Assembly: GCF_001194135.2 (NCBI RefSeq)
Contig: NC_068998.1
Coordinates: forward strand, 24,917,765-24,977,371
DNA length: 59,607 bases
Direction of reading: 5' to 3'
Origin: Octopus bimaculoides
Taxonomy: Eukaryota
Part shown: positions 1 to 59,607 of the stretch, in pieces
How positions within the stretch are numbered: the stretch's first letter is position 1
Layout: each line of letters begins with the position of its first letter
Notes under the pieces: generated by a model
Databases searched by the model: none
What the model saw: only the letters and a program-made list of their open reading frames with translations
Told to the model about the DNA's origin: nothing
Position numbers and translations under genes: made by a program

Positions 1-38
1 CATTCCCGGTGTAGTCTTTGTTAAACATCCCCGGTGTA

Positions 39-125
<87 letters not shown>

Positions 126-142
126 CATCATTATGATTATTA
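1..142 (+). repeat. (ATT)n microsatellite (~40-142), preceded by 40 bp that may be the 3' end of a non-LTR element
   Basis: Long perfect ATT run seen directly. The identity of the first 40 bp is inferred only from the analogous (ATT)n-tailed element at 25467-26165. Confidence 0.8.
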
Positions 143-205
143 TTCAGGCCAATGCCTGGAATCGAACTAGGAATCTTGGGGTTAGTAGCCCGCGCTCTTA
201 ACCCG
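143..205 (-). mobile_element. tRNA-like head of a short SINE-like element (same family as 12937-12987)
   Basis: Minus strand GGTTAAGAGCGCGGGCTACTAACCCCAAGATTCCTAGTTCGATTCCAGGC has an A-box-like motif, an anticodon-like arm GGG-CTACTAA-CCC and a B-box GTTCGATTCC, followed by (AAT)n. It is near-identical to 12937-12987. Confidence 0.7.
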
Positions 206-1418
206 TGGGCAATTATGGAGTCAATTTTATGGCTTATAAATCTAATATTCTCCTATCCTTCCTTAATACCGGTTCCTATATGCTACTCATATCTGCACTC
301 GGTCTGCTTAGGAGGTTTTTTGTATCTGTGCTGCTTCTTTTAGTTTTCTTTTTTTCCAGTAGTGTTCTCTGTCTATGTATACACCTATAGAGATATGACT
401 CTTGTAACCACTTTCTAAAAACAAGGTATTCTCTTAGTTAATGCATACGAATATTACATTTGCATTTTTTAATTCGTGTAACTCCAGATACAGAATAATT
501 CATTGGGACTCGTTTTGTTTTGGTAAACTGAATCTTTCATACAGCTTGTGTGCTAATACTCGAAAAGTATAAGCTACGTATAAAATTGAATCTTTAGTAT
601 TTATAGAAATATATGTTTGTGATAATAGGGATATTTTCAGTAGTTAATAAAAGAAGATTGTCTCTAGTCGGTGTTTGAACATCAAACATAAGGTGTTCAC
701 ATGAATACGGATGATTAACTCTGATTGTGATCTACAGACTTATTTTTATTTTTTTTACTTTTTCGAGCGACAAAATATTTTATCGCTTTGCGTCTGAAAA
801 TAGTCCCAAATCATAAATAAATTTACACGGTCTATTTGATTTTGTAGATAAGTTGTTCTTGTGAGGCAGAAAATGTATACAAAAGGAAGTAAATTGGATT
901 GATGTAATAAAATAACCTTCTGCGAAAATTGTTGTCTTAGAGGCCAGGCAGGCGTATGACGATAAGCGCCAAAAAGAGCCAAACACGATCTTACTGAATT
1001 TAGATTTGACAGCAGATTTAACGAAACATTTTTATTGCTATTTTGTGATTTATTTAGAAAATACATAGAGCACACAGAAATATTGTAAGATTCCCACGTA
1101 CCATGTACGAAAATGTTTCGAATATAACTATTCGTCTACTGGTACCATTATACCTTTTTTTTATGGATGTAATAAGTACAAGAGAGATACCATGTAAACG
1201 AGAAATTATAAAGTAATAACATGGGTAGCGTATGAAGAATTATAAGTTAATGACATAAATTTATGTGATAAGCAAATAATTTGTATTAATTAGTGATTCA
1301 TAATTTTCCATTCACATATACATTTAGTGGTTTATTAATATCGACTGATTGTTTTTACTTACATTCAGATTGTCTTGAATAATGAATATATATATAACAT
1401 AACATGTATAGTTTGTAG

Positions 1419-1517
1419 GCATGGCGTGTAGATGTAAACATGACCAGCTACTCTCAACTGGCCACTCATCTAAAAGAGTTTTTCCAGCAACGACAGAAAC
1501 TGAAGAGCACCTTGTGA
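1419..1517 (+). CDS. Candidate terminal coding exon of an unidentified gene (AWRVDVNMTSYSQLATHLKEFFQQRQKLKSTL*)
   Basis: TTTGTAG acceptor at 1412-1418, 32 open codons to TGA, GC-richer than its flanks, AATAAA at 1665-1670. No homology recognised and the polypyrimidine tract is weak. Confidence 0.25.
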   Translation, partial: AWRVDVNMTSYSQLATHLKEFFQQRQKLKSTL

Positions 1518-1760
1518 ATAGAATTTGGTAAACTGCGCAGAAATACTTCCTTAAAACGTTCCCTGTTGCATGCAATACGTATAAATTTGAAATGGATAGG
1601 AGAGCATTAAATTTGATATGGATAAGAGAGCATTAAATTTCTATATGTAGAATTGTGGTTCATAAATAAAGGGATTAATGAAAATACATGGTTACTGTAT
1701 CGCAGAATTTTGTGAATTTACCAATCTACCCCAAAAGGCACGACCTAATTAAATAATCCT

Positions 1761-1958
1761 TTCTACTATAGTATTTTTCTGGAGAAGAGACAGTCGTTCA
1801 CATCGACCCCAGTACTCAACTGGTACTTAACTTATCAAACCTGGAAGGATGAGAGGTAAAGTCGACCTCAGCGGAATTTTAACTCAGAACGTAGCGGCAG
1901 ACGCAATACCGCTAAGCATTTCGCCCGGCGCTCTCACGATTCTGACAGCTCGCCCCCT
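1761..1958 (-). mobile_element. tRNA-derived SINE, family B, internally deleted
   Basis: Minus-strand head GGCGAGCTGTCAGAATCGT...GCGAAATGCTTAGCGGTATT...CGTTCTGAGTTAAAATTCC and central GTCGACTTTACCTCTCATCCTTCC...GTACCAGTTG...GGGGTCGATG, shared with at least 7 other copies in the window. Confidence 0.85.
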
Positions 1959-2005
1959 TAAACTGATTAAGTAATGTACAATTCGTCATTTTGTGTTTAT
2001 ATGTC

Positions 2006-2080
2006 AGGGCGGCGAGCTGGCAGAATTGTTAGCGCGCCGAACGAAATGCTTAGCGGTATTTCGCCCGTCGATATGTTCAG
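2006..2080 (+). mobile_element. SINE family B, 5' head only
   Basis: GGCGGCGAGCTGGCAGAATTGTTAGCGCGCCGAACGAAATGCTTAGCGGTATTTCG matches the family B head. Confidence 0.85.
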
Positions 2081-2084
2081 GGTC

Positions 2085-2810
2085 AGTGCTCCGGTTACAT
2101 CGGTGAACATATTGTTTTGCCTCTGGTTGGCGTGTGTTGGTAGTGAGGTGCGATGCGAAGGAGTAGCGTGTGTTGTTTGTATATGCCTGGGTAGAGGTGT
2201 GGTCGGTGTGGGATCGACGTAAAAGTCGTTCGAATTTGGCGTAGGACTTCTGTTGGTAGTGTCTGCGCGTTACTTGGTTGACGTACCTAACGAGGTGTCT
2301 GCCGCGTTGCCGGAGGTGTTCGGAGGTCATTGCGTTATTATTGCTGATTTGTCGGAGCGTAATATACTTCTAACGGATCGTCTTCCCGAGAATGTGCCCT
2401 GGTGATGATATCATAGTATCTCTGGGATGTGCCAGCTATATGTAGACGTCTAAGCGATTCCGGGGATAAATTAGGTAGTTTACATTTTTTCCAGGAATTG
2501 GGTCGGCCAGTATGTTCTTTCATGTTTATCAACGTGATCTGGTGGGGGCTGGTGAATAAAAAATGTTGGTTTATTTCAGGTAACATGGTCGTGGTCTAGT
2601 ACAGAGAGATATGACAGGGTGATGCCGTAGTAGGATTGTGAGAGGTGGGTGGAATGGAAAGAGAAGCAAAGTTGAACTAGAAGGAAAGAATGAACAGATA
2701 GAAGGAGGAGGTGATATTTGATGGAGGAGGTGATATTTGATGGAGGGGTGTATCGGGTTATCGATAGGGAAACCAAGGGCGAAATGTGGAAGATAGTAGA
2801 ATAGAGCAAT
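2085..2810 (-). mobile_element. Decayed N-terminal ORF region of a probable Penelope-like retroelement
   Basis: GC-rich, frameshifted coding-like sequence: WKKCKLPNLSPESLRRLHIAGTSQRYYDIITRA ... EHLRQRGRHLVRYVNQVTRRHYQQKSYAKFERLL. This resembles the 'FLxxCxxxnliPksL ... KfxxL' N-terminus of Penelope-like RT ORFs. No RT motif is present. Confidence 0.4.
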
Positions 2811-2811
2811 A

Positions 2812-3015
2812 TATTAGGTCATCCTATAAATAGTGCGTTTTTTGATACTATTATTTTTCAAAATTAAGATAAGCAGAGTTTTTTTTTTATATCTAAGATA
2901 TACTCTCCTTCATTTTCTACAATGCACTTCCATCTATCTGGTAGACTTGCAAGGCCCGTCTTCCAAAATTCAATTGTCCGTAACGAAAAATATTCTTCCA
3001 GTACTATTCTGACCT
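2812..3015 (-). mobile_element. Mariner fragment: transposase C-terminus plus one TIR
   Basis: Minus-strand translation VLEEYFSLRTIEFWKTGLASLPDRWKCIVENEGEYILD is a typical mariner C-terminus. TA-flanked TIR-like TTAGGTCATCCTATAAATAGTGCG at 2814. Confidence 0.8.
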
Positions 3016-3857
3016 ACTTTACAAAATTCATATATTTTCCGTGTATAAATAATACATATCTCACATACGCTAATTATGTTTATTTATCATTCACTCTACA
3101 CTGAATTGTGGCACAATATGGACAGATTTCGGAATACCGATGTAATGCATCAACTTAAAGGATAAACACCGATGTAAATGTATATAAATACCGATGTAAA
3201 TGTATCAACTTAAAGAATAAACATATTACAATAGATATTACAATGGATAATACCAAGTGGGCTTCACCTTTTTCTCTATCCTGTCTCTCTCTCTATTTCT
3301 TTTTTCTTGGTGATTTTTTTTCTTTGTGATATAGTCTTGGGAAAGAATATATTTGCGGCTGAAGATAGCTTCATACCATCCTGTCTATCAATTATATGCC
3401 CATATAATGAAGCAACGACTGTTTGTGTATAAAGTTTGAAACACGTGTACCGCGGAATCCTTTTGTGTTCTGTTCTAATTTTACGCTTTTAATTTATANN
3501 NNNNNNNNNNNNNNNNNNNNNNNNNNNNNNNNNNNNNNNNNNNNNNNNNNNNNNNNNNNNNNNNNNNNNNNNNNNNNNNNNNNNNNNNNNNNNNNNNNNN
3601 NNNNNNNNNNNNNNNNNNNNNNNNNNNNNNNNNNNNNNNNNNNNNNNNNNNNNNNNNNNNNNNNNNNNNNNNNNNNNNNNNNNNNNNNNNNNNNNNNNNN
3701 NNNNNNNNNNNNNNNNNNNNNNNNNNNNNNNNNNNNNNNNNNNNNNNNNNNNNNNNNNNNNNNNNNNNNNNNNNNNNNNNNNNNNNNNNNNNNNNNNNNN
3801 NNNNNNNNNNNNNNNNNNNNNNNNNNNNNNNNNNNNNNNNNNNNNNNNNNNNNNNNN

Positions 3858-3933
3858 CCTGATATGCATGTATATACACATGTAGATGTAAGTATGTACA
3901 TATATGTGTGTATACATGTATATATATTCTTTG

Positions 3934-3971
<38 letters not shown>

Positions 3972-4128
3972 GTGTGTGTGTGTGTGTGTGTGCGTGTGTG
4001 TGTGTGTGTGTGTATGTATGTATAGATGTAAGTATGTACATATACGTATGAATATATGCATATATATATATATATTATTTATATTATTATATATACATGT
4101 ATGTGTGTATGTACATGTATGTATATAT
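3858..4128. repeat. Compound (AT)n/(GT)n microsatellite next to an assembly gap
   Basis: Seen directly. Confidence 0.9.
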
Positions 4129-4429
4129 GATTGCTTTATCTTGACAGATGATAGCAATCTCATCAACAGACACCCTACACCCCATCACAACACACCCCTC
4201 CGTTCATGGTCGCTCAAATGACTTTTAAGACCAGCTGCTGAATTTTTTCGAAGCAAAATGTCAGATATTCTTCAAGTTTCTTTTACTTTTTTGCTCTTTG
4301 GAATCTGATTCTGAATGAATGTTTTTATAAACTAGCATATGCCTTTTAAGATCAGGAATTGTCATACAAATTTTTTGACATATAATACAAGTTATAAGTG
4401 GTGGCTGGAAGTCAAGATAATTACGTACC

Positions 4430-5045
4430 TGGGCATTTCAATTTCCACGTGACTTCATTTGAATCGAGTATCCTGCTTTTGACAACAGAACACTATCACA
4501 CATAATACATACCCAATATTCAATGTTGATTTCAGTTCCAATTGTTCCTTTCTGACCGGCCCTTTTAAGTTCAGAGCGCTGAATTATTTTTTCCTCCCAG
4601 GCGTTGCAACTGGTCCTAACAGCACCTCTCCCCTTGTCCCAGAGTATCAGTTTCCAAATCATCTTTGTTCATATCTTGTTTCTTCAGGTTTTCCTTCATA
4701 CAGTCATAATACCTTATCCTCGGCTTATGTTATGGCCGCTTACCAGAGTTGAACCTACCATTAAAAAAACGCTTTGGCAATTGCTCATCTTTCATTCTAA
4801 TAACATGTCCAGCCCATCTAATTTCCGCCAGGATATGTTGTCCAATTGAGCTAAAACATGCCATGCACAAAACCACTGTATCTGATATAAAGCATCCCTA
4901 CTTGACCCTACTAGATACGTCTGAGGCATTTTTGATAGAATATCTGCTGTATGTTCAAATGATGCTTGTAAGTGGTCCACGTCTCACTCGAATACAGAAG
5001 TGCAGTCAATACACACGTCTTATAGACATTGATCCGAGTGTGACG
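4430..5045 (-). mobile_element. RTE-clade LINE, decayed 3' part of the ORF
   Basis: Minus-strand peptides RINVYKTCVLTALLYSSETWTTY and QLRWAGHVIRMKDEQLPKRFFNGRFNSGKRP are RTE C-terminal motifs, with frameshifts. Confidence 0.8.
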
Positions 5046-6129
5046 TGGGCCACTTTCATTAATCTATACATACACACACGCACACACATATATCAAGACA
5101 AAAGAATGGCGAATTATATATTACTCAATCAGCTCACATATGTTTTGGATTGATTGGCAAATTCCCAAAATTCTGCGATACAATAAAATGCCTATTACTC
5201 AATGCTATTATTGATCAACTAAGATTCTGCAGTATTAGATAAATTTAACACTCTCCCATCCATATCAAACCTATACATATTGCTTAGAATAGAGAACATT
5301 GTAAGGAAGATTGATAATAGCAAAACTAACAATAACTTACAGTATAATGGATAAAGAGTTATTTCAGCAGACCTACTTAGGAAATATGTTCATCGGGTAG
5401 TGATAGAGTTACGATACTTAGATTCTTCAATCCCAGCGGTGAACTTGAAGAATATTCATGGCAAAATTTCTACTCCATTGAAACTATTACAGACAAATTG
5501 AAATTCACAAAGGAAGATATTTTATTTCAAAATATGTTTTTTTTTAAAAAATAAATGTTTGAAAATTGAAATAATTTAACATGAGTAAGATAAATTAAAA
5601 CAAAAATAAAAATAAATTAAAACAGGAATAAAATAAATTAAGACACATTCAAAAATAAATTCAAAAACAATTAAAAGATAGTTAAAGAATCTAACTGCAT
5701 ATTTTTAAAAGAGGGTGCATGACATATGGAGGAAGCAGCAAGACTCAGATATTACGGAACAGAGACTGTGACCAGGTAATATCAATAATGAAGAATGGAT
5801 GACTAACAGTATTAGAGTTCGATGGGATTAGGAAGAGTGTGATGATCGAAAAGAAGCGGGGTGATGCAGAAGTAAATACAAAGAATCTTCAAAATGCTGT
5901 GCTTAATGGGAGTACCCGAGAGAAGAATATTGTCTTAAGGCCTGGGTGTAGAGAAGGGCTAAATAACAAAGAGAATGGAATCATCGAAGACATTACTAGT
6001 ATCGTTGGAGAAACCCTGGTTATGGAAATAAATCGATTCTGGAAAGTAGACAGAAATTCTCTAAGTGTATGGATATTTAAGGTAAATACTGAAAGAAATC
6101 AAGGCAAATAATATAACCAGAACGAATAG

Positions 6130-7610
6130 ATTCATTAAAGCCTGCATCATCTTTATAAAAATAATGTAGGCCTCGAACCGAACCGTAAATGTGAAAATGA
6201 AGGAAAATAACTTTGGTCGCCTGATGGTGTAGAGCTAACCAACGGCAAGGAAATCAAGGATATTGAGACTAATAGATATAAATATCGGGGGATTTTGGAA
6301 TACGACAAAATCAAGGAAAGTGAAATGAAGGAAAGCTCTAGGCGAGAATATCTAAGAAGAACCAAATAAATTATGGGAAGTAGGCTCTATGAAAAAATAA
6401 ACAAGATCAGAGCAATGAATGCATAAGCTGTTTCTTTAAGGTGATATGGCGCAGGTGTTGTTAGGTGTACAAATAACGAACTTGAGGAAGTACACAAGAA
6501 AACCCAAAAAGTGATGACAATTAACAAAGAATTACACCCCAAGAGTGATACTGACATTATGCATGTGCTCAGGAACATGGGAGGGAGAGGTTTTACAGGA
6601 TTCAGGATCAGTGTTGTCAACGACAACAGTCTGGGATGATACATCAAACAGCAGAGTGAATACTTGCTTGTCGCTGTTAGTATTAACAATACAATACCTA
6701 CCAAAAATGTATTGCATCCACAAACATCTAAGAAATAAGATGAAGAAGAAAAAGTAAATAATTGGAAAGTGAAATCACTGCATAGGCAATAACTCAGAGA
6801 AATCGAAGGGTTACACAGGATCAACACTTGGCGATGGTTAAAAAAAGTGATCTGAAAGGATTCGCTGAGGCATTGATATGCAGCGCTCAAGAACTAGCCC
6901 AGAGAAATAATAACGCCAAAGTCCAAATAGATAAGAAAAGCGAATCACTCCTTTGTAGGATAAATGGCAGAAGAAATTAAACAATCTCACATATTGTGAG
7001 TGTAACAAGCTGGCCCAAAAGCACTACAAAAGGAGGCACGATTACGTAGCTAAGTTCATCCACAATAGACTATGTTAAAAGTACTGCCTGAAAAGAGCAC
7101 GGAAATGGTACGAACATGAAGCAGGAGTCGCCGACAAAAAAGAATATAAGATACTGTAGGATCTTACAATCCAGTGTGACTCCTTCATCGATGCTCGTAG
7201 ACCAGATATTGTTGTAGTAGATGAAAGGAAGAAAAAGAAACTAAGATTATAGATTGAAAATACAGACTACTAAAAGACGAAACCAATAAAGTGGACCGAA
7301 GCGAGGATCTGTCATTCCAGTAGTTATAGGACCAGTCAGAGTACTAACGGCCAAGTTCGAGAAATACTTTAGAGAAATCGCAATTGACATGAGGGCAGAG
7401 GAAGCCCGAAAAACTGCTCTCCTGGCGACAGCTAGAATTTTGAGATTGTTACTTGGATGTTGAATGTCTCCCACGATAATTAACAACCAAGTATCAAAAC
7501 TTATAATGTGCGGAAAGAAACCCTGTGAGACCTCTCACAGAAGGCTTTTGTCCGCTCTCACAGAATGCACCAGAGCAAACAAGACCGAGCGTTCTGATAA
7601 TTATAATTAC
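6130..7610 (+). mobile_element. R4/Dong-like non-LTR retrotransposon with a restriction-like endonuclease, 5'-truncated and decayed
   Basis: GVELTNGKEIKDIETNRYKYRGILEYDKIK; ELHPKSDTDIMHVLRNMGGRG; zinc-finger remnant LCRI...TISHIVS..KLAQKHYKRRHD; RLE motif DARRPDIVVVDERKKK; terminal KTALLATARILR. Many stops and frameshifts. Confidence 0.85.
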
Positions 7611-7682
7611 TAATTAACCCATCATGCCCATGCTTACTAATTGAGCCATCATGTCGTTTCATTCTAGGATCAAAAAGAAAGG

Positions 7683-7894
7683 GGAAGAAAAAGAAACTAA
7701 GATTATAGATTGAAAATACAGACTACTAAAAGACGAAACCAATAAAGTGGACCGAAGCGAGGATCTGTCATTCCAGTAGTTATAGGACCAGTCAGAGTAC
7801 TAACGGCCAAGTTCGAGAAATACTTTAGAGAAATCGCAATTGACATGAGGGCAGAGGAAGCCCGAAAAACTGCTCTCCTGGCGACAGCTAGAAT
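7683..7894 (+). repeat. Exact 212-bp duplicate of 7227-7438, ending at an N gap
   Basis: Direct comparison shows identity at an offset of 456 bp. Confidence 0.9.
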
Positions 7895-8090
7895 NNNNNN
7901 NNNNNNNNNNNNNNNNNNNNNNNNNNNNNNNNNNNNNNNNNNNNNNNNNNNNNNNNNNNNNNNNNNNNNNNNNNNNNNNNNNNNNNNNNNNNNNNNNNNN
8001 NNNNNNNNNNNNNNNNNNNNNNNNNNNNNNNNNNNNNNNNNNNNTGTGTTAACCGCACGTGGAGAAATAATAGGAAAATATATATATATA

Positions 8091-9339
8091 TCAGGTCATC
8101 TCATAAGCCCAGTCCAAAGTTTGAATAAAGAAAACAAGTGATCAAATGTTATATTTAATTGAAATTTAATCATAAATGTACTTTCCCTGATTATCTATGA
8201 CTTCCTTCCATCTATTTACAAGCTTTTTAATACCATCAATGTAAAACTCTTTTGGTTTCAAGGTGAAGAACTCTGAAATGTCAGTTTCGACCTCCTCCTG
8301 ACTTGCGAAAGTTATGTCCCCCAAATGAATCTGTAAACTACGAAACAAATGGTAGTCTGAAGGAGCAAGTTCGGCAGAATAAGGTGGATGAGGAATTTTT
8401 TCTCAACCAAGCTATTCGATCTTCTGTAATGTGATCTTTGCAGTGTGAGGTCGCGCATTGTCCTGTTGAAACGCCACTCCTTTTCGATTCATTAAAGCGG
8501 GTCATTTTTTTGTTCAAAGCTTGGTTCAAGTGCTCTTATTGCTGACAGTAGACTTGAGCATTGATCGTTGCATTAGGTGGTAACAATTCAATCCCACGAG
8601 ATAGAGAGAAGAAGCTTTTTTCCCATGAAATTCCCTTCTCGGTTGTAGTTGAGCTTTTCCCTTTTACCAAGCCACTGTTTACGACGTTTAACATTTTGAT
8701 AGAAGATCCATTTTTCGTCACCAGTCACAAGTCTATCCAAAAAGGGTGATATGAGTTCGCGAGAATGGAGAGAAGAGCAGATGTCAACTCGGGATTTGCG
8801 GTTGCTTTCGGACAATTCATGAGGCACCCATTTTCCAAGTTTAGGAACCTTTCCAAGTTGATGAAGATGACAATGAATAGTTGTATGGTCTGAACTAAGG
8901 TTTATTGCCAATTCTTCGAGTGATAATGCAGGATTTTCTTCAAGTAATGCCTCAATGAACTTACCATCAAACTCAACTGGACGTCCTGTTCGATCTTCAT
9001 CTTCAAGGCTGAAGTCTCCACTTCTGCAAGTTCTTTGATTGAAGCATTCTTTCCCATAAATTGAGTGTCTGTTTCGAGTCGCTTCGGCTGCAGGATTTCC
9101 TATTTTTGTACTCATAAAATATTATGTGCCTCAATTGCTCTTTGGATACTTCCATGTAAGAAAGGATTTTAATCAAAGAAATTTTAATTCTATTATTCTG
9201 TAAAATAATATTTAATTAGTTTAAATGTACACAAATGCATAAAAATAATTTTTAATTCCATTAGAAATTCTAAAATACTATTAAATTTCATTCAGTTTTA
9301 AAATAGGTAAAATCGGACAGAACTTATGGGCAGACCTGA
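8091..9339 (-). mobile_element. Full-length mariner (DD34D) transposon, ~1.25 kb, inactive
   Basis: TA-flanked imperfect TIRs (TCAGGTCATCTCATAAG at the left; reverse complement TCAGGTCTGCCCATAAG at the right) enclose a transposase pseudogene. Confidence 0.92.
8166..9155 (-). pseudogene. Mariner transposase pseudogene
   Basis: MEVSKEQLRHIIFYEY..., DEDRTGRP, GKWVPHELS, LVTGDEKW, IPHPPYSAELAPSDYHLFRSL, NRWKEVIDNQGKYIYD*. Broken by frameshifts and stops. Confidence 0.92.
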
Positions 9340-10164
9340 TATATACACACCGTGGTGCGTTATGCGTGTGTATTTATATATGTTAGTTTCCGCGTCCCTA
9401 TGTCCTTTGTTGATAAATTTTACCGATGTAAGACAATTTTTGTGCACGATTTAGCGAATCTATAAATATAAATCAATAAAATACATACCAGACTGAAATA
9501 TGAAATCTGTCCGATAATATTCGACTGAAACCCTTAAATATTTTGCCCAGGATGTCATCAATTGAAAGTAGAAAAGCCGAAAGAGCATATTGATCTATTG
9601 ACATATTTAAATTTCTGTCTGTGATTAATCTCTCTTAAGACTTTATATAACTATTTCTGAATAAGTATCGGTCGGAGCTATACTTCTTTAATCATCAGCC
9701 TGTATGTGTTTATAGGCTTCGATTTTTCAAAGAATATTTTCTCATATTGACGCTCTTCACTTTTAAGTATATATTGTTTCAGTTTTCTAAATTTGATGTT
9801 ATGTTTCGTAACGAATAAATACATATACATTCTCTAGGCCTGTGGATATTTGTATTTTCATTTAGTGTGTATTATATATTTCCTTATTTCTAATTATTTA
9901 GTAATTCCAGAAATACTCAGAAGAGATTTCGTTTTTTAAAAATTGTCTTTTCTATAAAATGCAAACGAAATAGTGAATCCTATAATAGTAATTATATTAT
10001 AATTATATTATAGCAAAACAATATGTTGTAATTGTTAAACTGATTAGCAGAGCGCCGTTTATCGTATATCTGTTCGATCAAGCTGATCTGGATACTGCAA
10101 CAATGATTATTGAAATTTGAAATATCTTTTTCCATTTGAAGGTGATCCTGAGAATGCCTTTTTA

Positions 10165-10530
10165 ATTGCTTCAGTTATTGGACTGCTGCCATGGTGGGGC
10201 ACGGTCTTGGAAGGTTTAGTCAAACAAATCGACACCGGTACTTATTTATAAGCCTGGTGTTTATTTTCTCGGTCTCTTTCGCTAAAACACTAAGTTACGC
10301 TAAAACACTAAGTTATGGGGAGTGTAAACGAACAAGCACCGGATCAAAAAGGGTGGTGGTGAGGAGGAAAATCAGACACAAAGAAACACAAGCACACATA
10401 TAAAACACACATAATGTATACGACACACTTCCACACGTTTTTCTGTTTACTAAATTCACTTAGATGGCATTAATCAACCCGGGAGTATGGTAGAAGACAT
10501 TTACCAGGAGTTCTACGGAATGGTTGCAAA
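10165..10530 (-). mobile_element. tRNA-derived SINE, family A, decayed, with an internal 18-bp tandem duplication
   Basis: Matches 43722-44182 (CTAAGTTA..GGG, GGTACTTATT, CAGT..GGACTGC.GCCATG.TGGGGCAC). CGCTAAAACACTAAGTTA occurs twice. Confidence 0.75.
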
Positions 10531-10682
10531 GTGGGCTTTTTAACCATGCAACCATTTCTGAATCCCTAACATTTACATGAAACTTCACATATTTGCATAA
10601 TTATTTTGCATATTTTTTTAACTATTTACTACGCGCAATATAAAAAAAAAATATGTATGAAGTTCAGGAATAATGCGTTTTA

Positions 10683-10828
10683 CGAAAGGTACAAAGCCTG
10701 GAATTTGGGGGAAAGCGGTGGGAGGAAAGGCAAAGTAGACTGGATTTAAACTCAAAATGTAATGACGGAAGAAGATACCGTAAACTATTTGGTCCGATGT
10801 GCTAACGCTCCTGCCAACTCACAGCCTT
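10683..10828 (-). mobile_element. SINE family B, internally deleted
   Basis: GGAAAGGCAAAGTAGAC...AACTCAAAATGTA...GTGCTAACGCTCCTGCCAACTCAC matches family B. Confidence 0.65.
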
Positions 10829-11839
10829 GCGAAAAGCTACACCTTTCTGGGATGATAAGAAATTGCCAAGCTATCTGAGACCAAACTGACGTTGGGCAAT
10901 AGACCGAACCCATAAAGAGGTGACATATGGCCAACGCACACGCACTCTTAAACACACATACATGCAGACGATTGTACGCACACAACCGACCCCATACACG
11001 CACATACACATCACACACATGCTCTTTGTTTATTTTATGCTTCCCTTCACTTGTATGCAACTACACGTGTACATACACACAATGCATATACACCTACGTA
11101 CATACGTACATACGTACGGTCGTAAAACTACTTATCAGACAGACTAAAGAGCAGGAAGAGATAGGGTATACTCTTAATGAGGTCGAGGTCGCGTATAGCA
11201 GCGAAACGACTTTGACAGACATCCGATTGATTGCCTAAACAACACATTTAACAAATGATCAATTAGTTAGTTGTGTAGATATTTAGCTGATTGATGAAAA
11301 TAATGAGGTGATATTGAAACAATATGTGTGTTTATTATTATTGGTGTAATGATCCTCGCATGACACCACTAGATGAAGTAATTAAGCATAACAAAAAATA
11401 AATTCACGACAAGGGAAGTAGTGTGCTTATTCAGAACGTAGACCTTAAAAAGAAAAAGGGTATTTTGTTGTTGTGAAACTTAACTACTTCCAATTACTCG
11501 ACAGCCCGTGATTATAAACTACACCAATGTCTGAATTTTTCTCTTTTCTTTTTATTTGTGTGTGAAATGTTGTAGAAGAATGCATTAACGTAACCTAGTA
11601 CGTATTGAAGGAGTGCAATGATCAATGTGCTATTTGAAATTAGATAAATTACTGAGTGACTTCTACACTTAATGACCATTAATTCATGGTTGTATGCGAT
11701 TGTTTTGTGTTCTGCTTACATGTGTGTTATCTTGAAATGTTAAGAATTCTGTAGTTGTGTTGTGATTGTACCGGCATCACTGCGATTATAGTCGATGGAG
11801 TCCGGTGGATAAATAAAAAAAGAAAAAAAAGTGTCCCGT

Positions 11840-11840
11840 A

Positions 11841-11883
<43 letters not shown>
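11840..11883. repeat. (TATC)n microsatellite next to a gap
   Basis: Seen directly. Confidence 0.9.
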
Positions 11884-12813
11884 NNNNNNNNNNNNNNNNN
11901 NNNNNNNNNNNNNNNNNNNNNNNNNNNNNNNNNNNNNNNNNNNNNNNNNNNNNNNNNNNNNNNNNNNNNNNNNNNNNNNNNNNNNNNNNNNNNNNNNNNN
12001 NNNNNNNNNNNNNNNNNNNNNNNNNNNNNNNNNNNNNNNNNNNNNNNNNNNNNNNNNNNNNNNNNNNNNNNNNNNNNNNNNNNNNNNNNNNNNNNNNNNN
12101 NNNNNNNNNNNNNNNNNNNNNNNNNNNNNNNNNNNNNNNNNNNNNNNNNNNNNNNNNNNNNNNNNNNNNNNNNNNNNNNNNNNNNNNNNNNNNNNNNNNN
12201 NNNNNNNNNNNNNNNNNNNNNNNNNNNNNNNNNNNNNNNNNNNNNNNNNNNNNNNNNNNNNNNNNNNNNNNNNNNNNNNNNNNNNNNNNNNNNNNNNNNN
12301 NNNNNNNNNNNNNNNNNNNNNNNNNNNNNNNNNNNNNNNNNNNNNNNNNNNNNNNNNNNNNNNNNNNNNNNNNNNNNNNNNNNNNNNNNNNNNNNNNNNN
12401 NNNNNNNNNNNNNNNNNNNNNNNNNNNNNNNNNNNNNNNNNNNNNNNNNNNNNNNNNNNNNNNNNNNNNNNNNNNNNNNNNNNNNNNNNNNNNNNNNNNN
12501 NNNNNNNNNNNNNNNNNNNNNNNNNNNNNNNNNNNNNNNNNNNNNNNNNNNNNNNNNNNNNNNNNNNNNNNNNNNNNNNNNNNNNNNNNNNNNNNNNNNN
12601 NNNNNNNNNNNNNNNNNNNNNNNNNNNNNNNNNNNNNNNNNNNNNNNNNNNNNNNNNNNNNNNNNNNNNNNNNNNNNNNNNNNNNNNNNNNNNNNNNNNN
12701 NNNNNNNNNNNNNNNNNNNNNNNNNNNNNNNNNNNNNNNNNNNNNNNNNNNNNNNNNNNNNNNNNNNNNNNNNNNNNNNNNNNNNNNNNNNNNNNNNNNN
12801 NNNNNNNNNNNNN

Positions 12814-12859
12814 AACACAACATTTCGGCTGATATAAACTCCAGCCTCCATTAGGTGTC
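12814..12859 (-). ncRNA. Degenerate minimal type I hammerhead ribozyme, probably inactive
   Basis: Stem I GACAC/GTGTT and stem II GGCTG/CAGCC are intact. The core is CTAATGG instead of CTGANGA and GAAAT instead of GAAAC. Confidence 0.55.
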
Positions 12860-12987
12860 TTGGGGGAAATTTTGAGCCTGGGTTCTCATTCCTAGGGTAT
12901 TTTTTCGAAATTGTTTTTGTTCGTCTTATTATTATTCAGGTCACTGCCTGGAATACAACTCGGAATCTTGGGGTTAGTAAGCCGGTG
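12814..12987 (-). mobile_element. Short element: tRNA-like head, (AAT)/(AAC) linker and degenerate hammerhead ribozyme
   Basis: Head 12937-12987 matches 143-205. Downstream on the minus strand: GACAC-CTAATGG-A-GGCTG-gagtttatat-CAGCC-GAAAT-GTT-GTGTT. The element is cut off by an N gap. Confidence 0.65.
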
Positions 12988-13243
12988 TAATAAAAATATC
13001 AAATAGCAAAAAAAAAATATCAGAAATAGAAATAGAACAATTGAAAAAAAAAATACATCAGGAAAATCTAGATAGTAGCCACACAACAATGCCAAATAAT
13101 AATATAAACACTGAGATAATAAAACACAAAAATAAACGTAACATTTCCGCCAAAAACGAAGTAAACAAAAACCAACAAACCCAGACCGTAGAGATGTATG
13201 ATAATGTACAAAAAGCACCATCCAGAACACCACAGACAAACAT

Positions 13244-13545
13244 ATGAATGAAAAGGAAGTCGAAACAAATCTAAAACCTAGGAATAACGAAGGGAAACCT
13301 AATGATTATTATACTATAAGAATGAGAATAATCAAAGAACTGAAAACCACAGATCTTAGAATGGACCACAGATTATACCTCCCAAAAATCAAAATAGACA
13401 ATAAAAAATCAATAATAAATAGCATAAACGTGGCCGTCACAGAACTAACAGCCACGGAAACAACTGGCAATATCACTGAGCTAAATGACATAATAAATAA
13501 AACATCAACCGATACAAGGGTATTGATATGGAATATGGCCTGACG
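13244..13545 (+). mobile_element. R4/Dong-like ORF N-terminal remnant
   Basis: RLYLPKIKI...INSINVAV...TGNITELNDII resembles the pre-RT 'LPKl...T.nITElN.lI' block of R4/Dong-like ORFs. Confidence 0.45.
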
Positions 13546-14527
13546 TCCTATTACAGGAGAAACTAGAGAAAACTGGAAAACATCCGGGACCTGATTCAAC
13601 TCTTCGATGGAGAGGAACTCCCCGTCATGTTTCATCGCACAAGGAATAGTTGTCACACAGGAGGTGATGCCAATCACTATAAAGTTCCTATCCTAAACTT
13701 TACAAAAGGTAGGCACGGAGGCTGCCCTCGACACCGCAAATACTAAAGCAACAACAACATCGTTCATGTACAACAATTTTAGCAGCTGTGGTTGGAGAAG
13801 TAGCATCAACGGCGACAGTAACAACCACATTACAATCAGAAGCAGATACGAAAATGCAAAGAGCAGCAGCGACAAAAACAACAACGAAAAAGTAACAGAA
13901 ACCCACATGACAACGATAACACCAACAGCACGACACCAACACTAGCAACAGGATCGCCCAACCCGATGAAATATCACAACCTATTCCCTCCACACTCTGA
14001 TCATTCGGACCTGCCATGCAATAAAGACGATGAAAATGATAAATGGGGACTGCCCTGTAAGAAGTGGAGGAAATAAAAAAAAAAGGAAACTCAAATCTAC
14101 CCAAATAAATGAGCTCGGAGATTTGAAAGAGACGTGAAATAGTACAAACAATACATCAAACACCACAACAAATACAGACACAATCCAATCTAAATTTATA
14201 GCAACAGCCGCAAAGAAACATCATAAACGACACGTCCATAGGCGTAAAGAGCTAAGAATTGATGAATCACATGCATCAACACACAAACATTACACACAAC
14301 GACTTTTTCATGCTAAAAAATTACATACAAACACATGCAAATTCTAAAAGGAATACAAGACCTGACAGAATGAGATGTTTCTGGGGAAAAAAAAAATTGG
14401 AAGAACAGTTTAGAAATATTAGACATCCCGTTTCTTCGTGTTCAGGCTACCTGTGTATTTCTTTTCCTTTTCTTTTCTTTTTGCAACCATATACTGAGCT
14501 TGATACTTATAGCTATCATTTTAATAG

Positions 14528-14623
14528 CTATGAAGAATAAAATTGATGCGGGAGCTGAATGTCTTTTTTTAAATGTATTAACTGGGCAAAGTGTTACGGT
14601 GGTTGGTGTTTACAAAATTGCAG
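14528..14623 (+). CDS. Candidate internal exon (96 nt, phase 1-1; MKNKIDAGAECLFLNVLTGQSVTVVGVYKIA)
   Basis: CATTTTAATAG acceptor, stop-free frame-preserving length, AG|GTAACT donor. No homology recognised. Confidence 0.18.
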
Positions 14624-15263
14624 GTAACTGTTATTCAGTATGAACCTTAGCTATTTTCAGAAAACAAAGTTTTCAAGAAGCTGTTCATGAAAATTTCAGA
14701 AAATTATAAAGATGATTATTAAAACAGCGTATTTAAAAGATATATTACGTATTAGCTTCTATTAAATTACATTTCCCAGTATTTCTATAAAAGGATTATA
14801 GATGTTGGACTTCAGCTTTACCAATCCAATTAATTTCAAACTCAGAGTATTACTATCATAGTACTATTTCGGGTTCTATTTCTGCTTTATTGCAGTTTCT
14901 CCTAAAGCATGGCTTCAAGCTTGATTCATTTACTCTTTGTGCTTATCTTGTCCTGTATTTTTGCTTTTCTTATTCAATTTTGTCATGTTGTATCTCACTC
15001 TTATTATTTTCACAAATTAACTGATATTTTCTCTACCTCTCTTTGTCTCTTGATATATTCAGCCTTATTTCCTCTGAATAAAATGTTTTCTCCGCCTAAT
15101 CTGTTCTTTGTCTAACGTCTCTTCAACACTTTTATAATATATCCACACACATCTGTATATATATATNNNNNNNNNNNNNNNNNNNNNNNNNNNNNNNNNN
15201 NNNNNNNNNNNNNNNNNNNNNNNNNNNNNNNNNNNNNNNNNNNNNNNNNNNNNNNNNNNNNNN

Positions 15264-15304
<41 letters not shown>

Positions 15305-15724
15305 TCCTTAAGTGCAACGGCAGTATTATTTTAGAATATCAATTTGTGTATGACATTTGATATTTAATGCAGATATATCGCAGAAAGCTAAATTAACAGC
15401 TATATTTGTCTCATATAAACTAACTGTGTCAAATACCACAAACGTACATCAGTAGCAGATGGATATAGCCCAGCAGCTATGATGGTTTTGTTATATGCAC
15501 ATTTCTGTCTTTCTGGTATTTTTACGTAGCAATCATGCACCGGAATCCAATGTGATAAGATAAAATCCGTTGTTACTAATAAAGTAAATCGGTGATTGGA
15601 AAATCATTGATGTCGTAAATAGTTGGTCAGTTGAATAAAATTTCGTAATGTGCAACAGAATCACTATTAGTTAAAATAGCAATCTGTGTGTCATACTGAA
15701 TGCAGATAAAGACATACACATAAA

Positions 15725-15729
<5 letters not shown>

Positions 15730-15758
<29 letters not shown>

Positions 15759-15790
15759 CATACATACATAAATACATACATACATACACA
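15730..15790. repeat. (TACA)n microsatellite
   Basis: Seen directly. Confidence 0.9.
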
Positions 15791-16343
15791 ACCTTAGATA
15801 TGTATGTGAGTGTGCATGTATGTACATATTAGTTATCGCCCCCCCCCCCTATCTGTCACTGACTCTATATGTCAGTGGCATTAGATCCCATTTCATCTCC
15901 GTTTCTCTTTACTATAGTACCGCTTTGCTTTTCTTTTCCCCCACTCTCCTTTCTGCAGATTATCTCACTTTTCACAACTCCATTCTTCCTTATACTTCCT
16001 TATCTGCTCATCTGAGCGCTGGCTCACTTCTGAATATTGCTTTCTCTCTCTGCATACCAGCCTTTTTGCCTCCCACCAATATGTTTACACATTAAAAAGA
16101 CTTGCTCTAATCCACGTATTTCAACACTACCTCTGCTCTCTTCTTCGAGCATGACACAAGACTGGCTCCTCCCCCCAAACAAATAAGTGACTTAGGGGTT
16201 TATATATTAAACTGTTCGGCTTTTGAACAGTAAACAACGTTTTTTAAAGAAAACTAGTGAAATATATTTGTGAGTGCAGGGTAAAAGGCAAAACTAGATA
16301 TTTAAACGGACCAAAAATACTAGCAAATCGCTTCTTTTTCTTC

Positions 16344-16561
16344 ACGACATATGCTGAAAAATTCCTGGCTTTCGATTAACAAAAATACGGGAGAATCAGT
16401 AAATTATGATTTTATTCTACATATTCCCCTCCCAGAATCACTCACTTACTGCAGCGGACCTTCACTTTTCTAAGCCCTGTAAAAGAACTGGGCAGGTTGG
16501 GCCTTCAACCAAGCCTTTCGCGACAACCTTAAAGCCAGGAGCTTTTCAACAGCCCCTCGTA
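16344..16561. mobile_element. Mariner-derived MITE, ~220 bp
   Basis: Inverted termini ACGACATATGCTGAAAAATTCCTGGCTTT and AAAGCCAGGAGCTTTTCAACAGCCCCTCGTA. The interior on the minus strand resembles the extreme C-terminus of a mariner transposase. Confidence 0.75.
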
Positions 16562-19500
16562 TTGTACTCATTTCGCAGGAATCGACGTATTTGTTTTCAT
16601 ATTTTTCTCCCTGTTCTTACACATATTTGTTATCAATAGATAAATGAACTAAGTAGGACGTACCAGTAAAAATTTGAGAATCATTATGTTTGCCAATTCG
16701 ATGGTAAAATGAATCCTTATTGACACTGAAAATTACTAATGATTTTTCTAATATAAACAATCTTACGTGAATGAATAACAAGTGTTCCATGCATATCCCT
16801 TGATTCATCTTATTTTCATAGTGAAGTTAAATATTCGTGCGAAAGTGAATACCCATCCTTTACATAACATACTTCATTTTAACTAAATAATGTAGGTTTA
16901 TAAGAACTAACGAACCATTTCTTTCAGTCGGGAAAATGTGTGAAACAGTCTATCACTGAATTAGCTATGCGGATTGCCAATAAATTATAGCTATCTAGAA
17001 TTATTTCACTGAACTATATATATCAGAGAATAAGTATATCAAAATAAAATCTTACCGAACACATCTTATATCGTCTTGCTAAGACACTCACTGACTAATA
17101 ACTATTAATTCGGTCAAACGCTAAGTTTGAAATATAATTGGCCGACACGAGTATCTTTGTTAATGAGGCATATGGATCTAGAATAACAACGGAGCTGGCT
17201 ATTCCTATAAATTGTAGCATTGCCAAAGTTTAGAAGTAATAATCTCTGTTTGCCATGAGAAATGGCATTTTATGACAGATAATATCCGTTTGAATGTTCA
17301 GTTTCTAGTTGAACGCTTTTATACTTCAGAAATGACAGTGAGAAGAAATGAGAAACATATAGAGATCTAGCGAACGATTTCTTAATACAACATCAAACCT
17401 AAGTCAAATATGATCTTTTAATTATACACCAACTTAATCCATTGCCTGCTGAAAGATATATATTTTTAACTGGAACAAAAGTTCAGTGTTAGTCATCCAA
17501 CTATAATACATTACCCTAATAACTAAATGTGTGAGGAAATAAAGTTTTCTTAACCGAAGAATAATATGGCGGCAACATATATATCTTAAGGAAATATAAA
17601 TAACTTTCATAGAGTTTTTCTTAGACGAACGTCTTATTATTTTTAATGTGTACGCACCAATTGAATGTCCGAATATCTCACATAGTACGTTTATTAGTTC
17701 ATTTAACTGCAGAAAATTTTAAATAAAAAAATAACATGAAGCCGCAAAATTCTTATGAGTGTTTTATTGAATCACTAAGGAAATCTCTCCCGTTGTGAAA
17801 ATAATGAGAGTTTTGAAACGAATTAACCACTTTTGCGAAAATTTGTGGAAACTTAAAGTGATTTTTATCAATCAATAGTTGTCATGTGCTCATTATTTTT
17901 AATTGCAATTCACCCCAGCAAATGTCTGTTCAATAGAACCCTCACAGAGACTTAAATAATCATTGATAAATTGAGAACTATAATGGCATGTATTTATTAA
18001 GAAATATTTATTGCAAGAATCGAAAAGAAATTCTTGTTTAATTCTAAACATCTTTTACGTATTCAAAATTTTTAATCGCTTCACTGAATGGCCTACAATA
18101 TTGTAAAAATGGTAATTTTCTAAAATCCAATAGACCGTGGATCTCGAATATAGAAGAATTGCTACCCTAATGGGGGAAAATCATTTTTCACAAGTAATAA
18201 ACTAAGAATTTTTATAGATATTAAACTTTGTTGGGGACAACATAAATACCCGTAACCGAAAATGTTGTGAAGTTAGCTTCCAAATGAGTGAAGAAAACCG
18301 TATATAACACGATTGTCTAAATGAAGATGAACTACATGTTATTTTTGAAATTTTTCACAAATCTTTATTGGAACGATATCGGACTTACATATACATAAAA
18401 CGTTGAGTTTTGTTTTGTATTACTGGTGCTATTTATAGATTTTATTTTACTAGATTACTGAGTTATGTTTTTCTTTAATATTAAATATTCATTAGCATTA
18501 TTATGGTTTAATCAAACCCATTAAATTGAATCTCAGATGAAAAATTGAAGCTATATTAATATTCTAAGTATGAGACGTTTACACCGAGAACATTTTAGTT
18601 TCATATTATTAGATCAAAATAAACATATATAGATGGTGTTTCTAGTTATATATAGAATATGCACCGAATACGTTCATTGTAACAGAAATATGTTATTCTA
18701 TAAATGGAAATTCTACCAGTTCAGGCCCTTCATGTAATACTATAACTGGTTTGCCAAATGAGGAGAATAACCTTTTAACACCATATAGCTATTCATTTAT
18801 TTAAATGCATTTGTATTGCAAGCCTCTAATTATTCAGCAGTAGCTGTGCAGCTCATATTCAAATGCTTCCTTATCGAGCTGCAGCTGTCACTATGTGACA
18901 CTGTTAATGTCGTCCATACCCCCAAAGATGAATATGCTGGTAACAATTTCCGTTATATTCTCAGATAATAGAAATTTTAACGCAGGGTTATTAGTTAAAT
19001 TAGGCATCATTAAATGGATGTATAGTCAGTTGTTACAGTCGAAATCTGTACTTAGGCTGCATATGGCAGTGGCCAAATCAACGAGGCATAAAGGGAGTTG
19101 CACGGAAACTGTTAGAAGAAAAGCTTCACCTCAACTACATCAGTAATAGGTTAGAAAACACACATGTGTGTCAAAATTCATGTTTTCTTTTATTGGGAAA
19201 TCACATGTTCGTTGATAAGCAGAATAAAGGGAAAAGTAGAACGCTTCAGAATGCAATTTACAACACATACTTAGGACTACTTCTCTTTTACACATCTTGT
19301 CCATCTCTTATTCATCAAAGACTATAGATATCCTAAATTGCATGACCAACCTTAATTCATTAAACAAAATATTTTATGTCGTTATATGAGTGGTATGCTT
19401 TTAAGAATATTAACGAAGCGTCGTCTCCAGTCAATAGGCCTGATGCAGAAAGGGTTAACCCCACTAATTTAGCTGAATCTTTAGTCCTGAAAATTAAAGC

Positions 19501-22304
19501 TAAATTGTTATCATGTGATATGGTTAGTATTCAATAAAACGTATATCGGTTTCTTTCTCAGTTTAATTCCAAGTGGGAGAAATCGAAGTAGCATATGCTT
19601 CATTTAGTTTTATTTATTTATCTTATTTTTACTTCACACAACCTGAACTGTTATAAAAGCAATAAAGACTAGCCACACGCAAATGTTGTACTGGAAACTA
19701 TCAAAACAAAAGACCATTCTGTTTAAATAGGATTTTGTTTTGTTTTATTACAGTGTGCGGAGCCGAGTCTTAGAATACTAAAACAATAGTTGAAAAAAAA
19801 GTTAAGAATAAAAAGAAAATTCATCGATAATTGTATTTTAAATTTTTTTGTTTTTGGTTTCGAAGCTGATTCCTCTCAAATGACCCTCATAAAATTAATT
19901 AGCCATTAATATATGAAATAACAATTTAAAATCGCCGACTGTGATAATTTTGCTGGCAACTAATGGAAAGTTAGACAAGAAATCTCTGGAATAGCAGGCG
20001 ATACATGTTCATTTTTCCATTACTATCACTGTAATTCAACAGCACCTTCATAATAATTTTCACTAGCAGCCAATAATCTGCATTTTATCACCTCAAAATA
20101 TTATACTGTTGACATAAATGTAATAAAGCAAAATTTATTAAGCTTTATATTTGAAAATACAGTAGCTGTTATTATTATACCCGTCGGATAAACGTTCTTC
20201 AGTGTTTGCTACGCTGTTTACTTTGTTTCGATGCCATGCAAAATACATTTCTATTATTTGCTACAGCGAATGCAATATCAGATGTAAATGTTAAAAATAA
20301 ATAGTTTCCTTCACTGATTTCATTTTGCTGGAGGCTAGGAAAGTTTACTGTCATGGAAACGTAAAATACCGATAGCATTTCAGCCGGATTAATGCAGCGC
20401 TCTTTAAATAATAGCTGATTGAGTACAGGAAACCTGTGATGATATCCAAATTTATATCAACAATATAAGCATTGTTTCGTGAGATATCAGATAGCAGAGA
20501 ACTAACAAGTATACACTTTCACTTCCTGACCGAAAGAAATTCAATTCACACGGATCTCTAAGTATTCAGATTGGTCTCACTTATATTATTACACCAAATC
20601 GAGAAGAGCCTATCATTTAATAACGTGAGCTAATTACCAGCTCAGTTATCAAAATTAGTGAGTATAAGACATTACTATTTAGTTATATCACTATTTCTTC
20701 TAACTAATAGTTGCATTGTAAATACAGCCTTGTTCTGTTCAAACATTTCAAAATTTCATTGAATGATAAAGCCTTGGGGAATTAGGAATTAGTCTCAGGA
20801 TGAATGTAAAAGTTACGGCGTAGAAGCGAGAATATAAATAATAAAGATCACAAACTAAACTATTTATTTTCTTCTTGTTGTTCAAGACAGAATAAACTCC
20901 GTAATATTTACGAAACTATGTATAACACATAAAATGTTCGTTATTTTTATATACCTAGTATTCACCGATAGTCATTATTTTTATCCTAAGGACGCCCCAG
21001 CATTTTTAAGGCCTCTGTACCTACAAAAAAGTGTCATTATATAAAAATAGTTAACAATTCACAACCAGATTTTAAAATATTATTTTAATTTACTTCCCTG
21101 AGTAGGCAATTTAATGACGTCAGCAAAAGCATTCAGTAATATAGAACGTTCTGAAGAAAAATCGTTTTTATTTTATTATAATATTTCTCGATAATGTCTG
21201 ACATTATAGCGCTTATTTTGTCAGTAATCATTTATAAAGGTCATTTAAGACACGGTAAGGATTCCTTTTAATATTCATTCAGTGGAGTTAATTGCTTTAG
21301 AGATATATAAACAAAAGATGTCGGTTAATTGAAAATAAAATCCATGCAGTTCTCTCTGTCTCATACCTCAAGGACATTTTTCTTACAAATGTCACTCAAT
21401 AAGTAGAAAAAAAGAAACAATTTATTGTATGATAATCGTATTTAAGTCCTCAGTCCTTCACTTTGCGGATAATAATAACATGAATGAAAACCTAAATGAA
21501 ATAGTAGAAATATTTGCTATGTTTAACATTAAAACATTGAAGATTAACTGTGAAACTAAGACGCTTCATTGGCAGCCATTTACTTCAACATTAAATTTAA
21601 ATGTTGAAGTAAATTTAACGGGTTTTGTGTGTTTTTAAATGGCTTATAAACACCTTCCATACTGCAATTGTTTTTGTTTCAGCACACGATCTCGGATCAG
21701 GTCACTTGCTATGTAAGTACATCTCCGTATATATATATATATATATATATANNNNNNNNNNNNNNNNNNNNNNNNNNNNNNNNNNNNNNNNNNNNNNNNN
21801 NNNNNNNNNNNNNNNNNNNNNNNNNNNNNNNNNNNNNNNNNNNNNNNNNNNNNNNNNNNNNNNNNNNNNNNNNNNNNNNNNNNNNNNNNNNNNNNNNNNN
21901 NNNNNNNNNNNNNNNNNNNNNNNNNNNNNNNNNNNNNNNNNNNNNNNNNNNNNNNNNNNNNNNNNNNNNNNNNNNNNNNNNNNNNNNNNNNNNNNNNNNN
22001 NNNNNNNNNNNNNNNNNNNNNNNNNNNNNNNNNNNNNNNNNNNNNNNNNNNNNNNNNNNNNNNNNNNNNNNNNNNNNNNNNNNNNNNNNNNNNNNNNNNN
22101 NNNNNNNNNNNNNNNNNNNNNNNNNNNNNNNNNNNNNNNNNNNNNNNNNNNNNNNNNNNNNNNNNNNNNNNNNNNNNNNNNNNNNNNNNNNNNNNNNNNN
22201 NNNNNNNNNNNNNNNNNNNNNNNNNNNNNNNNNNNNNNNNNNNNNNNNNNNNNNNNNNNNNNNNNNNNNNNNNNNNNNNNNNNNNNNNNNNNNNNNNNNN
22301 NNNN

Positions 22305-22350
<46 letters not shown>

Positions 22351-22395
22351 TCACACACACACATTCACATTCTTTTTGGGAATAGCAGATGTCGA

Positions 22396-22439
22396 GGCTG
22401 ACATGTAAACATATGTGGGTTCGAGTCCCAGTGGCGCCA
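22396..22439 (+). pseudogene. 3' half of a tRNA-like sequence (Thr-TGT-like) or a SINE head remnant
   Basis: CATGTAAAC anticodon-loop-like sequence, strong B-box/T-arm TGGGTTCGAGTCCCA, then GTGGCGCCA. There is no 5' acceptor strand, so it is not a functional tRNA. Confidence 0.35.
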
Positions 22440-22624
22440 TTGGACTTTTTCTATCGAAAAAGGGTTTTTCAACCTATTATTTATAGCTTTATGTAAGCCC
22501 AGAGCTTCCAGCCTAGTATCGATAATCTTCAGTTGTAGAACATCCTGGTTTCACGACGATAAATCCGTTGATTCGGTTTAGCGAACAATAAAATACAATC
22601 CAAATAATAAGACAAAGAAATGCT

Positions 22625-22875
22625 TATTGTTTGTGTACCAAATCCGCTGACAACGCAAGTTTACGCCAAAATTCGAAGAGAAAATTTACGTAATAATTCC
22701 AGTTTTAGATACTATGGTGGGATTTCATCAGAATTGGCACAATGTAAGAGCGTATCCTGATGCAAGTCAGATGAAGTGTCATTCTATTGTCTAAAATCGC
22801 AAATATTACGTAATTTTTCTCTCCGAAATTTTGCGTAAACCGGCGTAGTAAGCAGAGTCGGTACAGAAACAATTG
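22625..22875. mobile_element. Foldback/MITE-like element with ~75-bp imperfect inverted arms
   Basis: ATTGTTTGTGTACC...GTTTACGCCAAAATTCGAAGAGAAAATTTACGTAATA is the reverse complement of TATTACGTAATTTTTCTCTCCGAAATTTTGCGTAAAC...GGTACAGAAACAAT. Confidence 0.7.
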
Positions 22876-22889
22876 AAACGGATCGTGTC

Positions 22890-22920
<31 letters not shown>

Positions 22921-23526
22921 NNNNNNNNNNNNNNNNNNNNNNNNNNNNNNNNNNNNNNNNNNNNNNNNNNNNNNNNNNNNNNNNNNNNNNNNNNNNNNNN
23001 NNNNNNNNNNNNNNNNNNNNNNNNNNNNNNNNNNNNNNNNNNNNNNNNNNNNNNNNNNNNNNNNNNNNNNNNNNNNNNNNNNNNNNNNNNNNNNNNNNNN
23101 NNNNNNNNNNNNNNNNNNNNNNNNNNNNNNNNNNNNNNNNNNNNNNNNNNNNNNNNNNNNNNNNNNNNNNNNNNNNNNNNNNNNNNNNNNNNNNNNNNNN
23201 NNNNNNNNNNNNNNNNNNNNNNNNNNNNNNNNNNNNNNNNNNNNNNNNNNNNNNNNNNNNNNNNNNNNNNNNNNNNNNNNNNNNNNNNNNNNNNNNNNNN
23301 NNNNNNNNNNNNNNNNNNNNNNNNNNNNNNNNNNNNNNNNNNNNNNNNNNNNNNNNNNNNNNNNNNNNNNNNNNNNNNNNNNNNNNNNNNNNNNNNNNNN
23401 NNNNNNNNNNNNNNNNNNNNNNNNNNNNNNNNNNNNNNNNNNNNNNNNNNNNNNNNNNNNNNNNNNNNNNNNNNNNNNNNNNNNNNNNNNNNNNNNNNNN
23501 NNNNNNNNNNNNNNNNNNNNNNNNNN

Positions 23527-24030
23527 CTCTCGAATCGCCGTGTTGAACATAGACTTCCGCGTTGACCGTTTGGTTCCGTTCAAGCAATTCGCAATGGATA
23601 ATTCCTTCCCAGTCCCACCATACGCACAACATCGTTTTACGCGAATGAAGGTCTTGTTTCACGCGCGGTGTCGCTTGTTTACTAGGGCCAAGCCATTCGT
23701 TACGCTGCTTCATATTGATGTACAGGCATCATTTTTCGTCGTCAGTAACGATTCGGTAAATAAATCGTTGCTTGTGTCCATGAGTTGAGCGGTGACTAGC
23801 AAGCAAACCAGCGGAGATTGTGGCTCGTTGATTTTTGTTGTTGTCACTTAAAGCAAGCGGAAACCATGCTCCATGCTTCTGAACCTCTCCCATTGGATGA
23901 AGATGCTTCTCTATAGCGGTGTAGGAGCATTCCATTTTCTCTGCCAAACTGTCGTTTGACGAGAATTTTCGTGCAAAAGTTAGTTTAATCGCTTTATATG
24001 TAGCTCAACTGGAGGCCAGAACGAAGGAAA
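23527..24030 (-). mobile_element. Mariner transposase internal fragment from a second family
   Basis: LAEKMECSYTAIEKHLH...GAWFPLALS...RIVTDDEK...RKTMLCVWWDWEGIIHCELLERNQTVNAEVY. Bounded by a gap on one side and a MITE on the other. Confidence 0.88.
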
Positions 24031-24677
24031 ATTATTGTCACTAAATGTGACTAGGGTGTTAGAAACACATACATTGCTAGAAATAAGAACTAAAATGCTC
24101 TAATGCTGTAGTTAACGCACATGAATGAAAACATATCCACAAACAGGGAACGTAATTGTTCGAAAAATGCCGACCAAGAATTCTTAAGACTGACGTCAGT
24201 TTCGGCAATTAACGGACAGTTACGGTCCCTGTTAACCAGAGCATGAGAGCATTTTAGCACTTATTTTTAGTATTTTAGGTGTTTTTAACACCCTAGTCAC
24301 ATTTAGGGACAATTGTAATTCTCCTTTTGGTGAAACATTGCAACCTTCTCTTTTCAAGGATATTGTATACACACATTACCGAATCACTAAATCATCCATT
24401 AATTTGGATGACGAAAACATATATACTAATAGAGAAACAGCTCCGGAAATAGCCGAACATGGAGCTGGTCTAATTAATGGTGGCAACGGAAATTACCGAA
24501 ACTGACATCGGTCGTAAGAATTCTCAGCCGGCATTTTTCGGTCAATTATGGTCCCTGTTAATTTATATATTTTCATTCATGTGCGTTATCAACAACAAAA
24601 GACAAGAGCATGTTAGCTCTTATTTCTAGTAATGTAGGTATTTTGTAACACCCTAATCACATTTAGTGATAATTATA
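24031..24677. mobile_element. Nested Tc1/mariner-type MITE complex with three TIR arms
   Basis: Arm A (24031-24215) is the reverse complement of arm C (24487-24677) over ~185 bp. Arm B (24225-24317) is a shorter reverse complement of A. The B and C ends read TACAATTGTCCCTAAATG and TATAATTATCACTAAATG on the minus strand. Confidence 0.75.
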
Positions 24678-25179
24678 CATACATATATATGTATATATAT
24701 GCATGTATGTATTTATGTACACACATTTGTACTAACAAACACATGTGCATACAACACAGCGGGAAATGTTCAATTTGAATTGTAGTCCTCTATGTTAACG
24801 TTAACCTGTCTTTCGTGCCTTACAAATGTCATGTTATATACTGATGCAAATATAATTTAGTGTAATCAGCAAACTCGCTGACACATAGTTTAAGGAGCTG
24901 ATCAAATTACAATTAACTCTCTGACCGATTTTGCTGTCGTATTTCAGGAACCATGGAATGAAGCTCGTTTTCATTATGACCATTGATGAAAGAACGATAT
25001 AATTCAGTAATAGCAATCTCAATGATAATGATTTCAAAATTCGGCACAAGACCAGAAATTTCGGGAGAATGGGTAAGGCGATTACCTCAACATCAGTGTT
25101 CAACTGGTACTTACTTTATCGCTCCCGAAAGGATGAAATACTAACTACCTGCTCGCCGTCATGTATAATAATAATAATC

Positions 25180-25393
25180 TTTTCTACTATAGGCGCAAGG
25201 CTTGACATTTTTGGGGAAGAGATTAGTCGATTACATCGATCCCCAGTGCGTAACTGGTACTTATTTCATCGACACCGAAAGAATGAAAGGCAAAGTCGAC
25301 CTTGCCGGAATTTGAATTCAGAACGTAGCGCCAGCTGAAATACTTCTAAGCATTTCGTCCAGTGTGCTAACGGTTCTGCCAGTTCACCGCCTT
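25180..25393 (-). mobile_element. SINE family B, near full-length; a partial copy lies at ~25058-25140
   Basis: Head, central GTCGACTTTGCCTTTCATTCTTTCGGTGTCGATGAAATAAGTACCAGTT and tail ...CCTTGCGCCTATAGTAGAAA. Confidence 0.88.
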
Positions 25394-25462
25394 TAAGAGG
25401 AATTGTCTGATGTACGAGGGTACGTTGCACAGAGACGGTCTAAGAAACACGCCCACACGATC

Positions 25463-25466
<4 letters not shown>

Positions 25467-25505
<39 letters not shown>

Positions 25506-26165
25506 TAATAATCATTCTTTTATTGGCCATGTGCTCTGCACACAAAACCTGAGGACAATGCATCACAGAGGTCAGTGGAGATTTACATATATTGAGTGTA
25601 ATGAGTAAAAGAACAATAAAAATTAAAAATTAAAAATTAAAATTCGATCAAGAAAATTCCCCCAAACAGGTGAGGATGCTCCACCCAGGGGCAATCAAAG
25701 ACCCCAACGCATCCTGAGTTCCCCGCATGTCAAGGGCAACTTGAACGATCACCACACTCTTCTCCGTTAAATGTGGCCTGCTGATGCATGTTCACAGGAA
25801 GTTCATTCATAGGGACTATCCTCGCCAGGTCTACCCACCTTTCAGCCAAATTACTGGTGTGTGTGTGTGGGGGGGGGGTTTCCTTTCCCCATTCATCTTA
25901 TATTTTTCAAGTGGATCTTGGAAAAGAGAGTTGAAGCCTTGGCCGAAGAGGAAGGTGTCTGTCTTGTAGAGTTTGTTTCGAGCAGGAAGAAACCTTCTGT
26001 AGCACTGTCAGACCAGGAACTTCTGGAAATTATCCATAGGCCCCGGGCACAAAGTTCTGCGGAAAAGGCCAGGCAACTGATGTCTCCTGATCGCCTGAGA
26101 TTGTCACCGCTCTTCCTCGGCACTAATCCAGTTTTGCAGTCGTAGCTGTTGCCATTTGTGAATTA
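25467..26165 (-). mobile_element. CRE-like (RLE-bearing) non-LTR retrotransposon 3' fragment with an (ATT)n tail
   Basis: GC-rich decayed ORF ending AGNSGCVGVFD, resembling the 'xqrGNaacv' terminus of CRE-type RLE domains. A 3' UTR ends GGCCAATAAAAG followed by (ATT)n at 25467-25512. Confidence 0.5.
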
Positions 26166-26747
26166 CAAATACTAACAATGATTCCGTTCTTCTCCATACA
26201 AGAGCAGCATCATTATCGTTCTTGGTTACAGACATACCTTCAACGACACTTTCTTTCTTCCATAATGCTAAGCTCCATCCCATTTTTCATGAAACTACGT
26301 AAAAGATACCCCGCCAATACTAAAAGGTTTAGCAATAGCGGTAATTTAAATCTCATTACCAATCACTTGTTTGCCAAGGCTGATTTTGCGCTGGTCTTTC
26401 ACGTTCAACGTCGATGCCTACTTTTCATACAGCAGCAAGATCCTTAAAATTCATTGTCCCATAGACGTTAGGGTAGCAGATTTAACCTGGGAGAGACTCG
26501 CAATCCTAGGTATTCCAACACGAAAAGTAGAACTCAGGCTTGTAATATAACAAAAGCTTCATTGTGCGTTTAATACATTTAGCTCCGTCTTTTAATATTT
26601 TTAGTTAATTAAACGGAACAGTTTGAAAACTATTTATCCAATGATTCAGTGAGAAACAGCAATGGAGATTATAAAACTTGTCGAACTCTTTGATTATAAT
26701 AAGTTTGGAAAGTCGTAGTAAACTATTAGTAAATATACATCCGAAGT

Positions 26748-26965
26748 AAAGCGGTGACCGAGCTGACTGGTTAGCACTCTGAACAAAATGCGTAGCCACA
26801 TTTCGTTCGTCATTACGTTCTGAGTTCAAACTCCACCAAGGTCGATGCTACTTGTCGTCATTTAGGTGTCTATAAAATAGGTGCCAGTTAAGTCCTGGGG
26901 TAGATGTAACCTACTTTCTCCCCTCCTCGAAATTGCTGCATTTTTTTGGAAAAATTTGAAACCTT
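26748..26965 (+). mobile_element. SINE family B, diverged
   Basis: GTTAGCAC...CATTTCGTTCGTCATTACGTTCTGAGTTCAAACTCC...GGTCGA...GGGGTAGATGTAA. Confidence 0.8.
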
Positions 26966-27797
26966 GTAGAAATAATTATAACTGAAGCTTCTGCAACAGA
27001 AAACTCAAGTAAAAATAATATATTTTTGAAATATCTGGAAAGAATTTTGAGTCAGAAAGTAATTTTGTTTCTGTATTATATTTAACAATACAGTAAATTA
27101 GTCGATTATATTATTATGTTAGCATATATTTTCTAAACGTATTCTATAGTTTGATAACCCAAATACAGGAAATCAAAGGGAAAAATGATCGAAAAGAAGT
27201 ATTTGTGCACGACACTGTGGCCAAGCAAAGTAACTACATGTGACATTCACTAAACAGTTCAAGTCATATTTAGTATATATATATTTCTCTTTTATTTGAA
27301 GTTCATTTAATTTGCTAATTCAAACAGAAAAAATTATGATTTCAAAGAAAATTTTTGGGTGTATAATTTGAATGAATGAAATTAAACAAAAATATAATAC
27401 AAATGAAAGTGGAATTTTCATAGTAATCCCAAACTGTAAAGCTTCTACATGACTACTCACATAAATCTGTTAAAGGCTTAAATCCCGCCCATGAATAAAT
27501 CATATCATAGTGAATGAACATTGGTTTTGTTTCGTATGAGAATAACTCAATCAGCTTCTTTAACCATGGACATTAGATTTCCTTTTTAGTGATCTGTATG
27601 AATAAGACAACAGATTCTTTTTCTTCTATCTATATTTCACTTCTAAGAATGGAGAAATGCAGATAAAGTTGCCATATTTGTCATTCCTACAGTGGCATAC
27701 AAATTCACTGCTGTTAATGCAACTTCGCAACATAGGCTGCTTTGATTCATATACGCTTATTTAAAACTCAAGCTTCAGGAAATTGCTCGTAACAATA

Positions 27798-27800
<3 letters not shown>

Positions 27801-27878
<78 letters not shown>

Positions 27879-27909
27879 TACAAACAGACAAACAGACAGA
27901 CAGACAGAC

Positions 27910-27964
<55 letters not shown>

Positions 27965-27966
27965 CA
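27801..27966. repeat. Compound microsatellite (AT)n(AG)n(GACA)n(GATA)n
   Basis: Seen directly. Confidence 0.95.
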
Positions 27967-29703
27967 GATGCAATTATTGGTGAATATACTAAACGATTCA
28001 AGCCATGATGACTTCGGTAGCGTCTGTAATGAAACCCATTATATGGCAGTTTTCGAAATTATAATTCTGCATTCAACTGCCTAATGATAGGGAATGACAA
28101 GCGGTCATCTTCTGCTTAATCCATTTCCTCTTGCTGGAAAATTAGCAGTTTTTCATAATGGACGTTAACGACTCTCTTAAAAGCTAGAATTAAACTAAAT
28201 TTTAATTGCCTGCGAACAATATCTTACCAATTTAACCACCACACTTTTATCTCATTGGAAATTCTAATGATAATTTCTCGTCCCATTATTTAAAAAAAAA
28301 TTGTTAAAACCGTCTTTGTGATTGTCACTACTATAATAACAGTCGTGACAATTTAAGTAATAATAACATCTAATATCGCTATGTTCATGACATTTCATTA
28401 ATAATACCTGTTGAATGCGATATTGGTTCTGAGAGGGGTGTATTTGCCATTATGAGGTCATGCCATCTAGACCCGTTCAGTTTGATGTTAAACTAACACA
28501 AGAGATATCCATGTTTCGATGCCAGAGTCAACGATAAGAGGTTTCGCCTTGCCTTTGATCTGTGCGACAACTTCAGTGTGATTGAAACGGTTATAATTAG
28601 TACATTGATAAGAAATGCATTATCGTAGATTATGACACTCCCAACTAGATGGATGCAAATAAAATATTATCTTTGAAAATACTTGCCAAAATTACGTTGG
28701 TAGGCATGATGTATAACGAGGCTTATCGAACATAACTTGTTTTTCTTCTTCTCTCATATATTTCATATTATATAATTTAAATTGTAATACCAACGAATAT
28801 TCAGACGTATAGCATAAATGACTCATATCTCTTGATCTGTACTAAGCATGCAATTCGGATTCCTTAATCATCATTAAAAAAAACAAATGTAGGTATTATT
28901 AACGCTGTACCACAGATTACAGAATATCATACACACATGTAAACAAGCAAAAGAAATAAATTCAAACATCAAAGGTTTTCTGTTCTGATCCGCAATCACA
29001 AGCAATGATTTGGAAACATCTCACCAATGGCGTAATATTTTGTTATTCTAGAAACATTTGAAGCGAATTTGTTACATCGTGCTACATATTAATTCAGATC
29101 TATACAGCATTTACATAATGTCTACATACTCAGCCATTCACTGGAGTAGAAGGCGTCAGATAAAATGTTTGTGGTGACAGATTCCTCTCTCGGCACTTTA
29201 AGTTCAAATCGCATAACATACTCCATATGGAGTTGATTCATCTTTTCTTCTCCCGCAATTTTTAATCTCTAGACGAAATCATGTATTAAATGCCCGGGAC
29301 GCATCTTCATTAGTAACTAAGAAAGAATCTTCTTGACTTCTAATTATTCAATCACCCTAAACAATAAATGACACGAAATATGTTGTTGTCTTAGCACAAG
29401 GTAAGCACTGCACTAAGAAACTACTCATATGTAACAGACGGATCAGTTGTAACTTACACGTAAATAAAAAAAACATCATACAACAACATATGTCATAAGA
29501 CAATTACTAATAAATAATAATCAAACTACATTTTACTCAGCGCATGCTACTTTTTGTCATATCTGCAATAATTCCTGCTTATATGTACTCCGAAACTGTA
29601 CACCACCTGATTCTACAGCTTCATTTTATTCATCAAGTTTTTCCTTCAGATTTTTGTTAGGTCTTAATGCATACGGAAAAACCAAATCCTATATTAGGAC
29701 AAT

Positions 29704-30538
29704 CAGATTAGTCTGTTGGAGCTGAAGATGACTTGAATGGGAAAATCGGTTGAATCAGAGCCCAAGATATTAACCGAACGCATAAAGTTAGCTCTCTAAT
29801 ATCCATGATACCAAGGTTCTGGCACTTCAATGTGGTACTTATTTTATCTATAGGCAGCATTTAAGATTAATATCAACCACATCAAATTCACTAAATGCAG
29901 GCGTGCTTGCAAACTTATGGTTGTGGTCATTGAACTTTCACTCAGCTCAAATTTAAGAAATTATTGTCAAAATAAATAGCATTTATCAAACAATGATCTA
30001 AAATAACACTTATGTAAATAAAATGTTTCTTGTGTATATTAAGAAAACCAATCCCAACTAACTACCAACTATGTAGCACCTTTGACTGCCTGCGCCTGCC
30101 TGCGCCTGCAACGATGTGTATATCAGAGAAATTATGATGCACTGCAAAATATTCTATGTCCAAGATACGTTACCAGTAATCACGTATGGATGCAGTTCTT
30201 AAGGGAAGGCAGCTTTGTGTTTCTAAAACATGAATAAAAAAGAAACAAATCATGGATAAATTTAGCAATGACACAGAATAAACTAATGATGGTCTGTACA
30301 GTACAAAAAATGGTTCTCGACAATCTTGTAATGGAAGCCAAATCTCAACAAAATTACAACGAATTCCCTTAAGAACGAAGGAAAGACTGGATATTATATG
30401 CACTGATATCATCTCTGAATAAAAAGAAGTGAACCAATGCATGAATAACTTAGATCAACAAATCAACTCCACTCTGACATGCAGATTAGTCTGTTGCAGT
30501 TGAAGATGACTTCGATGGGAAAATCGGTTGAATCAGAG
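29704..30538. repeat. 57-bp dispersed direct repeat at 29704-29760 and 30482-30538 (4 mismatches)
   Basis: CAGATTAGTCTGTTG(G/C)AG(C/T)TGAAGATGACTT(GA/CG)ATGGGAAAATCGGTTGAATCAGAG. Confidence 0.9.
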
Positions 30539-30786
30539 GTATAAATACACAAGAAAAAACGTGAAGTAATCTATATTAATGGAGCAACTTCGTTATTCGT
30601 AGAGAAATTAAAATATGATTGATTGCATTCCAGCTGAGATGGATATACATATTTTGTACATCTAGGAGTAGGTTTTCCAATTGGTCCTTTTTAATCAGAG
30701 ATTAGTTATCGTTATAGGAAATATTAGATGTAAACAATGGAACACGGGTATCATTTCAAACGGACCGAAATTTGATTCAAGATTGA

Positions 30787-30998
30787 TTTCCAAATTTAGC
30801 ACAAGGCCAGCAATTTCGGGGAGGGGTAAGTCGATTGCATTGACCCCCAGTACTCTACTTGTACTTATTATATCGACTCCTGAAATGAGGAAAGGCAAAG
30901 TCGACATCGGCGGAATTTGAACTCAGAACGTTAGGACAGACGAAATGCTGCTAAATATTTTGTCAGGCGTCCAAATAATTCTGCCAGTTCGCAGCCTT
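30787..30998 (-). mobile_element. SINE family B
   Basis: GGAAAGGCAAAGTCGACATCGGCGGAATTTGAACTCAGAACG...CTGCCAGTTCGC. Confidence 0.85.
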
Positions 30999-31869
30999 AA
31001 TTTGATTCAATCTTACTTCGTTATAAATACTGACGTTTCATGTCGATGAGTCTTGTTTACGTTGATATTTTGCACGAGGATGCTTCAGGGTAAGGATAAA
31101 GCAGTCTATAATAAAGGGCTAGGTACATCTCGTAACATCTTTTTGTCTGTTGTACTTACATGTAACCTATTACACTAGTAGTGTTTTGTGAGATTCAAAT
31201 CAGATGCAATGTCAGGAAATAAACAAGTGTAAAAATAATATTGATGAAGAACAAATTAAAATATCCAATTAGTTTAGTACAACAAACACGGGAAAATAAA
31301 AAAAAAGGGTTCTAAATCAAATGTTTTTAATGAAGTGTACGCTAGCGCAGCATAAATGTTGACAGTCATATTGATACTACGTCTTTTAACTAAAAATTAC
31401 ATCAAATAAATATATAATCTCCATTTAAAAATCAGTAAAATGTAAAATGTTCTTCACCGTAAATACTCGATACGTGCTAGAATCATTACAAAATATTGTT
31501 CTCTTAGATGAAAAGTGAATATATCGATTTTAAATCAGAAATGAATGACAATATTTCTGTTCTAAAATATTAACATTTTATAACAAATATTAATTATATT
31601 AGCGCAAAAAAACAAAATTCGTAATACAAAATGAACATTAAAGGAAGTTGCATGAGAATTGCGTTGCACATTTGATGACGTGGCCAGATGTTTTTCACTC
31701 TTACAAACCCGCGTAACACCTGATTTTAAAAGGCACATCGCTAGTTATGTGTGTGTGTGTTTGTGTGTGTGAGAGTGTGTGTGTGTAAGTGCGTGTGCAC
31801 ATATGTATTTATACATATATAAATACATAGATTTACTTACCACTCCTCTATACATTATGTGTCTTTTAG

Positions 31870-32070
31870 TCATTAGACAGTGTTGCCATAGCATCTGAAA
31901 GAAGTTTTGTCGAACGAATCGGACCCAATGCTTATTCTCTAAATCTGACATATACACCAACTTTCTCCATAGCCGAACCGCTAAGTTACGGAGACGTAAA
32001 CATAGAACGCTGAGTCTCAAGTATTGGTGGAAAACAAACAGTTGTACACGCACAAACGCACGCACACACC
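31870..32070 (-). mobile_element. SINE family A, 3' part, diverged
   Basis: GCCGAACCGCTAAGTTACGGAGACGTAAAC matches 43840-43868. Confidence 0.65.
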
Positions 32071-32229
32071 GAGATAAATTTATACATGTATATTTAAAAA
32101 TATATATATGTTGTGTGTGTGGTTATTTGGCGAAAAAAAAAAGATCATCCCGAAATACAAAAATATCTGTTTTAACACACGATTTCCCATCAAGCATCTT
32201 GCAAAACGAATTGATATATATTCTTTCTT

Positions 32230-32277
<48 letters not shown>

Positions 32278-32416
32278 GCATATATACATACACACAGACA
32301 GACACACACNNNNNNNNNNNNNNNNNNNNNNNNNNNNNNNNNNNNNNNNNNNNNNNNNNNNNNNNNNNNNNNNNNNNNNNNNNNNNNNNNNNNNNNNNNN
32401 NNNNNNNNNNNNNNNN

Positions 32417-32496
<80 letters not shown>

Positions 32497-33682
32497 CTAA
32501 TGAGAAGTACCTACATTACTGACGCACATACCCATTTCCTCATATTAATTCAGGCATGTTTTTTTTTCACTCTTGTAACTTTTGAGGTATTAAATTCTAA
32601 GGCCTAGCCATATATAGATATATAACATTGGTCAATGTGCATCGGTAAATATCGTTGATCTGGTTGCTGAGATGATGGGTGATCTGCATATATGTTGCTA
32701 TTTGGCTGTATCATATTCATTCGTTAAAATATAAACCCTAAACGGAAAACAATATCTTCTTAACGTTTAAGCGGAATATTAACTAGTAGATAATTTTAGG
32801 ACAAAAGTATAGATTGATAGTTTTCCAACAAACCGAAGAAGTGGTTATGAAGGTTACAAATATCATTAGTAAGAAAATTGTCTTGGTATGCAGTAACTGT
32901 TCAGAATTGCTGATAGCTGGATTTACTGCAGGATCCTTTGTTATAATCTGAACAGAAAGCCTTTTCTCTTGGAAGCAGAACTAAACTGAATTTTTTCAAC
33001 TAACTCTAATACACATGAAATACTCAAATATGAGCATACTATGTGGAAGGAAACTGAATTGAGCCATGGATATTCATTATAACTTAAGTAGCTCACTCTT
33101 TTTAATTGATTTAAGCGAAATCCATTACCTTTGAAATGTAAAATTATTCTCTAATTATATTAAGGAATTGCACGGAAAGGAGCCGTTTCATTCAGAGATG
33201 TTTATTTTGTACCAGAAATATGGTAATACAATAGAAGCGATCAGCTCATAAACCTGCAATGGAGAATTCATTATGGGATTTGTTTCACTTTCTACTTTCC
33301 ATGAATGCCAGAGAATATACATGACATAATTGGTACCTTGGGAAATAGATTATGAACTACTGGAGGAATTTTATGATATGGACCCAGATGCTATTTAATA
33401 TGAACAGGTTCCAAATTAAATAAATTGAATTAAATCTGAAGACAACTTACGTAGAAGAATGTATTCTGTATATGATATCGTTATTCCTATTTAACTGTAT
33501 AATGAAAATATACTGCAGCTTAAATACCTAGTAGCGTTTAAACGAACGTATTTTTAGAACATTACACAAAGTTAAATTGTACAAAGAGTAGAGAAGTGAC
33601 ATGGAATGTGTTATTCGTATATAATATAATCAACTTATTATGCGAGTTGGGAGAATCGCTACACAGGAAAAAAAAAAAGAAA

Positions 33683-33850
33683 TAGTGGCATCTTGTCCGT
33701 CTACATTCTGAGTTCTAATTCTGCTGTGGTTGACTGTGCGTTTCATCATTCCGGAGTCGATAATATAAATAACAGTCGAGCTCTGTGATTAACGCAATCG
33801 ATTTACCCTCTACGCTGAACTTGCTGGCCTTGTGTCAAAATTTGAAAGCA
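33683..33850 (+). mobile_element. SINE family B, diverged and lacking the head
   Basis: CATTCTGAGTTCTAATTC...TTTCATCATTCCGGAGTCGATAA...GCTGGCCTTGTGTCAAAATTTGAAA. Confidence 0.7.
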
Positions 33851-34859
33851 ATATAATCAACTTATGTTCATCTTTGAATTGTTTTGTTTCAAAATGTCCC
33901 AATATAGTCGAAATTGTGAACTCATTTCTGTAATATGATAATGTAATTAAGATGATAAATTATGAAATATATACGGTTGATGAGTGACACGCTATCAACA
34001 GATATACGTTGGTAAAAATATATGAAAGTTACTTTATATTTTAAATTGAATTGCTTGCCTATCTACATTTATCTAATCAACTCACTCCGTAAATTTAATT
34101 CCAGAAATAAATCAATCTTTCACTTCTTCAAACGATTGAAAACTGAAGCCACTGGCGTAGAATTGGATTTAGTTAATCAATAAATTACTTTTATACAGTG
34201 TTACTAAACAGACGAGGCAAGTTTAAATTAATAACGAAATATTTATCTCGGTTTCCTTTCGAATAATTTTATATTTTAAGAAAGCGAAAAATATTGTTAT
34301 GTCAATATATATTAAAATGCATAGGCAATTGTAAAAAATACAATTACACACGAATGGAGTGTAAGTAAGTGTTCTGAGCAGTCATAACAGGAATATTGTA
34401 TTATTACGAAAGCTAGGCAAGAATATATCTATAAACAACTATCTGAAAATAGCACAAATATTAATTCTATCGAAATGCAGATGAATTTTCATAATGTAAC
34501 GTATTCAGGGAGACATGCTAATAAACTAAGGTTTGCAAAACTCAAAATCCAGCAGGTATTCTGTTAAACTACTATTGTTTTTAATAAATAATGTATTAAT
34601 CAATGGGGAATTTTAGATTCTAGTCTCATCATTTGAAAATACACGACGACAGTCTTATCGTAACATTTCTATGTAGTTTAGGTAAAAATACATGACGATA
34701 TGCTTTTTTAATATCTTCAGGCCTATTTTAAGTTTCTCCTTACGCTTCCGAGTTTACTATATCTTCATATAAATATATATCGTAGCGAGTTCATACAACG
34801 AAAATGACAATAAAATTTCCACGGTGGTTAGTTTTCCGTTCGAGACTGTATGATTACTA

Positions 34860-34860
34860 C

Positions 34861-34898
<38 letters not shown>

Positions 34899-34934
34899 TT
34901 ATCTATTTATATACATATCTACCTATAAATCAAT

Positions 34935-34983
<49 letters not shown>
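34860..34983. repeat. (TATC)n and (AT)n microsatellites
   Basis: Seen directly. Confidence 0.9.
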
Positions 34984-34986
<3 letters not shown>

Positions 34987-35599
34987 CGTGATCGTAATTG
35001 TTTATTTTTCAAATAAACACACGCACTATACATTCTTCTTCACTCCTTTATTCCTGTTCTTATTTTATTATGTTAATTGATGTCCATTGTCCGCAAATCT
35101 TTCGTCACACATCTGTGACCTTTTCAGTGACTCTTTTCGTTTTCATTTGTGTTCTTGCTCCACTTTTCCATTCGAAGATGTGTATCCTTATATTTGCATG
35201 CGTTTGTGTCCTTGTTTGAGTTTGTGTGTCCGCGCGTATATATGCTTGTGTGCTTGTCATATTCATTAGCACACTGTGGCCTTCCTCTCAGTCCCATCCT
35301 CTCACATCATTCTACTGCTGCTCTCCTAAGACCCTATAACAAATATTACAGTTCCTGTATTGTTCTGTGCATGTGTTTCCCCACGGTGTTGCAATCGTGG
35401 TAGTTGTTATTGCCATCGTTATCACCACTGCTGCTGCTGACGTTGTTAGTTGTGTTATTGACATTGTGTGTGTTTGTGTGTGTGCATGTGTTCGCTTCGT
35501 ATGTTGTACTATGCGATACTCTTTATATAGGTGTTTTTATTAATTTTATTTTATCTATCACTATGTCTTATATATGACAGATGTATTTATATATTTATT

Positions 35600-35765
35600 A
35601 TTTATATATTTATATATTCATACGTGACAGATATATTTATATATTTGTCTATTTATATATTTATATATTCATACGTGACAGATATATTTATATATTTGTC
35701 TATTTATATATTTATATATTCATACGTGACAGATATATTTATATATTTGTCTATTTATATATTTA
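35600..35765. repeat. 51-bp minisatellite, 3 exact copies
   Basis: TACGTGACAG recurs at 35621, 35672 and 35723 with identical intervening sequence. Confidence 0.92.
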
Positions 35766-35946
35766 TTTACTTTTTATTTTGTTTTTATACATCTATCTCT
35801 GGAGGAGATGTCCTCCTGAGGCTAAAAGCAACAGTAACATCCACCCCTAGGGGTCAGCCACATTTAAGTGGCAATATACTTCACTTTATCGTGCAGTTAC
35901 TGTTAATACCTAATTTAGAGAATTAACATTGCTTGTNNNNNNNNNN

Positions 35947-35992
<46 letters not shown>

Positions 35993-37419
35993 GGTTGTCA
36001 AGTCCTTATGCAGAGTTTGACTACCTTTTGTACCTACACCTTAGGAACATCCATCATGGCATCTGATGTGGCTTTTTATATTACCAGTAGTTGATGTAAG
36101 TCAGCGTTTTCAAGTACTGTCAAAGTATATTCAAGCCTATGATGAAAAAACATCGCAGTAAATATAATTAATTATTGTGTCTACGGATTTATGCAAACCC
36201 GTACATATAATAATTAGCCTGGAGTGTTACGTGAAAATTTAGAAAAATAATCCCATAATAGTCTGAATATGCGTATGATATATTTTAGCTGATAACTATA
36301 TGGAGTAAAACATTCAGAAATCATTCAGAATGTATTCAAGTTCGTACGGCATCTTTTTATTCTGACAATATAGCCATTTCCCTATTCAAGGATTAAACAT
36401 AGAAATTTAAGTTGTTTCACTCAAATACAATACAACATCCATTTATACGATTCATTGTGGTTTTATATTAATTTTAATTTTAATGTTTCTTCGAATAATC
36501 ATTATCTATTATTATTCTACGTTGCAGAACAAATTAAAATGTACTCCCCTACACATGCTCAAATATCCTCGTTGCATAACAACGAAATTTTGTAAAACTA
36601 CTTTCAGGGTCTTAAGTTCCAAGTATTATATATATTTTTAGTATGATATTCATAAGCATTCTTTATTCTAAACCTTAGTTACCTATAATAGATTTATAAC
36701 ATAAAAGTAGCAGAACATCAAAATATTTTACTACAATTATGTCATTTATTTTCAGCTGTAGTTTTCTCATTTTTTATTGTGAATACGATATTATCAGCCT
36801 TACAACATTTTACTATGTTACTATTTTAACGACACTGAAAATTTTCCTGAGCCTCCACATTAGATAGCGTTATGTTTAATTGGGGTTTCTTCAAAATTTT
36901 CTTACTGCCTACAATGTAGAATTTTGAAATTATTTCAATTTTATTATTTTTAATTTATTTCCTGAATACTTTTATTTCAGCAATATTTGGATTTTATATA
37001 TATATATATATATATATATGAAGTATAAAGAAAGAAAACATTGTAGGGGTAGACGAATTTTTATTCATAATGTTGCAATATAATTCTCCAAATTGTTTAG
37101 GAATGTAATTAATTCCAAAGACAAAATCGAAAGACTCTTCTTGAAATAAAAATCAGATTATTCATCAGGAATTACATACTGATATGAATAATGACCAACA
37201 AAAATATACAAAGACCTTTCATAGCCTAGACGAGAACGAACAGAAAATCTCCACCTACAATGTTTCCTTTCCTTATATTTCATTTACTGTTTTTGCAAAT
37301 ACTGAATATATACTTTTTTATATAGAGTCTTTACTTGGACTGTAACGGCTGACTTGGATGTTTGACATCTCTTTGAAGGATTTCAGTCCTCACCTCTTAT
37401 ATATATATATATATATATA

Positions 37420-37775
37420 TATAAATTTAAATAAGGGTGAAAAATTGAGTATTAACTTAATTAATATCAATTTAAAAGCAGTGACCTAGCATATTGAAAA
37501 TTCTGAAGATTCAGAAAAATTACATTACATACATATAATATGGATAACCACTAAGTGGACATTCATTATGCTAGAAGAAGAACACCTATGGTCTGACCAC
37601 TAAGAAGAGAATGTTCTCAAGAAAATTCAGCAAACACCAGAACGTAAGCGAGCAAGACAAATGTAACGATACAAAATATATAGATTAATCACAGACCGGT
37701 TTCGTTGTTACCACTTACGTAATTGTCCGCAACTCTTCAGTGTGATCGTCTTAGTGGTCCCTTAGTGGTCATCCC
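37420..37775 (-). mobile_element. HHR-headed non-coding unit (~350 nt), retrozyme-like or Penelope pseudo-LTR-like
   Basis: Lies between (AT)n tracts, has no ORF and carries the HHR near its 5' end. ACCACTAAG occurs at ~37547 and ~37597 and twice in reverse at 37750-37770. Boundaries are approximate. Confidence 0.45.
37688..37746 (-). ncRNA. Minimal type I hammerhead ribozyme with an intact catalytic core
   Basis: Minus strand: ATCACA-CTGAAGA-GTTG-(22 nt)-CAAC-GAAA-C-CG-G-TC-TGTGAT. All core nucleotides are present, stems I and II pair, stem III is the palindrome ACCGGT, and the GUC cleavage site lies between 37694 and 37693. Confidence 0.82.
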
Positions 37776-37778
37776 TAT

Positions 37779-37829
<51 letters not shown>

Positions 37830-37839
37830 NNNNNNNNNN

Positions 37840-38576
37840 TGATGGTGGAGTATATAGAGTCCTTACTTGATTTTCTAAAATGCACCATTAATGTTCAATG
37901 ATATTAAGATCTGGGAACTGTGGTGGCGAGATAAGATGTTCAACTTCACTAGAATGTTCCTCGTGTCATTCAGTAACAACTTTAGCTCTGTGAATTTGTG
38001 CATTATCATCCCGAAAGATTGCATTCTCCTCCGGAAACAGTTCCCAACCATAGGATGTATTTCATTAGATAAAATGCTTAAATAGTCTTGACTATTAATC
38101 CTGCCATGAAGGGAAACTATCGGACCGGCGGATTTCCAAAATATACCCACCAGATTATCACAGATCCTCCTCCGTGTTTAACAGTTGGAAGAAGGCAGTC
38201 TGGGTCAAATGCTTCTTTGGGTTGTATCAACACCTATACTCGGCCGCTTGTTGGAAATAAGGTAAAGGATGACTCGTCCGAGAAAATAACATTCTTCCAC
38301 TGATCTAGGAAAAAATTCTGTAAGTTTCTATTCCACTCTAAAAGCTTTGTAATATTTGTTTTTGAAAGTAGGGGTTTTCTGATTGCAGCCCTCCCGTGAA
38401 ATCCTCCTTTGTGCAGCTCCCAGCGAACAGTTTTTGTGGAAACTGGGTTATCGAGGTGGTCATCAAGCTCTGCAGTAATTTTGGGAGCTGTACTTTTATG
38501 ATCCTTTCTAACAATTCGCGTAAGTGTCCGACGGTCCATATCTGAAAGTTTAGGTTTTCTTCCGGAGTTTTGTTTC
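37840..38576 (-). mobile_element. Tc1-family (DD34E) transposase fragment
   Basis: KPLLSKTN, WKNVIFSDESSF, TVKHGGGSVIIW, DNAQIHRAKVV, PPQFPDLNIIEH. Frameshifted, with both ends lost in gaps. Confidence 0.9.
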
Positions 38577-39151
38577 NNNNNNNNNNNNNNNNNNNNNNNN
38601 NNNNNNNNNNNNNNNNNNNNNNNNNNNNNNNNNNNNNNNNNNNNNNNNNNNNNNNNNNNNNNNNNNNNNNNNNNNNNNNNNNNNNNNNNNNNNNNNNNNN
38701 NNNNNNNNNNNNNNNNNNNNNNNNNNNNNNNNNNNNNNNNNNNNNNNNNNNNNNNNNNNNNNNNNNNNNNNNNNNNNNNNNNNNNNNNNNNNNNNNNNNN
38801 NNNNNNNNNNNNNNNNNNNNNNNNNNNNNNNNNNNNNNNNNNNNNNNNNNNNNNNNNNNNNNNNNNNNNNNNNNNNNNNNNNNNNNNNNNNNNNNNNNNN
38901 NNNNNNNNNNNNNNNNNNNNNNNNNNNNNNNNNNNNNNNNNNNNNNNNNNNNNNNNNNNNNNNNNNNNNNNNNNNNNNNNNNNNNNNNNNNNNNNNNNNN
39001 NNNNNNNNNNNNNNNNNNNNNNNNNNNNNNNNNNNNNNNNNNNNNNNNNNNNNNNNNNNNNNNNNNNNNNNNNNNNNNNNNNNNNNNNNNNNNNNNNNNN
39101 NNNNNNNNNNNNNNNNNNNNNNNNNNNNNNNNNNNNNNNNNNNNNNNNNNN

Positions 39152-39190
<39 letters not shown>

Positions 39191-40934
39191 TATTCTGTAA
39201 GATCTATCATGTTCCGTTTATACCATTTATATTGCAAATGCTGATTTTCTCAATATATCATTATACTGGACCCTGATATAATGCAGAAATGGTGGACGAG
39301 GAGAGACAGGCACTGATTTTATGACTATCATAGAACTTAGCTTCAAACAGCAGTTGTTGTAGAGATACACTGCTTGCTTTGAAAGTTTGACTATACTTAC
39401 CAATATCACTACATAATTCTCACATCTTTGATACGGTGAAATGCTTTATTAAAGTTAATGTCATTACCTGAATGTCTCTAACTTTTAGGTAGATAAATGT
39501 TGATGATATTGTAACATCAAAATAATATTTACTGTATGAAGATTCCCTCACTACAAGTTCGCACATGGGTTCAACTGAATTGCACAAACTCATCTTTCTT
39601 ACTTTAGCGCTGTACTATTATGCAAGTGAATGAATATCCATGAGAGATGTTAAAAAGTATGGTCATTATCATACTTTTGCAGCAATTTCTTCTAAAAAGA
39701 GTAGCGTAGCGCAGTGTACTAACGAAAATAGATAAAACAGCTTATAAAATTTTCCTTATGCAATCTTCCAATCTCGCGAGTAGATTCAAAACGAAAAGCT
39801 TTTTCTTTTATTTTCTTCTTATTTTCATTAAGGCAATGTATGATGACTAAAGCATAGTAAATATAAAACATATCTTAGATATTTTTGCCCCGTAAGTCTT
39901 TTGTAATAAAGATAGTATAAACATGAAATAATCTCAAATGAGGAAAAAATAGCAATATTATGTTAGCACGCCTTTGGATGGTATCATCATTTGGTAACGA
40001 AAGCGTCTAACGGTAGATTGAGCCCTAGAAAGTGGGAAATATAAAGACTTGGATAATTATAGTTATAATTACTTTCGAACTGTACATGTGTAAGTGATAA
40101 AAGGTGTTACATATTAGTGCAAACACGGGGAATGAAGAAACATTGTTCAATATATTGAAATGATCTCATTCTATGAACTTTACCTTACAATTAAATACGT
40201 GTTCATCATATACCATTCTTGTTATAATTAAAATAATTTGCAGCCAATACTATATAGTATCAAGTAATGCTGTTTACCGATATACAATAACAGATAATCA
40301 GCAAACTCATTTTCCGATAGAAATAAAATAATACTTTGTCTTGCCTGTTTTAAAAGAAATTGAAAATCAATACTATCAATATTAATGAAATTTCAATTAG
40401 AACCTTTATTTCACCATATAAATACCTATTTTAGATAATCAGAGCTTAGTCTTGCATTATGTTGTCAGGATAATCGTATTTTATCGGTTACGTTAGTGTT
40501 ATCACACGGCATTACCTCTAGCATCAATGACCTCGAGCATAAACTGAGTTTACGTCATACTTTAAATTATAATTTGGCATTCAAAGAATGATTTATTTTA
40601 CGATTGTCAGCAGAAATAATTTAGTGGCAGTACAACAACAGGATTGCTTATGTGTCAAATTATTATGACAGATAATAATTTTTAGCTAAACGTCAATATG
40701 TATTCTGTTACATATATTCCTATGTTTTGAAAACAAATATTTTGATTTCAATTCAATATAAGCAACTACTTGTAGGCATATGAACAATTGAATGTTGCGA
40801 AGAGACGACAGCTGGCTCAGTTTCGCGCAGTAAATATTCGATTGTTACAATATTTTATTCATATTAGAATAGATAAAAGAACAAAAGAAAACAAAAGTAA
40901 TCATACGTAAATATATACATACATTCATACATTC

Positions 40935-40992
40935 ATGCATGCCTACCTACCTACCTATCTACCTACTTACCTACCTACCTACCTACCTACCT
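40935..40992. repeat. (CTAC)n microsatellite
   Basis: Seen directly. Confidence 0.9.
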
Positions 40993-41205
40993 TCCAGCAT
41001 ACGTACATGCGTTATATGTATATATGCATATATAGTTTCAACAGGAGATGCTCAATTCAGAAAATACGTAGCAGTGCTCAAAGGATTGGAATATACATTC
41101 CCAAATCTTTATTGAAGGCTACGTAAAGAGCAAAGAGTGGCTATAAGAGGAATCCAGGTAAGCTGGTATGGAAATAATGATACAAATATAAACACGCTTA
41201 GAAAA

Positions 41206-41207
<2 letters not shown>

Positions 41208-41262
<55 letters not shown>

Positions 41263-41343
41263 AGATAGAGAGGGGAAGAAAGAGAGAAAGAATGTGAGAG
41301 GGAGTGGAGGGAGGGCAAGAGAGAGAGAGAGAGAGAGAGGGAT

Positions 41344-41374
<31 letters not shown>

Positions 41375-41400
41375 GAGACAGAGAGAGAGAGAGAAAGAAA
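41208..41400. repeat. (AT)n plus (AG)n/(GACA) purine-rich compound microsatellite
   Basis: Seen directly. Confidence 0.9.
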
Positions 41401-43721
41401 CAAAAGCTGAAAATATTCAGACGAGAAAACATTCATGTTTATCGTCTGAATAAAAGTGTTGACATATTTCCAAAAAACAGATTTACAAGGAGTACACAAA
41501 TACAGAAAGCTAAGGAAAGCGAATATGATACTATATACCCAACAACTGTTTTTGGGGACCCCGGAATTATGTAATAGTTGTAAAGCTAACAGATGGAGTG
41601 TGCAAAAACGAAAGATGTTTAACCAATAGTGGATGCAAATAAACGTTACCGTAAATCCGGTCTCCTTCTTCTGAGTGAAGAGATTGGCATAAAATGCTAT
41701 TATATACCTATTTGAATAGTTACTCGTTTAATGTCTTCAACTAATAGAGATCTCTACTATCTATGCATATATATAATTTAGTTTATATTATATAGTATTA
41801 TCAGTATAAGTTCCACTCTACAAGTAGTGTATTCTCTGCCATGGTATTGAATATGAAGTGGAAGGACTCGAATTTATTAATGATATCTCCAACGCGGAAA
41901 TGAGAAAACAATTGGATCAATGTGGATATTATCTTTGTCTGTTCTTACCAAATAGAAGCATGCTGCCCTCCTCCCAGTACCAAAGCACTCAAATGCGTAA
42001 TAGATGGAAGAATTTCCGATGGTTTTAACCGTAATAGTTTGGGTCAGATTAAAATATAATTAGTAACTATATTACTTCGCACTGCATTTTTATAATGAAT
42101 TTAAAACATTAAACTTTTTCACACTTAATTACATATGATGTTGATAGCACAACTGTTATATTAGTATATAGTACATTTCTGTGAAAATTGTACGTGTAAA
42201 GTTAACTTTAGACAGAATGGGCGGCAAAGAGCGACACTTTCGAACTAGAGTTGCAGTTTTCATTTGAATATATATTGATGTTGAAGTGATTTAAATAATG
42301 CAGTTGTACGCCTTTTAAATTCAGAAAAAATTGCAACCGATTATAAACTTATCTTATAGTTAGAAAATCATTAGTTACTCTACATAATTTTGAGTAAGAA
42401 GATATCATTTTGGTTGTCTTAAGCTTTTGAATTGTTCTGACCGAAAAATAAGAACAAAGAGAAAAAGAACAAATAGAACAAGTTATTGATGTAACTCTAC
42501 ATAGTTTACACTCAATAAAAATTAAAACTCCAAACCTATTTTCTAATAATAAGACGTCCACAATCAACCGTTAATGATACTGTCCCATGGTAAATATTTA
42601 TTCCAAATGGTTTTTAAATATGACTTGCATGTAATATAATTATCTGTAGGGCAAGGAATCTATTTAACCAAATTAAAGTAAAACACAGATATTGACATCA
42701 CTTACTAAGATGAAGTAAACGAAGGAAGTTTTCTTGTGGCCACTTCACCCTCAAAAGTTTCCTCAAGTAATGAACTGTTGCATAACTAGGAACAGTGTAT
42801 ACAATATCTAAAAACTTCTGAAAACGGGTGTACCAAATCATGGTGGGAAAGAACCTCATTGATTATAGATAAGTTCAGTCTGACTTGACATGAAGACCAA
42901 CAACAATAAAAACTAATGTAGGGCATTGGTGAATAAAAAGTCGATAGCAAAAAATGATTTTGAAGAGTATACTTTATATCTTGAAATAACATTGATATAC
43001 AACTTCCTAGGTCGTAATTATGAAGGGGAAAAGCCGTATTGATATCAACGGAACCTAACAGAGTGTCTATTTCGTTTAAATAATACAATCTTTTGAATAA
43101 TACAATTAAAACTATTTTACTACGTAATGACCTCTCTCGTATTAGTTTTGCAATAATTTAACAAAATAGCTGATTATACATGAAAATAGAAATTTTGTCT
43201 ACCTAGATTCTGGTTTCATATCACGTCGAGATGGATGGCTTACTCTCCACTCATCAATAAAATAACATTTAAGTATACGTTTCTTTCGGTTAATTCAACG
43301 ATACTCTGAGAGTTTGCAGCTGTGTACAATAGAGAGAAACGTGTTATAATGAGTGTGAAAAATATGACTCTGTCATTATTTAGCATTACGTTAATTGATC
43401 GCTTATTAATTAGAAAATATGACTGATGTAAGCTATGAAAATACATCTTCAGCATTTTCACCTTGCAGCGAATAAGACAGCTGAGAAGAATGTCGTCTTA
43501 TAATCAAATAAAAATAATTGCCAATTGTATCAATTCATATGAAAATATAAATACATTACGGTATACATCGTGGATATCCTGTTAGCAACACAAAATCCAG
43601 TTATGAGCGAACAAGATGGCCTCTCAGCAATCGTTAGACCTGCTAGAATTAACCAACAAATTTCTCTGAAGCCATACACTACCATCTTAAATATATTAGG
43701 AACCACTCTCCAATCTTTTAT

Positions 43722-44182
43722 CTTTTACTTGTTTCAGTTATTTGACTACGACAATGCTGGAGCACCGCCTTTAGTCGAGCAAATCGTTGCCAGGCCTTAT
43801 TCTTTGTAAGTCAAGTACTTATTCTATCCGTCTCATTTGCCGAACCGCTAAGTTACGGGGTAGCAAACACACTAGCATCGGTTGTCAAGCGATGTTGGGG
43901 GACAAACGCAGGCACACAAACATATACACACACATACATATAAACATATACACACGCACACACATATATATATATGTGTGTGTGTGTCTGTGTATGTATA
44001 TATACATATATATATATACGGCGGGCTTCTTTCAGCTTCTGTCTATCAAATATACTCACAAGGCTCTGGTCGACCCGAAGCTATAATAGAAGATACATGC
44101 CCAAGGTGTCACGCAGTGGAACTGAACCCGAAACCATGCGCTTGGTAAGCAAACTACTTGCCACATAACCACTCCTGCGCCT
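43722..44182 (-). mobile_element. tRNA-derived SINE, family A, full length (~460 bp, with an internal (TG/TA) tract)
   Basis: Head AGGCGCAGGAGTGGTTATGTGGCAAG...GGGTTCAGTTCCACTGCG; body GCCTTGTGAG...GAAAGAAGCCCG; tail GGTGCTCCAGCAT...CTGAAACAAGTAAAAG. Confidence 0.9.
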
Positions 44183-44468
44183 ATATATATATATATATNN
44201 NNNNNNNNNNNNNNNNNNNNNNNNNNNNNNNNNNNNNNNNNNNNNNNNNNNNNNNNNNNNNNNNNNNNNNNNNNNNNNNNNNNNNNNNNNNNNNNNNNNN
44301 NNNNNNNNNNNNNNNNNNNNNNNNNNNNNNNNNNNNNNNNNNNNNNNNNNNNNNNNNNNNNNNNNNNNNNNNNNNNNNNNNNNNNNNNNNNNNNNNNNNN
44401 NNNNNNNNNNNNNNNNNNNNNNNNNNNNNNNNNNNNNNNNNNNNNNNNNNNNNNNNNNNNNNNNNNNN

Positions 44469-44504
<36 letters not shown>

Positions 44505-44506
<2 letters not shown>

Positions 44507-44637
44507 GTCGAGCCTCTTCAGTTTACGTCTAACAAATACACTCACGAGACTTTGCCCAAGATGCCAGGCAGTGGGACTGAACCTGGAACTAAGTTGTTGG
44601 GAAGCAATGTTCTCAATACAGAACCACCCCTGCTCCT
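44505..44637 (-). mobile_element. SINE family A, head and body
   Basis: GGTTCAGTCCCACTGCCTGGCATCTTGGGCAAAG...TGAAGAGGCTCG matches 44020-44182. Confidence 0.75.
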
Positions 44638-45317
44638 ATGTGCAAAAATGCGACAGCTTTTTTAACTAGAACGTTTTCGGTCATAGTTCCGCTTGGCCAG
44701 TGCTTAACAAACTCAATAATAACAATAAAAGCAACACTATCTGGAAATATGAACAGAGCTGACTTAATATTATTCTCTCGTAACTATGTCACTCAGAATA
44801 TTTTAAATTCCTTGTTAAGCGGATAAAACGAAATACCAAGATTGTCAATATGACTTCCTCTGAAATGCTAAGTACCTAATGTTGTTTTCTCTCTTGTAGC
44901 ACAGTTAGATGAGAACGAAAATCGAAGGCATTAAATTTCTCAACCCAGACCTTTATATATACTAAAGCTCTTATTGTGTATCTATTTTAGTTATTTATGA
45001 TGGTAGGATATGTCTTGTGGAGATGCTTCTTCTTGTTTATCACTACGCTCTGTCCGATCAAATGGAGTTATGATGAAAAGTAACCCAGGCATCATCATGC
45101 TGTTTGTTATTTTGTTCTTAGAAAATACGTGTATCCATTTCCTTTTTTAAGAGACAGTAGGGTGAAATGTGAGATCTGGTTTTTCGAGAATAGCAAGTGA
45201 GGACAGGATTGCCTTCTTTGGCTCTTAATGTCGACAAATGACAATGTGACAGGAATTTTTCATATTATATTTCTTTTATTTTTCCCAAACATGTCGATAT
45301 GTATTTCACCAAATATT

Positions 45318-45452
45318 CTTTTCTACTCTAGGCACAAGGCACGAAATTTTGGGGGAGGTGGCCAATCGATTAGATTGATTCTAGTACGCAACTGGTATTT
45401 AATTTATCGACCCCGAAAGGAAGAAAGGTAAAGTCGACCTCGGCGAATTTGA
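45318..45452 (-). mobile_element. SINE family B, 3' two-thirds
   Basis: GCAACTGGTATTTAATTTATCGACCCCGAAAGGAAGAAAGGTAAAGTCGACCTCGGCG. Confidence 0.85.
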
Positions 45453-46768
45453 AGTATTTCACTAAATATTTCAAGGAATTTATTTAAGGATTTGTTTAGG
45501 TTATTGTCTTTGAGAATTTCTATGGCAGATTTAATTCAGAATGAAATATATTTTATTTTATTTACTTATGGATTTAGAACCTATTACTTCTCCATACCCT
45601 TTTAGTCGTCAAGGATACTTGGCTGAACGATTAACTCAGATGATTGTTGGGTAAGGGACTTTGTTAATAATACTCTGATTTTCAATCGAAAGCTTTTATG
45701 TTTTTATAGGGTTTGTTGCGAGCTCAGGATCGAATAATGAACATTGTTGTCACAGAAAAAGCCCCGGTAAAATCAACGAAATTAATATTTATCCTGAGAA
45801 GTAAATGCGCTGTGTACTCTAGAAAACCGATAGGGGTTGAAAGGAAGAGGAAGTCAAAATATATGATTGCTAACTGCTACATTTGTTTATAAATCTATTC
45901 TATCGTTTTGTAATGGCTTCAATTCATACCCCAAAGTATGTTTAGAATTAAACGTACTTGTGTTAATTTACAAACACATATTTATCATATTTTGTAAATA
46001 CTTGGCAAGTGTTTGAAGAAACGTTCTATTTTACAGGAATAAATTCTCCTTAATTGTATTTCTTGTTTCTTGACGTTTCAGTAAGAATATCTGTATTACA
46101 AAATCTTCAATGAAATTCCTCTGGTGGAAAATACCAAAGTTGATAAGAGATTATGAATATGAATTTCAGCATCATAGTTTAGGATCTTGGAATCGATCAG
46201 CTTAGTAGACGAATAGCAAACAAATGAAGTTTTAGATAATATTGATATGTAGCCATGCAGTCGGCATACTTAGATATTCAGAAGTTAACATATGCTAGCA
46301 TTTCACTTGAGATGGTCGGTTATTCTTCATAAGTGTTACTGTTAAATCCCATATTGGCAGTGATCAGTCTAAATTATGAACAAAGGTGTTCTACAGGCGA
46401 ACATTTTTCTCTCTTTTCCAAAAAACTAGTTCCCTTTTTATTCATTTCCTTCCAGGTAAATTAGCAGAAAAAAAACATTATATCATATATTCCTCATCGT
46501 TAAGATAGAAGGCTTTGGCTTGAATCAATTATTGAAATGACTAGAGGCAGCGTTGCCGACTTCAGTGTAGCTTATTTCTTCTCGTAGAAACGGAAGAGGG
46601 AAAAGAGACCATGTCAAGAAGAAAGAAATATTGAAGGAGCCAGCAAATGTCTCTTGGCGTAATGTAGCTTGATGTTCCATGTAGATGACTATTGGGGACA
46701 AAATGTTCGGGAGCAGTGAAAGGTATTGTCACTGGTGGCGTCATTTATGACGTTGATTTTTAGGATGA

Positions 46769-47046
46769 TGTTGTAACGTAATTTACGATAATTTATGATA
46801 ACCAGATAACAGTAACGTAATTTAAGATAACCAGATAACAGTAAAAACAATGTAACGAACTAATAAATTACGAACCAACAATCGATATTCTTTGTGAACT
46901 AACCAACCAACACTTTCCGACTTCACTGCGAACTAACACGAACTGCACTCGACACGGAACTCTGAACTTTGAACTCACTGGATCGCTACACTTTACTCGG
47001 AGCAGTCTATCTCTGGCATGGGGGTGTCTTAACTCTCATCACAACA
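46769..47046. mobile_element. Solo-LTR-like sequence, 278 bp
   Basis: Termini TGTTGT...ACAACA form a perfect 6-bp inverted pair with TG..CA ends. There is an internal tandem duplication of AACGTAATTTA..GATAACCAGATAACAGTAA. No target-site duplication seen. Confidence 0.65.
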
Positions 47047-48250
47047 TCTCTTTTGTGATTGCAACTATTGTGAGAAAGCGGAATTTCTTTTATACTTATC
47101 TTGTTTTCTTTCCAACACCTCTCCCTCTTTTTATTTTTAGCTATTGTATTTTAATTGTTGCCTGACTTTTAAGGTAGTATTATTCGTTCACTTTTTTTCT
47201 TTTCGTTGTACCAATCACTTTTGTTAGCACTTTGCTATTTTAAATTTTATATCTTTTTCATTTAGGTATTACTTCCAGATATTTAGCCTGTTTTCGTTTT
47301 CTGAAGCTAGTTCTATGGGGTTCTATAACTCTCAGTGCTGGCACTTCAAACATATCATAGAACGCTTCCATTGGTATTAACTTTCATTCTTTTATATGTC
47401 TCATTTGTAACTTGTTATAGTGTCTCTTATGTTCCGAACGTTGGTCTTTAATTAAATACATCATGTTACCTAATATTTTGATTGCACAGCCATCTTCCCA
47501 ACATTCTTTACCATTTTTGTAATTTTTAAAATGCTCTTTATCTCCTACTTCGAAATGTTTTGTAATATGTCTTGTATTTCCTTCAAATGTATATTTTGTC
47601 TTTCTTTTAGATGTATTTTTTCTTGGCAATAATCTATCGAAGATTGATTTTATTTTACGCTCTAAAATTTACTCTCCTGGTGACTTTCCTGAATTAGTGT
47701 TTGGGTTTGATGTTATTCTATCTACTCTCAAAAATTTCGTTTGTGCCTCGCCATTATCTAGCTCGTTCCTAGCTTTTCTTAGAGCTCTTTTGAACGTGCC
47801 GACAAATCTTTCCGCCGGCCCATTTGACCTCGGGTGGTAGAGTGGGGTAAAGATATACGTTATGGAAGGTATTTTGCAGAAATGTCTTAATTCGTACCCG
47901 TGAAATGTGCTCTATTATCTGAAACTAACATGTATGAAACACCGTAACGAGGCAATTAACTCTCGTAGGAATTTTATTGTTGTCTTTACTGTGGGTTTAT
48001 TACAACTGCATACCTCTAGCCACTTTGTAGTACTGTAAGAACTATCTTCTGAGGGGAAGGAGTATTCTGCAAATTATTAGAGATCTGTTCGTCATGACAG
48101 ACATGAGGCCATGAGAGAAATGAGCTCCACAAAGGAATTTCTCGAATTTCTATGGATGGCCTTACAGCAGCATGGTACCGAGTAAGAAAGGTTCTAAAGT
48201 TCTTATAGCATTTTCCCTGTACCATTTCTTTCTTGAAATACTACAGTACG
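47047..48250 (-). mobile_element. Gypsy/Ty3 LTR retrotransposon remnant: integrase, polypurine tract and start of the 3' LTR
   Basis: TKWLEVC, PLYHPRSNGPAERFVGTFKRAL, GKSPGE, GNMMYLIK..KRHYNKL. Polypurine tract AAAAAGAGGGAGAGG (47118-47132) directly precedes TGTTGG at 47117. Confidence 0.85.
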
Positions 48251-48519
48251 ACTATGCAGGAAACACTAGAAGAATCTGAAGAATTATGGATTTTTGCTTT
48301 GTTTGGGAAGTGTGTTGGTTGTGTCACGTTAAGAATATCGGCTCAATTACCGTTGTTTATGCCATTTGTGTGTATAGTGCATTAGATTCCAAAACAGTAG
48401 GCAGAGATCGATATATATATATTCAAGGGTATTGGGTGGTCGCGTTATGGCTATCATCAGAATACCTGTTATATGGAAACTAGATTTAGAGAATGAAACA
48501 CGTAGGCTTATAGTGCAAG

Positions 48520-48720
48520 AACATCAAACTTGAGTAGAATATATTGATGTAAGTGTAGAAAATACGAAGTTATCCAATTTCTTCCCAAGCGACCTCCGAT
48601 TGCGGCATCGTTATCAACGAGAATATTAGCAGTTGTGACAGTTGAAGTCGCTGAGGACTATGATATCACAGAGAGTTGAAGTGATGTATATTTCGTTGAT
48701 ACAAGAATAGCTGTGTCCAT
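48520..48720 (-). mobile_element. Highly decayed APE-endonuclease remnant of a LINE
   Basis: IIVLSDFNCHN...GKKLDNF resembles the APE motif 'iilGDFNah...G.kl..f'. Multiple stops. Confidence 0.35.
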
Positions 48721-49211
48721 AATACTGTCATAACATGGGTATACAAGTCTGGTTTTAAATGATATTACACAAACGAATAGTTTGATGTGGTCATTTAAAA
48801 ATAACCTGTCGCAGGAATATATGTTAACACAAAACTACTCGAACGTAGGTAAGATACTTTGTTTTAACTGTTCAACTACCGACTTTTAAACTAACACACA
48901 TAGAATTAACACGGTAAACCAACACAGTCGAACTAATACCTGTTTCTGTATTTTGAGTACACAGGCTCATACAAAGAAGGGACGATACATGGACAGACAA
49001 CACAACACAATGGAGTACATGAAACATATAACGAATGAAATTATGAAATATAATGATAAAACTGAAATGAAATGTCTTACCTGCCCCCCACTCGCAGGCA
49101 GTGTCATTTAACAGTTTATGTATAACATTTAACACACAGTTCACTATTCATTTTATCTTTTTTAAAAGTCACTTTTAAAAATTTCTACTTTCATTTACAA
49201 TATATACTGTA

Positions 49212-50663
49212 TTAAATCTTCAAAGCCACCACTGGTGGCAACTCGTCAAACCGAACCTCTATCGGCGTTATTTCTATCATATCTCCAAATAGTTCCTTCA
49301 ACTTCACTCCCCTCTCTTTCTCAAACAAGACTGTTTTCAAGCCTTCGTTCTACTCATTCGCCGCTAATTTAACCCTAATTACATGTTTCATCTTGGTGAT
49401 TTTCTTCACAATTTTGATGCAATTTTCATATTTTATCATATACCGTGTTTCCTTTTCTGTACTCCTTCCTGTCTCCCGTTATTAGTTTCCTCGGGTATGG
49501 GTATCTCTTTCTTCTCTGTTTCTTTCTCGCTCGATGTTGTTGCCATCCCCTTTTTTCTTCCTCTGTTTTCTGCTTCTTCACTCTCTACTCCGTGCTAGTT
49601 ACTGGTATCGATATCTGTTTTCTCTTTGTATATTTCTCACTTGACGTTGTTGGCATCTCCGTTCTTTCTTCCATTCTTTTCTGCACGTTCGCTTTCTTCT
49701 CCCTTGGTATACCTGGTCTCACACAATAAGTCTCCTTTACGGTTTTCTTTCTTTTCTTCATCGGACTCTTACGTGGTGAGTTCGCGTTTCCCTCACTCTT
49801 TCTCTTCACCACTGTGTACCTTTCTTTCACATCTTCAACTTTCTTTTCGTCTACTGGCCTCTGCTTCTCTGCGTTTTGCACCTATTCTTCTCCTTGCTGC
49901 CTCTTGCTCCATCACCTCCTCATCGTGTTTCTGGGAACACTTAGCTTTCATGTGTCCACGTACTCAACGCCGGTAGCAGATGGGAGGTCTTCCCTCCACT
50001 ACCACTCTTAGTTTCACCTCCTCGGTTAACACGACCACTTTTATGTAGGTCCGGTAAACTGATTTGGACCGTCACCTCAAGGCTGTATCCCCAACAGTTT
50101 ACCTCTGTTATTCTTGTGACTTTCAGAATTTTCGTTTCTTCCTCCGTGTTGTAGAGGATGGCTGCCACCAGCCACACCTCGTCAATCTCCCGAGGCACTC
50201 TACCAATCCTAACTCTGGCCGCACGTTTGCCACAGCAGGTTGGCAGTAGCATCCACTCTGCCGACATCAATGGCACAGTTGAGTGTTTCATCGCTTCTTG
50301 TTGGCTCGCGAAAAGAACCTCCGCTGTGTCATACTTCTTGTCTCTAGTATAGAATGTCGTGAGGTTTTTAATGTCCGCTAGGCAATCTTCTACTGCTTCC
50401 GCTGTAGTTATTTCTATCATTCTGGTTCCTGTGGACATCGTTCTAAATATCACTTTCAGTTTAATTGTCTTCTCTGTCAGTTGGTTCGACGGGGTCAACC
50501 TCAGGATGTCAACTTCCTTTGCTATAAGTTCGTTGAACTTCTTCAATTTCTTTTCTTCTATTTTAACTTCTCTCACTTGTAATATATCAGCAGGTAATCG
50601 TTTTCCAGTGGCTGCAGCATAACTACCAACTGGAACTGGTTGGCTCTCGATCGTTTCACCCAT
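49212..50663 (-). pseudogene. LINE ORF1/gag-like nucleic-acid-binding protein pseudogene (L1/Tx1-like organisation)
   Basis: A 240-aa open frame with RRM-like content, then after a frameshift VVVEGRPPICYRR*VRGHMKAKC (damaged CX2CX4HX4C knuckle) and a K/E/R-rich tail ending at TAA 49212-49214. Confidence 0.7.
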
Positions 50664-52449
50664 AAATGGGGAAGAAAATAATTAGGTAAATATAACAATT
50701 CTATAATTCAACAATTCAATAGTTCAAAACTTCAATAACTAACAATAGGAACAGGAGACCTTCAACAAGTGATCAACAAAGCGTCTTACACAGGTCAAAA
50801 TGACTAAATAACATAGACTTTCCCCACGTCGACCTAACACTGTTAACCATGCCGCTGACAGTTCATTCACTTCCTATTTATTGTAATCGGTTAGTCCACC
50901 TTCAATCACATGATATGTTCAGTATTTTCCCATAGCAAGTATTGTGGATATTTTCCATCAGTACAGAGGGGAATAGATAAAGCAGATTCTTTGGGGGAGA
51001 AGGCAGCAATCCAGTGTAAATAGAAAGAAATCCTTGATACTGAAAGCTAGGTAAGATAGGTTAGTGGCAACCAATGAGCCTTTACACAAAGAATGTGTAG
51101 TTTGAGTGTTATTGAAATGTGTTTCCTGGGCTATAGAGAGCATTACATTTCAAGAATACTACATAAGAAGAGGGAGTAATGGCTGAAACGTTAAGTATTA
51201 TATTTGGCATCAAAGAAATTCTATACTGTATGCCGGAGCGTTGTAAAGTCATCATGAAAGTAGTTTCAGTCTTCTATCATTCCATTAGATACCTGCATTC
51301 AGCTGTATGCAACAAATTTACTTTAATAATATTATAGAAACTCTTTGACGTAAATGTTAATCTGATGTAACCTGTTGTAGAATCCCTGTCACAGAATATA
51401 TGGTTTTAGAAGAATATCTAAAAAAACTTTAGAAACTCACAAATAATATATATTTATAAATTCTATATTACAATTGATCAAACAGAATACATATTAAGAA
51501 TAGCTACTGCAACTGTAATATTGGTAAGTAAAATTGAAGTAGAGAAGAAAGTCAGAACAATGAAAGGTTTCTTTGCATTCTCTGGAACAATGAATACAAT
51601 AAAAGAAATTAGTATTCCGTTATTTTAAAATGTGTTCATGTGTAACGGATATAAATTACAGAACTGTGTTGACAACAGAAATATAGCAATAGCAACAAAA
51701 ATAGCAATTATACTATTCACTGCTTTTATCATTTTCGATATCGTAAATGACATAAAAAGACGACTGCAATATTTATTTGATATCATAATTGAACATAAAT
51801 AGATGGATTAAATTAAAACTTATTTTATCTTCATTTTCAATCGATAATACGTTACAATATTACTTGCCAGTCGTATCCGAATTGTATTTCATAAAACTAC
51901 AAAATATGACTTCCGTACAAAATATAACTTCCATTATATTTGTCGCTTTGTGAAGAATTACAATTTTGATAGGAATATTCTTACATAAAACCAGCATGAA
52001 ATATTGAATCAAACCTTCAAATCAAAATCATATAATTAATGTAAAAATAGAACGATTGAGGAAAAAACCACAAACATGAAAATATTTCTCAACTTTTGTG
52101 AAGATTTTCGAATAAATTCAGAATACTTCTTTGAAGCCCAATTCCTTATTTCATGTTTGAAGGAACTTAATGTACATATTTCCTGAAAAATAAGTACTCT
52201 TCTTCCTTTAAATTTAATATGAAGTAAACGCACACATATTGAGATTGGTTGATATAGAAAGCTAGGCATTTGCTAAAGCTCAGAAAACATTCAAAAGACT
52301 ATTATATTTTAGAAGTTAGAACAAAATTAAATTTTTCCATATTCGTATATGTATATAACAGCTTCTGTGATTTCAGCTATTCGTTCTACTATTTGCTTTG
52401 TCATGTTTAGTTGACGAATTATTCTCAGGTAGCAATACATGTATCACGA

Positions 52450-52560
52450 GTACCTTCACCACAACCATCACCACCAACAACAAAACCACCAACCGCAGCA
52501 CAATCACTAACGCTACAACCGCCACAACCACCACCACCACAACCTCAGCAGCAACCGCAA
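52450..52560. repeat. Imperfect (CAC)/(AAC) trinucleotide repeat
   Basis: Seen directly. Confidence 0.85.
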
Positions 52561-54289
52561 TAACAGCGCCAAAGAGAAGAGAATGCATTGAAACATCTTG
52601 TTCCATATGCTGAATTAAGTAATAGAGAAAAACTAGATCTGTATGTGTGAAATTAAATACAAATGGTCCTCACCTCCGAGAAAGGGGAATAAGATTTATT
52701 TAGGGCTGAGATCGTAAAAGTAGTTACACGTAATTTACTGTTTCCGTTCCTCAGGGGTAGGCAAATAGTGCCTTCACTGCATTTATTTTTGAAGCAGATA
52801 CTACACCATAAAAAAAAAGATATCTCGATGTTTTTAATAATTATTTTTCTCGTGGATGGGAAGCATTGTCCATAGCACATAATACAGTGAATCAGAAGAT
52901 ATTCATTCCCGAAATTCTGGTTGATCCTTTGAACCGAGACAGAAGTATAAGCATGGCGACAGTATTACAAAGTTTCGATAAGTGAAGAGGAATAATTAAG
53001 TGGTGTGATGAAGGAGTATATGTTTCCATAAAAAATATGACGTAAGATCATACTCTACATGATGTAGCAATGCGTGAGGCTTAACTGAGCCTAAAGATAT
53101 ACCAGATTTAATCAAATATGAATAGGCGAGACAATGTTATCGCAGGTAAGATAGTGGTTTAACAATCGACGGGAAATTATTTAGTCGAAATTCCTCCTAG
53201 TTAGTTAAAATACTACTTTTACCATTAAATTTATGGTATAGATGACCTATTAAATTTCATTGAAGTAATACAGGTTGCGTAATCTCGAAGACGAACTTAA
53301 AGACAAAAGAAATAGTTTCTGATCATAGTAATGATGTCATTTCCGGAAAGCACGATTGTAGCTTTGGAGTGTTTAAAAATTACCGATTTAGCGACGATTC
53401 ATAATTTGTCTACAATTGAATGTAGTAGAACATCACAGCATACTCAAGCTATATATTCAAGTTGGGAGAAAACCTTTTGAAAGGGTTCGCATATTTTGTG
53501 AATAAGAGAATTGAAATGAAACATAAGCTTATGCTTCATATATTTTGAAATATGAATAAAGGGGTTTATTTGATATTGTTTTGAAAAAATGCAGAACCTG
53601 AAATAATATACTTCAGCAAGAGGTTTGAGATGGTTAACAAATGTAGATATTTCAACAAACTCCTTTCAGTATATAGTAATCAAACAACGAAATGTGATGA
53701 AGTTACAATCTGGTATTGTTCTAAAGACTAATTCTTTATTTTATCACGTTACGTTTTATGTTTTCACCGGTATATTGAACGGTATCAATATATCAACATA
53801 CTAGGATCAAGAAACCCATTTTTATTTCCCTCTTAATTATCATGTTGCCTGTGACAAGCATGCATTTTGCTAGGCTGAAGTTTAAGCTGTTTTAGGACGC
53901 CTTCACAACCAATGACAATAGCGCAACAACCAACAACGTTTCAACGGTTTTACTACACATGAAATAAACTTGAAATCCTAATAGCAGCGAATGGTAACAT
54001 TGAATGGAATTCTTGAAGATGTGGACATGCATTGAGTCACTCTCTACCGGAAAATAACACTGGGTAACATTTTTTATCTACACCAGTGTAAGAATTGGGG
54101 ATTATCTATATACATGTTTGCTGCATTGCAGTCTAATGACAGAAACCATAACAAAGACCAGAGTATAATATAGTTTGTGATGTATATTTTCAAAACAATT
54201 CTTTTTCTGCTTTTCTAGCTATAATTTTACGTAAACGTTTTGTCATATAAGAGCCTTTCAACACCATTTTCTAAAGACAAGATGGAAAG

Positions 54290-54860
54290 GGAATTTAATC
54301 ACTCTCAGTCAGTTCAGATGGAAATTGATTCTGTATAAATGGTAGCTTTGAGAAATCACTTTCTGCTTCAAAGCTTGTTCTAGGGTTATGTACAGCTTAA
54401 GTGCACTAGTAATATTTAGGAAAATTTGAATTATGTGTTTAAGTTGAAGAATGCTGTTGCATTGCACTTTCGGTGATGCGTTTCGTTCTGCATTCTGGGA
54501 TTTCCTAAGTCGCAAATATTATCTGAACTGATAACACTCATTTACTAATTTGTGGTCAATATCACCTTTGTAACATGATTTGTTTAATATTAGCACCAAT
54601 TCTGAGAGACACTTGAATGTTTTCGCAATCTTATCACATGGATCAATTCTCTAACGTAATTGCATTACCATGCACTCATAGATTTGATTCAGAACGTCTA
54701 TAATAAACTTCTCGTTTCGTCTCAAAGGTGTACTACTATTTCTTTCATCTGAAAAGTTCTTTCTAACAAAGTGTTGCGCTTATAAGTAGTGGAGATGATA
54801 CCATCACGCAAACCTTTTGCTCTTGATTCGTAATGTGCAGTTATGTCATTTGAATGTTCT
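54290..54860 (-). mobile_element. hAT transposase remnant including the C-terminal dimerisation domain; may extend to ~55900
   Basis: IFLNITSALKLYITL / EAESDFSKLPFIQNQF resembles hAT 'fPni..aL.i.ltlp....aERsFSkL..ikn.lR'. Upstream sequence is heavily decayed. Confidence 0.55.
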
Positions 54861-56719
54861 TAAAGTTCTCCAACAAACAAAAGCAATGGCAATAGTAAAA
54901 TAACATCAAAATACATCATAGCCAGGGATTTGTAATTTCTTGATGGTTTTGTTGAAAACCAGAAATTTTCTCAAGCGACCTTCTCACTTTAATGATTTGT
55001 TTTANNNNNNNNNNTATATATATCTTCGAAAATATGTTTGCTAGTGTGTTAAATATTGATATATCCGTTTTGAATTCGCCCCTGAGTACTTCAAAGCGCG
55101 CAGAATAGATTAGAATATCTGGTTACATTTATTTCCTTCAGAGAAGATCTAGCGTGTTTCGTGTTTTCAAAACCCCCACATTCGAGGAGATCAACAACAT
55201 AAATTATAGAACTCCAGCATAACGCCAACATTTTCAAATCTAGGTACAGTGAATACTGCCTTTTCCCGAGGTCGATTGAATGATTTGGTCACGGTATATA
55301 ATCATTATACCTTTTTATGTGTTTAAAGATGTCTGGTAGACCATTTTCCTAGCGCTTACAGTTAGCCAAGTATATGTTTAAACGAATTCGCATTTTTAAT
55401 CATGACCTGAGTGTTGATGACAAGATCATAGACGTGTGATTTTCTATTGGTATAATTGTAAAGGTCTCAAATAGAGGTTTATATATTATAATATTCGGGC
55501 CACAACAGTTCACCAGTGTTTCAGGTCGGCCGTAATGTGAACAACGCGTGAGTAGCATTTGTAGCCTCGATTTCCAATTTTATAATCCATGTAGTTTACC
55601 ATAATTGCTATTCATTCTTGATATACTGCTTTGGATAAATAAATAGTATTTGCCCCAGATTTGCATCCTACGTGCCGTTCCGACAAAAATGCTTCTAACG
55701 CTTTAATAAGTTCTATTCTCTACATGAACATTGAATACTAACCTCCTTTTGCGTAAGTATTTGAAATAGCTGGAACATTTTTGAGTAGTTCAATGTCGTA
55801 ACATATCAACTTTTTGTATCTGCTTTTCCGATTTCCAGAAACTTGTATCTCATCACAGCCAAGCCATTTTCGAACCAACACAGTGGAGCCAGTGATAGCG
55901 CACAAACCCAACAGCGATTATAAAGCCAAATAATGTTCTTCTAGCAACTAAGTTTAGGATCAGATTCAAACCTACAAAACAATATTTATTGACAGAACAG
56001 AAGCAGCAAATGGAACACTCTTAGAGTATTCTGAGAAAGGTAATTGTCTTACAGGTCTTGGTTTATTAAAAGTTTTATGTAAGCTACTTAAATCACAGAT
56101 GCTGGGGCAAAGGAATCGGCATCAAATATTTGGGCGTTGGTAACAACTGAAAGGTGGAATTTCAGAATAAACACACATTTGTGATTTTTTTAAAGAATTA
56201 CTTCCTCTTTAAAACATCAGAACTTTATAATATCTAATTATTAATATCTCACAGATGACATAAAAAGAAAAAAAGTAAAATGAAATGAAGAATTTAAAAT
56301 CCGAATTACAAATAAAACATTATAATTTGAATTTAATACACTAAATTTGTACCTCCCAAAAATATGAAAACGATTTACAGAAAAACAAACAATTCTGAAT
56401 TAGTATTCATTTTGAAAAATAAATTTCAAGAAAATAAAGAATCTTTAGTGAATTTGTTTGAAAGAAATGATGTCTGGGGGGGGGGGAAACAGTTGTCTAG
56501 CCATTATGGAAAATAATAGAAAGCATCTTAACCTTAACATTGATATAGGTGGGAACAATATTTAGCTAAATGACCATACTTTGATGTCAACCATAATAAT
56601 GATTCGAGCATTGAACCTAGTAACATACATATGTATGCATGCGTCCATGCATGCAGACCTGTATGTATGTGTATCTATATAAATACGTAGATACGTATGT
56701 ACTTATTAAACTAAACCTA

Positions 56720-56975
56720 CCAATGAATGAACGTGAACACGAACACAGTCGGTCGGATATTGTCATATCAAATAAGAGAGACAAATACTGTCAGATCATT
56801 GATGTAACCATACCAATGTTATGAATGTTGTGAGTAAAGAGGTTAAAAAAGTCACCAAATACACCGAATTGAAAGTGGAAATGGGGTAACTGTATGGAAT
56901 GCGAGAGGTAATGTAAAAGTGATACCAGTTGTGTTCGGAGCGTTGTGCTTAATCACATTGAAACTGGGTCAAGGC
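56720..56975 (+). mobile_element. R4/Dong-like RLE domain fragment
   Basis: HSRSDIVISNKRDKYCQIIDVTIP...KEVKKVTKYTELKVE...VIPVVFGAL. Confidence 0.75.
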
Positions 56976-57299
56976 ACGAAAATCAGGAAATAATATATGA
57001 CGAAGTTTATGTAATCATTCGCCACCTTTTACAATTAAATTTTGCCCGTCTCTTGGGCGCCCTCTAAATTAATTCCGTCTCAGTTCTTTTCCATTCGAAG
57101 ATCTAGATCAAATCGAACTGTCTCTCCTACGTGACATGTTAGATGATATCGACCATCCTCTCTAGGTGACCAGCTGCAGTCAGAATGATGGTTCTTGGCT
57201 GATTTCCGCTCCTGCTACTATTGCGCAGTACCTTAGAGAAATGCTAATGAGATCTCTATGTCTGGTATCCGAAATTATAATGGTTATTTCGACTATATA

Positions 57300-57830
57300 T
57301 GGCATCATGTGCTATGTCAAGGTGTAAGTGCTTATCGTGAAGCAAAATACCAAATAGAAAAGAAAGGGTTAATATGTGTTATGGAAACCCGCCTTAAAGC
57401 AATGTGTACGTGCAAAAACGTTGAAGATGCAACACTGCACTGATCGCATATCGGAGTTCCAGCGAAACATTATTCGCAAATAACCAGAGGGGTTTTTTTT
57501 AAGAGCTTAGGAGGATGTACAGAAAGAATACCTCCTGAAGTAGGGTAAATCCAGCAGTTTTGAAACAACATTTGGGTGCAAGATGTTCCCCAAAACCACG
57601 GTAGTGAATGGATTCATTCTGTGAGATCCGAACTACATCTTCCTGACACTCTACGACAGGGCCATGTACACATAACAACGGAGGGATGTAATTACACATG
57701 TATCAAAACTGCCAAACTGCAAAGCGACAGGAGCAGATGGAATCAAGAATCCTGGCTCAAGTACATGAGTAGGTTTGCAAATGTAACGGCAGCCTCGTTT
57801 TAAGATCCACAAAGATCAGAACTTATCTAC
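57300..57830 (+). mobile_element. R4/Dong-like pre-RT fragment
   Basis: LFANNQRGFFKSLGG, EWIHSVRSEL, HITTE, and KATGADGIKN followed by WLK resemble the 'FqnNQrrF ... KApGpDgI..fWLK' blocks. Confidence 0.6.
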
Positions 57831-57974
57831 AGCTCTTGGTAGTCCAATTGGATATGCAATCTATTTGGATGTCATTTCAGAACATTGCAATGATGGGGGT
57901 TCTAATTTGTAGGCACAGGAGGTGGTCAAACTCTACATGAGGAGTAGATAACCACTATATATATATATATATAT

Positions 57975-59607
57975 ATTTATTTATTTATTTATTTATTTAT
58001 TTATGGGTTTCAGCCAAGTGGCTGCGGCCATGCTGGAGCACCACTGTGATGTTCTGTCTTTATGCTTTGCTCTCTTCACGTTCCTTGCTTGGCTCTTCTC
58101 CTGCACCTGATATAGTCCAATCAAGTCTTTTGATGGCACATCTGGTGTATAAGAGAATTTGACATCGCTGCCCTAAACTGTGTCTCATTTCGAGCCATTG
58201 GTTCGTCTGGTATCGTGGAGAGGAAAGCGTCGAGTTTTGTCTTGAAGACCTCCACATCCGTGTCTTGCAGGTCTCTCAAATGTTTTGGCAGGGCATTGAA
58301 GAGCTGAGGTCCTCTGAAACCGAGGCTGCTGCAGTATCTTGTTCTTATGTGAGATGCAGTGGACGGCACTTTTGGCACCATGCAGTGGTGACCCGTGCGG
58401 GCATTCCTGTAATACTTGATGCCAAAGTTTGGCATCAGTCCTTCCAGTATTTTCCATATATATATTATTACATATCTCTCCCGCCTGCGTTCCAGGGAGT
58501 AGAGACCTAGTGCCTGCAGTCGCTCCCTGTAGTTCATTTGCTGGACTGTGGCGACCTTTTTTGTATAGTGCCGCTGAATTGCCTCGAGTTCTGTTGTCCG
58601 TTTGACAATGTGTGGTGACCACAACTTCGAGCAATAGTCTAGGCGGCTCAGGACAAATGTCTTCCATAGAGTCAACATGACTTTTTGATCCCTTGTACGG
58701 AATGTCCTCAGTATCCACCCCGCCAGCTGTCTGCACTTTGCTGTCAACTTGACAATGTGCATGTGAAATGATGCATCACTACACATGTTGATGCCCAGGT
58801 CTCTCACGGCTTGTGGTTCTGGGATTGCAGTACCTCCAGGTCCTGTGTATGCCAGTTGGGAGGCACGTGTGGCCTTGTAGAGCAGTACTTGAACATTTTC
58901 CGCATTGAACAGCATATTATTTTGCTCTGCCCACTCATATATTGCATTTAGGTCATTCTGTAGGCTTACAATATCATCAGGATTCTTTATTGCCTGAGAT
59001 AGTTTTGTGTCATCAGCGTAGCTAGTGACAGTGGCTCTCCGAGTGACCGTCGGCATGTCCAGAAGGGCCACTATGAACAGTAGTGACCCCAGGACAGTTC
59101 CTTGCAGAACACCGCTCAATATTTGTGTTTCCCTAGATAGTTCTCCATTGGCTGCAACTGTCTGACTTCTACCATTCAGGAAGTCATGCAGCCATCCTCC
59201 TAATTTACCAGTTATGGCAAGGTTTCGCAGCTTGTGACATATCAAGCCATGATCGACTTTGTCAAAGACTTTTGCAAAGTCGAGATATATCACATCAACA
59301 TTTGAATGGTCAAGTAGCTGCTTCAGACCCAGTCATAATGCTGCAAGAGTTGCGTGAGGCAGCTTCTACCTGGACGTAAACCATGCTGGGTCTCATTCAG
59401 CAAGTAATTTTCTTCTAGGAACGCAATCAATCTCTTTCTGACAACTCGTTCCATGACTTTGTTAATATGTGAAGTCAGAGAGATGGGCCTGTAGTTCCCA
59501 GCCTCTGCTCTGCTTACGCCTTTATGGATAGGACATATGGTGCCTTCCTTCAGCTTTTTGGGAAGTTTACCATTTGCAAGGAAACTCTGGAAGAGTATCC
59601 GGAGTGG
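57975..59607 (-). mobile_element. Young CR1-group LINE, 3' part, with 3' UTR and (ATAA)n tail; runs off the window end
   Basis: NYRPISLTS, QHGLRPGRSCLTQLL, IYLDFAKVFDKVDH, SGVLQGTVLGSLLF, YADDTK, VRDLG, YSLERRRERY. 3' stem-loop CAGCC-ACTT-GGCTG, then (ATAA)n at 57975-58005. Confidence 0.93.
58121..59607 (-). pseudogene. ORF2 reverse transcriptase of the CR1-group LINE, with one frameshift near 59330
   Basis: The 390-aa open frame 58121-59293 continues upstream in another frame (HYDWV/LKQLLDHSNVDVIYLD), indicating a 1-bp deletion. Confidence 0.9.

Follow-up and report, generated by a model that had tools for sequence, protein, structure and literature searches.

A complete type I hammerhead ribozyme motif was located on the minus strand of a small foldback unit, which lies between two (TA)n microsatellites and directly downstream of a degraded Tc1-like transposase gene on the same strand. 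The window, that is, the whole 59.6-kb stretch of DNA that was analysed, belongs to a gapped draft animal scaffold with 12 N runs and 34.6% GC, and it is very rich in microsatellites and transposon remnants. The features of the locus are the following.

37398-37423, no strand assigned: (TA)13 microsatellite, the left flank.
37424-37525, minus strand: 102-nt stretch separating the foldback from the left (TA)n, with small hairpins of its own and no pairing with the 265-nt core.
37526-37790, minus strand: foldback unit enclosing the hammerhead, 265 nt, 37% GC, folding more stably than shuffles.
37526-37555, no strand assigned: left arm of the terminal inverted repeat, TACATACATATAATATGGATAACCACTAAG on the plus strand, pairing with 37761-37790.
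37547-37604, plus strand: two copies of ACCACTAAG (37547-37555 and 37596-37604) with a 38-nt side hairpin between them.
37687-37747, minus strand: complete type I hammerhead motif, 61 nt, read directly and the sole descriptor match in the window.
37750-37770, minus strand: two adjoining copies of GACCACTAAG (37770-37761 and 37759-37750), directly 5' of helix I.
37761-37790, no strand assigned: right arm of the terminal inverted repeat, CTTAGTGGTCATCCCTATTATATGTGTATA on the plus strand, 30 nt, 87% complementary to 37526-37555.
37779-37829, no strand assigned: (TA)25 microsatellite, the right flank, followed by a 10-N assembly gap (37830-37839).
37840-38576, minus strand: degraded Tc1-like transposase gene (HTH_Tnp_Tc3_2 and DDE_3), which is not part of the hammerhead unit.

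In minus-strand order the motif reads GAUCACA-CUGAAGA-GUUG-[22 nt]-CAAC-GAAA-CCGG-U-C-UGUGAUU (37747-37687), and it is made up of the following parts, all on the minus strand.

37741-37747: helix I, 5' strand GAUCACA, pairing with UGUGAUU at 37693-37687.
37734-37740: core C3-A9, CUGAAGA, read directly.
37704-37733: helix II, GUUG (37733-37730) with CAAC (37707-37704), 4 bp including G10.1-C11.1, enclosing the 22-nt loop 2.
37708-37729: loop 2, 22 nt.
37700-37703: core G12 A13 A14 and A15.1, GAAA, read directly.
37695-37700: palindromic helix III, ACCGGU, read directly; it matches the feature described in PMC4209133 and PMC7229834.
37693-37694: predicted cleavage site between C17 (37694) and N1.1 (37693), placed by standard hammerhead numbering.
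37687-37693: 3' strand of helix I, UGUGAUU, giving 7 bp, the outermost a G.U (37747/37687).

The catalytic core was complete, comprising C3 U4 G5 A6 N7 G8 A9 with A as N7, G12 A13 A14, the A15.1-U16.1 pair and C17 as H17. Three helices were arranged round this core with the end of helix I open and G10.1-C11.1 closing helix II, which is the type I topology. C15.2-G16.2 was also present, with CCGG at 37699-37696 and U16.1 at 37695, and in the monomer helix III amounts to the single A15.1-U16.1 pair closing the palindromic tetraloop CCGG. In the predicted fold, loop 2 holds AUUAC-GUAA-GUGGU (37723-37710), a 5-bp hairpin in which GUAA forms a GNRA tetraloop. At 22 nt this loop is unusually long, and loop-loop tertiary contacts cannot be shown for the motif.

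These results upheld most of what the original prediction, made from the letters alone, had said about the motif. Its claim of an intact core was borne out, since CUGAAGA, GAAA, A15.1/U16.1 and C17 were all read on the minus strand, and the cut site at 37693/37694 was the same in both readings. Stem III was confirmed as the palindrome ACCGGU, which forms 1 bp as a monomer and its 6-bp helix only between two copies; the statement that type I hammerheads with such a helix III occur in Penelope-like elements (PLEs) and non-LTR retrozymes also agrees with the literature (PMC4209133, PMC7229834). Two details were revised. The length given for stem I (6-7 bp) stood, but its span fell short by one base on each side, where the seventh pair, the G.U of 37747/37687, is located. 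Stem II (GUUG/CAAC around a 22-nt loop) was likewise recovered, whereas its loop, described before as simply containing a palindrome, proved to hold the AUUAC/GUGGU hairpin with its GUAA cap.

The chance expectation of the motif was estimated with our own type I descriptor, which required a helix I of at least 5 bp, a helix II of at least 3 bp, CUGANGA, GAAA, A15.1/U16.1 and H17. Exactly one match, the motif at 37747-37687, was found on both strands of the 59.6-kb window, and the descriptor also recovered the probable PLE hammerhead of the control locus L012, on a contig unrelated to the window. Applied to 48 Mb simulated by a first-order Markov model with the composition of the window, it gave 13 matches, corresponding to 0.015 per window or ~270 per Gb, so that a scan of many windows would meet loose matches. 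A chance match in AT-rich junk DNA, without ribozyme ancestry, would also be in keeping with the single copy in the window, the absence of homologues from the collections searched, the lack of an Rfam match and a local fold of the hammerhead segment no better than that of shuffles (z = -0.32). The motif exceeds the loose descriptor, however, by its 7-bp helix I, the G10.1-C11.1 pair, the 4-bp helix II and the palindromic helix III tetraloop. A stricter descriptor (helix I of at least 6 bp, helix II of at least 4 bp, G10.1-C11.1) found no match in the 48 Mb of simulated sequence; scaled by pair probabilities, it would be expected ~2e-4 times per window, and when palindromic loop 3 is required as well the expectation would fall to ~1e-6 or less per window, or ~0.01-0.1 per Gb. 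In addition, the motif lies within a structured repeat at a PLE-type target site and not in anonymous sequence. We thus consider a chance origin improbable, even allowing for a genome-wide scan.

The Rfam Hammerhead_1 check that had been proposed with the original prediction was run and did not turn out in its favour: Rfam 15 reported no hammerhead family, either at the gathering score or, in a 501-nt search, at E<=10. The probable PLE hammerhead of L012 was missed by Rfam at E<=10 as well, so the negative result says little for minimal hammerheads. Rfam covariance models appear not to cover this minimal class, and scans that use such models alone would under-report it, since both the motif and the probable PLE control escape them. 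The control itself (L012 16111-16152, minus strand) is a textbook PLE minimal hammerhead on an invertebrate contig from a metagenome assembly. It reads UGCC-CUGAUGA-A-GAACGG-UUUCAC-CCGUUC-GAAA-UA-UC-GGCA, with a 4-bp helix I, a bulged A, a 6-bp helix II and a palindromic AUAU helix III. About 190 nt upstream of it lies a GIY-YIG-like ORF (L012 16339-16614, minus strand; IYMINCKRC...CIGQTGRTLRERFGEH), whose match to Pfam GIY-YIG (E = 0.054) was below the cut-off.

The unit that carries the hammerhead was delimited by its structure. The boundaries first proposed for it, 37420-37775, are merely those of the two microsatellites, and the structured unit spans 37526-37790; its description as free of ORFs held, as no ORF >43 aa overlaps it. 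With a size of 265-355 nt and a GC content of 34-37%, the unit falls within the published retrozyme ranges. Its MITE-like inverted termini had gone unmentioned in the original prediction. ACCACTAAG was present in four copies, two per orientation, and within the window these occur only inside the foldback unit; a 14-mer search of the window gave 3 matches, all within the unit, against 0.15 expected. The adjoining stretch at 37424-37525 had no match elsewhere in the window and may either extend the element at its 3' end or be target sequence that predates it. The plus strand of the unit contains no hammerhead core. An inverted duplication with a decayed second hammerhead was considered for the unit and rejected, because similarity is limited to the outermost 30-42 nt and no alignment was obtained between the interiors. 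A tRNA-like or SINE head was also sought in the unit, and neither such a head nor Pol III features were found.

Folding of the 265-nt unit gave an MFE of -85.4 kcal/mol for the hammerhead strand (z = -5.4 against shuffles) and -65.8 kcal/mol for the plus strand (z = -4.0), while the inner 143 nt alone gave z = -1.3, which is not significant. The foldback is carried by its ends and is not a viroid-like rod. The hammerhead strand was ~20 kcal/mol more stable than its complement and contained 13 G.U pairs compared with 4 A.C mismatches (binomial p = 0.049); this excess of G.U is a weak hint of RNA-level constraint on the hammerhead strand. Within a 63-nt segment the hammerhead fold reached -8.5 kcal/mol against an MFE of -12.1 kcal/mol, so the hammerhead is not the minimum, and the most stable predicted fold of the unit would sequester it in the foldback.

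Much of this structure could also be expected of a TA-targeting Tc1/mariner-type MITE, in which the hammerhead would have been captured from a retroelement or would be the MITE's own, and the ACCACTAAG copies would be transposase binding sites. The 30-nt terminal inverted repeat (87%), the subterminal 9-mer repeated twice per orientation and confined to the unit, and the strong foldback on both strands with its signal from the termini all point in this direction. So do the TA that abuts both termini, TA being the Tc1/mariner target, the Tc1-like element in the same microsatellite block and the annotation of MITEs in Octopus vulgaris. Such an origin nevertheless leaves unexplained a complete hammerhead with an animal-specific palindromic helix III, for which chance would account at ~1e-4 or less per window. 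The TA flanks are uninformative as a target-site duplication because the unit lies inside a (TA)n tract, and flanking inverted repeats are produced by PLE insertions too (PMC8557442). MITEs are moreover multicopy, with precise TIR-to-TIR boundaries, and share their termini with an autonomous transposon, whereas the unit is single-copy in the window and its termini bear no resemblance to the TIR of the Tc1 family next to it. We consider a MITE origin unlikely. A literature search found no report of a MITE carrying a hammerhead, the papers returned having matched on co-occurring terms only.

The Tc1-like gene is disrupted by two frameshifts and by three stop codons in frame. Both of its ends fall in assembly gaps, the N-terminal part in one of 575 N (38577-39151) and the 3' end in that of 10 N (37830-37839). 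Compared with an ENA metagenome contig (L001), it showed 89.6% DNA identity and 80% amino acid identity. This relative and a second one (L002) end in a 30-bp TIR (CAGGGGTTGGACAAAATAATGGAAACACC) placed directly on (TA)n, and this TIR is unrelated to the hammerhead unit. We considered and rejected the unit as the 3' end of the Tc1-like transposon, since both relatives terminate in their own TIR without similarity to the unit; full Tc1 relatives carry nothing like it, which indicates that the hammerhead is not part of the Tc1 element. It seems that the Tc1-like element and the hammerhead unit were inserted into the same (TA)n tract. The left flank at 37150-37397 was tried as a continuation of the Tc1 gene and was dismissed, as its alignment was no better than that of shuffles.

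Several further repeats were observed around the unit and across the window. A direct repeat matching at 18 of 19 positions (CAAGTAARGACTCTATATA, minus-strand reading) occurs at 37849-37867 and 37315-37333; the pair brackets the gap, the (TA)n, the hammerhead unit, the second (TA)n and 64 nt, its first copy lies inside the Tc1 ORF, and the sequence on either side of the repeats is not what a simple target-site duplication would leave. To the left of the unit, beside a (TA)12 at 36995-37019, a 39-nt inverted repeat (84.6%; 37015-37053 and 37248-37286) is possibly another small foldback element. A 51-bp AT-rich tandem repeat (35575-35766, 3.8 copies, 97% identity) lies within a spurious 131-aa ORF. 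A 110-bp repeat (49494-49702, 1.9 copies, 75%) adjoins a 240-aa ORF (49941-50663, minus strand), which matched no Pfam family, has no identical entry in the protein collection and possibly encodes a gag-like protein or the ORF1 of a retroelement. Mariner-like transposase remnants (Pfam Transposase_1) were detected at 8184-9115 and 22889-23713, both on the minus strand, the latter broken by a 606-N gap. A LINE (CR1/Jockey-like) RT ORF of 390 aa (Pfam RVT_1) occupies 58121-59293 on the minus strand and continues towards 59607; its best match, on an ENA contig, had 69% identity, and its best named match was an Argonauta hians protein (59%). This named match is the one clue to the organism and points to an octopod as the probable source; it led us to abandon a penaeid shrimp, a guess prompted by the abundance of microsatellites. 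Tracts of (TA)n adjoin many of the assembly gaps (for example 22890-22920, 32233-32290, 35947-35989, 37779-37829, 39152-39193 and 44469-44501), which suggests that the assembly was broken by long TA microsatellites and by what had inserted into them.

Relatives of the unit were sought inside and outside the window. The 59.6 kb contained no second copy of the non-TA part of the unit and, on both strands, no second hammerhead, and TRF detected no tandem repeat at the locus except (TA)n. No PLE RT or GIY-YIG ORF was present among the selected window ORFs scanned with Pfam. A six-frame pseudo-protein of the unit returned nothing at E<=10 from 5.8 billion proteins. Among sampled invertebrate loci totalling 130 kb, neither BLASTN nor the descriptor detected anything related to the unit, and a pattern scan of viral and prokaryote genome contigs gave 0 matches. 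Five matches to the pattern in JGI metagenome contigs were discarded as chance matches, all of them being GC-rich and without helices. In the literature searched, we found no description of the hammerhead content of octopod genomes.

The best explanation of these results is a genuine metazoan type I hammerhead within a solitary relic, either of a PLE terminus (pLTR) or of a retrozyme monomer, inserted in (TA)n in what is probably an octopod genome. We give this reading a probability of about 0.55. The flanking (TA)13 and (TA)25 and the 30-nt inverted termini are as in PLE insertions, and they are also compatible with a MITE. Retrozymes consist of head-to-tail repeats of ~150-450 bp with a hammerhead in each, and the locus has one unit and one hammerhead. 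The non-coding nature of retrozymes, their GC content of <45% and their lack of LTR, PBS and PPT were all found in the unit as well. Since dispersed retrozyme monomers exist, the lone unit is compatible with derivation from a retrozyme.

For such a relic, the following course of events, established for relatives, can be proposed. The fragment would be a heavily 5'-truncated PLE terminus (pLTR) or the monomer 'offspring' of a PLE-dependent non-LTR retrozyme. Transcripts of tandem copies would carry one hammerhead per unit. With helix III too short to act alone, the ACCGGU of two copies would pair into a 6-bp intermolecular helix and form a double hammerhead, and each ribozyme would then cut 3' of C17, here between 37694 and 37693. 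The resulting unit-length RNAs, which would end in a 5'-OH and a 2',3'-cyclic phosphate, might be ligated into circles. A PLE RT with its GIY-YIG endonuclease would copy the RNA back into DNA, preferring microsatellites, and such insertion may often leave 5'-truncated copies together with inverted partial copies, which would give the flanking inverted repeats. The copy at this locus would at best be a substrate for trans-dimerisation with transcripts from other copies.

A working retrozyme monomer, transcribed, self-cleaving and yielding a linear or circular RNA of ~265-355 nt, would likewise show an intact hammerhead core, and the size, GC content and lack of ORFs of the unit fit non-LTR retrozymes (PMC7229834); over the whole unit the RNA of the hammerhead strand is highly self-paired, mostly by its terminal inverted repeat. 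One cut, however, cannot release a unit-length RNA, and the single hammerhead has no tandem copy or partner within 59.6 kb. Single motifs with a 1-bp helix III cleave not at all or very little (PMC4209133, PMC7229834), so that a partner copy would be needed, and monomers are regarded as non-transposing offspring (bioRxiv 10.64898/2026.07.22.740005). With one hammerhead, no cis partner and a 1-bp helix III, cleavage in cis and a circle from this locus are unlikely, and we regard a working monomer as very improbable; the 10-N gap at 37830-37839 leaves room for a collapsed tandem array at the locus. Of the self-cleaving non-coding retroelement monomer originally predicted, the motif, the non-coding character, the size and the (TA)n site therefore stand, while no tandem arrangement was found in the 59.6 kb and a ~350-nt circle is unlikely. 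The locus copy is most likely an inert, dead-end relic and not a source of circular RNA. It shows no evident function of its own.

A hammerhead integral to a TIR-bounded, TA-targeting MITE, or an undescribed cephalopod retrozyme family whose RNA rod derives from transposon-like inverted termini, is in our estimate quite unlikely. If either of these two were true, hammerheads would be tied to a route of mobilisation that differs from the known one of PLEs and retrozymes. If the family of the unit is multicopy, a cephalopod lineage would be added to the animals with type I hammerheads in PLE-related repeats, and the unit would be a seed sequence for tandem, possibly circle-producing arrays elsewhere in the genome. 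Octopod genomes are rich in repeats and contain Penelope families that were active recently; ~30 Penelope families as well as MITEs have been annotated in Octopus vulgaris (PMC13282606).

Among known systems, Tc1/mariner MITEs resemble the unit in being small and AT-rich, with TIRs, repeated subterminal motifs, TA flanks and foldback potential. The unit termini are unrelated to the TIR of the adjacent Tc1 family. The Schistosoma Sm-alpha/SINE-like hammerhead repeats are also short, non-coding and dispersed, with a type I hammerhead, but the tRNA-like and Pol III features were not found here.

According to Cervera and de la Pena (PMC4209133), canonical metazoan type I hammerheads act as dimers and have 6 bp in helix I, 4 bp in helix II and 1-2 bp in helix III, which is capped by a palindromic loop of 2-4 nt. 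Non-LTR retrozymes are ~150-450-bp tandem repeats of <45% GC that give self-paired circular RNAs (PMC7229834), and 6% cleavage after 1 h was measured for a monomer from axolotl with a helix III like the one described here (PMC7229834). A 2026 preprint shows that monomers of retrozyme families, viewed as offspring that do not transpose, occur dispersed, and that these families have a relationship with PLE termini (bioRxiv 10.64898/2026.07.22.740005). Like the metazoan retrozyme and satellite hammerheads (newt satellite 2, axolotl HHR_Amex1, coral and mussel; PMC7229834), the motif is of type I with a helix I of 6-7 bp, a 4-bp helix II with G10.1-C11.1 and a one-pair helix III with a palindromic tetraloop, which implies cleavage as a dimer. 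The host unit is likewise a few hundred nt long, <45% GC and non-coding, and its self-pairing is mostly that of the terminal inverted repeat. It differs from metazoan retrozymes in being present as one copy and not as a tandem array, in having 30-nt inverted termini, and in the 22-nt loop 2 with its hairpin, where theirs is short and takes part in conserved loop1-loop2 contacts.

Arkhipova and colleagues (PMC8557442) name as hallmarks of PLEs a preference for (TA)n targets, copies severely truncated at the 5' end, hammerheads close to the 3' end and flanking inverted repeats created by an adjoining truncated copy in inverse orientation. Most PLE-associated minimal hammerheads in invertebrate genomes are single dispersed motifs from truncated elements (PMC4209133), and single minimal motifs showed no detectable cleavage in vitro (PMC4209133). 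Typical PLE minimal hammerheads have a helix I of 4-5 bp, a helix II of 6-8 bp and a bulge after A9, as in L012; the motif described here has the opposite helix proportions and no bulge. With the minimal hammerheads of PLE pLTRs (PMC4209133, PMC8557442) it shares the palindromic 15.2-16.2/loop 3 and the conserved G10.1-C11.1, as well as the insertion in (TA)n, where inverted partial copies of PLEs give rise to flanking inverted repeats.
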